NCBI RefSeq assembly: GCF_009914755.1
Contig: NC_060927.1
Reading direction: 5' to 3' (one strand)
Length of the DNA: 64,000 nucleotides
DNA from: the human T2T-CHM13v2.0 reference genome, Homo sapiens
The notes beneath the pieces were generated by a model. The model saw only the letters and a program-made list of their open reading frames with translations. It was not told where the DNA came from and did not search any database. The position numbers were made by a program, and so were the translations under genes. Below, piece after piece: positions 1 through 64,000 of the stretch (positions are counted from its first letter, which is position 1; every line of letters starts with the position of its first letter).

Positions 1-626
1 TAAAAATAATGGGTGAAATTCAGTGAGAAGAGAAAGATTTGAGATGGTTTGGGCTTGCATTTCTGTGCCATTTTTCTGCCAGCGCCCTGTAGCAAATATT
101 CATTACTGCAACTGTCACTATTTGGCTTTGGCATCAAAACAGGTTGCTAATACGTTGTGGAATGGGGCTTCAGTTGAGAATAAAAGGAAACATCAGTATT
201 CAAAGTGGCCCATTTGTGACCTTCGTCTTGTATAAAAACACTGTAAATACTTCTTTAAAAAAATCCATAAAGCATAAGAAAGGATTCCAAAAAATATCAA
301 CACTTGAATTTTGGATAGTAACATGGAGCAGCCAAGTTACATGGTCTGGGCAAGAAATTTATTCCTCTGGTTACAGACTTCATAACTCAAGTGGAAAAAC
401 CATAGGTGAGTTACTAGAGTTTCCTCTCAGGTAACAGGGATTAGTGTTATAACCCAAAGATGTTCATCATGTTTTCCTGTAGATTGAAGGCTCAGAATTA
501 CATCTGATTTATTTTCTTCTTTCCTATGTGAATTTAAGTCTCACTCAGACTTGCTAGGAAATGAAGAAAACAGCTGCTTCCTCATAAATGTGCTGACATT
601 CTGAAGTAGAAAAAGGTGCTTCTGAC

Positions 627-655
627 CAAAAACAAAAACAAAAACAAAAACAAAC
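627..655 (+). repeat. (CAAAAA)n simple repeat
   Basis: aaaaacaaaaacaaaaacaaaaacaaac read directly. Confidence 0.85.
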
Positions 656-946
656 CACCAGTCTTTAGAAATTATTCCTGGTGGTTTCTTTTCTACCACT
701 TTTATCTCATTTAACTAAAATTTATTGAGCCCATACCACACTCTTAGACCCAGGCAGGAATGGCTTTGGCACTGGGCTGTGCTTAAAAGTCCCTTTATTT
801 GTGGGCTTTTTTTTTTTTTCTTGTAAAATAAAAAAAGTTCCTACAGGGTTCTGTAACCAATTGAGCAGATGGGAATTATGGGAAAGGGAAGTGAGAATTG
901 AACTGGGTGCCCCAAAGGCCAGAGTACAGAGGCTGGGAGTTCATAA

Positions 947-1053
947 GTGTGTGTGCACACTTATGAGTGTATATGTCTATGTGTATGCATGTGCATGTAT
1001 GGCTATATGTGTATATCTGTGTATAAGTGTGTGTGTGTGTGTGTGTGTGTGTG
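947..1053 (+). repeat. (TG)n microsatellite with degenerate TG/TA-rich 5' part
   Basis: Pure (GT)n at ~1027-1053, preceded by imperfect gtgtat/gtgcat units. Confidence 0.9.
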
Positions 1054-2217
1054 TTGAGAGGTTGGAAGATATCACAACTTCTATCTGGAAACCAGAGAAA
1101 GAGTGGCTGTTTTTGTACACAGTACACATTTGGCCACCCCAAATCACAAAAATGTATGTCTAAGCAGAAAAAGTCCCCCTGCTCTGAATTCCTCACTCCC
1201 ATCTGCTAGAGTGGTATAGCTGTAGAAAGTGCTTTAAACGGCCTAGAAATCCCAAAGCCACCAAATGAGGCTGTGGAGAAATCAAGTGCTCCACTCCACT
1301 TTGCAGGGTACCTGATTTGGGTAGGTCCAGTCACCAGCCAGAAGTTCTGGCTTTGGGCACTGCTTCCGCTCTGTTCTTACAAATCTGCTTCACTACCAGG
1401 CTCAAGGCTGATTCAGGTGAGGGGATTCTTTATTCTCCAGGTCCCAAGGACAATTCCTGGGGAACAAAGTGTGGAGTTGCTAGGCGAAACTTGATACATA
1501 TTTAGATATATGGCATATAGTCTCCATTTGTACGCTCGGTCCTGAAAATTTTGGGGGTCTGTCTTATAGAACCCATCCATATACAGGATGCTGTGTTAAT
1601 CACAGGAGGTAAAAAATAAATGCAATATAAGTTGTATATGCAAGAGTAATAGGACTCTAATATAAGAGTGGAGGGAACAATGAATTCACTCTCCTTGAGA
1701 AGAATAAGCTGGAAGAAGTATTACTAGAAAACATTAGAAAAATGAATTGCACTTCAAACTGATTTCACTGTGTCTCTAATGGTCTGTGACTTGGTAGTTC
1801 CATGCAAAAAGTAATCACATATACTTTTCATCAAGTGACAAGTTCTTCCCCATAGTAGCCTGCATGAAACTCTAATGTTCTAAGGGATTGGGTGACTATA
1901 CTATTTCTTTCTACCTTTACATTATTTGAACTAAATTTCCCAAGCCTTGTATGCATTAAAAATTTTAGAAAGGAGATTTTAAAATTTACAAAACAAAAAT
2001 ATTGAACTGAAACTTTTGAGATGATTTTCAAAGCTGTCCAATTTATTATCTGTTTGAGGCAATTACATCAACAATAGATTCATATACATAATGGTTACTT
2101 GTTGAACTCACTATGTGCTACATGTATTACATGCAAATTAGACCATACATTATTCTAATGAAAAATATTAAGGCAGAAGCAGAGCCCATTTAAAAAATTT
2201 AACTTCTGGATTTCCCT

Positions 2218-2518
<301 letters not shown>

Positions 2519-2820
2519 TTTTTTTGTTTTTTTTTTGAGATGGAGCCTCACTCTGTCATCCTGGCTGTAGTGCAGTGGCGCAATCCCGGCTCACTGCAAG
2601 CTCCATCTCCCTGGTTCAAGCAATTCTCCTGCCTCAGCCTCCTGAGTAGCTGGGATTACAGGCACACATCACCATGCCCAGCTAATTTTTTTGTATTTTT
2701 AGTAGAGGCGGGGTTTCACCACGTTGGCCAGGCTGGTCTTGAATGCTTGACCTCAAACGACCCTCCCACCTCGGCCTCCCAAAGTGCTGGGATTACAGGT
2801 GTGAGCCACTGCGCCCAGCT
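2519..2820 (-). mobile_element. Alu SINE (AluS, Sx/Sq-like), full length, tandem with previous Alu
   Basis: Second complete dimer directly abutting the first; the pair is flanked by g(g/a)atttccct (2208-2217 / 2821-2830). Confidence 0.95.
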
Positions 2821-4143
2821 GAATTTCCCTATTGATGCCAAAGATCAATTAGTTTCATAGGGTCCGGCCATTTTCTACAAAGATCATGTGATTTGAGAGG
2901 GCAATGTGAGAATGTTTTTATTTTGTAGGATAATTTATCCAAAATTAAGCAATTCCTATTACTCATTCAAATTTGGGGATAAACAGATTACAGAAGCAGG
3001 TTGCCAGGACAGAGCACAGTTGCAGAAGCCCCAAAAAAGAGGTGGTGATCAGGACCAGGTCACACACCTTGACTTGGGTCAGGCAACTGAGGGTTAAGCT
3101 AATGAGATGAAGAAGGGGCAGGAAAGTTGGACCATGAAGGAGGAAGAAGCAGAGGCTCCTGAAGCACAGAGTCTTGACACGAATTGTCCAGTCCCCTGAG
3201 GAGATAAGTAGGATCCCATATTGGCCAGCCAAAGCTGAGACCTACTTTATGTCTTCAACCTCCACATCTCCGAAATGTTCTTAACCTCAAAATGGACCTT
3301 TCTAGATTAAACTGGGATTTCATCAAGTCAAAGCGTATATTCTCTCTAGACAATGGGTCTCCCCTACAACCTAAAAAGAAAGAAGCCAACAGAAAAAGAC
3401 AGATGTAAAAGGGTGACTGACAATAACAGTATTAGGGACATGACTAAACACTGCTCATCTCTCCAGTGGTTACAAAACTGATCAGGTGGCTTGACGTAAG
3501 CTCGCCCTCAGAATACAAGCTCTCTATTTAAAGAGAGATAAGCTGATTAGAGTTAGTATTATTACTTTTTTCCTCTACAAGGTAAATTGCCCTCTTTCTT
3601 TTCTTTAGCATCTGTAAATTAGGGACTCATTCTAGGAAAGAAGCCTTGGCATGTCTTTTTAGCCTAATTTAATATCAAAGCATTGTCCTTAGTTGATAAC
3701 AATCACCTCAGCAATCTATATCAATGTCTTATCATGTCAGTGCCTTAATTTCTAAGTCAATGAGGATTATATTCTCTACTCATTTAGTATATAAATATAC
3801 TCCATAACATAACTAGAACAGTGTCTGCCAGACTGTTGGTAATTGATAAACACGGATGCTGCTGCCATCAAATTTGTTAGGCATTTGCTTATCTTTTAAA
3901 AGTTGGAGTTATATCCCTGTCAGGTAAGTGCTAGACTGAAAATTGGCATAGCAATACAAAAGCATATCATTGACCTCCTAAGTGAAATTTTCATCCTTAA
4001 TCATTTTCCTCTTATAATTTTTCAGATAATATTTCTTTCACTCTTTTCTTTATGCTCCTTTGGCTCTCAAAACATCCCCCTATCATGGGGCCAAGATGTT
4101 GGGGAAATTTCACGAATCAAAAAGAATCCTATTAGTATAAACT

Positions 4144-4333
4144 AGTGATTGTGAGACTTCAGTATGCGTCACAATCACCCAAAGAGTTTGACAAAACACA
4201 GACTGCCCAGCCCCAGCATCAGAGTTTCTGATTCAGTATGTATAGGGTGAGGTCTGAATATTTGCATTTCTAACAAGTTCCCAGGTATTGCTGTTGCTGC
4301 TGATCTGAGAACCACACTTCAAGAACCACCACT
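4144..4333. mobile_element. MER5A-like hAT-Charlie MITE
   Basis: cagagtttctgattcagta...gggtgaggtctgaatatttgcatttctaacaagttcccaggt...gaaccacacttcaagaaccac matches remembered MER5A consensus. Confidence 0.85.
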
Positions 4334-4440
4334 GACAGATCTGCCAATTAGTTTCCGGTTTAGATTAACTGGTCTCAGCTGTAAAGCTAAATGTCATTTA
4401 AACAGCAAGTCATGAATGCAAGAAGAGGGAAATGAGAGAT

Positions 4441-4553
4441 TGAGTGACCAGTGTCCTTGTTTGCCTGAGGGAACTGAGGGAGTTCCTGCGACATGGGACT
4501 TTCAGTGCTAAAATTGGCACATCCCAGGCAAGCCAGGGGAAGCTAGTTACTCT
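4441..4553. mobile_element. MER81-like hAT-Blackjack MITE
   Basis: gagtgacca...gggactttcagtgctaaaa...cccaggcaagccaggg...tagttactcta; ~110 bp with degenerate terminal inverted repeats. Confidence 0.75.
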
Positions 4554-4617
4554 AAAAGAGAACCCTGGAAAAAAGTAGAAAATTCTTTTAAAAATTTTAG
4601 ATACTACCTAATCAATG

Positions 4618-4929
<312 letters not shown>

Positions 4930-7900
4930 TAAACAAACTTTTCTATTGAGAGATGCAGTTTTTGATAACAAATGAGGAAGGATAGAGACACATTCTGATC
5001 TTTGGAGCAGAGAAAAATACTAGTGGGAACCTAAATAACCTTCTATTGATCAGTTAAACCAGGGTTTCTTTTGTAAGAATAAACTTTTCTCTCCCTAAAT
5101 TAGAGTTTGTATATTTCTAGGGGAATTAATTTTCCACTTTGTTCACAGATGTTTAGTATAAAGCACAGTTCATCCTCTCCAAATATAATTTAAGCCAAAA
5201 TAAATTAATCCAAACCTAAGTTCATCAGAAGGTAAGATTGTTAGGCCTTGTTCTAGTTAATTGAGTGGGTCTGGCTATTGTACATACAACTGATAAGCAC
5301 CAAGACAAATGGGTGAGTTTTATCAAAATTTGTGAGCTTTTGGATAAATATTACGAAAGGGAAAGGAAAAGGAAGACAAAAAGAAACTCAATTTACTCCG
5401 AAGGCATTTTAAATGATTTGGATGCCACTAGATTAGGAAACTGCCTTTTCATGCTTCTAATAGAGATTTTATTTTTCCTCCAGTAGGGCAGAATGAAAAA
5501 AAAAGCCCTCCAAAATCTATGAATGGTAGCACCCCTGTTCCAAGAGTTTTCAGAGGAAAAAAATACTGCATGCTGCAGTAACAGTTTCTGTTTCATTAAT
5601 GAGAAGAACTGTGTATTGGAAAGCTCAGTTTGAAATCTGGCAAGAAATCAAGGTATGGTTTTTCAGTGATTGCCTTTGGTAGTTCATCTGTTTAACATAT
5701 GTAGTAATGGCCTTCCTTCTGCTGGCCATGTGCCTTAGGTTAAAAGTAAGGGTTTGTCATGTGTCCTTACTATCCACGATATCTAACGGTTGGAATTATG
5801 ACATGATAAATCATGAATCTTGAAAGCTTTTACTAATTGAAGTTGAACGAAAAGTGAGAGAAAGCTTACCTCTGACTGGTAATTTAGAATGAGTAGGGAC
5901 TGCAAAATGTGAAGATAGTCAAGCCAAGTTATTTAGGACACAAATACTCACTCTAGAATCCTGTTAGGCAGCACATACCATAAAAATGAAGAAATAACAG
6001 CCAGCTCTTCAGTTTTTTTGTACTGTAGAGCTGTCTTGAAGATAAGAAAACAAGCTCCCACAATAAAGGGTGCAATGATAAAATATTTAGTATGGAAATA
6101 ATTTAGAACATTATCCCATCTGGACTCAGGCATTTTGTTGTATGTGCAAGAGTTATAATACTTAGCATTTTTCATTACAGTGTTAGTGTTTCATAGATTA
6201 GCTATGCAGAAAATGTTTTAATCACCAGAAAGTTACCATGATGTAACCGATATGCACTTGCCACAACACATTGCTCAGACATCTAGATTAAAGGATTTTT
6301 CATATTTCAGGAGACTAGAAAAGGAGTTTTCAGGGAGTAAATTCCACTGGATAAATCATTGAAAATGGTTGACAAAGAGGATGGAAGTATAGAAAAGGAA
6401 ATGAGAAAAATTACAAAAATTGAGAAAACATTTTTTTAACCAATAATCTTTCAGCAACTCCTGAGCATTCAATTTCAACTATAAGCTGAGTTAAGACTCA
6501 AACTACCCATCATTTCACTCAAAACAGCAATGTATTATTATTTTTCTCTCTGCAAAGAAGGAAGAAAAATGGGGGTCATCACATAACACAATGATTTCTT
6601 GATAGAATTTCTCTCTTCAAAGTAGTTTCCATGTTGTGTTAATATATTTCAGCCAAAGATAATTTTTTAAGAGCTGGAGGATAAATAAAAATCAGAGAAA
6701 ACATGCTAATAAATATAGAATAGGAGAAATCAAAAGTCTACAGATTATTTACAGAAAGACTGGCCACTGAAAAATTGTTAGAACTGTTTGGGAAATAATA
6801 CGATACAATTCTGGAACAAATGTGTCTCTTCCCCAGCAAAGCTAACAGACCTGTTTCTAAGAAGCCAAGATTCCCTTTCTATCTCCAGAAACTATATAAA
6901 CTAGATTTTCATGAAATTCCAAATATAAACTTATCATCTCTCCTGTTATTCCCATTAGCTATCACACAGCTCCAGAAATTCCAAACTACAGCAAACTGCC
7001 CCTAGCACCAAAATTTGCCAAACTATGTATTATTCTTTTCACATTTGAGAATACATTCATTGTAATTGTGTCACCATTTCATCAAAGCGCTAATTAAAAC
7101 ATTTAAAAAAGTCGATCTTTCTTTTTTTTCTGAATATGAAATAACAATTTTTATTTTCTTAGGCTTCATTTAAAAATTGTTTATTTTAGCATTAAGCAGC
7201 TATAAATCTAATTATTTAAGTATATATTTAAGAAAAAATGACTTATTGGTTAGTTCTGTCAATCAATTTTTAATTCAATACTTTAAATATATTTTACGGC
7301 AGAGTTATATTAATAAAGTATGCTAAGAATTAATCTCAAAATAAATCTGTGTTATCTCTGAAACCATCTATACTGGCCATTCTGATCCTGTAAAATGCTC
7401 AGTATTTTTATAGCTACAAAAAAAAAAAAAATAGAAATCTAGTCCCATGTGACTGACCTCTCAAAGGATGCTGGCATTTCTATTCCATTTCACTCGTTGG
7501 GATCTTGTTACGTAAAAGTTAAATCACAACATCGTATTGGAGCCCATTTGATATAAATAGAAGTTCTAATATTTCACCATTAATTTTGATAAGATAATGT
7601 TTAAAACATAATTCATAATTAAGCTTTAGAATAGAGTCATTGTTTTATTTAGGATACATGTTTGTATAGCTGTTTTTTATTATCAATATTTCTGTTACTT
7701 TTAACAACAATCCAACTGTGAAATTTAAAAGCTAGCACTGTGAGTAAATTGTTTTGCTTCATAGGTTATGTTTTAAAATTGTTAATTTTCTTGGTACATA
7801 AGATCTTATTTATTGTATATCATGTTATCTATAAATGGGTTTTACAGCAAAAGTAGGTTATTTTGAAAATGTTTCTCTAGCAATGAAAAAGCCTTATCAT

Positions 7901-9889
7901 GGATGTGAGACTAATTTTGTTCACATCCTTACTGGCAGATTCTTCTTGCCCAGGTAAGAAGCCAGGCCAAGAATGCTAGCAGTCCAGGACTGAATGTGTT
8001 GAGTCAAATGTCTGAGTGGACAGAGAGTGTGTGAGGCAAATCAAGCCTGATACTTGAAAGGCTGTTGCCAAGAGGTCAAGATCACAGCCAGGACACAACA
8101 GTCAATTCACAGGGCTGGGGAAAGAAGTCAGAGCCAGAAGGCAAGCTGGGTGAGAAGAAAAAGGTCCCAGGATATCTGAGGACTTGGCCTGAGACCATGG
8201 CAGGCAGACAATGTATTGACCTTGTCAAGTTATTTTTAGCATGAAGTCCTTACCTCCTTGGGCAGGGCTGTCAAGGTTTTATTGAGGAGAGTGCTCATGG
8301 TCACTACCTGCACCTCCAGAGGAGAGGAGGAGAGGCAAAGAAATGGATGGTAGCTGTGGATCTAGAGGCTTTGTGCTTTCTTTTATGCTCTTGGACCACA
8401 CATTAGGAAACTGTGCAAAGAGAGCAAGGACTCATGCTTTTTCTTTTTTCCTCCTCCTCTTTTCTTCAAATTGCCCATTCTTTACCTCAGTAAAAGCAAA
8501 ATAAATAACTGAATGAAAGAATGAATAAATAAGAAATGTATGTATGTATTTCTCTCTTTAAGATTTCAATCTGCTCCCATAAGTCACCCCTAATTGAGGA
8601 CATTTCCAGAGAAGGCTAATTAAAAACTTTTTTCAAGTTGCTGGGGGAAAAAGAAAAGTGATGAAGGATTGGGCAGATTGGCTAATGGAGTTGAACTGTA
8701 TGATTTGGTTCAGTGAAATCAGTTTTTCTCAGAAGCTCATCAAGACAACCCTGGATAGAACTCAGTTTTATAAAAATACAATGCTTTTCACCAAAATAAA
8801 TTCACTTAGATAATTCAAGCGCACACATAATTCTAAGTGTTGGAGGAATTCTTGAAGAATGCTTAGACATTGAAAAAAATGTATTTTGTCTCACACAACA
8901 CATGATATGTGCATTTCTAGCACTGCAATGCCATAATTTCAGTAGTTATTTGCTTTTCTTTAAAACTTCAGAAAAATTCCACTATGATCTAACTGTCAAA
9001 ACATAATTTCAACACTGGTAAGAGTTTCCTTTCTGGCTGACTTGTCAATCTGAGTTAATAAATGTTTCCTCAGCCTGGAAGTTTAATTAACTTAAGTTGA
9101 ATAGATCTGAATGAGAGAAATTATTTGTATTTGCTTATTAACTTTTTTTTCAAGATAAGACAGAATTAGAAAGGAAAGAGACAAGTAAGAGACACATGTC
9201 TTATTTCCCCTTTTAAGTTACAGATTTATAGGGAGAGAAATTTTGTGAGCTTCTCCTTTTAAGGATATTTTTATCAGTTAGTCCAGATGGATCAATATGA
9301 CGAACCAATCAATACGATTTTGATGAAATTCTTCTCTATCTTTGAAGGTACTATCATCACAGATACTCTGTTTCTATTGAAGAATATATCCTGTTAAGAT
9401 TTCTGAGACGCTAATAAAAAAAGTGTCACCAAAATGATGATTTATAAATTCTGATGTAAATATCACTGAAACATGCCAATGAATAAATGCCAAGTAGTCT
9501 ACTGTGTATGTTGCAAGATGTATGTTACATAGCACACTTAAAATGATAGATTACGCATCACTCAAAATGAGATAAAGACTACTTCTTTAACTACTTTTAT
9601 GTCTCATTATTTTTTGCTGTTTTAAAATTTCCTTCATATAGAGTGGATCTCTCAAGTTAGTCCAACAATCTAGCTTGCTAGTTTTAGAGATCCTTATTCT
9701 AAACATCATTACTGTTGTATGAATCAGCTATCAGGTACAACAATGTATTATCTCAAAGGCAAACATAAATAATTACAAAATAAAACAAATGCATGACAAA
9801 AAATTAAAAGGTTCAAGATAACAGTAGCCTCCTACATTTGTTTAGTCCTTCTTAATCTTCAAATAAATTTTGTATCCACTTCTCTGTTT

Positions 9890-10020
9890 TTATCCTCAGT
9901 ATAGTACTACGAGAAAAACATTAAAGTTCTTATTTTATAAAGGAGAAAACTAGCTCATTGATATAAAGTCATTTGCTAGAATCATATAGCTATTAATTGG
10001 CAAAGCCATTATCAGCATCA
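9890..10020 (-). mobile_element. MIR fragment
   Basis: ttattttataaaggagaaaactagctca...aagtcatttgctagaatcatatagcta resembles the MIR core. Confidence 0.55.
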
Positions 10021-10384
10021 AGATTGTTTAAGGTTTATTTTTGCCAACTGGTAGAAAATATTGTCTTTGATTGTAAAGAGCTAAGTATTAAAAATTGCAT
10101 AGTGTTTATAGGACATTGCAGCAATTATATATTTTTTATTTCTGCACAAATATTGCTAAGACTATGTGTATGACTAGAAAACTATATATTCAATTTTGGA
10201 CTAATTTTATAGCACTTAGAATAGAGACATATGCATTAAACAGTTTTGTGTAGCAATATTATTAGGTAATTTAAATTTAATGTACCATGTCAGATTTCTA
10301 ATACCTACTTATTAAATTTACCAAGGTTTCTAGCCTTCTGTTTACAAACTAACTGTAATCATTTAAAACATAAAAAAGGCAGCA

Positions 10385-10465
10385 ACATGCTTTCAAAGTA
10401 GAGGTTAGATCACATCACTGTTCTCCAAATACAGTTCTCTCAATTTTGCCCCATGTAAAAACTAA
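10385..10465 (+). mobile_element. L2 fragment (5' piece of an L2 split by two L1 insertions)
   Basis: ttagatcacatcactgttctcc L2-like; resumes at ~12520. Confidence 0.55.
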
Positions 10466-10470
10466 TGTTC

Positions 10471-12516
10471 AACTGAAAGCTTTCCCCCTGAGATCAAGAG
10501 CAAGACAAGAATGTCCACTCTTGCTGCTGCTATTGATCATTCTACTGAAAGTTCTAGCCAGAACTATTAAGGAGGGGGAGAAAACATAAAAGGTATCCAG
10601 ATTAGAGAAGCAGAAGTAAAACTACCTCTATTCATAGATGACATGATCTTGTACATAGAAAACCTTAAAATATCCACAAGAACCCCCAAAACTAATTTCT
10701 ATACACTAGCAATGAACAATCTAAAGTTAAGAAAACAATTTCCCTTACAATTGCATGAAAAAGAATAAAATCTTAGGAATAAATTTAACCAATAAAGTGT
10801 AAGACTTGTATACTGAAAACTATAAAACAATGTTGGAAAAAAATAGAATACCTAAGTAAATGGAAAGGCAGCCCATGTTTGATGGTTGGAATACTTAATA
10901 CTGTTAAGATGGCAATACTATCTAAATTAGTCCACATATTCAATGGAATCCCTATCAAATATTTAACTGAGTTTTTAATACAAATAACTAAGCTGACCTA
11001 AAATGTATATAAAAATAAAGGGGTACTAAATAGCCAAAATGATATTGAAAAAGAAGAATAAAGTTAGAGGATTCGAGAATAAAGTTAGAGGAATCACACT
11101 TCTTGAATTCAAAACTTACTAAAAAGTTACAGTAATAAAAACAGTGTGGCATAAGAATAGACATAGATCAATGAAATAGAATTGAGAGTCTGGAAGGAAA
11201 CCCATACATTTATGGCCAATTTATTTTTAACATGAGTGACAAGACCATTCAATGGAAAAAGAATAGTCTCTTCAACAATGATGCTAGGACAAATAAGCAT
11301 ACACATGCAAAAAAAAAAAAATGAAGTTGGACCCCTGCCTCACACCGCATGCCATTCAAAATGGATCAGTAACCTAAATGTAGGAGGAAAAACTATAACG
11401 CTCTTAGAAAGAACTATAGGAATAAATATTTGTGACCTTGTATTAGGCAATGGTTTCTTAAAATGGAAATAAAAGCATGAGGAACAAAATAAGTAATAGA
11501 CTAAGTTGAACTGCATCAAAATTAAGTTTTTTCGTGTGTAAAAAAACACTACCAAAAAGTGAGAAAACAATCCATTAAATGGGAGAAAATATTTGTAAAT
11601 TATGTATCTGATATAGGTCTAATATCCATTATATATAAAGAACACTTACAAATCCACGATATAAAGACAACTCAATCAAAAAATGGGCAAAATATTTTAA
11701 TAGACATTTCTTGAAATAAGGTGTATAAATGATCCAATAAACACATGAAAAGATGCTCAACATTAATCAAAACCACTGGGAAATACCATTTCACAACCAC
11801 TAGGATGGCTATAATAATAAAAAACTAAATTAAAAATAAAACAACATAACTAGTGTCAGTGAGAATGCAGAGAAATTGAAATCTTTGTATGTTACTGGTG
11901 GTAATATAAAATGGTGCTGTCACTGTGGAAAAATTTAGTAGCTTCTCAAAAAGTTAAATACAAAGTTACTATATGACCCAGAGATTGTCCTAAATATATA
12001 CCTAAAATAACTAAAAATATATGTATAAACATAAACTTATACATGTATACTCATAGCAGCAGTATTCATAATTGTCAAAAGGTAGTAACAACCCAAATGG
12101 AAGAGTGGATAAATAAAATGTAGTATTTCTATAAATAGAATATATATTCAATCATATAAAGAAATACAATACTGGTACCTGTTACAACATGGATGAACCT
12201 TGAAAGCACTATGCCAAATGAAAGACATCAGTCACAAAATACCACACGTTGTATGATTCCATTTATACGAAACATCCAGAATAAGAACATTCATAGAGAC
12301 AAAGAGTAGATTAGTGGTTGCCAGGGAATGGGAGAAAGGAGAAAAGGGGGAATTAAGAGGTAAAGGTTTCTTTTCACAGTGCTGAAAATCTTCTGGAATT
12401 AGAAAGTTGCAATGATTGCATAACATTGTGAATATAGTAAAGGCCTGTTTGTATACTTTAAAATGGTCAAATAGTGAATTTTATATTATGTGCATTTTAT
12501 ATCTATAATTTTTTAA
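10471..12516 (+). mobile_element. Old LINE-1 (L1MB-like), 3' ORF2 plus 3' UTR, with internal deletion
   Basis: aactgaaagctttccccctgagatcaagagcaagacaagaatgtcc ... gtatgattccatttata...gtagattagtggttgccaggg...gtgaattttatattatgtgcattttatatc; many stops and frameshifts. Confidence 0.9.
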
Positions 12517-12519
12517 GCA

Positions 12520-14904
<2,385 letters not shown>

Positions 14905-14924
14905 AGAAACTTTGAGTTTCCTCT

Positions 14925-15295
14925 GCCATCTGTCTGGAATGCTTTTCCCCAGATAGCCAGATTACTCATCCCCTTACCATCTTCAAGACTAACACCTTCT
15001 CAGTGAGGTTGTACACCATCACTCTGGATAAAATTGCTACCTTTCTACCCATTCCTGCAATTCCCCTTTATCTCCCTTGCCTTTTTCTTCTCCATTGCAG
15101 TTATCACATTCAAACATATTATGTAATATATAACAATATAAGGGTTAGTTAACTTTGATGACCCTCTACTGGAATGTAAAATCTACAAGGGCAGGGTTTT
15201 TTAGTTGCTTTGTTCTCTATTGATCCTTAGCGTCTAGAATGGTTACCAAAACATAATAGATTCCCAATAAATATTTCTTGAATGAGAGAATGAAA
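14925..15295 (+). mobile_element. L2 3' end (third piece of the split L2)
   Basis: tctgtctggaatgcttttccccagata...ggaatgtaaaatctacaagggcaggg...caataaatatttcttgaatgagagaatgaa. Confidence 0.75.
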
Positions 15296-15460
15296 CAACT
15301 CAGAAAATAAAGTGATGCTTGGGAAGAAAGAATAAACAGTAGGAGGAGGTGGCAGAAAAATAAACCCAGTACTAGCGTGTGATGGCATTTGTATGGAAAG
15401 AATTTTTCATCTCTTTAAAATTATTGCATCATTTCATTCAAGTGTGATATAACTAGGTGA

Positions 15461-15801
<341 letters not shown>

Positions 15802-16339
15802 TGGTTATAATTCTTTCAATGACGAATTTATTACATGATTTCCAACAGCCTTCCAGCTCTAAACTAACACGATGCTCTGAAAAACAGGATGTTTATTTAA
15901 AACCTCAGCTGTAAGATCCACAGAGTTTCTAAAGATGTGATTAATAAGTTAATTTAAGAATTACACACAAGTAATTCTGCACTAGCCCTTGTGTTTCCAA
16001 AGGCCAACAGCTAAATTAGCTAAGATAATTGTGGAAAATTATTTTCTACATTTGGAAAGCTGTGCCAGGAATTATATCAAGGCATTATTGTCAAGCCCTT
16101 GTTTTATCATTATTATTCTGCTAGGTCAGAAAGACAGGGGTGATACAGTCCCCCAAAAAAGTTCCTGAGATGCTTAAGAGAATCAACAACAACAAAACAT
16201 TAAGCAGCTGAAAAAAATATTGAGATTAAAACTAGCAATGCAGGGCAAAAAGACTGTAGAAGAATTTAAACTCCCAGGCATCAAGTAACTATATAAAACC
16301 TAGGAAATGTAACTCAAGGTTAAGAAACACATGAAGAGG

Positions 16340-16693
<354 letters not shown>

Positions 16694-16697
16694 CTAA

Positions 16698-17132
16698 ATC
16701 TCTACCAATGATGAAAGGGTAAATAAAATGTGGTATATCCTTATAATGGAATATTATTCTGGACTAAAAAGGGACAAAGTCATGGCAAAAACTGTATCAT
16801 GAATGAACCATGAAAACTTTATGCTAAATAAAAGAAATCGGCCACAAAATACCAGGTATTCTGTGATTCTATTTATAGGAAATATCCAGCATAGGCAAAT
16901 TTGGAGAGACACAAAGTAGATTAGTGGTAGTGAGGGGAGAGGGAGTCCATGGATAATGTGGGGTAGCGGGGGCGGGACTGATAATGAGTATGTGGTTTCT
17001 TTAGGGGGTTCTAAACTTGATAGTGGTGATGTACAAAGTTCTGAATATACTAAAACCAGTTAATTGTACACTTTAAATGGGTGAATTCTATGGTATGTGA
17101 ATTATATCTCAATGAAGCTGTTATTTTAAAAA
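16698..17132 (+). mobile_element. L1MB-like 3' end
   Basis: aaataaaatgtggtatatcc...gtagattagtggt...gggtgaattctatggtatgtgaattatatctcaatgaagctgtt. Confidence 0.85.
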
Positions 17133-19420
17133 GTAATACGTTGTGAAAATTCCTCTTACATTCTAGTTCCTTTGTTTCTTGTTTACTATGAGGGAGCACA
17201 ACTATCACCTGGGAGGGTAAGAGGGGAGCACAGGTTCTATGAAATGTTAACTCATATGTTGATACAGGGTAGATTTCAGAAATCTCAAGACAGGAGACAG
17301 CTGCTGTGCTATTTAAGTGCTTTTGGGCTATCCTGTTGAGAGTGTGAGCCTTTGACTCAAGGCGCAACACAAAAGTCATGGTAGAAGTTTGGTGATTCCT
17401 TCTCTTTAGGCTTATAACACCTTGTCTATATTGCTATTTTGGTACTAATTATGTTACTATAATTATTTTTTAAATTACTAACCTTTTTCCCAGATGGTGA
17501 ATCTCAAAAGGGCACTATCTGGAATATGGTAAGCTCCTCAATAAAGTACTTATTATGTGGCTGGCTGGATGAATAATTGAATCTAGTGTTGTATTTATCT
17601 CTGTTTCAAGGAAAGAGGAGAAGAGCAGAATGAAATATTATACTACCATATAAATGCAAAAAAAAATTTAAATAATATAAATGGTATAGGCAATCACAAA
17701 TTAAATGGTGTGGACAATATTGTGAAATCAGCACAAGATGGCCAGTCAGGACATGCTCTACCCTCAATCAGTTCTCAATCCCTATCAAGAAAGTATTCCA
17801 CCATGCCGAGGACATTTTAGTTTTAAACAACATGGCCCATAAACACACAACTATCTTATCTTGTACTTGCCAAATGTATCATAAACTATTATGTTGCTTG
17901 ATGAAAAATGGACAAATTGGGCATTCAAGAGAGATGGAATATTTGCTTCAAATTGCCATCTAAGATATGTTCAAGGATAACTAAGACAATATTCAATTTT
18001 TATCTTGTGTGAAGACTTTAGAACCCAGCCCTCTACTCTCCAAGTCTGGGAATATGAAATTCTGTTCCACGTCCCAGACTGATCACTTACAACCTCCCAT
18101 GTTGTCGCTTTATGACCTAGAGTGCCACAACCATCAGCCCATGTCACTAATATTATTGGCTGCTGCTAAATCACCTGTCAAATTTTCTGAGTTCTCAGTC
18201 AATTTACTCTGAATGTTAAGCTTGCTCTTTAGTGTCCATGTTTCTTTTGATGCTGTTTACATAAGAATTCTCCAAAGACTCAGGCTTGACCTCAGTTTCA
18301 TGCTTAGATGCTCTTCCAGTAACACCATCTTTTTTTTCTTCTCAGTGCCAGAAAAAATAAAATTCAAGTATTGTTTAGTGTCATATGCCCTGGCCTGCAT
18401 GAATGACTAACGTAAATTTGAAGAAGACTGCTTTTGGTTTTTGTGTCTGCTTAAAATTCAGATTCCCTAATCTAACTCTTTGTGTGTTTAACTATTTCAT
18501 AGACACCAGATCGTGTCAAAAATAATATAAAGACCCATAAAACAGTGGGTGGATAATGAATATTTGTCATTTAACTTTGATTATGCTAAACTATATTCAG
18601 TATGAACCTTTCACAACATGTATGCAAGCTGTGTACATCAATAGGAACAAAATAAATAAAGCAACCAATTTTAAAAAATTATTATATTGCATTCAGCTTG
18701 GAAATGAAATCTTTCTATATAATCTCATGATAAAGCTACAATGAATGGGTTCTCTAATGAACACTCAAGTGTTTGTGTATGGTCTTTTTGTTGTACATGT
18801 GTAAAAAATATTTTATATCATTTTCTATTCACTACAATTTTTTTTAAGGAAAGGAGATACAATGAAGTTACTTATTACAACATTCATAACCTCCAAAATT
18901 AATGGTTTTCTAATTTCATTTGGGGTCATAATGTAGAACTTTCTACAGAAAAATAGCAATTAATTAGGGCCACTGAAATTGTGAACTAGTCCCTGGAAGA
19001 CTCAAGTCTCAGCTTTCTCTCTGTCATGAGAAAAATATTAAGTTGTTTACCTTAATAATCTCTAGGATTTGTTTAGCACTGTACAGTGTGCTAAATGTTT
19101 TTCTACCCATTAATTTTTCACAAAATTCTTTACAATCAGAGCGGAATCTATTTTTGACTCTTTTTAAAATGTGGAAACAAAAATTGAGAGACTTGAATTA
19201 ATTCACATAAAGTCACATGCTCTGCATTGCAGTGCCAAGACCACAATATATATTTCCCATCACATATGATATTTTAGGGAATTGAGGTGAGAAAGGAATG
19301 CAAAATGAAAGAAAACTCTCTGCCTTTCATCTTCAAAATCATTTTGAAGTTTGATTTTTGTTCTTGTTAGTCTTCACATTTAGAATATTTGAATTTTTTA
19401 TATTTAAAACTCCTCTTTGA

Positions 19421-19746
<326 letters not shown>

Positions 19747-20850
19747 TTAATTTCAAAGCAGACTATTTAAGACAGCAATCCTAGTAAAGACGTTTTAAAT
19801 TCAAATTATTCATGTTGGGCCAAATGTTAAATAGTAACTTAATTGCCTTCAAATTTGCGCAGCAACTAATTAGGCCTCTAGCCATTTGAAATCATACACT
19901 ATCAACTTGTAGCTGTACATTTCAAATGCTCATGGAGAGGATATGGATGGTCTCTTGACAATTTGCTTATTGGATGGCTACAAATGTCCAGCAAAGCAGT
20001 TTGCTGCTGAAACTTGGACAAAGACATATCTGTGGCCTTATTAATATTATTTTTAACCTCTGAGCACTTAAGTATCTGACTTAGAGCCTTCCTGTGACTT
20101 TCTAGTTCTTAGAGTGATAGTTAAAAGTATATAGCTAATATATAATAGTTGCCTAATAAAAATTTTATATGTGACTTAATTCTTTTGGTCACTTATAATA
20201 TTTTCATCGCTGAAGTTTGACAGTTTGGCACATCATCATCATGTTCAGTAGCAAAACATACACAAATAATCCCTTAGACTAGAAACTCCACATGGCTTGC
20301 TGGTTAGAGATGTTGTATGCAAAACTAAACACTACCTTTTCTAATTTTAATCTCTTTTCTATTTTTTTTCCCTAGAGATATGTCATATAGAATTCCCTAG
20401 TGTTTAGAATTTCTCAGGCTATATTTTTGTGAGCCAGAATTTTGTCTCCAGAATTTAGGAACTTAATAAGTATGCAGTGAGTAAGCAGACATTCATCATA
20501 GAACCAACTGAAAGAGAGAAAGGGATTCACTTCAGAGCAGATCCTGGCATAAATGATGTTACTTGCAATTAAGTAAGCCAAGAGAAGAAATATAACTTAG
20601 AAATAGCTAAATAGGTAGGCAGGTAGGTAAATACCTTGATACCATTTTAAGGGTAAAAGTTGACATTAAAATATGTTGAGAATAATGGTAGAAGTAATAG
20701 CAACTTTAAGGAGGCTACAGATAAAAACATAAAGCAGGTTAAAAGACAAATTAAATCAAAATAAAATTTAAAAGCTACAGAGTTCAAGTTATACAAGGCA
20801 ACAGTAAAATACATTACACAAGTAAGCAAAAAAGCTGAAGAGGCAACATT

Positions 20851-21167
<317 letters not shown>

Positions 21168-24129
21168 CTAAAGAGGCAATACCAAAAAAAATAAAAACTT
21201 TAAAATACTGTTTCACAAAAGAAATACAGACTTAAAATATTTTTTAAAGTAGGTTAAGGTAAAATGATATTAAGAGTATTACAAATCATTTTATTAGATG
21301 TAGTAATTTAAAAATTGTAAACATACAAAATTCCCAAAATAGACTAAGAGTAAAAATAAAAGTAGAGCAAAAAAATATTCAATAGCATGAAACAGATACT
21401 ACATTCAATATGATGTGGCTTTTATAAAAAAAAATACGTTGAATATATTTTTACAGGGACACTAGAAGGAAGTCTATGGGATTGACACTGTGATTTGTTT
21501 CTGCATTAAAATACTTTTACAATATATTGCTTTCACAATTAGAAAAACTACTAATTACTTAAACTAATGAAGAGATAGAGAGCATGCACAGTGGCACAGC
21601 GAAGCAGTCACAGAGCTCAGCGGTTGAGCCCCAGGTGGAGGCACACACCTGGGACCCTGAGCAGCCTGAGGGCTTCCTCAGAGCCAAGTGTCAGGGTGGA
21701 GTGAGGAGCTGTGAAGCCCCTTCACATCTGGCCTTGAAGACAGGGCCCTCTAGAATGGCTGGCTCGCTTTCTCTCACCCAAGGCTCCAAGGGGCTAGTCT
21801 TGTCCGCTGATGCCTACAGATATGAAAAGATACACTCTTTCCAGGTGATTACATTCCAGCCCAAATATCTGGAAATCAGGAGAAACCTCTTCTGATCTGC
21901 AGCCCCTCAGTTTTCAATGACAGAGTTTACTAACCAAAATCCAAAATTATGGATAGAGCTGAATGTTTACAGTTCTAGAGTTACATTTTTCTTCCCAGAT
22001 GGTTAGTACAATATAGTGTACTCTTAGGAGAGCTGCTTAGCCTCAGTTTTTTTTTTTCATATGCAACAGGAATAAGAATCTCTGTCCCATATTTTCTTAT
22101 TTATAGGAGGCTGTATCACACATATACATGAAACACATGAAACAAAGCAATTAATGAAGTTCACTCAGCTGAGGTAAATGCTGCATACAATTCTTGGCTT
22201 AACCAAAGGAAGCAAAGATTACAATAAGCCTTAAACTCATTTAAATCTCTCCCCAGAACAAATATTTTACTGATTACAATATTCTCAAGGTTTTTGATAA
22301 AGCAGTTTTTCAATAATGTAAAGTAGGCTTTTGAGAAAGTAATTGCAGATTTCATCATAATTTTATAATCGCTGACTGGAGGTTTAATGTAAAGTAATAC
22401 ATAATACACATAGAATTTTGTTAAATATGTAATGTTATATTCTCAAATGGAAAACAAAAGCCTTCTATTAAGTGGTCATCTCAGAATGGTTCTAAATTGA
22501 AATAAATAAATCTTACTGCTAATATATGCATTTTTATATTAAAAAACAAAAATTAAAAATATATTTCTCTGCTTTCTCAATCTTTTGTCTGTCTTCCTTT
22601 TTTTCCTCTCATAAGTGCATTCATACACATACATATACACACAGAGAACCTCAGACACTCAAGTATCTTTGCTTTCTTCTCTCTGGAACATTATATTAGC
22701 TTCAGATACAACAGTCAACTCTTCCTTAAATAGATTACGCTCTAGAATTGCAGTTTTTAAACCACAGCTGTTAGAAGCTGCAGTTCAACATTAATATGTT
22801 TATGCCATATTTTCAAGACACAGTCTCCAAAATCGCTTCATATGAAAAAACATATACATACTCAATTATTTACAGCTGCCAAAAAATAAATTAAAACACA
22901 CACACACACACTTATGCAACTCATGAACACCATCCCTGCAATAATTTCTGGATAAGAGAAAAACAATCCCAGAAGATGCGTAGCCTATTAAATATTTGTA
23001 GAAATATAACTCATTTGAAAATGAGATATTACCCTTGCTTACCACACATTACACGGCCTACTCTCTGCCTTCTCAGTGGGGGTGCAGACAGAGGAATCCA
23101 AGCAAGTTTATGAGACCATCATGTGACCCCACTGCCGGCCAAGGACTCTGCTACAAAATAAGAAGCTATAAATTTCTTTCTCATTAAATACTTTGTCATT
23201 TTTACAGAAAGATTTCATATCCAGGTACTTTACATCTTGTTTTCAACAGATTTCCAAAGCTGTCTCTGTCTATATGGAGCATTTTTGTTAAATATTTCTT
23301 TGCACGTAAGTTTTCACTGTGCCCTTGAACACAGTGAAAATTTACATATTTTCACTTTTATTTTCACATAGGGAACTACACTTATCTCCAGAGTCTTCCC
23401 AATTTCTTTTGCTAAAAGACTATTTGTATTTATCCAGTTAGGTGTCTAATGCAAAACACACTAATTTTTAAAGGTTGTTCTCATCACTGAATATTTTGGT
23501 CTAACAAAGCCATATATAATCCCAATTAATTTGAAATACTTTCTCTTTTCAAGATCAGTTGGAAGAGAAAGTTTCTTCTGCTCTTCCCAAGAGGGCCACA
23601 GCCTCTCATCACCTGGCCAGAGTAGGTAACATGAGACAAACCATTTTAAAGTCTAGGAAAATCCCTAAAAGAATGAATCAGTCAGGAGCGATACATGTTG
23701 ATTATCACAGGGCATAAGCCTGAATTTTCAAATACATCCTTCCAGAATGTATTCGAGTTATGCATATTTCCTGGCACTCTTGTCTCACATCTGTGTAAGT
23801 CTCCGTGTATCTTATTTTCTTTCCTGGCTCTGCTTCTTCCTTTCCTGTGAAAATTCACCTGTGTGAATTTACAACATTTCTATAATTTGTTTCTTTATCA
23901 CCCATTTTATGTTTGTAATTAATCATGCAGTAGACGTAAGCCAGGTGCTAGGTGTTAGGATTTGGCAAATAGTCAGATGCCCTTCCTGCAGGCTGACCCA
24001 CTCTCAGGCTACACAACACTCATTCTCCATCACACCTCAGGATACAGGAGCTGCCGTGAGCACAAATAGAGATGCTCTTCTGCTGCATAAATGTGCTAGG
24101 CATCTCCACTAGGGTTTGCAAAAATCTTA

Positions 24130-24870
24130 GAAAAGTGGGTCTCCATCTTCATTTCTAATAGCAGAGTGGTCTACGACCCTACCACCTGGAATGCACCCGA
24201 TTTTGTCTAATACTGAATTGTACTAGTATTTCTCACCTGGATAACTGCAATAGCCCTGCAAATAATGTCTTCACATCTTCCATTATACCACCCCATGCAT
24301 CCTAATAGGCAAATGCATGATCAATCTTTACCTTATAATATGTTCATTTTCTCAACATTTTGTAGAACAAAATCTGATGACCTTAATATGGTTTATAAGG
24401 TCCTTAAGGGTTTGGTTCCTGCTTAATGTTCTAGACTCATCTTTCACTTTGCCTACTCCTTCATACATCCACTTTGCTCTAGTCATATTGAAGTTTATTC
24501 TTTTCCTTGAAAAGAATAACAAACTTCAAATGTTATGTTACTTTGCCTTTAGCATGGTTCATTCTTCCTCCTCATTTGGCTAATGTGTACTTACCTCTTA
24601 CCTAAGAAAGTTCTTTTTCTATGAAGCCTTCAAGGATACCCTACAATGGGCTAGAAACCCCTCCTGCATACTATTACTAAAGCATATATCCCTCTGACCA
24701 CACAACATCATGACATTCAACACCTGTATCTCAATTTCCTGCCTACTGGTTGCATTCCTCACTAGCCTGAAAGAAATGGTAATGTAGTCATCTTGTTCTT
24801 ATTTATGTCTAGTGAGTCCTGCTCATGGCATTCATAAGTCACACAAAAAATTTGTTAAAAAAAATGAAAA
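24130..24870 (+). mobile_element. L2 fragment (interrupted by a 5S fragment)
   Basis: tttctcacctggataactgcaatagccc ... L2-like body through to an A-rich end. Confidence 0.65.
24169..24208 (+). pseudogene. 5S rRNA 5' fragment (tailless retropseudogene)
   Basis: gtctacgaccctaccacctggaatgcacccgattttgtct aligns ungapped, 32/40, to 5S nt 1-40 (GTCTACGGCCATACCACCCTGAACGCGCCCGATCTCGTCT) starting exactly at nt 1. Confidence 0.8.
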
Positions 24871-26274
24871 GCTAGTTTTATTTCCTCTGATGCCATGATC
24901 TCACCCCACTACACGCTCTTCTCCTCCCTGCCTGAGGTATCCATGAGCTATTGGCTTTGATAGGTAACTAAAGAAAAATTCAGAGGACTGTGAACTTAGG
25001 AGAGTATCTATTACTGCCCCACCATTTGATAAATGAGAATATACTGGCCCAAAACAATGAGATAACCAGCCCAAGGACTTTGAGCTGGAGAGAAGAAAGT
25101 TCTGGACCTGAACCCAAATTTTCTAAATCCTTAGTCTATGCTCCTGCCACTATACCAAGCTTCTTACCAATGATCAGGATTTCTCAACTCCCTGAACTCG
25201 GTTCTTGTGCTGAATACTGATGGAGTAGGTAGTTTATTTCATTAATGCCCCCCATCAATGTGCTTATGGAATAACATGTCAAAGTAAAATTAAGAAGGAA
25301 ACTTAAGTCAGTAATATCTTCTGTCAAAACCTGAACACATTAATTACATTTACTTTCCTATTGCTTGAACCTGACTTACTTTCCTATTCCATAAACTTTT
25401 TCAAAATGTAAAAACCAAGACCATTTTGTTTTTGTTGTTGCTGACATTGTAGTTATTAGGAGTTTAGAAAATATTTTAGATACGGGGCTTCTTTGCCAAA
25501 ACATTATTCTGATTCTAAGTGCCCGTAAGTTGGAAGACAAAGTAAGACTGTTTCTCTAAGACATTATTACTGATGCATGCAGATTTTATAGTTTTTGGGG
25601 GGAACAAAATTATTTACAAAAAATAGTTTAAGGCATTTTTGTAAATCTTAAACATCTCTAATTTAGTCTAACCTGCGAATAGCAGAAAGGGGGCAAGCTG
25701 GCAAACATGCTGACTTGAATTCACTTCCACTACTAGAGCTTTGTCCTGGCCTTAGATGCCTGGTGTCAATGGCATCTTTTTGTGGTATTTCCCTGGTAAC
25801 TCAATATCCTGATTCTGTCCCATCAAACCCATGCTTCCCCTCAGTGACCATGTGCGGTTCATTTGGGTGCCATATCTTTCAGGACCCAGAAATTCTATTC
25901 CTAACACCATGCGTTCTAGTTAAAAGCACCTTCAAAATGCTGGTTCTGGTATTTGCATGTGGTATGAATGTGAACAAGGTAATACTTCTAAATTACAGTT
26001 TCTGCATTATATGGAATGAGGGTATTGACCACAATAAGAAACCATGTAACACACACTAGGGAGGCTAAAATATAAAAGAATGATAGTTCCATTTGTTGGC
26101 AAAAATAGGTACAAATAAGACTTGTCTACGGGAATGCAAAATGGTAAAATATCTTTGAAAAAAAGATTGGCAGTGTTTTATGAAGTGAAATATACTCCTA
26201 AACTAGAACATAGTAATTCCATTTCTAGGTATTTACCAAAAAATAAAAAATGTGTCCATAAAAGTAGTATATGG

Positions 26275-26603
<329 letters not shown>

Positions 26604-26797
26604 TTATACATAAAAGCACCTCTGGAAAGCAACCCAAATATGCATCACCATGTAAATGGGTAAATTGTGGTATATTCATAAAAGGGAATACTACTCAGCA
26701 ATAAAAAGAAAAATGAACAGACACATAAACAACATGTATGAACCTCAAAACCCTATGTTGAGCAAGAGATACTGGTCACAAAAGAATACGTAGTATG

Positions 26798-27090
<293 letters not shown>

Positions 27091-29409
27091 GAATACATAG
27101 TATGATTCCATTTATATTACATTCTAGAAAAGGAAAAACAAAGGTACTGTGACAAAGCAGATTAGTGATTGCCTCTGTGTGGGGATGGATTGACTGGACT
27201 GTGCATGAGTAAAATTTCTAGGGTGATGGAAAGTTTCTATATCTTGACTAAGGTGATGGTTACACTGGTGAGCAGATTTGTCTACTCATTGAACTATTCA
27301 TTTGAAATCTGCATTTTATGTATGTAAATTATGCCTCAACAAAACAGTAAAGCAATTAAAACTTCCTCACTCATAATGATTCGCATGCTGTAAATGGAAC
27401 ATGAGAGGAGGCCACAGACTTTTGTGCCAGGAAGTTGAAAAATAATCATGGTCACATTGTGATTTCACCAAGGTAAATGTCACTCTGAGTCCTCTCACAA
27501 CCTGCAGTAAGTGTGAGTTTGCCTCCAGCTGACCTCATACGTCACGAAACATGTTTTTAGTACATGCTGCTTTTTCTTTGGGAGCAAAATATAAGCACAT
27601 GGTACTAGCCCTTCCTTTTAAAAATCTTATTCAAATGGAATATGAGAAGTTTAGGGAGTGCGAAAACAAGTGTATTTTTTTCAACTATATTAATAAATAT
27701 ACATTGAACATATATCAGACAAAAGAATACATTTAGGTTTATACTCTGGGAAAAGTTTTTAGTTTGTTTTTATTATAAGTTGTTCCACTGATACTCAAGT
27801 TCTTTTTTTAATAACTATCTCAACTGATGGAAACTCAATTACTTAAAAAATGTTTCAGGTTTTATTTTCCTTATTGTAGTGAAACAAATAATTGGGCATG
27901 GGAATGACCACTTACAGTTAAAGAAATAATTATTAAAATGGAACTAACAGTATTTAAACAGCTAAACAAAAAAGGCTTAAAGGAAAAAAAAGCCAATAAT
28001 TGTTTTGTGGTCTAGACATTTAACAGTGGAGATCCAAAGCAATCCTTCATTTCTTGCAAAGTATTCCACAAAGCAGGTGCTTTAAGAAAAAAAAAAATTA
28101 ATGGGTAAAAGGACTAAGGATATATCTACTAATGGAACGTGTTGATTTGAAAGCCAGATAAAATGGAAGTCGTAGCAACTAAGTATAGCTACTTTTCTCT
28201 AAGCACTTTGCTTACTGTGTATCATATTAGGCACTTACAGTACTTTTTCCCCGTGGAAAAGTACAACTTCATTGAATAATTATGGTAAGAGAACCCATTA
28301 TGTACCTTTTTATATTTTGTCACTTTGCCTAGTGCAGTGCCTCACAGACCAATTCTTCAATAAATATGTACTGAAAGAGTTAAAGAATTGAGAGCACATT
28401 ATGAACAACCTTTTCGTTTAAAATGGAGTGGATCCTAAGCAGTTTTCTAGGTAGCTTCAGGAAAGCAGGTAGCTGTCCTGCTTTAGAATTCTCAGCCCAA
28501 ATTCACTAGCATTGTTCTAAAATGTGATGGGGTGGGTGTATTCTGCCTACATTGTCCCCAGATTTCTATAAAACTGTCAGAGTAAAAAATGAGAAAACAT
28601 TATATAAACTTACAAATAAACCTTTCTAAAACTTTAAAGTATAGTTTCATAGAAGTACTATCAAAAGACATTACTCAAAATAAACTGATGACATGAAAAT
28701 ATATAAAGAAAAGGCCAAATCAAGTGAGATGTGTGCTTAAAATGGTTTCAAACTTTAATTTTTCTGGGAAAGCAAAAACAAATGGTTTTCCCAGCGTTTA
28801 GTCAGGGTATACTCTTTATTCTCTTATCACAGATCCTAATTGAGCCAGATCCACAGGAAAACTTCCTTCAGGCAGACGTGTCCTCTAGGTTTGACTACGG
28901 AGGCAAAATATACATATATTTTGAGTTTTGACAAAGTCAAAAATCCTGTCTTTTTGTAGTGTAATTGGTTTTGAATGATCATTCCCAGCTTTCAGCCACA
29001 ATGGGCCCAGTATACCTTTATAAACCTGGAACACACTTTGGGAAGGTTTGCTACTGCATTTCAACAAAATGGTGCCATTAGAGTCTGATAGTAGACTAAA
29101 GTAGTGGGGCTCCAAATTCATATTCTATTTTCAATACTTAAAGGGAATATAGACTAATATTGATCCCTTATTGTCCATTGATAAAATCATTGAATTTTAG
29201 AGTTAGATGATGGGTCTCATGTTCTAAGTCTCTCAATTTACATATGAAAAGAAAGCACAAATGGTTTGCCCAAGATCAGACACATATGTCATAGCCGGCG
29301 TTATGCCCAAATTATCTTGAGTTCTGAGTTAGGGTTCCTTTCACTGAACCATATTCCCTTCCTTCCAGGATTCATTTCACTGAACCATATTTCCCTCCCT
29401 CCCTCCCTT

Positions 29410-29463
<54 letters not shown>
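29410..29463 (+). repeat. Compound (TC)n(AC)n microsatellite
   Basis: Read directly. Confidence 0.95.
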
Positions 29464-29465
<2 letters not shown>

Positions 29466-30673
29466 TGGTGATGGCTGTTTTTTACTACTACTTGGTAGGA
29501 TCTATCCATACAAGGACATTATTTTCATGGACAAAGTTCAAAGCCATAGTCTGCCAATATTGCAGAGGTTCCATTAATACATAATCCCTAAAGCACCTCT
29601 GATATTCTCACTAAAGAGCCCAAAACAAATAAGCAACTCATTTCTCTTCAACAAAATGTCAGCCTACATTATTTATGGTGGAAACAGTTCTGTTAATTAA
29701 TCCATTATACAAAATCTTTAGTGATCAAAAATTCCCAGAGGATGGAACACAGAGAAACACTTCTCACCCCTCGAGTTAAACATCAAAATATTTTTTGTTA
29801 CAGTCAGTTTTGTCTTATTTGAAATAGCTTGAAGTATGATGGGAAACATTTCCCTTAAGACTTTTTAGTTTTGATACATTTGGGAAAAATTATTTCTTTT
29901 TGAGTAGATTTACAGGGTCTTTCTGAATATCTTTGAGCATTAAAATCTCAGAGAGACAAAGAAAATCAATTATTATTTGCTGGTTATGTTTATCTTCATT
30001 GGAAGAAAACATAATAATTACTTCTTCCCATTTTATTACATACATAAGTTCAGAAAACAAAATGCTATGTTTGCTAGATTACTTTGCCTAATTTAGGGAG
30101 AAAATTTGTGTTTATGTGAGGATTAATTAGAACTATTGTTGTCTTGAAATACATTCAACACAGTGTGACCTGAATATTTAAATTTTATTTTATGTTACGC
30201 TCGTCAATAAATTCTCAAACTCAACTTTTTCCAAAAGCTTTTAAAATGATCATTTCTTACATTTATCATGAAATCATCTTGCCAAAAGTCAGAAGATGAC
30301 AAAGGAAGAAACATTTAGTTACATTTTAACATCTGTTGACTTAAGGAACCACGCTAGGCCCTTTAGAGTTATACAAAATAAATTTAGAAGCATAACAAGA
30401 AATCTCTACTCTTGAAGAGGTTGAAACTAAGAGAAAAAGCCAGACAAGAAGTGCGCCTAATGGCCATGCTAAAGGACATAGAGGAGGACTATAAAATAAG
30501 AGCAAAAAAAGTTAGTAGGGTATCCCTAAATAAAGGTGGTCAACTCCAATTTAGGAAATCTGATCATCAGCCGTAAATGGCTACACTATGCAGCCAATCA
30601 CTTATCCCTGAGCCCATTGTCCATGTGTTACCTCTTACCTCCAATCCATCAAAAAGTCCTCTTGTTTCTATAT

Positions 30674-31088
30674 TGTTAAATTAAAATAAATTTGACCTAA
30701 AGCTGCTTCCACCTGCAGCAAACTGCAATCTAACTTAATATGCGAACAAACTGCATCTTAAATTATGGGTATAGCCTTGTAACAAAGAGCTGAGTCTCAG
30801 CCAATTACAGCAGCTAAGCTTCAGCCAATCACAGGCTGCCAACTGATCAGACAATGTTCATATAAGGAGATGCCTCATCATAGCCTGTCTAAATAAGGCA
30901 AATGACAAGCTGTAACCAATCGAGTTGTTTCTGTATGCAACTTCTTTGTTTTATTTGCATCGCCTGCCCACATTGCTGGGTAGAGTTATCTGAGCCTCTC
31001 ATGGTTCTGAGTGCTACCTGATTTGTAAATGTTCTTTGCTCAGATAAATTTTGCTAAACTTAATTTGTCTAGAGTTTTTTTTCAGAAT
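30674..31088 (+). mobile_element. ERV1 solo LTR, MER57-like, inserted in an L2
   Basis: tgttaaattaaaataaatttgacctaaagctgcttcc...cagccaatcacaggctgccaactgatcagac...gtaaccaatc...gctaaacttaatttgtct; several CCAAT boxes; L2 sequence on both sides. Confidence 0.75.
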
Positions 31089-31375
31089 ACCAAAAATCTA
31101 TTTTAAATCTACTCACCACTTCTATTCCCACACTGTTCCAAGTCACCATCACCTCTTGCCTAAACTGACGTAATCACCTTCAATCACCTTGATTTCACTC
31201 CTAACTTCTAATCTACTCCCTACATTAAAACCATACTAAACATTTGAAAAAGCTAACTCCTACTTAATCCCCTCTGATGGCTTCCTATTGTTTTAAAAGT
31301 GCAACTGCTTGTCACAGTTTGCAAAACTCTAGTATGATTTGGCTCCTGTCTGCTTGAAGGTCATGGTCTCCTTTT

Positions 31376-31795
31376 CTGTGGAGGATGTGGTGGTCTGGCT
31401 CAGCACCCATGCCAAAGGTTGGAGAGCTAAAAACTCTATTTCCCAGATTAACTCCCACATAGGTCACATAGGTCCTGGCTGTGTTTATTTTCTTCCAATT
31501 AGATTACGTGAGATTGAAGGAACAAATTTCTGCCTCTTTTATTTATCTCCTTTTCTGGCAAATAGTATCAAGGAAGGATCCGGTTTGTCTGGGGAAATGT
31601 TTTATGTGTGGTTGTTTTCTAGTTGTAGGGTGTCTCCCTGATACTGCAAGTGGCCCCTTGTTGAACCAATGCTATAGCTTGCTTCTCAAGGTTGTTTCCT
31701 CCTTGAGTTTTTCTACTGAACCTGTAATCAGTTTTAACCTGTCTACTAAAACAAAGATGGATTCTAAACCCTGTTGTTCAAACCTGAGTGACATA
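31376..31795. mobile_element. ERVL LTR (LTR41/LTR33-like)
   Basis: tgtggaggatgtggtggtctggctcagcacccat...ggagagctaaaaactctatttcccagatt. Confidence 0.55.
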
Positions 31796-32816
31796 TTTAT
31801 CTTCAGTTTCTCTAATATGCTAATTTTTTCTTGTCTCAAGCTCTTTGCATATACTTTCTCCCTTGAATGGGCTGAACGGCTTTGGAATCCTTCTTATATC
31901 TCTGTTCTTGACATAAATGTTAGCTGACCAGAGATTCAGAGACACTTTTCCTGGTTAATCAATCTAATTTAGACGCTCACCCATTTTCTTCTATTAAACC
32001 ATCTGCCTTTTAATAGTAGTTAACATAAACTATAATTTATAAGCCTAATGATATATCATAAGATAGCAGATATTTTATATCATATATGCCTTGTTATATA
32101 TATATAAATATGTGTAAGCTAGATATGTGTATATATGTGTGTGTGTATATATATGTATCTTATATATTATAAGTTCATCCATTAAGTTGTGAGGCACTTA
32201 CTGAGCACTGTATACCTAGTACCTTCGAGAACACGTGGAACAAATATTTTTTTTAATGGATTGATGTTGCTTTGAGGCATTGTCTAACTTTTCAACCAGC
32301 CCATTTTTCTTCTTTATTGCTTTCCATTGGCCATGGCTTACGTAGGGAAACCTAAAGGAATGTCTCTATCCACAGTGGCAGGAGAAGTTTCCCCAGACTA
32401 CAGGATTGAGGTAAACTATACAACTATACACCTTGTGAGGACTGTGAGGATAGCAAACCATGAAGACTATGTGTCTATACTGTTGCATTTCTCTAGCACC
32501 TAACAAGATCTCTGGACAATGAGTAGGTGCCCCAGAAACAAATGTGTGCTAAATAATCTGATCTCATTCTATCCTTTCAGGTAACATGAGAGTAACACGA
32601 GGTTCTGGGAGGCCAAATCACTCTCCAAGGTCAAACACATTGTTTGGAGGTGACTGTAGGTCCAAGATCATCAGATACACACAAATGAGCCTTTATCCTA
32701 CACCATCTGCTTATAGTACAAACTGCCATATCTCTGAAATTTCTCCCATTTTACTTTGGAGGTTAGAAATATTTTTAATGTGTTGTAAATCCTGATAAAG
32801 AAAACTGAATAATAAT

Positions 32817-32862
32817 TTTGGATACTTAAATATGTATCAAATATTTTCTAGTCAAAATCCTC
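32817..32862 (+). repeat. 46-bp donor sequence, copied exactly at 36719-36764
   Basis: tttggatacttaaatatgtatcaaatattttctagtcaaaatcctc is identical at both sites. Confidence 0.95.
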
Positions 32863-33307
32863 TCACAAGTCTTGCTGTCCTCAAAACCCAAAATCATTTT
32901 GTACTGTTTGAAACTCAGCTTGGCTTTGCTAATCAAATTATACATAAGTGATAAATTCCTCATATTAATGATTACATTCCTCATGACATGTTTTTTTGAA
33001 TAGCTTTATATTTTAATTAGGACTAAGACATATCTGGTGTAATTGATAAGAAATCCTTTCTCTAGCTGTTTGTACAGAAAATACAAAATTAAGAATATAA
33101 TTTTTTTTGTTTTAATTTGCAGTTAAACCCCTGACATGTTATATATTTTTTCATATAGTTTATAGAGTGAAAAAATGCTACTGAGATGGTTAGGAATCTA
33201 AAGGAAAATTTCACAAGAAATTTAGGTTAGGGAAATAATTGTTTTGTTTTATCCCATCTACCATTACTAGTTTTTGAATTTTTGAATTATTTATGTTATA
33301 CAGTGTA

Positions 33308-33387
33308 TTAGGGTGTCATAAAAGTAATTGTGGTTTTTGCCATTAAAAGTAAGGGTAAAACCCACAATTACCTTTGCACCAACCTAA
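33308..33387. mobile_element. MADE1 (Hsmar1 mariner MITE), 80 bp, TA target duplication
   Basis: ta|ttagggtgtcataaaagtaattgtggtttttgccattaaaagtaagggtaaaacccacaattacctttgcaccaacctaa|ta. Confidence 0.92.
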
Positions 33388-35266
33388 TAATTATACTGGG
33401 AATTTCACATTAAAATCTATATGTATTCTATAACTATTTGTCTGAAGGTATCTGTTTCAAATCTGGAGCAGTGAACCTTCTGTCTGTGATGTTTAAGTAA
33501 ATAATTTCATGTATGAAATAAAAATACATCTGTATTCTCAAATATCTAATGGCCCTTTTATTTGATTTTTGTTTTGAGAAATTTTGGGATTCGATATACA
33601 TTTTAAAATTTTTCAAAGTTACTAAAACAAAAGGTTTATCTTTTCTTAAAATCCAAAGTTATTATTTAGACTGACTTCTCTAATATTAAAAAGAGCCAAG
33701 AGGAAAGATCCTCCGGATTCCAATTTTCTAAAATTGTGTGAAATTTCAAGACATCTTAATTTTTTAATATGAGCCAAAGAGCTCCATTCTGCTCAAAGTT
33801 AAAGGCACACATGTTTAAAATGTCAGGCCCATTAACTCTTTCAGTCTCCCAAGAAAATAACTGATGCATACCTACACTCATGCAAAGCAAGTGTAAGGCA
33901 GGGAAGATTATATTTTATAGACACTTAAATTTTGAGTTTAAAGTAGATTCCACTGGCATATGAAGGAAAATCTTTTTTTTTTCTATTGGTATTTATGGTT
34001 TGATATAAAATTATTTCCAGTGCATTATTATGTAGGGAAAGACCTCATCCTTTAGATATAGCTTTTGTGTATCTCTATGTATTTTGCATGCCCAGTAAAT
34101 CATCAGCAGACACATAAGAATATTGCTTTCTCAGAAGTTGCTGGTCATATGGATTAGGAGATAGAGCACAGTTAAATATTCTTGATTATTTGAACACAGC
34201 TCTGTAAACATTGCTCATCTCTGAACTGCAGTATTAGACTTTTAAACAATTGAAACTTGTTTAGGCAGAAAAGCTGCAAGCTATGATAATGCATATGACA
34301 GCTTCACTCAACTGAAATATAGGATTTCAACACAGAATTAAATCCACTTTATTGGTGATCTCAGTCTGGATTTAAGCATTGTCATCATGAGGGAAGGCCA
34401 CTCCTTATTTAATTGTTCATTCAGCCCCTAAAACAGATCTGACAAAGTAATCATAAAGGGGATAATTCTAAAAGATTATCCTTTGAAGCAATTATCCTTG
34501 AAAGGGATAATTGCCAACTCTATTATTTACCTAATAATTCTAAAAATTAGACCTGATCCAACCCTCACATACAAATTAGAATTTTTTTGATGATGTTGAG
34601 CTCAATTATCTCCCTCTCATAGTAGGAAATGCTACATATATTGGTTTGAATTATGTCATGAAGACACTTATGCTCAGGGTGGGGTATGTGTGTGTGTGTG
34701 CATGCGTGTGATAGAATTATACTCTCCATTACTTTGCATTTGTAATATATAAAATATATTTGTTGTGAGGTAAGAGTGGCTCTTCTTTTGAGATTACATT
34801 TTTAAAATTTAAAAACTTAGATCAGAATTAAAATAGAACCTTTCTCTTCTATTGAAGAAGATATTTCCTTACCCAAATGTAATTTTTATCTCCTTTCATT
34901 ATTTCACTTTGGCCAGAACCTAATTCTCCACCAAACACTAGTTCCAGGAAGCTCTCCTTCTTTCCCATCTGTGGAAGAGATTCTGAGGTGAATATACTCC
35001 TGCATGCAGAGAGTCTCATCGGTATCCATACCCCTCTCTGTGTTTTCATCACTGGAGGAGTCCGTGAGAATGTTCTGAACCATTCTATGTCACCAATTAC
35101 CCCACCCATTTTTATAACCACCACAAGGTTCTTCTAAGACCTTCCTTCCAGCCTACAATATTTAAGTCACTTCTTCCTTTCTTGTGCCTAATACACTAAA
35201 TCCAAGAGACTACGCCACTCCAGTGGACCCCTTCCTTTCCTGTCCTATTAACATTCCCAGTTAATG

Positions 35267-35570
35267 GAAGGTTGAGGAGGGTGGATCACTTGAGTTCAGG
35301 AGTTCAAAACCAGCCTGGGTGAGAGCCTGGTTGAGGTTTCTATAGCAAGACCATGTCTAAACTAAAACAAAACAAAACTAAACAAAACAAACAAAACAAA
35401 CAAAAACTAGCCAGACATTGTGGCATGCATCTGTTGTCCCAGTTACTTGGGAGGCAGAGGCAGAAGAATCACTTGAGCCAGGAGATGGAAGCTGCCTTGA
35501 GCTGTGATTGTGCCACTGTACTTCAGCCTGGGTGACAGAGCAAGATCCTGTCTCAAAAATAATAGTAATA
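35267..35570 (+). mobile_element. 5'-truncated AluJ-like SINE with expanded (AAAAC)n linker
   Basis: ggatcacttgagttcaggagttcaaaaccagcctggg ... tgtgccactgtacttcagcctgggtgacagagcaagatcctgtctc. Confidence 0.88.
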
Positions 35571-36360
35571 AACATCAAAAACATACTGGACTTTTGGTAG
35601 AATTTGCATCATATTTAAATGAATAATTTAGCAAAGATCTCCCTAACATACTGTTTTGTTCAAGTCACTGCTGATTCTTAAATACCCTACTAACTGTTAG
35701 ATTTGTCTCCCTGATGTCAAGCTCTGCATTCTTAATCTACTATGTCTACCCACACTTGCTGGTGGACCTCCATCCTCCCTATCTAACCCTGACATTCTAA
35801 TTCCCCTATCAACCAATGTAATGTTCATTCCTGCTCCACTGTTTTTGTTCATGGCTTCTTCTAGCAGTGTTGCCTTTTCTCTGATGTCCCAAAAATCTGT
35901 GCCAAAGCAAACATTTTCTTTAAATGATTTCACATCCCTCATGGATGCTCACTCCTAGAAACTAAAACCAATAAACATATATGGATAGCCACCAATTTTC
36001 TGCCCTATTTGTTATCACCTACATTTCTAATAAAAAGAACAAATGTCTCAATGATAGTGAATTTCTCTACTATTACAACAAAGTGGGAAGGGGCATGCTT
36101 CCAGAGACAATCAGAATCTTCAGGAATGTGCATTAAAATGTCCTTGGCTTACTTCTTACTTCCTCATCCCTAATGAGAATTTTGTTCAGGAAGGAGTATT
36201 TATAGCCTCTGTGAAAGTAGTGCAAAAATTCAATCAATGCAATATCCATGAAAGAAAAGAGTATGACTATAGTATTCATAACTTCAGCCTAAATACCAAA
36301 GCAAAACCTAGCACATAATAGGCATGCCAAAATGTGTATTATATAAACAAATATTTGTCC

Positions 36361-36804
36361 TGTGGTTGATAGCATCATTGTTCAAAATATTCAAATATTT
36401 TGAATATTTGAATATTTTGCACTTTCTCTGCAGTGTTCTTCCCTACCAGAGGAGTGCATATATGCCTGTGTGCAACTGACATTAGGCCTCACCATGCAAT
36501 TGACTTTGGTAAAAAGGATAAAAGAGTTGAAGTAACATAGATAATGTATGCCCTAACATTATGTTCATTTTCTTTGAACTTTAAAACAAGCAATGCCCAG
36601 ATACACCTGTTCCATTAGAGTATATCCAGAAATGAAGTCATATTGAGCAGAGCCACAGTGAAGAACAAACCTTTGTTACTGTAAGCCACTGAGATTGGGA
36701 GTCATCTATTACTATAACTTTGGATACTTAAATATGTATCAAATATTTTCTAGTCAAAATCCTCACGCTTAGGCGTAACTTAGCCTAAGCTGTCCTCTGA
36801 TACA
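36361..36804 (+). mobile_element. MaLR LTR (MLT1I/J-like) carrying two secondary insertions
   Basis: tgtggttgatagcatcattgttc... ends aaacctttgttactgtaagccactgagattgggag...taacttagcctaagctgtcctctgataca. Confidence 0.75.
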
Positions 36805-38155
36805 GAAAGAATCAGATACTTGAAGTAGGATTATTTTTTCCTAGTACTGGCTATTTCTTTTGAAAGAAAGAAAGGGCAATCTCTTTTATTCAAGTTTATG
36901 AGTATCTTCCATAAAAAACACCATCCCCAGTAACACAGAAAATAGACTTAAAGGACAGAAAGAAAGATAACTTATTTTTTCTATTTACCTACATTCAAAT
37001 TTAGCAGCAGGAAAATTTGGAGGAGAAGGGAATCACAGGAGGTTTTAAAATGTTTAGGTCATATAAGTCTTTCAAAATGTACATAATGAACTTGTATTAT
37101 GCATGATTAAAATAGTAATCATAAAGAAATATATAACATGATAAAGTGAAAACCATATATTTCTTGTAAATATTGGGTATATATATATAAATTACTGTGA
37201 CTACATTATTTCAGATAAAAACATAAAGTATAAAGTTAATATTTTTATACTTGAAAGTATAAAAGTCTAGAAGTATTGTTTTTTTTTTTCTACTGAAAGC
37301 TTTAGAGGAGTCTAGAGCTCTAAGTTAATTTGGTTCAATATTCAGGCAGGAAATGCATATCTTTCCGTGTAATTTCATCCAGGATACACTTGAGAAATTT
37401 ATCTTTACTTATGTAACTTTTGTGGAAATTTTTCTTCTCAGAACTGATCCATAATTTAGCATGTGTAATTAACACATGTTATGATGTGTTAATGATCTCT
37501 TATTTACAGAGCATCTAGCTTCAATGAACAAAAAGTACTCTATTAATTTATTCTCTAAACTTATGCATCTGTAAGTATCTCTGGACTTACAAATTAACTC
37601 TACTAAAGAGTAGATTTCTTTAAAAGATTTATTTAAGGCCAAGAATAAAAAATTAAGACATGCAAATATTTCTTTGTATGGCAAAGGTATTTAAGGATTT
37701 TGATTTAGAATTAGAGTATAAGAAAAGCACTTCCAATCTCCTATCAGTGTTCAGCAGGCTGCTGATGGCTACCTAGAGCCTTACATTTTTATTAACATCA
37801 TAAGAAGAACTTAATTTGTAATGAAAGGCTACTTTGCAATTATCGCTAATTCTACATTTACCTGCCTCTATAATTTGCTTCACTTATGGCTGTCTCTTAC
37901 ATTAATATTCATTACAAAAGCCACTTTCTAATATTACTTGATTTGACAGAAATGCATTAGCTATGACAAATGCTTCATAATGTACTCAGACAGTATTAAT
38001 GCAAGCAGAACCTGTGGTAATTATTGCTATTTAAATATACAGATTATTCCTTTTGGTCTGCTTTTTAAAAATGGAAATAAAATCTACAGCCATCAGAGAT
38101 TAGAACTATCTGCTTTTTAAATACACTTTACATTAGTATCATTTCCCCATATTAA

Positions 38156-38530
<375 letters not shown>

Positions 38531-39342
38531 TGAAAATTTTTAAAAAGATAAACTTCTCACTTGTGTGGGAAAAAGGAACCCCAGGAGGATGAGTTGCTTG
38601 ATTTGGCAGTAAGGGTAAGGCCTCCTGTCACTCAATATCAAATCACCCTCCAGAAGTTCCTTTCCTTACTGTTCCCCTGTCCCCATCACATACAGCCCGG
38701 TCACCCAGCTCCTTCCAATGAAGAAAGATCGGAAGATAAAGAGTGATCTTTTTACTGTAATGATCACTAAAATGCGTAACACATATGGCCTGATTCATTA
38801 GTACGTTATTTGATTGACATTCGATATTCACTTGTTCTATTTTGTGAGCTCAGTCCATGAATATGCTCATCTTCCAATAATCTATTTTAATTCAGAGAAT
38901 ATAGATCATTTCAAAGTAGCAAGTAATTTAAATCTGTCCTATAATTCAAATACATTTAGATATGTATTCGGATATGGTGTTCAAAACAATTTTAACCAAA
39001 TAACAGCATCAGTAACTGTCATTTCATTTGTTACATAAATCATTGAATTTTACTTTAAGAAAGTACATTTCAAATTTACTTATCACATATGATAATCTTT
39101 AAACATTTATTTTATTTTCAAGATTTTCTACATATGTGAGTTGATTAACTGAAGCTTACTCCATCCTAGGCAGAGTGAGAGGTGGTGAGAAACAAAAAGC
39201 TGTCTAAGACACTGGCTGAGCAATCGCTGATAGTGACTGAGATCACCTACAAGCAACATGATTAAGATTTCTACTATCATAACAATGGGGATCTAGACAG
39301 AATTTTAATATATCTCACAGGGCATTTGATCAGAGTCACCTC

Positions 39343-39533
39343 AGTGGTTTTCAACATGTTTTTAGCTAACAGACTCTTTCTTTAGAAAAAGATTATGCAA
39401 AAGTCCAATTCTTAATACATAAATGCAGATATTGAAACTGCATTGAACAATCTAGAGTTCTGAACTCTACACTATGGTCCCTTGTGGAGCTTGGTGAGAA
39501 CCCAAGGGTCAACAGAGTAGACTGTAAACCATT
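39343..39533. mobile_element. hAT-Charlie MITE (MER117-like)
   Basis: cagtggttttcaacatgttttttagc...gaacccaaggg...gtaaaccatt. Confidence 0.5.
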
Positions 39534-39539
39534 CCCCAT

Positions 39540-40350
39540 ACACATTCTCCTCTAAAATGCCCCAGGCCAGTTTATTCTATGTGCTAGACTGTTTTTGTAC
39601 AACCCCAATGGCTGAGAATTCATCGCCTCATGAGATAGACCAGTCTACCTTCAGATAGCTTGTTTTTTTCCTTCACAGACAGGGTCTCGCTCTGTCATCC
39701 AGGCTGGAGTGCCGTGTGTGATATTAGCTCAGTACAAACTGTAACTCCTGGGCTCAAGCGATCTTCCCACTTTGCCTCCACAAAGTGCTGGGATTACAGG
39801 TGACAGCCACCACTCCTGGCCTCAGATAGCTTCTAATTTTTAAGGAAGTCTTTTTTATTGACTTGGAAGTCACCTTTCTGAAACCTCCTTTCACTGTCTA
39901 GTTAGCTAGTATATTTGTCTTGGGGGCCTAAAACAGCATGTGAACTTAGTAGGTGCTCAATATATAACTGCTGGATAAATAGATCTAGTTCTATTTTTTG
40001 AAGTCATAAACTTCATAATCCCTGTTCCAAATAGCAAATTGAATATTTGGACACTACTCTCAACATTTTCTTTAGGTTCAGTGTTGCAGTTCCATCACAT
40101 GCTTTTCCCAGTGTATGGTTTCCAGATTTCATTCACCGTCCTGGGTGTTTTTTTCTGACCTTCAATAATTGTATTAACTTTCTTTGAAGTAAGGAGGACA
40201 GAACTGAGTCCAATGAACTAAGTGTGATTTGCAAGAGTGAGTATGTAGAGCCATTGAGTCTATCAGTCTGGGCTCTTTTGTTTATGAATTCTGAGTATGA
40301 CTGTAAAAACTCATGGGCTAGGACATTCACATGGTTGACTCCTACTAAGG
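39540..40350. mobile_element. L3/CR1-like fragments
   Basis: gatagcttctaattttaaggaagtctttt..., cagaactgagtccaatgaactaagtgtgattt; highly decayed. Confidence 0.4.
39662..39821 (-). mobile_element. FRAM (free right Alu monomer)
   Basis: Single monomer with right-arm insert; TSD tcagatagctt at 39651-39661 and 39822-39832. Confidence 0.85.
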
Positions 40351-40375
40351 GTGTGGATCACTCAATTCTCTAAAT

Positions 40376-40592
40376 CAGGAGTCAGTAAAGGGTGACCCAT
40401 GGGTCAAATCTAATACACTGTTTTTCTAAACAAAGTTTTTTTGGAACACTGGCCATGACCACTCATTTATGTATGATCTAAGGCTGCTTTTGCACTACAA
40501 TGGCAGAATCAGTAACTCTGACAGAAAGTGTATGGTCTGCAAAGACCAAAATGTTTCCATCTGGCCTTTTACAGAAAAGGTTTAGAGGCAAC
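40376..40592. mobile_element. MER58A-like hAT-Charlie MITE
   Basis: aaagttttttggaacac...actcatttatgtat...ggctgcttttgcactacaatggcag...ctggccttttacagaaaaggttt. Confidence 0.85.
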
Positions 40593-40947
40593 CATTCCCT
40601 AAGTCATCCTTGCCCATGGTCACTGAAGTTCAGGCCAACAGAAGAAGTACTTCCTAATAACACAAACCCAAGAAACCTGGGAGATTACTCCCTCTTAGGC
40701 AAAGCTGAACTTTTGCCCTTTTTCAAATTAGTGATGTCCTAACCTTTGTAATCAGTAGAATTATCTGTGAAATTTTTTTTAGAAGTGCCAATTTCTAGAC
40801 ATCAAATTAGGTCAACCAACTCAAATGTAAGGCTTTGAATAAACTCTTGCATGAGTACCTAGGATGTCTTAGTCCCATCCTTCTACCATGGTACTCTTCT
40901 GCTTATTGGAACATGATCTCTGTTTTCATTGCGGTGGTGGTGGTTTC

Positions 40948-42080
40948 CTTAATTTTTACTTTGAAATAATTTTAGATCCACATAGAAGTTGCAAAAATAG
41001 TATAGAGAGAATTTCTGTGTAGTATTCATCTAGATTCCTGCAATGACAACAGCAACCAAAACAAAATTACCAAAACCAGAAAATTGACATTAGACAGTAT
41101 TATTAAAAACTAGAGATTATATTCACATTTTACCAGCTTTAACATGTAATCTTGTTTAAATATACATTTCTATGAAATTTTATCACATGTGTAGATTCTT
41201 GTAATCATCATCATGATCAGGAATAGACTGCTATATTGCTCCAAAAAATAGTTATTTGTACTACCCCATTAAAGTCATAGCTTACCTCCAACCCTAAATC
41301 CTGGGAACTATGCTATGTCTTCAATGTAATTTGGAGAATGTCACATAAGTGGAATAGTAAAAGATGGATCACTTTGAGATTGGTTTTGTTCACTCACCAT
41401 AATGTCCTTGAGATCTATCCAAATTATACATATCAATAGTTTATTCCTCTTTACTGCTGAGTGGTATCCCACTGTATCTCTGTATCACAGTTTGTTAATC
41501 CACTTGCCCAATGAAAGACAGGTTGTTTCTACTGTATGTGAGGATTAACAGAACTGTTATAAATGTCTGGAGTAAATACCCAGCAGTAAGATTGCTGGGT
41601 CATATGGCAAGTATATGTTTACTTTTACAAGAAAATGCCAAATTCTTTCTCACCAGCAATGTATAAAACTCCCTGATGCTCTACATCCTTATCAGAACTT
41701 AGCATTGATGGGATTTGTTATTTATTTTACACATTCTAATAGGTGTGTAGAGGTATCTTATAATGTGCTGATTTGCATTTCCCTGATAGCTAATAATGTG
41801 GAATATCTTTTTATGTGCTTTTCATTGTACCATCTGTGCATTATTTGACAAAATGTCTGCTCATGGCTTTCGTCTATTTTCTAAGTGGATTATTTGTTTT
41901 CTTGCTGTCAAGTTTAAAGTACTTTTTATATATTCTAGATATAACATCTTTTCCAGATATGTGAATTAAAAAATTTTCTCCTGGACTAATATTTCTTTTT
42001 TGCAGACCATAAGTTTTTAATTTTGATGAAATCCAATTTATCTTTTTTTTTCTCTTACGGATCATGCTATTGGCATCATT
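40948..42080 (-). mobile_element. L1MC-like 3' region
   Basis: ttgaaataattttagatccacatagaagttgcaaaaatagta ... gattgctgggtcatatgg ... atttgcatttccctgatagctaataatg; ORF-track peptide VISRIYKKYFKLDSKKTNNPLRK is ORF2-like. Confidence 0.85.
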
Positions 42081-42084
42081 CTTT

Positions 42085-42720
42085 GTCAGTCAGGGTCCAA
42101 TCAAAAAAGAGAAACTGGCATCGTAATTTGGACAGGGGAAATTTAATGTTAACTGTAACAAGGGATTGCTTAATGACGATTGTATAGTAAGAAATAAAGA
42201 CATCTCCAAATAATATATGAATAGCAGATATAAGGAGCAGTCATGCCTACCTAGGGCTGAAATAATGTGCTTAGAGAAAAGAGCTCACCCTTCCCAGGGC
42301 TGAGCTCTAGACCTTGTTGGACACGGTTTGACCGTGGCTCACTGAATGGTAGAGAGGTTGCCATGAGGCATCACAGGTGGAACTTGCTAACCCTCTAGGG
42401 TGCCACTAGAAGTGGTTCATGGGAAAATGTCTCACTAGAGGCACAATGTTACAAAACTGCTTTAGGGGTGTGTTGAGAGAGGCCACTAGTCTGTGGGCAT
42501 TTCTGGACACCATGCACTGCACAAGCTGGGCATCTTTCGAAGAAGCTATCTGCACCGCAGGAGTCTGGTCAGTGAACATCCAAGACCAAGAAGACAGACC
42601 TCTTCCTCCTGCGATGTCTCTCCAGTGCCCCCTGCTGACAAAGGTTAACATCATGCCAGCTTATAAAGAAGGATATGTAAAGGGTCTAGATCCATTGTCA
42701 CAAGATGGGAATGGTCAAGA
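42085..42720 (-). mobile_element. Ancient ERVL LTR (LTR40/LTR50/LTR52-like)
   Basis: tgtcagtcagggtccaatca...; ctctccagtgccccctgctgacaaaggttaacatcatgccagc. Confidence 0.6.
42623..42640 (-). promoter_or_regulatory. Candidate CTCF motif inside the ERVL LTR
   Basis: Minus strand reads tgtcagcagggggcactg, close to the CTCF core CCASYAGRKGGCRS. Confidence 0.45.
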
Positions 42721-43794
42721 GTGTCCTGCCCTGCAGTTTTACCAGTGCCCTTTGGAGGGGGGACTGCCTCTGCTTGCATTAGTGCTGAGCACAAATAGCA
42801 GGACTCTTTGATCCAGATTCTGAAGTGTCAGGGAGGAGAGGGAGAGGTGTGGTAGGTTTGAGATGCTCTCCTGGAATACAGTGGGTATAATCAAAAGAGT
42901 CCCATCCTACAAGGCTGTCTCTTCCAAGTTTAGAATATGACTGAAAAGAGCAGACTTGTCTTGGGACTATTTTGTCTGAACCCATTGGTACTTCTAGCTT
43001 GCAGACTGCTCCTGTGCCCAGACCGGCATATATAGGAGGCAAACAAAACAAAATAAAGGAAACAAACCAAAAATGGGGAACTTATCACTGAGTCATCCTG
43101 TAAGTCTTGAGGCTGCTAGACAGTCCTACCTCTCTCCCTACTTCTCTTTCTTCAAAGTCTCCTAATGCTTGGCTTATGTGTTCTGTCCAGACTTTATATT
43201 CATAATTAATGCAGGAGAAATAAGGTGAAATGAGTTTACTCCATTTTCTTTTGAACCAGAAACTTTCCATGTCCTAAGTTTAAACTGAATTATTTGCTAG
43301 AAACACGTCAAGGTTTATTTCACATGTACGTGTTTCTGAGCCACAGTGTTACATGATCAGCTGGCTCAGGAAGATGCCTTCTAAAAAAATGCTTATCCTG
43401 ATCCACAGGCTCACTTACTTGATAAAGCTGGAGATGGGTCCTAATGCAAACATTAGAGAGACACTTATGTTATTATGAAGGGCAAGCTCTACTAAATACT
43501 GGAGCCGACTTGAGAAGACAACTTGAATTGTCCTAAACTGCCAGCTGGTGGTGGCAAATGCCCATTAGGCATCATTGATTCTTACCTTTCTGGCACATCA
43601 AGGGACCTGGAATGCCTTGGCACTCTTTTCTGCTATACCATCATTTCTGCTCTTGCTAGGTTAGCTATCATCTTCCTCTATGTTTTTTTAATATAGATAA
43701 CATCTCTTTGATTCCTCCTTTCACCATTTTTCCCATCTGTGAGGATTACAGAGAAGTGGGATATTCCACCTCTGCCTCAAAATTCTAATTCACA

Positions 43795-43985
43795 TTAATA
43801 ATAATGATCATAATAAATAGTAACAGTAACTTTCTATCATTTCAGAACACCTACTATGTGGCAGGCCTTATGTTAGAGGCCTTAATTGCATTATTGATCA
43901 TCCTCCCTATGATTTGTTACTTGACAGATGAAGAAAATTAAATGGTACAGCTGAGATTAGAAACCTAATGTCTGAGTCCAAATCT
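43795..43985 (-). mobile_element. MIR fragment running continuously across the outer edge of the left inverted repeat
   Basis: taataataat...gaacacctactatgtggcaggcc...ttgacagatgaagaaaatta...cagctgagattagaaacc. Confidence 0.7.
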
Positions 43986-44558
43986 CATCTTCTTTTCCCA
44001 AAAAAAAACCCTTTATCTGAATCCCACTACCACCATCACCACATCTGTACCACCCCTTTTGCCTGTACTTTTAGGCACACCTCACAGTATTTACATTTCA
44101 GTTTTCTCTACTAAGCAAGACTGAAAGCTCCTTGATAGCAATGAATTATCTTAAAACACCTACCTAACACAGGATCCTGTGTTAGGATTGGGTCACCAGC
44201 TGATGATTTTTATAGCTGCCAATTTAGAAGTTGGCCGTCTCTGAAAACTGGCTTAGCAGAGAGATTGAAACAATTTATCTAGAGAGTCACAAATTCAGCC
44301 GATGACCAGCTGAGTGGAAGTGATGCTCAGTGAATAATGAGGCTAATCTGACTGATGATCAAGATTGAGTCATGCATGCATATGAGCACCCAACTTGAAA
44401 TGAGGTATCACTGTACGCATTAATTTATAACTACATATGAAGAAAAGGAGACAAGTCTCATAAACCCAAGTGCTGGCCTTTCAAACACACACATTTCATT
44501 CAGAGACTCAAATTTGACAATGATACCTGATAAAGGCTCACATCAGTCATATCACAGC
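43889..44558 (+). repeat. Inverted repeat, left arm (670 bp; ancestral copy)
   Basis: Reverse complement of 48788-49458 with 2 substitutions (44451, 44472) and a 1-bp indel (C3 vs C4 near 44010). Confidence 0.98.
44163..44186. repeat. Perfect 24-bp palindrome cctaacacaggatcctgtgttagg (second copy at 49160-49183)
   Basis: Self-reverse-complementary, no loop. Confidence 0.97.
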
Positions 44559-45807
44559 CTCCATCCTGATTACAAAGTGCATACTGTCCATTTCTCTGAA
44601 TAGGATGCCATGTTATCAAAAGATGATAAATGTGCTTGCAAACAGGTAGGGCTAAAAAAATGCTTGCAATATTTCTTTGTGGTTTTGCAACAACAAACAT
44701 CTTGACTGAATTTCCTATCTGCTGGGAAGTAAAAAGCAAAAGGCTTTAATGATCAGGAAAGTTCAAATGTAAAATATAAAAATGAAAGAATCTGGGCATT
44801 GGGACAGACATTAGGTCACATCTAGTACGACCACAATCCAGAGCTGGAAGTTGCTCCAAAATATTCCTAGCAACCAATCACATAGCCTGTATTAGAATTC
44901 CTCCAAAGTCAGGAAAATATCTAGAGTGCTCTATTTGATAGAATGTTTATTTGTTCATTGATTCACTCATATATTTGTATGATGACTATTCATATCATAC
45001 TTTTTTTTAAACTGGCTAGGACCATGCAAAGCATTAGGAAAATAGCTATGAACAAGATACATATTCTTGAAGAACTTCTATTCTACTGGAAGTGGCAGAC
45101 AATGGCAAAACCGAAAAATAAATGATTTACAAATGTAATGCAGGGTCCCACATGTGGTATCAAAAGCAAGTTCTTATTTATATTGAATCTAATAAGTTCC
45201 TCTGTATTTTTCACTGATTAGCTCTGCTATATACTTTCACGCCATTAGAATAAGGCTTTTCATTCCTCTACACTGTAACACACCAGATATTTTAGGACAA
45301 CTCGCACTTTACCCTCAAGCTTTCCAGGAAAAATGCCTCCAGTGTTTTTTCTAACTCTTTAACATTCCATAAAATATTGTGGCCTTTCATTTGCTACTCT
45401 GATCCTACATTGTAGTGGGTTTTTTTTTCTAAATGCAGTTCACAATTAGTTACTTTTGCTTATTATCACTTTTGTTAGAATTAATTATATGGCCCCAATA
45501 TAAATGTTAGAGGGGCTCAAACATGTAGGGGAATAATAGATATTTGGTAAGCGCTGTCTCTACTTCAAATTACAAATCTTATCTAACATCATGATGGTAG
45601 GTCTAATAACACTATAATCTTCCTCATTGTCAATCCTATGTATTTACTGATGCTTCCAAATGCAATCACACACCATATAATATACTCATGCATAACATTA
45701 ATATAGTCATAAAATGGAGAAAATTTGATTGAGGAATGAGAATCAAACATACTTGCTGAAAATATAATACACATAGCTAGATCACAACCTTCCCTAACAG
45801 AAGCAAC

Positions 45808-46068
45808 ATGCTTAGCACTCAGGATCAGTCCTCTGAAGCTGGATTTGCTGACGTCACATCTTGGTTCCAGCTAAATCTCTATCAGATGTGTAACTTTGGG
45901 CAAGTACCTAACTTCTGTGTTCCTTTGTACTATATCTTTATTCACAACATGAAATTAAAAATCTTTGTTGAACTTTTGCTAGAATTTAATGAATCAATTC
46001 ATGTAAAACATCAGAATGCCTAACTTGTACTATGTGCTACAAATGTGTAAGCTATTGTTACTATTATA
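45808..46068 (+). mobile_element. MIR
   Basis: atgtgtaactttgggcaagtacctaacttctgtgttcctt...catgtaaaacatcagaatgcc...gctattgttactatta. Confidence 0.8.
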
Positions 46069-46450
46069 AGAATGTGCAATGCAAATGAAATTTCTTTAGT
46101 TGTTAAAATCAAGCCAGTTTTCCTCAAGAGCTTCCACAATGCTATATTGGAAGAGGATGGGTGGACGTATTTGAAAATTGAACTTACATATTTACATCGT
46201 CACACTCTTTCCTGGTTGAATAGTCCCTTTTGGATATATTTTTTTTTAACTATTTGAAACAGGGATAAAATTATATGTCTCGTTCCTTTCTTGTGCTTGA
46301 TCTACCTCTTCCTTTTCCCTGCCATGTACTTCAATGAGGATTACAATTGTTGATAAGATTTCTTCTAATCTTGCAGTAAAGGCAAAAATGGAAACACAAC
46401 TCTTATCAGGAAAAGGAGGAAGCATGCCAGCGTTTTATATTGAATCTAAT

Positions 46451-46602
46451 AAGCTACACACAGACACACAGACACACACACACACACATACACTTGGGTA
46501 AAGCCTTCATTAAATTACCATACACCACAGAGATTCTAAATAACTGTATATGTGACTTTCATAATGCTAATGTTGAACTATCAGTTGAGGTGCCCAAAAG
46601 CA
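46451..46602 (+). repeat. ~150-bp diverged direct duplication of 50052-50188
   Basis: aagctacac(CA-rich)...ttcattaaattac...agagattctaaata...ttcataatgct.atgttgaact...gaggtgcccaaaagca shared; the ORF-track peptides 46440 and 50036 are visibly paralogous. Confidence 0.9.
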
Positions 46603-48266
46603 TGCCAGTTCCACCAGAAGCTAATATTAATTTAGCTTTTCTAGTGGCCACATGTGTCTACATCTCTGGAGTAGAATCTTTTACTACTCTCTCATGAAAG
46701 CAAAATTCTTAATACTGTTCTAGTGAATTTGACTCTCTCTGTGAGAAACCATGTGTATCCTCCCAATCATCCTGAATCTCAGCTTTCTGTCCATCCATTG
46801 TAATAGCTCTGTAGAAACAGGATAGAAATGGCATTAAAAAAATGGCAACTGGAAGAGACTTAGGCCCACTGGTCAGTTTGCTACTTTAGTCTTGGCTATT
46901 TTTTTCTTAGGCCAGAGTTTTTAAAGCATGAATAAATCTAGTCAGTTTCAGCTCTCTGGAAGGAAAGTTTCAGCATTTATTTGTTTAACTTTCCAAAGCA
47001 GTCCAAAAGCATTACCTGAAGGTAGAACTTAGAATTGGATTTCTAGTCCCAGAGGATACCATTGTTGCCGCTAGAGTCAGTCTAAAGCCCTAGCAGGTAA
47101 CGAGCACATTTGCAGTTAGAGTCTATTAATAAACTGATGAAAGCTCACTGGTTAACAGCCGAAGAATGCCATTTAATGCTCTCTTTTGCTTTTAATGGAC
47201 TGAAACCTGTTAAAATGCTGCTAAATAATAAGGCAAATTTTTCTGGCAGTTGATAGACTAACAGAAACACACACACACTAAGTAGAGGGAATGATTCCAA
47301 TAAGCTCTGCACCAAAAGCAGCTGCAACGTAGCAAAGTTAGAGTCTACACGGTCCAGGGAGCCCCAAAGAAAGACTGGAGATAGAACTCAAGATGTTCCA
47401 TTCAGATAGAACTTCTATGATTACATTATCAACTTTCCTGGGGCTATTAAATCAGTGGAGCAAAAAATAGGCACATTTGGTCCATAGACAGAGAAAGCTG
47501 GGTATAGCAAAGAGAGGATTTAAATGGCACAGCAGATGTCTCAGGGCTCTCGTATCAGGTGCATGCTCTAAAGGGCTCTTCTGAGGGCTCTAATGCAGAA
47601 AATGGCTTATTGAGCACAAAAATGAAAGAAGTTAGGGGATAGAGTTTTAAAGACTTTCCTCATTCTTTAACTTCCCAGATGGGTTATTTCTATCTATTTT
47701 TAGACATGTGATGTCAAACCAACCAATTGATGCAGTCATTTCAGTGAGATTTTGGCTTTTGTGACACCTGTCTGGATTCAACTTCACTTATCAACACTAG
47801 TGTTTTTCCAGCTAGAGGCATTCATTTATCTGCCTCATATCTGCCCCATCCTGTGCTACAGGTTGCCCTTGATGGGCAATGGGTTATGGACCTCTAGAAG
47901 TCTAGGAAGTTCCTGGTTCCAGACCTCCAGCACATTGTGAAGCTCCTGGTTGGGTCAGAATGTGGCCTAATATGAAGGGCATACCAATCTTCTGGTTATG
48001 GAGACCTCTTTCTGACTTCCTTCTTTGTCTGGACCTGAACACAACCTTCTTCTGACCACTTGAGAGGCTACCATTCATCCTTTACATAAGTTCCTAAAAT
48101 TCTTTTGCTTCAAACACATGGCTCTGGTTTGAAGCAAACACATAGCTTAAACCTTATATAAATCTGAATTTAGCCTCTGCTTTCCTTAGCTATCATTATC
48201 AACATGTCTTTCCTATTGTCCCAGTTTTTCCTTTGCTCTCCAACTCTTGTTGTCCTGACTCATCTC

Positions 48267-48451
48267 TTTTGTATTTTTTATATTTTTATTTATTTATACT
48301 TTTAGAGCTGAGGTGTCTAACTCTGCCACTAAGGCTGGATTGCAGTGGTGCAATCATAGCTCACTGCAGCCACAAACTCCTAGGCTCAAGCAATCCTCCT
48401 ACCTCAGCCTCCTGAGTAGTTGGGGCAACAGGTGTGTGTCACCACGTCTGG
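48267..48451 (-). mobile_element. FRAM / AluJ right monomer
   Basis: gcaatcatagctcactgcagcc...ggctcaagcaatcctcctacctcagcctcc. Confidence 0.85.
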
Positions 48452-48509
48452 CTCTTCTTTTGCTCTTGCTGTTATTCCAATCCAAAAAAAAATTTTCAAA
48501 TAAAAAATA

Positions 48510-48790
48510 TCATGATGCTAGGTTTAATTCCCACCTCACGTGCTCTTCTTACAATACAATGTGACTGTCACTCTATCATCATCAGATGGAATCTATCCCC
48601 TACCCCTTTATGCCTGTCTCAACCAATAGAGTATGATGAGAGGGTGTTGTGACTTTACAGTAAAAGTCATAAAAGGAAATACAGCTTCAGCCTAGCTGTC
48701 TTTTTGTAACTCAGATGTGATATTGTGAAAAAGCCTAGGCAATATGTATGGAGAGGTCACTAGTGGGTACTCTGGCAGACAGCCCCAGCT
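48510..48790 (+). mobile_element. MaLR LTR (MLT1G/H-like), 5' half
   Basis: aaccaatagagtatgatg...gtcataaaaggaaatacagcttcagcctagct...ctctggcagacagccccagctg, interrupted by the right repeat arm. Confidence 0.75.
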
Positions 48791-49458
48791 GTGATATGAC
48801 TGATGTGAGCCTTTATCAGGTATCATTGTCAAATTTGAGTCTCTGAATGAAATGTGTGTGTTTGAAAGGCCAGTACTTGGGTTTATGAGACTTGGCTCCT
48901 TTTCTTCATATGTAGTTATAAATTAATGCGTACAGTGATACCTCATTTCAAGTTGGGTGCTCATATGCATGCATGACTCAATCTTGATCATCAGTCAGAT
49001 TAGCCTCATTATTCACTGAGCATCACTTCCACTCAGCTGGTCATCGGCTGAATTTGTGACTCTCTAGATAAATTGTTTCAATCTCTCTGCTAAGCCAGTT
49101 TTCAGAGACGGCCAACTTCTAAATTGGCAGCTATAAAAATCATCAGCTGGTGACCCAATCCTAACACAGGATCCTGTGTTAGGTAGGTGTTTTAAGATAA
49201 TTCATTGCTATCAAGGAGCTTTCAGTCTTGCTTAGTAGAGAAAACTGAAATGTAAATACTGTGAGGTGTGCCTAAAAGTACAGGCAAAAGGGGTGGTACA
49301 GATGTGGTGATGGTGGTAGTGGGATTCAGATAAAGGGGTTTTTTTTTGGGAAAAGAAGATGAGATTTGGACTCAGACATTAGGTTTCTAATCTCAGCTGT
49401 ACCATTTAATTTTCTTCATCTGTCAAGTAACAAATCATAGGGAGGATGATCAATAATG
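48788..49458 (-). repeat. Inverted repeat, right arm (671 bp; derived copy inserted into MLT1)
   Basis: Reverse complement of 43889-44558, ~99.6% identical. Confidence 0.98.
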
Positions 49459-49690
49459 GGCAGCATCAACAGCTTGACATAAGTCAGGAAGGCTTTGAGA
49501 TGACTCTACACAAACTGCCATTTAACTATAACATAAAAGAAACACCCCCTATTCCCCATCTAAGAAAAAAACCCTGCCTACTTAATCACAGTTAACCACC
49601 AGAATCATTAAAGATATTAATAATAAATGATAGAGTTTTTTCACTACCAAGTTTGAGTTGGTTTGTCTGCATACACAGATAACTGGAACA
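49459..49690 (+). mobile_element. MaLR LTR (MLT1G/H-like), 3' half
   Basis: cagcatcaacagcttgacat...taataaatga...caagtttgagttggtttgt...agataactggaaca (typical MLT1 3' end). Confidence 0.75.
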
Positions 49691-49726
49691 ATCATAAATA
49701 GCTTAATATTTGGAGGTATCTAAATT

Positions 49727-49922
49727 AGAGATTTACAAACTATGGCCAAAGTAGGCTTGCTGCCTGTTTTGGTAAAGAAACTTTGATTGGAATACAGCCA
49801 TGCTCATTCATTTACATGTTGCCAATGGTTGCTGTCATGCAAGTGTCAGAATTGAATAGTTATGACAGAGGCTAAAATACTTACTACATGATCCCTTGCA
49901 GAAAAAATAATTGCTAAACACT
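49727..49922. mobile_element. MER58A-like hAT-Charlie MITE
   Basis: caaactatggcc...gctgcctgttttggtaaag...ttggaatacagccatgctcattcatttac. Confidence 0.8.
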
Positions 49923-50609
49923 ACGTAATAGCCAACTGGATGACTTCTCTTTTTCTACTTTTGACAGTGGATATTTACCATGCTGGAACCTAAAGTACTT
50001 GTATCCTATCCAGCTATGTAAAATTTTACTTTTATTTGCACACTAAAGGTAAAGCTACACACACACAGACACACATACACACACATTTAGATAAAGCTTT
50101 CATTAAATTACAACATACCATAGAGATTCTAAATACCATATATGTAATTTTTCATAATGCTGATGTTGAACTGAGGTGCCCAAAAGCAAATACACTCACT
50201 GACCCAACCAGGAAGTGAAACATTATAATAAATGTTTTATTTTTCTTTTTGCAATAAATAAAAAGATGGCTGATACAATCAGAAACTCCTTGTGCAGAAG
50301 CTTACATTGAGTAGGATTTTGATGAGAATAAAGCAAAGTCTTTCTAAGGTTTTTAAGTAATGACAAATATTCTTAAAAACCAATAGCTTAAAAATCAATA
50401 GCTAAATAACCAATTATTAAAAACCAATAGCTAAATTGAATCAACTTGATGACAAAGTGCCCACAAATTGAATGGGTTTGCTTTACGGATTCTAAATGGT
50501 TTTTTATAAACAAACAAAAACAAACAAACAAGAAACAAGACCAAAAAAAAAAAAAAAACTTTGTCAATATACTCCCATTTGATTTCTTTTACTACTCTTC
50601 GTATTACTA

Positions 50610-51093
<484 letters not shown>

Positions 51094-51281
51094 TTATATC
51101 ATTATTCCAGTTATAGTTATTAGGTTAGTTTTTTAATACAAAGGCATATAATCTGGTTAGAATCTTGGACTACACTAAAGAAAGAAACTGATTTTATCTA
51201 TTCTTGCTAGAGCAAGGCACTTTTTAAAGATCCATTCATCTCTCAGGATGGTGAGTACTTCCTCCTGACTAGGACACAAAA

Positions 51282-51307
51282 ATTGATACATACTAGTATG
51301 TATCAAT
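51282..51307. repeat. Perfect 26-bp palindrome attgatacatactagtatgtatcaat
   Basis: Self-reverse-complementary, no loop. Confidence 0.95.
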
Positions 51308-51760
51308 AACTGAAAATAACAAGAAGGCAGATGCTAAGTCACCAACATATTTTTTCTGTATTATTTAGCAAATGAGAGATTTATGTTTCTACTAGTAGAG
51401 AGATAACTATGATTTCTGTCCCATTTCTTATATTCATGGTCTTCTGTGAAGCAAATTCTTTAAAATGGAAATGTTGATAACTTAGAAATAACTTTTAAGC
51501 TTTCTCTTTTTGGATGAGGCTAAAATGTAATATTTTAGATGATGCCATATTGAAATGTTTAAAAAGCTATATAAATTAAAACTATACTTTTATTCATGTT
51601 TAGGAAATTGACACCTTTGTATGAAAAACTATGACCTCTGAACTCTGGACTACACTAACTTATTTTTAAGTAACACTATATACTGATCTAAAATGTCTTA
51701 GTAATATAGGGAGAAGCATGCATTTATGGGCCATGAACAAATCCCTTTTAGGTTAATGGA

Positions 51761-51892
51761 TTTTTTCTTTTTTTTTTTGAGATGGGTCTGGCTATGTTGG
51801 CCAGAGTGGTCTTGAACTCCTAGTCTCAAGCAATCCTCCCATCTCTGCTCCCAAAGTGTTAGGATTACAGCTATGAGCCACTGTGCCCAGCC
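51761..51892 (-). mobile_element. FLAM (free left Alu monomer)
   Basis: Single ~130-bp monomer gagatgggtctggctatgttggccag...tgagccactgtgcccagcc. Confidence 0.88.
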
Positions 51893-54343
51893 TAGATTTT
51901 TAATTGTCAAAATTACTGTACTAAAGATCACCTTAGTTGCCTAAAAGAATTAAAGCACTTTTCCAAAGCAATAATTCCAAGGAGAACATACATATCCTGC
52001 AAAACTCTAATCTCTTTCAATGTAGGTAATCTTGTATCTTTAGCTGATAATTCTGTATATTCATATTGAAAAATTAACATTTGACTGCAAGAAAAACAGG
52101 CTTTTTTTTCCTTTGTCTTTAAGACTTGGGTTTTGTTATTCCAGAGAATTCTGTCATCGTCTAGATAGCATTACAAGAGCAAGCATAAATAGAAAAACCA
52201 AAGTTGAAATGATTTCTCATGCAAATCCAAAATTATCTACTATAAATTTTACACAAAGAGATCAAAGATGTTACTTTCCAATTACCCACAGAGCTTTTCT
52301 TTCTGGCAAAATAATAGCATGATTTTTATTAACAAAATGTAAACCAAGAAAAAGACTTGGTCCTTGACCTTATCTTCTCTTACCAGCTTCCATGCAGGTG
52401 AAAACCACAATAAATATGTGAAGAACATAAACTGTAGGCAGGCACATTAGAGCCTTTTAACAGTTACAGGGTCTTATGTGTAAAGAATAGTATTTACACC
52501 AAAATCCTTAGGAGTGTTTGAGGGTTCTGTAAAATGAAAGGAACTACCTTGAGTAATATAGCAGACATGGTGATATCAGTTAGCAACCAAAATTGGGGTT
52601 AGTGCTAAGGAGGATTATGGGAAGATTAAGTTTAAGTGTTTTGCTGCCTAACAGGAGACAGCAAGGCAAAGGCCCCGGGAGGAATCAAAACGCCACTCAA
52701 ACTCTAGCTCCACTTCTTACGGATTTTTTATCTTGGTCAATTTTCCTAACTCAGAACCTGGTTTCTTTATCTGTAAATTTAAGAACATTTACCTCCAAGA
52801 GTTAGGTATTCCCATAATCTTTACAAGCCTCTAGCACAAAACTTCTCAACCACTTTATCACAGCTTTTTGTTCTCTGTCTCCTCCATTTAAATGAATCAC
52901 TAGAGGACAGAAGCTACATCTCATGACTAGAAATACTGAGTACTCAATGTTGATTAAATGAAACATTTCATCAAAGGATTTATTTTATAAATTACATACC
53001 CTTGACATTAAGTTTAACAAATACTGGTTAACAATATCTGTGTCCCCGTCTACCTCCTTTATAGGAAAAGATTATTTCAGTTGCTCTAGACGTTCATGGC
53101 ACTGTATCTGCTATTTTCTTCAAACAAATATTTTCTACCCTGGATTATATTTTGTGTACCATCCAGAGTGAAGATATCTTAAGGCTAGAACTCCTGTTCT
53201 GCATTAGTTTTCATTGCTTCGATATCTCATATATTACAACAATATTTGTAGATTTAAGAATGAATATGAATTAATAGATAGATAAAAGGAAAAATAAATA
53301 ACCTCGAGTTCCATAAGTCAGACTCAAATCCCTATTTCAGTGAAGGGTAAGAATGATTTTTTTTTTTTCCCACAAACTCTTCTACTTAATAAGCAGTGTA
53401 GAAGAAAGCATTGTTTTCTTTCTAGCTTTACCTAATTCTACTAGAGAGCTGGCAGAGAAATAGAAAGTATGGCAAAAAATAACATAAGTTCCAACAGCAC
53501 AATGAAAATAGAAATCAATCCTAAGAATATCACTCAAAACCTTATAGTTACATGGAAATTAAACACCCTGCTCCTGAATTACTTTGGGTAAATAATGAAA
53601 TTAAGGCAGAAATCAAGAAATTCTTTGAAACTAATGAGTGCAAAGGTACAACATACCACAACCTCTGCACAGCTAAGGCAGTTTAAGAGGGAAATTTATA
53701 GCACTAAAGGCCCACATTGAAAAGTGAAGAAGATATCAAATTAACAACCTAACATCACAATTAGAGAAACTGGAGAAACAAGAGGAAACCAGCCCCAAAA
53801 CTGGCAGAAGACAAGAAATAAAGAAAATCAAAGCTGAACTGAAGGAAAGTGAGATGTAAAAAAACATACAAAAGATCAACAAATCCAGGAGTTGGCTTTT
53901 TGAAAGAATTAATAGATAGATAAAACACTAGCTAGACTAAGAAAGAAAAAAGAGAGAAGTTTGAAATAAACATGATCAGAAATGATAAACGAGATATGAC
54001 TACTGACCCCACAGAAATACACAAAACCCTCAGAGACTACTATGAATACGTTTATGCACACAAGCTAGAAAACCTAGAAGAGATGGATAAATTCCTGGAA
54101 ACATACAATCTTCCAAGATTGAACAAGGAAGAAATTGAATCCCTGAAAAAACCAATAACAAGTTCCAAAATTGAATCAGTGATAAAAAGCCTGGTAACCC
54201 CAAAAAGCCCAGGACCAGGGAAATTCACAGCTGAATTCTACCAGATGTATAAAGATGAGCAGGTATTATTCCCACTGAAACTCTTCTAAAAAACTTGAGG
54301 CGGAGGCACTTCTCCCCAACTCATTCTATGAGGCCAGCATCAT

Positions 54344-54475
54344 CTTGATACCTAAAGTTGGCAGAGATAAAAAGTAAATAAATATATATATAATTTATAT
54401 ATATATTTATTTACATATATTTATGTATTATATATATTTATTTACTCTTTATCTCTGCCAACTTTAGGTATCAAG
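54344..54475. repeat. AT-rich fold-back inverted duplication (47-bp arms, 1 mismatch) with nested perfect 20-bp-arm palindrome
   Basis: cttgatacctaaagttggcagagataaa...tttatctctgccaactttaggtatcaag; nested palindrome at 54374-54414. Confidence 0.93.
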
Positions 54476-54482
54476 TATATAT

Positions 54483-54736
54483 GTATATATCATATATACA
54501 CACATATATTTGATATATATATCATATATACACACATATATTTGATATATATATCATATATACATATATATACACACATATTTGATATATATATCATATA
54601 TATACATATATATACACATATATTTGATATATATATCATATATATATACACATATTTGATATATATATCATATATATATACACACATATATTTGATATAT
54701 ATATCATATATATATATACACACATATATATCTGAT
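54483..54736 (+). repeat. AT-rich minisatellite, about 7 units of 32-42 bp (atatatatcatatata...cacatatatttgat)
   Basis: Read directly; units differ in TA/CA copy number. Confidence 0.92.
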
Positions 54737-55694
54737 ATACTTCAGGTCAATATCCTTGATGAACATAGATGCCAAAGTCCTCAACAAAATACTAGCAAAC
54801 CTAACCCAGCAGCACATCAAAAAGCGAATCTACCATAATCAAATAGGCTTTCTCCCTGAAGTACAGGGTTGGTTCAACATACACAAATCAATAAATGTGA
54901 CTCATCACATAAAGAGAACAAAGACAAAACTGCATGATTATTTTGATAGATACAAAAAAGACTTTCAATAAAATTTAACATCGCATCTTATAAAAAACTC
55001 TCAACAAACTAAGCATTAAAGGAGCATACTTCAAAATAATTAAGAGCTGTGCATGACAAACCCATACCCAACATCATACTGAATGGGCAAAGCTGGAAGA
55101 ATTACCCTTGAGAACCGAAACAAGACAAGGATGGCCTCTCTCACGACTCCTATCCAACACAGCACTGGAAATCCTGGCCAGAGCAATCAGGCAAGAGAAA
55201 GAAAGAAAAGGCATCTAAATCAGAAGAGAAGAATTCAAACTATCCCTATTTGCAGATGATATGATCCTGTATCTAGAAAACCCCATAGTCTCTGCCCAAA
55301 AGCTCCTAGATCTAACAACAACTTCAGCAAAACTTTGGGATACTAAATCAATGTACAAAAATCAGTAGTATTCCTACACACAAACAACATCCAAGCTGAG
55401 AGCCAAATGAAGAATGCAATCCCATTCACAACAGTCAAGAAAAGAATAAAATAGCTGGAAATACAGTTAACCAGGAGATGAAAGATATCTACAAGAATTA
55501 CAAAACACTGTGCAAATAAAATATAGGTGAGACAAACAAATGAAAAAACACTCCATGCTCATGGATAGAAAGAATTAATATTGTTAAAATGGCCAGACTG
55601 CCCAAAACAATTGATAGATTCAATGCTATTCCTATCAAACTACCAATGACACTCTTCACAGAATTATTTAAAAAAATTTTTTTTAAATTCATAT

Positions 55695-56009
55695 GGCCAG
55701 GTGCGATGGCTCACACCTGTAATCCCAGCAATTTGGGAGGCTGAGGTGGGCAGATAATTCACTTGAGGCCAGGTGTTTGAGACCAGCCTGGGCAATATGG
55801 CAAAACCCTGTCTCTACTAAAAATACAAAAATTAGCTGGGTGAGGTGGCTCATGCCTGTAGTCCCAGCTACTCAGGAGGCTGAGGTGGGATAATCACTTG
55901 AACCTGAGAGGTAGAGGTTGCAGTGAGCGGAGATCATGCCACTGCACTCCAGCTTGGGCAACAGAGTGAGACGCTGTCTCAAAAATATAATAAAAAATAA
56001 AAATAATAA
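55695..56009 (+). mobile_element. Alu SINE inserted in the L1
   Basis: Full dimer; degenerate TSD aaattcatatgg / aaactcttacgg. Confidence 0.93.
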
Positions 56010-56828
56010 AACTCTTACGGAACCAGAAAAGAACCCAAATAGCCAAAGCAATCCTAAGCAAAAAGAACAAAGCTGGCGGTATCACATTACCCAAATTCAA
56101 ACTGCAAGCCTACAGTAACCAAAACAGCAAGGTACTGGTACAAAAACAGGCACATAAACCAATGAAACAGAATAGAAAGCCCAGAAATAATGCTTCACCC
56201 CCACAACCATCTGATCTTCAACAAAATAAACAAAAACGAGCCATGGGGAAAGGACTCCCTATTCAATAAATGGTACTGGGATAAGTAGTTAGCTATATGC
56301 AGAAGATTGAAATTGGACATTTTCCTTAGATCATATAGAAAAATCAACTCAAGATGGATTAAAGACTTAAAGGTAAAATCTAAAATGACAGAAAAACACC
56401 AGGAGATAACCTAGGAAATACCATTCTGGACGTAGGATCTGACAAAGATTTCATGACAAAGATGCCAAAAGCAATTGCAACAAAAAAAAAATTTGACAAA
56501 TGGGACCTAAAGAGCTTCTGTATAGCAAAAGAAACTGTCAACAGAGTAAACAGACAACCTACAGAATGGAAGAATATATTTGCAAACTATCAATTCGATG
56601 AAGTTCTGCTATCTAGAATCTATAAGGAACTTAAATTTACAAGCAAAAAACAAGCAACCTCATTAAGAAATGGACAAAGAACATGAACAATTTTCAAAAG
56701 AAGACATACACATGGCCAAAAAGCATAGGAAAAAATGCTCAACATCACTAATCATTATAGAAATGCAAATCCCAACCACAATGAGATGCCACCTCACACT
56801 GGTCAGAATGGCTATTAATAACAAGTCA

Positions 56829-57149
<321 letters not shown>

Positions 57150-58886
57150 CTATTGGTGGGAGTGTAAACTAGTTCAGCCATGATGGAAAGCAGTCTGGTG
57201 ATTCCTTAAATAATGTAAAACATAATTACAATTAGACCCAGCAACCCCTTTTTTGAGTATATCTCCAAAGGAACATAAATCATTCTACCATAAAGACACA
57301 TGCATCCATTATGTTACTTGCAGTACGATTCACAATAGCAAAGACATGGAATCAACCTAATGCCCATCAATGGTAGACTGGATAAGGAAAATTTGGTACA
57401 TATACACCATGGAATACTATGTAAACATTAAAAAAGAACAAGATCATGTCTTTGCAGCAATGTGGATGGAGGCGGGGGCCATTATCCTAAGCGAACTAAC
57501 ACAGGGATGGAAAACCAAATACTGCATATTTTCACTTATGAATGGGAGCTAAATATTGATTACATATGAACACAAAGAAAGGAACAACAGACACCAGGGC
57601 CTATTTGAGATTGGAAGGTGGGAGAAGGGTGAGGATTGAAAAACTACATATTGGGTACTATGCTCATTACCTAGGTGATGAAATAAACTGGACCCCAAAC
57701 CCTGTGACATGCAATTTACCTGTATAACAAACCTTCAAATGCACCACTAAACCTAATAAAAGGGTTTTTAATTTGAAAAAAAAAAAACAAAAAACGAAAA
57801 ACAATAAAATAAGGCCCAAATGGGTCAGTATCATTACTGCTACACATTCTGCATTCTGACCTTCATCTTTAGGTTTGGCCAGGCATCAGCTATTAGTTTG
57901 TGGGTAATTGGTTTGAGCAATCACGTAAATATAAAATATTGTTAAGGCTACCCCACAAACTCAGTCATAACAAAAGTAAAGCAAACTAGAGACTGGTTAT
58001 ACACTGGAAGAGTGGCATAGACCCTACCCATGGGATTAATATGCTTTCTGCCCTCAGATTTAAACCCATACCCATGTCACAACGCAAAGTTGGATACATA
58101 GTCAATCCGACTCAATAGAGCTTTTTAAAATGTTCTTAACTCTCATTAGAAACTGAAGTAGCTCACTAATTTAGTGATGAATCTGAATGCAATTATGATA
58201 ATTAAAATAGCAATTTTATGCTGTCTCTGGGAAATGCTCAGCCCAATGGTGGCACATTCAAACTCTGAGCTACACTGGTTAATACCTTTGATTTGTATCA
58301 CAAAGTAGTTAAATGTAATAAAGTTCAATTAGTAAAACTTATTGATTATGTACATTCAAGTTGTTACTATGTACTTTGGTATGTGTTAGTTTTTACTATT
58401 AAAATAATTCCTAGCAAGATCTTCATAGAAACAAAAATAATACAGTACTATTTGCTAGGTTTAATGTAAAACTGTGCTAGTTGCTAGAATAAAGATGTAT
58501 GAAATTAAGGTGTATCCTTCATCAAGAAGCTGAAAATTTCATGGGGTTGACAAGCAGGAGGATAATACAATTTCAGTGAGTGCTAGGAATGAGTTTATGC
58601 AGAAGCCTAGAAGTAGGAATGAGCCAACTAAGAATATGAATGGATTTGTTCATGTTTCTGTGCACCCAGGCACATATGCATTGGCACACAACATGTGCAT
58701 TCTTTTGTGCGTTAGCATGTGAAGTGTGGGATGGGGTGAGGTATGATGGAGGAATATTCCAGGCAAAAGAACATACACACCTTGCTTTCAGTCCTCAAGT
58801 GAGGTAATTGGGCAGGAGTTGAGAAGAAATGTGTAAGACTGGCAAAAATGATAGGCAAGGGTTAGATCACTAAAGAGTTCTGATGC

Positions 58887-59505
58887 TGTGGTAGGAGTTA
58901 CTAAGAAATTATTTTAGGCAGAGAGGAAAATGGGTCCTTGGGAAGTTTTCGTTTTTAAAGACATTTCTTGTTTAGCTGGAAAGCCCCAGCTTAGAGCCTG
59001 GTGGCAATCTTTGATATACAAATGCAGGCAATTAGAAACTGGGTCCACCCAAACAAGGCAATTCCCGTGGCCTTCTTGTCCTTGCCCCACGTGTGCCTGG
59101 CAACACAGCCGCCCCCACATATCCCCACGTGTGTAGAACATCACTGCACCCCGCATTTGCATTAGAAGGCTAGGGTGGGAGGGCCAGCTTTTTTCGCAGG
59201 CTACATGAATAACATGCCTGGTTAAACCAATCCCACAAGCCCTGTGCCAAGCAGACACCGCTTCCTCCAGCCTCTATATATACCTGGCTGGTTTCCGTTC
59301 AATTTGGGGTCTCCTCTTTTGCCTTTGGAGACCCACTCCCTCTATCGCTGTACGGGACAGCTTCTTCCTTCTGCCGTCTTCCTTCTTTCTTGCCTATTAA
59401 ACTCTCCACTCCTTAAAATCACTACATGTGTGTCCATGTCTTTTTATCTAAACTAGCATGAGGACCAAGAACCCTGGTGTTCCTCTACTCATCAGAGCCA
59501 TATCA
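58887..59505 (+). mobile_element. Intact ERV1-type solo LTR (619 bp, TG...CA, 4-bp TSD ATGC)
   Basis: atgc|tgtggtaggagtt...gagccatatca|atgc; CCAAT ~59227, TATATA ~59275, ATTAAA ~59396. Confidence 0.88.
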
Positions 59506-60146
59506 ATGCCATGTAATGGATTTTGGAATTCATAAAAGAAAAATGCAAGTGTAATTCTTAATTCAAATATTTGTCTGAGTTTGGGTTTTGTTTTTACAAC
59601 GAACTCAGTAGAAACACTGTCTCCTGACTGCAAGAAATGTACTATTTGCATGTTTTGTTTCACATTTCATGTCTATTACTATTAAATATCAACCCGTTCA
59701 CTTTTCCATATTGGAGACAAAATTCTCTAATTGTCTGCATGTTTTCATAGATACTCATTTGACATTCTGTCATATTTTATCATTGTTCAACTCTTTTGTA
59801 ATATTTAAGATTTCTACCTTTAAGAATCATTTTTTTGCAGTTGAAATATTTTGTTATGTAAGCTTATGTCTACTCAATTCCTAAGAATCACATAAAAATG
59901 AGGAGGAAAAACTCTCCATGAACTCACACCCAAACACACAAAGACACAGATGTTTCCAGAAGTGTGGCATCTGCAGACAAAGCTACTGGGAGTTTTAATT
60001 TAATTTTTAAATTTCATCCAGATGTCTATTATATCATAAATACTTCTTAGGTGTTCAGCTTTTCAGGTACTTTATAGATGTAAAATCTCTGGTAAAGAAA
60101 GACAGTCAAAAACACACTGTATACACATACTCACATGCATATGCAC

Positions 60147-60543
60147 TGAAGGAGTTCAGCAAATGCCACCCCAAAATATGTTGCTTTGGTATGCTGATTA
60201 CTTCAGTAAGGCAACTGGGGAACAGCAAATGCAGGGGTGGGGGTGCTTTCTCTGAACTCCTCTTATCTGTCTAGGGATAGATCTTCCAAAAGGAACTCAG
60301 TTGTCATTAAGGCTCTTCCAAGACATCTCATCAACCAGGGGAGATCACAGGAGTGGAGACTGTAAGTCAGCATCACACCGGGACAGACTTTGTCACAGGT
60401 TATTACCTATTCTTTCGAGGGTCCATTTATTTTCCCTCCAACATCATTTACTCTCTCCTAAGTTGCTTACATCCCTGTTCCACTCTCCCCTGTGAAAAGG
60501 ATCTGTAAGTTTCTAGATTCCACTGAAAGTTTTCCCTCCCTAC
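60147..60543 (+). mobile_element. ERV1 LTR, MER34-like (partial)
   Basis: tgaaggagttcagcaaatgccaccccaaaatatgttgctttggtatgctgattac. Confidence 0.7.
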
Positions 60544-62879
60544 AGGATACATACATGTGCACATACATAGGTAAGGAATCCAGTTGTTCTAAAATTTTTA
60601 TGTGATGCAGGGAGCAGTTATATACATAATATATCTAGGTCAAAACTTTTATCAGCCAAATAGAACCAGCCAAATATCATTCATCATAATTTCCTCATGC
60701 ACAACAAAGAACAGAATATAATATTTTGTTACTTTTATGTCATTCCTAATGTGAAATTTATCATCACTGATTCACATACAAAGATCCTAGAACCACAATA
60801 TTCAAATAAGGTTTAGCTTTTTCCCCCACTTCTGAATTTCCCTTCTCTTTTTCAATCTCTAAAGATCTGCTACCAGCACACTCTGCTAGCACTTATCACA
60901 CATCTTGAGAAGGGAACACTTGATAAAATCTCGTTCTTTGACCAATCTGAAGCATGTCATGAGCCAGTGCTAAGAAAAGAAAAAGCACTCCAGGCACAAA
61001 TGGTTTCACAATGGTGCTTCAACTCCTGTGCCAAGACGTATGCAGTGGGTCTTTTATCATGACAGTTATTGTTCCAGTGATGCTTTGTTAGGGAGAATGG
61101 GTAGGAAAAGAAAGACCCCAGGAGTTAGCACAATTTCCACATTGATAAGAGGGGCATTTGTACACCACTGCAGCAGATCTATAAGAGCTGATGGAAATGT
61201 GCCCTTTTCAAATAACTTTATATTGCCTCATAAACTTCAACAGAGGTATAGATTCATAACCCACAAAAGCATTTGTCTATCTTAAAAGAAAATATGCATC
61301 ACTGATTATGAAGACTTGGAATAGTAGAGTACATCAGGAACAGGTATTAAAGACAGAATCTTACATAAAAATCAATGTATGTGTATATTTGTATTCATGT
61401 ACAATATATCCTATATACAAACATATGAGATATATGTCTTTCTGAAATCAAGCCCAGCTTGTATTTTGTTATTTTTAATATTTGCTGCATTTGTTTGAAC
61501 TCTAAGTCAAGAAAAGCAAACTCTTCCAACCTTCCTTAGGAAAACAGACACAAAAGCTAATTTACAGTTGCCCTCCATAGAAAACTATTTGCTTGTTTCC
61601 TAAAGGATATTGAGGTTGATTTTTCCTTACAAACTATTGTTCTACTACATTTCTCATTTGTTCACTATTGTCATAATTTGGCTTCTATCTAAATGAATTT
61701 TTTTAAAAATGTGCACCTAGATTTGTCTGGCACTGGGCCTGAGGTAAACAGCTGGTTCAGGAGGGTAATGTGCAGGAAATAAAAGAATCCAGATTTGTGA
61801 CCTTAAAATTGACTGACCTTCCTATGAGTCTTTGTTTCCAGGTGTATTTGTTTTCAATCACTGGCCATCATTTTCCATCAGATATCTTCTTTATCATTAG
61901 AAAATTATCTTTATTACTCTAAGTCCCTGAACAAATAATGTGCATTCCAATAAACACTTACAGTCAATTATGAATCAAGAGCAAATAAAAGTTCCTTTGC
62001 ATTCATAGACCTTCTTAGCAATACATTCAAAAGTATTTTACTTTTGGTACCTTTAAGTCTGATGAGTACAACATCCCTGGTTTACAATTTCAAAATTAAA
62101 AGAGAAAAAGGGAAACTGGATACAAAGAAGACTGAGTCATGAGTGAAAAGTGCAAATTTAAATTGTAATTAGTAGCTTTATCTGATGAATACATTTGCAA
62201 TTCAGTGAGACGTGATAAAGAGAATTATGTAATAGAACCAGGGAGAAATGTTCTCAGACTTTACCAATTAGATGACTAAGGAAAATCCATATACTCAATA
62301 GGCTAATTAACTCCTGATTGATAGTCACTGAAGGGCCATTAGAAATGTCAAGTGTTCTTTACTTGTAGGACTAGAGAATCTCAAAAACCAAAAACAACAA
62401 CAACAACAATCTCCTTTAGGGGTTAGACTTGATGACCTTTAATAAAACTTGCAACTCTGAAATTTGATGAGCAATATCACAGAATCCCCTGTTTTAATGA
62501 GAACCGCTGTTCTTTCGTGAAACCACCTATACACAAATACAAAAGTCTAAAGCTTTACCATGCTTCAATCCAAGAACAGAAACACAAAACTGATTGTTCC
62601 AAGTTTTAAAACTCTTGACTTACTATCTTTTATATAAAAAGTACTCTGTAAATAAAAACATAAGCAAAATAATTAATCAAGGGAGTACTCTCAAGAGGCA
62701 TGCCCTCTAGCAATGAGAGAAGGTAAAGGCAGAAAACTTCCCTTTAGCAAGAATATGATAGGGCAACTAGAAAGGAATTGGTTTTATGGAGCTTTATAGG
62801 CAGGAGGAAGAAAAGTGAAAGAATTTTCCGTGTTTTAGAACTACAGTACAAGAAACAACAATGGAAAAACAAGGTGTGC

Positions 62880-63500
62880 CTCTAGTGGAAAATATTGCAG
62901 GAAAGCCGTGGAAGAGAAGATTGGAAAGGTAGGTTGTGATCCTGGGGTCCAGCACAGAGGTACATTAAAGATTTCTGAATGGGTAAGAGATGTGGTTTAT
63001 GTACTGTAGAGTATAACTGGAGAGTAAAATGAAGAACATGGTTGTCAAGACACAGGTGTGGAGGCAGTTAGACCTGCATAGAGGCTAGGGCAAATGTATG
63101 TGAAAAACATAGATCTACAAGGCCAGGATGTGGGTAGTAACAACATGTAAAAGCATGAACCATTCCAGGAATGGGAGGGAAGTGGACTCTAGCAATTGAA
63201 TAGAAGTGAGAACTTAGGAGAGGAAAAGACAACTAGAAAGCTTTCAAATCTGGGAAGTGCAGAACTCAAAATAAACGATGATGGTCAGGATGAGGACTGT
63301 TTTTTTTCATTTGTTTGTTTGTTTTTTGAATCTGTTAAGTATTGATGCTTGAAAGCCATCCAAGTAAGTGAGCAATGGGCCATGGAAAAGCAGATCTGGA
63401 CTTAGGAGAAGGACAGGGCAAGAGAATCTTAAGACATCTAAGCACAAGTGATACTTGAAGGAAGCCATGATAGTGTTCAAATAGAGACCATAAGATTGAA
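62880..63500 (-). mobile_element. L2 fragment
   Basis: Purine-rich decayed L2 (ggaggcagttagacc...aagcagatctggacttaggagaagg...tgaaggaagccatg). Confidence 0.55.
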
Positions 63501-63513
63501 GGAACAGACTCTT

Positions 63514-64000
63514 TGTGGCAATAAGATACAAAATTCTAAATAACAACTAAGGCCATGCCTGACAAAGTTTAAGGCACACACCCCTACACGTAGAGAGTAA
63601 ACTATGTTCTAACTGTTCTAACTATCACAACATTTTTCTTTTCTCTAGCAGCTAAACAAGCACTGGACTCAAGATAAGCAATATTGAAACAATTGCAGCT
63701 CACTGACCACCAGACATTGCCTAACACTCCCCAACTTTTCACAAGCCATAACTACAGCCTTGACTGGACAAGAAATCGACTTCAGTAACTTTCTCTTAAT
63801 AAGAGAACACTGGCCATGGACTGGTTCTGGCCAGTTTACAGAGGCTGCATATGTAAGTGCCTTCATGTCCCTGTTTCAGCTTTTGACTCAAAGGACCTAA
63901 TTGTAATTTATTTAAAGTCTCCACCCCAAAATGAACATGGGTCATATGTAACATGAATGTTTCCTTAGTATGCATGCATACATCCTCCCTTTGTCAATAT
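63514..64000 (+). mobile_element. ERV1 LTR of the MER4 group, runs off the window end
   Basis: tgtggcaataagatac...cagctaaacaagcactgg...ttcagtaactttctc...catggactggttctggccagtttacagaggctgc. Confidence 0.75.

What the first reader, a model, noticed from the sequence alone, without database searches (positions are those of the whole stretch)
43889..49458. Invertible 4.2-kb cassette flanked by 670-bp, 99.6%-identical inverted repeats
Seen: 43889-44558 is the reverse complement of 48788-49458 with only three differences (44451, 44472 and a 1-bp indel near 44010), leaving ~440 bp of uninterrupted identity. The spacer is 4229 bp. The arms are mostly unique sequence, not two copies of one transposon. 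Established: closely spaced, highly identical inverted repeats drive recurrent NAHR inversions and gene conversion. Inference: this segment toggles orientation in the population. Its size resembles a catalogued human inversion that I recall at 2q22.1 (InvFEST HsInv0040); that recollection is unverified, so the inversion itself may already be known.
Basis: partly seen in the sequence, partly recalled or inferred. Interest (0 to 1): 0.85.

Follow-up and report, generated by a model that had tools for sequence, protein, structure and literature searches.

The report
Small inverted duplication in ZNF385D intron
Two almost identical 670-base copies of a unique sequence face each other across 4.2 kb inside an intron of human ZNF385D; they could in principle flip the piece between them, but the inversion catalogues checked show only one orientation, so this is a real but ordinary structure.

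Summary
Arms 43889-44558 and 48788-49458 are reverse complements, 668 of 671 aligned positions identical, with a 4229-bp spacer and a 442-bp perfect tract. The arm occurs only twice in the T2T genome, so it is not a transposon family.

HsInv0040 is real, but it lies on chr2 (3589-bp spacer, 755/756-bp arms). It is a different locus with the same architecture.

Three inversion catalogues contain no call at the chr3 locus:
- the T2T-based 41-sample callset;
- the HGSVC3 PAV tables on CHM13 and GRCh38;
- a catalogue of 612 repeat-flanked candidates.

HsInv0040 is called in HGSVC3, so this class is detectable there.

My best reading is a young or conversion-homogenised inverted low-copy duplication. 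By eye, the right arm is the derived copy. It is NAHR-competent but, if it flips at all, the flipped form is rare: under about 2% frequency if the 130 haplotypes I recall for HGSVC3 are right. Both arms lie in one intron and could pair as a 668-bp RNA duplex. No other human haplotypes or ape genomes were available, so orientation polymorphism and ancestry remain untested directly.

The parts
43889..44558 (+). Left arm of the inverted duplication (670 bp). Probably the parental copy.
   Evidence: Searches give the alignment. One search shows only two copies in the genome. By eye (against a MIR consensus recalled from memory, not a tool result), an old MIR-like SINE runs without a break across the outer edge at 43889.
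48788..49458 (-). Right arm (671 bp), the reverse complement of the left arm. Probably the derived copy.
   Evidence: The sequence outside 49458 shows no continuation of the MIR-like element (by eye). The flank 49459-49718 is single-copy.
44559..48787 (.). Spacer (4229 bp), the segment that an arm-to-arm exchange would invert. Non-coding intronic sequence.
   Evidence: the only full-length match in the genome is itself; no stop-free frame longer than 105 aa across 43500-49900. Hub annotation: no exon of ZNF385D lies in the window.
44009..44450 (.). Longest perfectly identical tract between the arms (442 bp). Its twin in the right arm is 48896-49337.
43826..43999 (+). MIR-like old SINE that spans the outer boundary of the left arm (approximate limits).
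   Evidence: Read by eye against a recalled consensus. A single-sequence nhmmer search of 43780-44010 against the window plus 29 other loci found only itself and the right arm, so no tool confirms the family.
44163..44186 (.). Perfect 24-nt palindrome inside the arm. Its twin is at 49160-49183.
   Evidence: a 24/24 plus/minus match. Its meaning is unknown.
48261..48476 (-). Alu-like fragment inside the spacer, about 310 bp from the right arm.
   Evidence: 3230 and 3298 first-look candidates, with scored copies mostly 77-88% identical over this stretch only. Metazoa_SRP-like hit at 48308-48452 on the minus strand, below the gathering score.

Best explanation
This is a small inverted low-copy duplication, too short to count as a segmental duplication, inside an intron of ZNF385D.

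Origin (inferred). A 670-bp stretch of unique sequence, beginning inside an old MIR-like SINE, was copied in reverse orientation 4.2 kb downstream by a single break-repair event. That event was either an inversion with a staggered break, which leaves the duplicated stretch at both ends of the inverted piece, or an inverted duplicative insertion.

Identity (inferred). The 99.6% identity reflects youth, about 1.5-3 million years if there has been no gene conversion, and/or homogenisation by conversion between the arms.

Behaviour. The 442-bp perfect tract makes arm-to-arm homologous exchange possible, and that would invert the 4229-bp spacer. In present-day humans the cassette nevertheless appears to sit in one orientation. 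Flips, if they occur, are rare events rather than a common toggling polymorphism.

Shown: the anatomy, the copy number, and the absence from the catalogues. Inferred: which arm is derived, the mode of origin, and the low flip rate.
For: 1. Anatomy: 668/671 identity, sharp ends, 4229-bp spacer.
2. Two copies only in 3.1 Gb. At the sensitivity of the genome search, the flanks next to all four junctions are single-copy: 43300-43888, 44559-45000, about 48477-48787 and 49459-49718.
3. No coding potential: no stop-free frame longer than 105 aa.
4. The catalogues show no second orientation.
   - In Table S1 of the T2T-based callset (373 inverted regions, 41 samples, PAV plus Strand-seq plus Bionano, T2T v1.1/v2.0 coordinates), the first two chr3 entries shown are 21152526 and 26318368. 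No number starts with 2150, and all three that start with 2149 belong to chr22.
   - In HGSVC3 tables 37 and 38, no identifier starts with chr3-21, while chr3-26318368-INV-2101 and chr3-26315756-INV-2108 are present.
   - The 612-candidate catalogue merges 1528 calls from five long-read, Strand-seq and optical-mapping studies of 195 individuals with InvFEST paired-end predictions. It has no ZNF385D entry and no chr3 coordinates at the expected hg38 place.
5. Positive control: the HsInv0040 locus, with the same architecture, is a 'pass' call on both references in HGSVC3. I read the counts 31/30/4 as genotype classes on CHM13.
6. In the 45-inversion study, haplotypes cluster by orientation for only three of the 24 NAHR inversions. 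Two of these, HsInv0040 and HsInv0061, are listed with repeats of 0.8 and 0.7 kb.
7. My own arithmetic: 2 substitutions in 670 bp give 1.5-3.0 Myr (95% range 0.2-10.8). Zero of 130 haplotypes gives a frequency below 2.3% and a flip rate below about 1.5e-5 per generation. This assumes neutrality, Ne = 10,000 and full detection. The figure of 65 samples (130 haplotypes) for HGSVC3 is recalled, not read in a call.
Against: - I saw only one haplotype (CHM13). All evidence on orientation in other people is indirect, from absence in callsets.
- PAV tables are filtered callsets and could miss or drop a call. The HGSVC3 supplement is cut in storage, although the chr3 rows of both inversion tables are visibly present.
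- The expected hg38 position used for the 612-candidate table rests on a T2T-hg38 offset of 2.6-4.3 kb. The 2.6-kb figure comes. The 4.3-kb figure comes from recalled gene coordinates.
- One of the three '2149' hits in that table was not displayed.
- The call that the right arm is derived rests on reading a MIR-like element by eye. nhmmer gave no independent support.
- A 442-bp perfect tract exceeds what I recall as the minimal length for efficient homologous exchange in mammals, so low-frequency or recurrent flips are quite possible.
Confidence: 0.6

Rival explanations
1. One reading: a recurrently toggling NAHR inversion polymorphism. Exchange within the arms flips the 4.2-kb spacer back and forth, and both orientations segregate in humans, at a frequency or in populations that the catalogues checked did not capture.
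For: - Arms at 99.6% identity with a 442-bp perfect tract.
- The same architecture as the validated polymorphic inversion HsInv0040.
- 21 of 24 NAHR inversions in PMC6748972 show mixed haplotypes, consistent with recurrence. One Y-linked case flips at 5.35e-5 per generation.
- With a flip rate of 1e-6 to 5e-6 per generation, my estimate gives a 35-80% chance of seeing no polymorphism in 130 haplotypes. Rare toggling is therefore not excluded.
Against: - No call in three catalogues, while the HsInv0040 control is called in HGSVC3.
- Two of the three NAHR inversions with a unique origin in PMC6748972 have repeats under 1 kb.
- No paper in the library's main texts links ZNF385D with a human inversion: 0 papers for three terms, and 12 papers for two terms, none on this by title and abstract start.
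Confidence: 0.25
2. A footprint rather than a driver. The inverted repeat was created by one inversion of the spacer through a staggered double-strand break, on the human or African-ape lineage, and that inversion is now fixed. The arms mark past breakpoints. This is a sharper version of the origin step in the best explanation and can be true alongside it.
For: - The arms sit exactly at the two ends of the segment, as the staggered-break model predicts.
- Homology ends sharply.
- I saw no direct repeat flanking the right arm or the cassette when reading.
- One outer junction looks native and the other truncated (by eye).
- Low divergence between the arms.
- The model is in print for Drosophila: PMC1885836 holds 'staggered', 'inverted duplications' and 'inversion breakpoints' in its abstract (search listing only). 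Its content is recalled.
- Short breakpoint duplications of 12 and 88 bp are listed for the human non-homologous inversions HsInv0098 and HsInv0097.
Against: - A 670-bp stagger is much longer than the 12-88 bp duplications listed for human cases.
- The strand-asymmetry test does not show a reversed spacer. Its GC skew (-0.069) has the same sign as the rest of the window (-0.024), and if flipped it would exceed all 50 control tiles. Its AT skew (-0.023 against +0.049) points the other way. The result is inconclusive.
- No outgroup was available.
Confidence: 0.3
3. An assembly artefact: one arm, or the orientation of the spacer, is an error in T2T-CHM13.
For: None specific. Inverted repeats can confuse assemblers in general.
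Against: - The arms differ at three positions, so they are distinct copies.
- From general knowledge rather than a call: the whole structure is 5.6 kb, shorter than single HiFi or nanopore reads.
- The T2T-based study reports no misorientations in T2T-CHM13 across 41 samples.
- An error on either reference should show up as a homozygous inversion call on that reference. None is listed on CHM13 or GRCh38.
Confidence: 0.02
4. A mobile element: a composite or foldback-type transposon with 670-bp terminal inverted repeats.
For: Terminal inverted repeats flank an internal segment.
Against: - The arm and the spacer are each single-locus in 3.1 Gb.
- No transposase-sized open frame: the longest is 105 aa.
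- I saw no direct repeat at the cassette ends when reading.
- By eye, the left arm continues an older SINE across its outer edge.
Confidence: 0.02

Closest known systems
HsInv0040 (InvFEST), 2q22.1: a polymorphic inversion mediated by repeats of about 0.75 kb
   Same: Near-identical inverted arms of unique sequence under 1 kb (755/756 bp at 99.9% in the paper; 733 bp with 1 mismatch in T2T) flank a 3589-bp segment. Here the values are 670/671 bp at 99.6% and 4229 bp.
   Different: - It lies on a different chromosome and has no shared sequence apart from a 91-bp repeat hit.
- HsInv0040 has both orientations at high frequency. I read the counts 31/30/4 in HGSVC3 as genotype classes.
- The chr3 cassette has no call in any catalogue checked.
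Segmental duplications / inverted low-copy repeats that mediate NAHR
   Same: A low-copy, high-identity, intrachromosomal inverted pair made of non-transposon sequence.
   Different: At 670 bp it is below the 1-kb lower length used for inverted duplication pairs taken from the UCSC track, as quoted in PMC13629690. It would therefore not have entered that paper's set of 319 inverted pairs of 1-50 kb.
Inverted duplications left at inversion breakpoints by staggered breaks (Ranz et al. 2007, PMC1885836; content recalled, listing seen)
   Same: The duplicated stretch sits in opposite orientation at the two ends of the segment, with sharp junctions.
   Different: That any inversion took place is not shown here. 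The duplicated length is far above the 12-88 bp listed for human non-homologous inversions.
Long intramolecular dsRNA from inverted repeats in one transcript (ADAR substrates; PMC7006430, listing only)
   Same: Both arms lie in one intron of ZNF385D according to the hub annotation. They can pair over 668 bp, with a duplex energy of -1270 kcal/mol against -159 and -185 for each arm folded alone.
   Different: From recall, typical editing substrates are inverted Alu pairs of about 300 bp at about 80-85% identity. This pair is longer, nearly perfect and non-Alu. No expression or editing data were available here.

Membership tests
Repeat-mediated (NAHR) polymorphic inversion | Inverted repeats flank the segment | tested here: met
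   arms 43889-44558 and 48788-49458, with a 4229-bp spacer.
Repeat-mediated (NAHR) polymorphic inversion | High identity, with an uninterrupted tract long enough for homologous exchange | tested here: met
   A 442-bp perfect tract and 668/671 identity overall. The threshold of a few hundred bp is recalled, not taken from a call.
Repeat-mediated (NAHR) polymorphic inversion | Both orientations observed among individuals | tested here: not met
   No call in the T2T-based 41-sample callset, in HGSVC3 tables 37 and 38, or in the 612-candidate catalogue. The HsInv0040 control is present in HGSVC3. This is an indirect test made from published tables only.
Repeat-mediated (NAHR) polymorphic inversion | Breakpoints of the exchange map inside the repeats | not testable with these tools
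   This needs an inverted haplotype, and none is available.
HsInv0040 itself | Same genomic locus | tested here: not met
   HsInv0040 lies at chr2:138.72 Mb in the paper's coordinates and chr2:138,692,473 in T2T. The window is chr3:21.45-21.52 Mb.
Segmental duplication (operational definition) | At least 90% identity and not made entirely of transposable elements | tested here: met
   99.6% identity and two copies in the genome. The definition is as quoted in PMC13629690.
Segmental duplication (operational definition) | At least 1 kb long | tested here: not met
   670/671 bp.
Transposon with terminal inverted repeats | Multiple copies, target-site duplication, transposase gene | tested here: not met
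   A single locus. I saw no direct repeat flanking the cassette when reading. The longest open frame is 105 aa.
Staggered-break inversion footprint | An outgroup carries one arm only, with the spacer in the opposite orientation | not testable with these tools
   No primate genome is held. Paper reading closed before the ape-genome supplement could be seen. The strand-skew proxy was inconclusive.
Long intramolecular dsRNA substrate | Both arms in one transcription unit and able to pair | tested here: met
   The hub annotation places the whole window inside ZNF385D, with no exon in it. The duplex pairs 668 bp at -1270 kcal/mol.
Long intramolecular dsRNA substrate | A-to-I editing clusters or small RNAs from the arms | not testable with these tools
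   No RNA data are held.

The most novel reading that the evidence does not exclude
The cassette is a very young, possibly human-lineage-specific inversion-plus-duplication event in the ZNF385D intron. Its arms still exchange at a low rate, below about 1.5e-5 per generation, so rare carriers of the flipped form exist. Whenever the gene is transcribed, the arms also fold into a 668-bp, nearly perfect intronic dsRNA, an unusually long non-Alu substrate for ADAR editing.
Probability: 0.2. Interest if true: 0.35.

Novelty: new member of a known kind. Interest (0 to 1): 0.2.

Why it matters
If the cassette did flip, it would add one more small repeat-mediated inversion to the human list. It lies in an intron of ZNF385D, a gene named in a genome-wide study of reading disability and language impairment (PMC3904347, title and listing only). 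It holds no exon, so any effect would be regulatory at most.

Its practical value is as a test case. It is a near twin of HsInv0040 in architecture, yet no polymorphism has been called there. That contrast bears on how repeat length, identity and spacing set the inversion rate.

As it stands this is an ordinary structural feature of the reference genome. It should not be reported as an invertible switch.

Tried and rejected
1. Transposon-continuity test for the ancestral arrangement. I searched the genome with the flanks of all four junctions. All are single-copy for at least 260 bp next to the junction, so no high-copy element crosses a junction and the test could not be run.

2. Tool confirmation of the MIR-like element across 43889. 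A single-sequence nhmmer search against the window plus 29 other loci found only the query itself and the right arm. Rfam found nothing there. The reading stays by eye.

3. Strand-composition test of spacer orientation. GC skew favours the present orientation as long-standing, while AT skew leans the other way. The control tiles overlap. Inconclusive.

4. Rfam scan of 42500-51000 at E up to 1. It gave only Alu-related SRP and microRNA-like hits below gathering scores, and none in the arms.

5. Open frames: nothing above 105 aa. No protein search was run.

6. Literature. 'ZNF385D' + 'inversion' + 'inverted repeats' gave 0 papers. 'ZNF385D' + 'inversion' gave 12 papers, none on a human inversion at this gene by title and abstract start.

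7. Things that were not available.
   - The 2022 Cell paper on recurrent inversions was not held under the DOI or the PMC id I tried. Its calls are among those merged into the 612-candidate catalogue.
   - Paper reading closed before the ape-genome supplement could be opened.
   - The loci for could not be cut out.

Full report
**Observation**

The repeat finder gives two adjoining inverted pairs offset by one base. BLASTN of 43600-44900 against the reverse complement of 48450-49750 joins them into one alignment of 671 columns with 668 identities, two mismatches and one gap, E = 0.0.

- The arms are 43889-44558 (670 bp) and 48788-49458 (671 bp).
- The differences are substitutions at 44451 and 44472 and one extra A in the run at 44000-44008.
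- The longest perfect tract is 442 bp, and the spacer is 4229 bp.
- Homology stops abruptly at all four edges.
- In the whole window, the other 20 of 21 inverted pairs of at least 150 nt are only 76-87% complementary; I take them to be Alu-type, which I did not check.

**What the pieces are**

The whole arm finds exactly two places in the 3.1-Gb genome that holds the window: the two arms, at chr3:21,495,889-21,496,558 and 21,500,788-21,501,458. The spacer's only full-length match is itself. Its only high-copy part is an Alu-like fragment at about 48261-48476.

At the sensitivity of the genome search, the flanks next to all four junctions are single-copy:
- 43300-43888;
- 44559-45000;
- about 48477-48787;
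- 49459-49718, beyond which an old interspersed repeat begins.

There is no open frame above 105 aa and no Rfam hit in the arms. A transposon reading fails on copy number, coding capacity and, by my reading, the lack of a direct repeat at the cassette ends.

**Which arm is the copy**

Read by eye against a MIR consensus that I recall (not a tool result), an old MIR-like SINE runs from about 43826 to 43999. It continues without a break across the outer edge of the left arm at 43889. The right arm carries only the part from the edge inward, and the sequence outside 49458 does not continue the element.

This makes the left arm the parental copy and the right arm the derived one. I could not confirm the family with a tool. 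nhmmer with this stretch against the window and 29 other loci found only itself and the right arm.

**How it arose**

Two models fit.

- An inversion with a staggered break duplicates the stretch between the nicks and leaves it, inverted, at both ends of the flipped piece. This model is in print for Drosophila (PMC1885836). I saw only the search listing, and its content is recalled.
- An inverted duplicative insertion leaves the spacer untouched.

They differ in which inner junction is native, and they would be told apart at once by an ape outgroup. I had none. The transposon-continuity test could not be run because every junction flank is single-copy.

A strand-composition proxy was inconclusive. 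The spacer's GC skew is -0.069 against -0.024 for the rest of the window, and if flipped it would exceed all 50 control tiles. Its AT skew is -0.023 against +0.049.

**Age**

Two substitutions in 670 bp give 1.5-3.0 Myr since duplication or last homogenisation, with a 95% range of 0.2-10.8 Myr across the two mutation rates used. The two substitutions lie 21 bp apart. The chance of that for two random sites is 0.06, which is a weak hint of one event or of conversion elsewhere in the arm. The pair is either young or kept alike by gene conversion.

**Is it a known or polymorphic inversion?**

- PMC6748972 (supplementary file 10) lists HsInv0040 at chr2:138720715-138725814, which I take to be hg18. 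It has a 3589-bp inverted segment and 755/756-bp repeats at 99.9%, described as 'unique sequence + several TEs'. It is listed as NAHR with a unique origin.
- In the window's own genome I measured 733-bp arms with one mismatch and a 3589-bp spacer at chr2:138.69 Mb.
- There is no similarity to the chr3 locus beyond a 91-bp repeat hit.
- The only chr3 inversions in that 45-inversion study are at 41.3 and 109.2 Mb.

I then looked for the chr3 locus in three catalogues through their supplementary tables.

1. *Porubsky et al. 2023* (PMC10150506) called 373 inverted regions in 41 samples against T2T-CHM13 with PAV, Strand-seq and Bionano, in v1.1/v2.0 coordinates (passages). In its tables, the first two chr3 entries shown are 21152526 and 26318368. 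No number begins with 2150, and the three that begin with 2149 are all chr22.
2. *HGSVC3* (PMC12350169), tables 37 and 38, give PAV inversions on CHM13 and on GRCh38. No identifier begins with chr3-21, although chr3-26318368-INV-2101 and chr3-26315756-INV-2108 are present. The chr3 blocks of both tables therefore lie in the stored part of the file.
3. *Moreira-Pinhal et al. 2026* (PMC13629690; abstract and sections 4 and 13 read) list 612 repeat-flanked candidates. These were merged from 1528 calls of five studies on 195 individuals, from InvFEST paired-end predictions, and from inverted duplication pairs of 1-50 kb. Their tables hold no ZNF385D entry and no chr3 coordinates at the expected hg38 place.

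The expected hg38 place rests on a T2T-hg38 offset of 2.6 kb, measured at 26.3 Mb, up to about 4.3 kb from recalled gene coordinates. One of the three '2149' hits in that table was not displayed. An entry for this locus would have produced about four such numbers.

As a positive control, the HsInv0040 locus is a 'pass' call on both references in HGSVC3: chr2-138692473-INV-4953 and chr2-138246734-INV-5009. I read the counts 31/30/4 as genotype classes on CHM13. This class of small, repeat-flanked inversion is therefore detectable in that data.

**What follows**

If 130 haplotypes show no flipped copy, the flipped form is below 2.3% (95% bound). The figure of 65 HGSVC3 samples is recalled, not read in a call. 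Under neutrality with Ne = 10,000 and full detection, the flip rate is below about 1.5e-5 per generation. At 1e-6 to 5e-6 per generation, seeing nothing would be unremarkable, with probability 0.35-0.80.

In PMC6748972, haplotypes cluster by orientation, indicating a unique origin, for only three of the 24 NAHR inversions: HsInv0040, HsInv0061 and HsInv1051. The first two are listed with repeats of 0.8 and 0.7 kb. A Y-linked inversion is estimated to flip at 5.35e-5 per generation.

A sub-kilobase repeat is thus expected to flip rarely. The cassette is NAHR-competent in principle, but the claim that it toggles in the population is not supported by what I could check.

**Other readings**

- *Assembly error* is very unlikely. 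The arms differ at three sites. The structure is shorter than single long reads (general knowledge). The T2T-based study reports no misorientation in CHM13. Neither reference yields a call.
- *Long intronic dsRNA.* Both arms lie in one intron of ZNF385D according to the hub annotation, so the pre-mRNA could form a 668-bp duplex. Its energy is -1270 kcal/mol, against -159 and -185 for each arm alone. It is longer and more perfect than the inverted Alu pairs that I recall as the usual ADAR substrates. Long near-perfect dsRNAs are the subject of PMC7006430 (listing only). No RNA data were available.

**Limits**

- I saw one haplotype.
- All population evidence is absence from published tables.
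- PDF supplements could not be read.
- The HGSVC3 file is cut in storage.
- The 2022 Cell inversion paper was not held.
- Paper reading closed before the ape-genome supplement could be opened.
- No main-text paper in the library links ZNF385D with a human inversion.

**Verdict**

This is a new, uncatalogued member of a well-known kind, a small inverted low-copy repeat, of low interest unless direct genotyping or ape comparison shows a flip.

Noticed in passing
window 46464-46542 and 50057-50135: A direct repeat of 79 nt at 85% identity, made of an (AC)n run plus about 50 nt of adjoining sequence. One copy lies inside the spacer and one lies 600 bp beyond the right arm. These are probably two tails of one interspersed-repeat family. 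It has no evident link to the cassette.
   Followed up: no
window 44163-44186 (twin at 49160-49183): A perfect 24-nt palindrome lies inside each arm. Its origin and meaning are unknown. It could be the abutting ends of an old element.
   Followed up: no
window 49719-49900: An old interspersed repeat starts about 260 bp outside the right arm. The genome search gave 672 first-look candidates, and the 40 places scored (one of them the query itself) include copies at 74-86% identity. The family was not named by any tool.
   Followed up: partly
window 50600-50955: An Alu-like element, with Metazoa_SRP and mir-1268-like hits below gathering scores, ends in a perfect (AAAT)12 array at 50899-50946.
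   Followed up: no
window 48324-48386: An Rfam mir-3135-like hit (48.8 bits, gathering score 80) lies inside the Alu-like fragment of the spacer. It probably only reflects the Alu origin of that microRNA family.
   Followed up: no
L035 (G000:C2:138689500-138699499), arms 2927-3659 and 7249-7981: In CHM13 the HsInv0040 repeats are 733 bp with a single mismatch and a 3589-bp spacer. I read the HGSVC3 counts for this call as 31 homozygous reference, 30 heterozygous and 4 homozygous inverted relative to CHM13.
   Followed up: yes

What the first reader, a model, noticed from the sequence alone, without database searches (positions are those of the whole stretch)
48510..49690. Right arm splits an MLT1 LTR, revealing duplication polarity, mechanism and ancestral orientation
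Seen: MLT1-like sequence ends ...gacagccccagctg at the inner edge of the right arm and resumes cagcatcaac... at its outer edge, colinear and on the same strand. A MIR runs unbroken across the outer edge of the left arm. The inner junction shares GCTG between host and insert; there is no TSD or polyA tail, and relative to the remembered consensus a short stretch of LTR is lost. Inference: the right arm is a templated inverted insertion copied from ~4 kb away (FoSTeS/MMBIR-like). Because both LTR halves are still colinear, this haplotype has the pre-inversion orientation; the inverted allele would carry the 5' LTR half reversed beside the left arm.
Basis: partly seen in the sequence, partly recalled or inferred. 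Interest (0 to 1): 0.7.

Follow-up and report, generated by a model that had tools for sequence, protein, structure and literature searches.

The report
Young inverted copy splits old LTR
A 671-base stretch of ordinary intron DNA was copied backwards and dropped into the middle of a very old retrovirus-like LTR about 4 kb away; this makes a pair of inverted repeats of the kind known to flip DNA, and it is a tidy but ordinary structural change.

Summary
Window 43889-44558 and 48788-49458 are inverted copies: 670 and 671 bp, 2 substitutions and 1 one-base indel, 4229 bp apart, and the only two copies in CHM13.

The right arm sits inside one old dispersed LTR-like repeat. Its two pieces, about 48514/48528-48791 and 49459-49690, lie on the same strand. 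Both match the same genomic copies, and the matching parts are contiguous in 12 of 12 of those copies. About 15 alignment columns of the LTR are missing at the insertion site. The inner junction shares GCTG with the source. There is no target-site duplication and no poly(A).

An abundant MIR-like repeat runs across the outer edge of the left arm. So the left arm is the source and the right arm is the copy.

The LTR is real and old. Pairwise K2P to other copies is about 0.41 for both halves, which puts it on the order of 100 My. The names MLT1/MaLR and MIR rest on recall; no tool here could test them.

The duplication is young, nominally about 3 My (0.4-11 My). A microhomology-primed template switch is the best mechanism but is inferred. 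Whether an inverted allele exists could not be tested. This is a new member of a known kind, of modest interest.

The parts
43810..43982 (.). Old abundant interspersed repeat (MIR-like; the name is recalled, not tested). It runs unbroken across the outer edge of the left arm at 43888|43889.
   Evidence: The 24-mer 43849-43872 has 176 genome matches at <=3 mismatches against 0 for the control. nhmmer hits in 16 of 29 loci; 6 alignments cross the edge; extremes 43810 and 43982. Arm-internal part against reversed control: p=0.0018. Family members align with each other across the edge-equivalent.
43889..44558 (+). Left arm: the source copy of the duplicated stretch (670 bp).
   Evidence: Continuity with the flanking old repeat.
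44559..48787 (.). Spacer between the arms (4229 bp). This is the segment that would flip if the arms recombined. Its right end holds the 5' piece of the LTR.
   Evidence: No RefSeq exon or functional element lies in 40000-54000. No Rfam family reaches gathering score in 43000-50500.
48514..48791 (+). 5' piece of the old LTR-like repeat. Homology to other copies is detectable from 48527/48528. The start at 48514 rests only on a possible 5-bp flank repeat. The last 4 bases are shared with the insert.
   Evidence: nhmmer against L029, L038, L026 at E 1e-10 to 1e-9 and L034 at 2e-3. Alignment A4. K2P 0.411-0.455.
48788..49458 (-). Right arm: inserted inverted copy of the left arm (671 bp), nested in the LTR.
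   Evidence: It interrupts a unit that is contiguous in 12 of 12 aligned copies.
48788..48791 (.). GCTG: a 4-base microhomology at the inner junction. It is present both in the LTR family at this column and in the source next to its first copied base.
   Evidence: source flank; LTR copies at columns 206-209.
49459..49690 (+). 3' piece of the same LTR-like repeat, ending in CA at 49689-49690.
   Evidence: nhmmer against L027, L029, L028, L023, L036 at E 4e-9 to 9e-8; hits end at 49684-49704. Alignment A5. K2P 0.385-0.418. Terminal letters.
48509..48513 (.). Possible 5-bp flank repeat (ATCAT) of the LTR. Its partner is at 49691-49695. This is weak and may be chance.
   Evidence: My own estimate of the chance of such a match within the roughly 33 admissible start positions is about 3%. 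The LTR would then not begin with TG.

Best explanation
An ancient solo LTR-like repeat lay intact in intron 4 of ZNF385D, on the strand opposite to the gene. It is of the MaLR/MLT1 type by recall, about 510 bp long, and on the order of 100 My old. Much later, probably within the last few million years, a DNA end inside this LTR paired through four bases (GCTG) with the opposite strand of unique intron DNA 4.2 kb away. It was extended for about 667 bases along that template. It then came back to the LTR about 15 bases further on, without homology. The result is a 671-bp inverted copy (right arm, 48788-49458) of 43889-44558 (left arm) nested in the LTR, with a small loss of LTR sequence, no target-site duplication and no poly(A).

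Shown: the two copies, which one is the source, the split of one LTR, the missing columns and the shared four bases.

Inferred: that the copying was a microhomology-primed template switch (FoSTeS/MMBIR-type, at a fork or at a break), and the date.

Consequence: a 670-bp, 99.6%-identical inverted repeat pair around a 4.2-kb spacer. That is within the range known to mediate inversions by homologous recombination. In this haplotype the spacer has the orientation of the chromosome before the duplication.
For: Arms:
- 670/671 nt, 2 substitutions and 1 indel, 4229 nt apart, the only two copies in the genome.

One LTR, split:
- Left and right pieces each hit dispersed copies at E 1e-8 to 1e-10.
- L029 carries both, colinear on one strand.
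- 12 of 12 copy-to-copy alignments cross the junction-equivalent.
- Both halves have the same divergence: K2P 0.411-0.455 (n=4) and 0.385-0.418 (n=5).

Loss at the site:
- 15 columns. They belong to a motif with 193 genome matches against 1 for the control.

Microhomology:
- GCTG is present in the source flank and in the LTR copies.

Source polarity:
- An abundant repeat crosses the outer edge of the left arm.
- The same query matches the right arm only from the edge inward.

Other support:
- Both substitutions lie within 108 nt of the microhomology junction. This would fit error-prone synthesis after a switch, but with only 2 sites it is suggestive at best.
- Inversions by NAHR are reported between >90% identical inverted repeats of 654 bp to 24.2 kb (PMC6748972, passage seen).
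- MMBIR is described as template switching at microhomology that yields templated insertions (PMC8421209, abstract in the listing).
Against: - The second junction has no microhomology, so the return step could equally be plain end joining.
- Nothing in the sequence shows replication rather than break repair.
- The family names come from recall. The RefSeq mask does not flag either LTR piece or the MIR-like stretch. Direct whole-genome BLAST with either LTR piece found only itself, plus one weak chrX match for the right piece.
- The MIR-like continuity is statistically modest. The arm-internal part alone gave no nhmmer hit at E<=1 in 29 loci, and only 6 of 29 loci gave edge-crossing alignments. 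The part outside and 5' of the seed showed no signal over control (p=0.45).
- The register of the missing 15 columns is ambiguous, because the family copies hold a short internal direct repeat there. Part of the loss (up to 12 of the 15) could therefore be an older slip unrelated to the insertion.
- The age rests on 2 substitutions, and gene conversion between the arms would make the pair look younger than it is.
Confidence: 0.72

Rival explanations
1. Break repair without a replicative switch. A double-strand break in the LTR lost a few bases and was sealed by end joining. The repair captured either a free DNA fragment or a copy made from ZNF385D pre-mRNA, that is, a templated sequence insertion of the class without TSD and poly(A).
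For: - There is no homology at the outer junction, and there is a small deletion at the site.
- The + strand of the insert reads in the sense of the ZNF385D transcript, because the gene is on the - strand and the source lies in its intron 4.
- No TSD and no poly(A).
Against: - Four bases of shared sequence sit exactly at one junction. That is more than blunt joining needs, and I estimate it would be expected in about 1% of random joins.
- The source lies only 4.2 kb away on the same molecule and in inverted orientation. This is the usual geometry of a strand switch.
- The ends of the copied stretch do not coincide with any feature of an RNA.
Confidence: 0.2
2. Inversion with duplication. Staggered breaks inverted the 4.9-kb segment and duplicated one end in a single event. 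A later recombination between the new arms flipped the spacer back to what is seen in CHM13.
For: The final structure would be identical, with the same two novel junctions beside the right arm. This is reasoning only; no call tells the two histories apart. Recurrent flipping is common for inversions flanked by inverted repeats (PMC6748972, passages seen).
Against: It needs two events where one suffices. The LTR halves are colinear in this haplotype, so no net inversion is visible.
Confidence: 0.03
3. Opposite polarity: the right arm is the original and the left arm is the copy.
For: None found. It is considered only because the two arms are nearly identical.
Against: - The right arm would have to be original sequence that happens to sit where 12 of 12 related LTR copies are contiguous.
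- The left arm would have to have landed so as to complete an old repeat across its outer edge.
Confidence: 0.02

Closest known systems
FoSTeS/MMBIR-type templated insertions (template switching at microhomology)
   Same: - The inserted stretch is templated by nearby sequence on the same chromosome.
- It is inverted, as expected for a switch to the other strand.
- There are 4 bases of microhomology at one junction, a small loss at the acceptor site, and no TSD or poly(A).
- The definition is as given in the abstract of PMC8421209 (listing).
   Different: Only one junction shows microhomology. The event is simple (one insert), evolutionary rather than pathogenic or somatic, and fixed in a reference haplotype. 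Dependence on replication cannot be shown from sequence.
Short-range template-switch mutations in human and great-ape genomes (PMC5453318, PMC7954356; abstracts in the listing)
   Same: A switch to a nearby alternative template creates an inverted copy of neighbouring sequence, and so a new inverted repeat.
   Different: The abstracts call those events 'short' and 'short-range' and describe them as looking like local mutation clusters. From recall, they are tens of bases long. Here the copy is 671 bp, made from 4.2 kb away.
Inverted-repeat-flanked polymorphic inversions (InvFEST HsInv series; PMC3961182, PMC6748972)
   Same: The arm length (670 bp) and identity (99.6%) fall within the reported range for NAHR inversions: >90% identical, 654 bp to 24.2 kb (passage). 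The would-be inversion, about 4.9 kb between arm centres, is within the reported sizes.
   Different: No second orientation has been seen here. 'chr3' does not occur in the main text of either paper. Their supplementary tables are closed, so the locus may or may not be listed.
MaLR (ERVL-MaLR) MLT1 solo LTRs
   Same: - A dispersed old family: 193 motif matches against 1 for the control.
- Unit of about 500 bp ending in CA.
- Divergence fits a eutherian-age family. Print says MLT1 members other than MLT1A1 and MLT1C2 are widespread in eutherians and absent from opossum (PMC10735291, passages).
   Different: The name and any subfamily are recalled from the look of the sequence. No Dfam/Repbase model was available. 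The putative first bases are not TG.

Membership tests
MaLR / MLT1 LTR | Significant match to the curated MLT1 LTR models (Dfam/Repbase), with consecutive model coordinates on both sides of the insert | not testable with these tools
   No repeat library is on hand. The RefSeq mask gives no names and does not cover these stretches. Smit 1993 is not held. A 20-mer of the family was found in no paper. As a proxy, natural copies were used to test that the pieces are consecutive, and they are.
MaLR / MLT1 LTR | Member of a dispersed, many-copy old family | tested here: met
   13 related loci on 7 chromosomes were recovered from one copy. A family 20-mer has 193 matches at <=2 mismatches against 1 for the control.
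MaLR / MLT1 LTR | LTR termini TG...CA and a 5-bp target-site duplication (features recalled) | tested here: inconclusive
   The 3' end is CA at 49689-49690. ATCAT occurs at 48509-48513 and at 49691-49695. With that start, however, the first bases are not TG, and homology to copies is only detectable from 48527/48528.
MaLR / MLT1 LTR | Age compatible with a family present across eutherians (PMC10735291, passages) | tested here: met
   K2P to 9 copy segments is 0.385-0.455, mean 0.415. Halved, and using recalled neutral rates of 1-2.2e-9 per site per year, this gives roughly 95-210 My. The estimate is rough, because the copies were picked as the best matches.
MIR SINE (repeat across the left-arm edge) | Match to the curated MIR model | not testable with these tools
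   The name is recalled. Shown here: abundance (176 matches against 0 for the control) and continuity across the edge.
FoSTeS/MMBIR-type templated insertion | Insert templated by nearby sequence, with microhomology at the switch points | tested here: inconclusive
   The template is 4.2 kb away. There are 4 shared bases at the inner junction and none at the outer.
FoSTeS/MMBIR-type templated insertion | Arises during replication or break-induced replication | not testable with these tools
   Sequence alone cannot show it.
L1-mediated retro-insertion | Poly(A) tail, target-site duplication, insertion at an A/T-rich nick site | tested here: not met
   There is no A-run at either arm end. The flanks align to different columns of the LTR family, so there is no TSD, and about 15 columns are lost rather than duplicated.
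Inverted-repeat-mediated (NAHR) polymorphic inversion | Highly identical inverted repeats of sufficient length at both ends | tested here: met
   670/671 bp with 2 substitutions and 1 indel. The reported range is 654 bp to 24.2 kb at >90% identity (PMC6748972).
Inverted-repeat-mediated (NAHR) polymorphic inversion | Both orientations observed among chromosomes | not testable with these tools
   Only one haplotype is available. Paper searches with ZNF385D plus inversion terms found 0, 0 and 12 papers, none about a human inversion here. Supplements are closed.

The most novel reading that the evidence does not exclude
The right arm is a human-lineage-specific insertion that may still be polymorphic. 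It created an uncatalogued, recurrently flipping inversion of about 4.9 kb inside intron 4 of ZNF385D. The two base differences clustered within 108 nt of the microhomology junction are not later divergence but the error trail of the low-fidelity synthesis that made the copy. If so, the event is even younger than 3 My, and it is a rare fixed germline example in which the direction of a template switch can be read from its mutations.
Probability: 0.25. Interest if true: 0.55.

Novelty: new member of a known kind. Interest (0 to 1): 0.33.

Why it matters
The split LTR works as a built-in outgroup. Without any other genome, it tells which arm of an inverted repeat is the copy, what the junctions looked like when it formed, and which orientation of the spacer is the original one. 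That makes the locus a clean worked example of how a template-switch-type insertion seeds a substrate for later inversions.

In itself it is an intronic change with no exon, no RefSeq functional element and no Rfam family nearby. No functional effect is suggested.

On the operators' question about the virus remnant:
- It is real.
- It is a non-coding solo LTR of eutherian age.
- It is doubly disabled, as a solo LTR and by the nested insert.
- No inner genes are involved.

Tried and rejected
- Whole-genome BLAST with each LTR piece and with the stretch across the left-arm edge returned only self matches, plus one weak chrX match for the right LTR piece. The first look of that tool is too strict for old repeats.
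- nhmmer of the pieces against the window and against 200 kb of neighbouring chr3 found nothing but self. The same was true of the left-edge query against 264 kb.
- What worked was short-pattern searches with mismatches, followed by single-sequence nhmmer on the saved loci.
- L022 (chr2) matched the 24-mer, but its other weak matches were not colinear. It gave no nhmmer hit and supports nothing.
- L031 and L033 did not align with L029 at E<=0.01.
- The arm-internal MIR-like part alone gave no nhmmer hit. The part outside the seed gave no signal over the reversed control.
- An AATAAA at 49622-49627 is matched exactly in only 1 of 5 aligned copies. I make nothing of it.
- Naming from print failed. 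Smit 1993 is not held, and a family 20-mer occurs in no paper of the library.
- Whether the locus is a catalogued inversion could not be settled. Three searches and text look-ups in three papers were blank. The relevant lists are in supplements that are closed.
- Rejected readings: an assembly artefact (the arms differ at three places and each has its own unique flanks), L1-mediated insertion, and reverse polarity. See the rival explanations and the membership test.

Full report
WHAT IS THERE

The window is wholly intronic. It lies in intron 4 of ZNF385D (NM_024697.3, 8 exons, gene on the - strand).

The repeat finder reports an inverted repeat as two adjoining seeds, 43993-44558/48788-49353 and 43889-44014/49333-49458, at 99% complementarity. 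A pairwise alignment with flanks fixes the arms at 43889-44558 (670 nt) and 48788-49458 (671 nt).

The arms differ by two substitutions, at right-arm positions 48874 and 48895, and by one extra G in a G-run at 49335. A whole-genome search with the right arm finds these two places and nothing else. So this is a single local duplication of otherwise unique DNA, not a repeat family.

IS THE RIGHT ARM INSIDE ONE LTR?

The RefSeq mask does not flag the flanks of the right arm. Direct BLAST or nhmmer with them found only themselves. I therefore looked for natural relatives.

- A 24-mer from the right flank found a copy on chr12, L023, at <=3 mismatches (2 non-self matches against 0 for the control).
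- That copy, used as a BLAST query, brought in 14 more loci, L025-L038.
- nhmmer with single sequences was run against 16 loci. The left piece hit 5 (L029, L038, L026 at E 1e-10 to 1e-9; L034 at 2e-3; L030 at 0.03). The right piece hit 5 (L027, L029, L028, L023, L036 at E 4e-9 to 9e-8).
- L029 (chr1) carries both, on one strand and in order. Window 48786 pairs with its base 653, and window 49461 with its base 630.
- L029 aligns with 12 of the 14 other copies at E<=0.01. All 12 alignments run through the junction-equivalent without a break.
- Both halves are equally diverged from their relatives: K2P 0.411-0.455 for the left piece (n=4) and 0.385-0.418 for the right (n=5).

THE JUNCTIONS

I aligned each window piece separately with the same nine copies (A4; A5). 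The nine copies take the same columns in both alignments.

- The left piece ends at column 209 and the right piece begins at column 225.
- The 15 columns between are filled in 8 of 9 copies and partly in the ninth.
- A 20-mer of stored copies that covers them has 193 genome matches at <=2 mismatches, against 1 for the reversed control. The missing stretch is therefore a conserved part of the family.
- The family holds a short internal direct repeat at this spot. The register of the gap is therefore ambiguous, and up to 12 of the 15 columns could have been lost earlier by slippage.
- The last four bases before the insert (GCTG, 48788-48791) are present both in the LTR copies at those columns and in the source directly next to the first copied base. 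That is a 4-base microhomology.
- At the outer junction the source and the LTR share nothing.
- The short string that looks repeated on both sides of the insert aligns to two different places of the family. It is native LTR sequence, not a target-site duplication.
- Neither arm end has an A-run.

WHICH ARM IS THE SOURCE?

Besides the LTR argument, the left arm is embedded in an older repeat.

- A 24-mer that lies 17-40 nt outside the arm has 176 genome matches at <=3 mismatches, against 0 for the control.
- I examined 29 of these 176. Sixteen loci gave nhmmer hits to 43780-44060, and 6 alignments cross 43888|43889 by at least 15 nt on each side, reaching up to 43982.
- This evidence is weaker than for the LTR. 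The arm-internal part alone gave no hit at E<=1.
- A local-alignment score of 43889-43990 against the stretch downstream of the seed in the 29 loci does exceed a reversed control (mean 9.7 vs 8.3, paired Wilcoxon p=0.0018). The stretch upstream of the seed showed nothing (p=0.45).
- Among themselves, family members do align across the edge-equivalent, for example 6 of 9, 4 of 9 and 3 of 3 (hits away from the seed were dropped before counting).
- The right arm matches this query only from the edge inward.

The left arm is the source and the right arm is the copy.

THE VIRUS REMNANT: REAL, HOW OLD, WHAT FAMILY

- Real: yes. It is a member of a dispersed family, with copies on many chromosomes.
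- Extent: homology is detectable from 48527/48528 to 49684-49704. The unit ends in CA at 49689-49690.
- Possible flank repeat: ATCAT at 48509-48513 and at 49691-49695 would put the start at 48514. The first bases there are not TG, and I estimate the chance of such a match at about 3%.
- Size: the LTR proper is then about 510 bp (278 + 232), plus the roughly 15 lost columns.
- No further piece was found elsewhere in the window with whole copies as queries.
- Age: pairwise K2P of about 0.41 means about 0.21 per lineage. With recalled neutral rates of 1-2.2e-9 per site per year, this is roughly 95-210 My. The estimate is rough, because the copies were the best matches of a search.
- The age fits print. 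MaLR members other than MLT1A1 and MLT1C2 are widespread in eutherians and absent from opossum (PMC10735291, passages seen). The MLT1 names are listed under MaLR in the Repbase review (PMC5753468, passage seen).
- Family: MaLR/MLT1-type by my recall of how such LTRs read. No tool here could test the name or give a subfamily.
- Naming does not need inner genes. None were looked at.

AGE OF THE DUPLICATION

Two substitutions in 670 nt give d=0.0030 (Poisson 95% interval 0.00036-0.0108). At a recalled 0.5e-9 per site per year, that is 3.0 My (0.36-10.8). Gene conversion between the arms would make this an underestimate. If the two clustered substitutions arose in the copying itself, it is an overestimate.

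MECHANISM

The best fit is a microhomology-primed template switch. A 3' end ending in GCTG inside the LTR paired with the + strand at the inner end of the source. It was extended leftwards for about 667 nt, which gives the inverted copy. It then rejoined the LTR about 15 nt further on.

This is inference from anatomy. MMBIR is described in just these terms in the abstract of PMC8421209. Small-scale versions that create inverted copies are described for human and ape genomes (PMC5453318, PMC7954356; abstracts).

A break sealed by end joining after copying or capturing the same stretch, possibly from the intron's own RNA, cannot be excluded.

ORIENTATION AND INVERSION

The LTR half inside the pair is colinear with the half outside. 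The spacer therefore has the orientation of the pre-duplication chromosome, meaning no flip or an even number of flips.

Arms of this size and identity are within the range reported for NAHR inversions: 654 bp to 24.2 kb at >90% identity (PMC6748972, passage). Whether a flipped allele exists could not be tested.

- Searches for ZNF385D with inversion terms gave 0, 0 and 12 papers, none on a human inversion here.
- 'chr3' is absent from the main texts of PMC3961182, PMC6748972 and bioRxiv 10.1101/501981.
- The catalogues themselves are in supplements that I could not see.

VERDICT

This is a new instance of known kinds: an old solo LTR, a templated inverted insertion and an inverted-repeat pair. 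It is of modest interest.

Noticed in passing
window 44163-44186 and 49160-49183: A perfect 24-nt palindrome (12+12, no spacer) sits in the middle of each arm. Only 3 perfect palindromes of >=20 nt with more than two letter types occur in the 64-kb window; two are this one, and the third is at 51285-51304. It lies far from both breakpoints, so any role in the event is unclear.
   Followed up: partly
window 48874 and 48895: Both substitutions between the arms lie 21 nt apart and within 108 nt of the microhomology junction. The chance that both fall that close to one given end is about 0.03. This is a possible trace of error-prone copying, but there are only two sites.
   Followed up: partly
window about 48270-48450: An Alu-like fragment in reverse orientation, headed by a T-rich run, lies just upstream of the LTR. 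It is masked at 48330-48448 and is matched by the Alu-like start of L027. The name is recalled.
   Followed up: no
window 48509-48513 and 49691-49695: The same 5-mer (ATCAT) lies directly beside the putative ends of the LTR. It may be the old target-site duplication, or it may be chance.
   Followed up: partly
L060 and L061 (chrX 71.28 and 71.31 Mb): Two MIR-like loci 28 kb apart on opposite strands carry the identical 24-mer variant and give mirror-image nhmmer hits with the same score. This looks like another inverted duplicated pair on chrX.
   Followed up: no
window 50050-50095: An imperfect CA-rich microsatellite-like stretch.
   Followed up: no
chrX 122345850-122345924 (G000:C23): This is the only non-self BLAST match of the right LTR piece (79% over 73 nt, E 1.7e-5). 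It is probably another member of the family and was not fetched.
   Followed up: no
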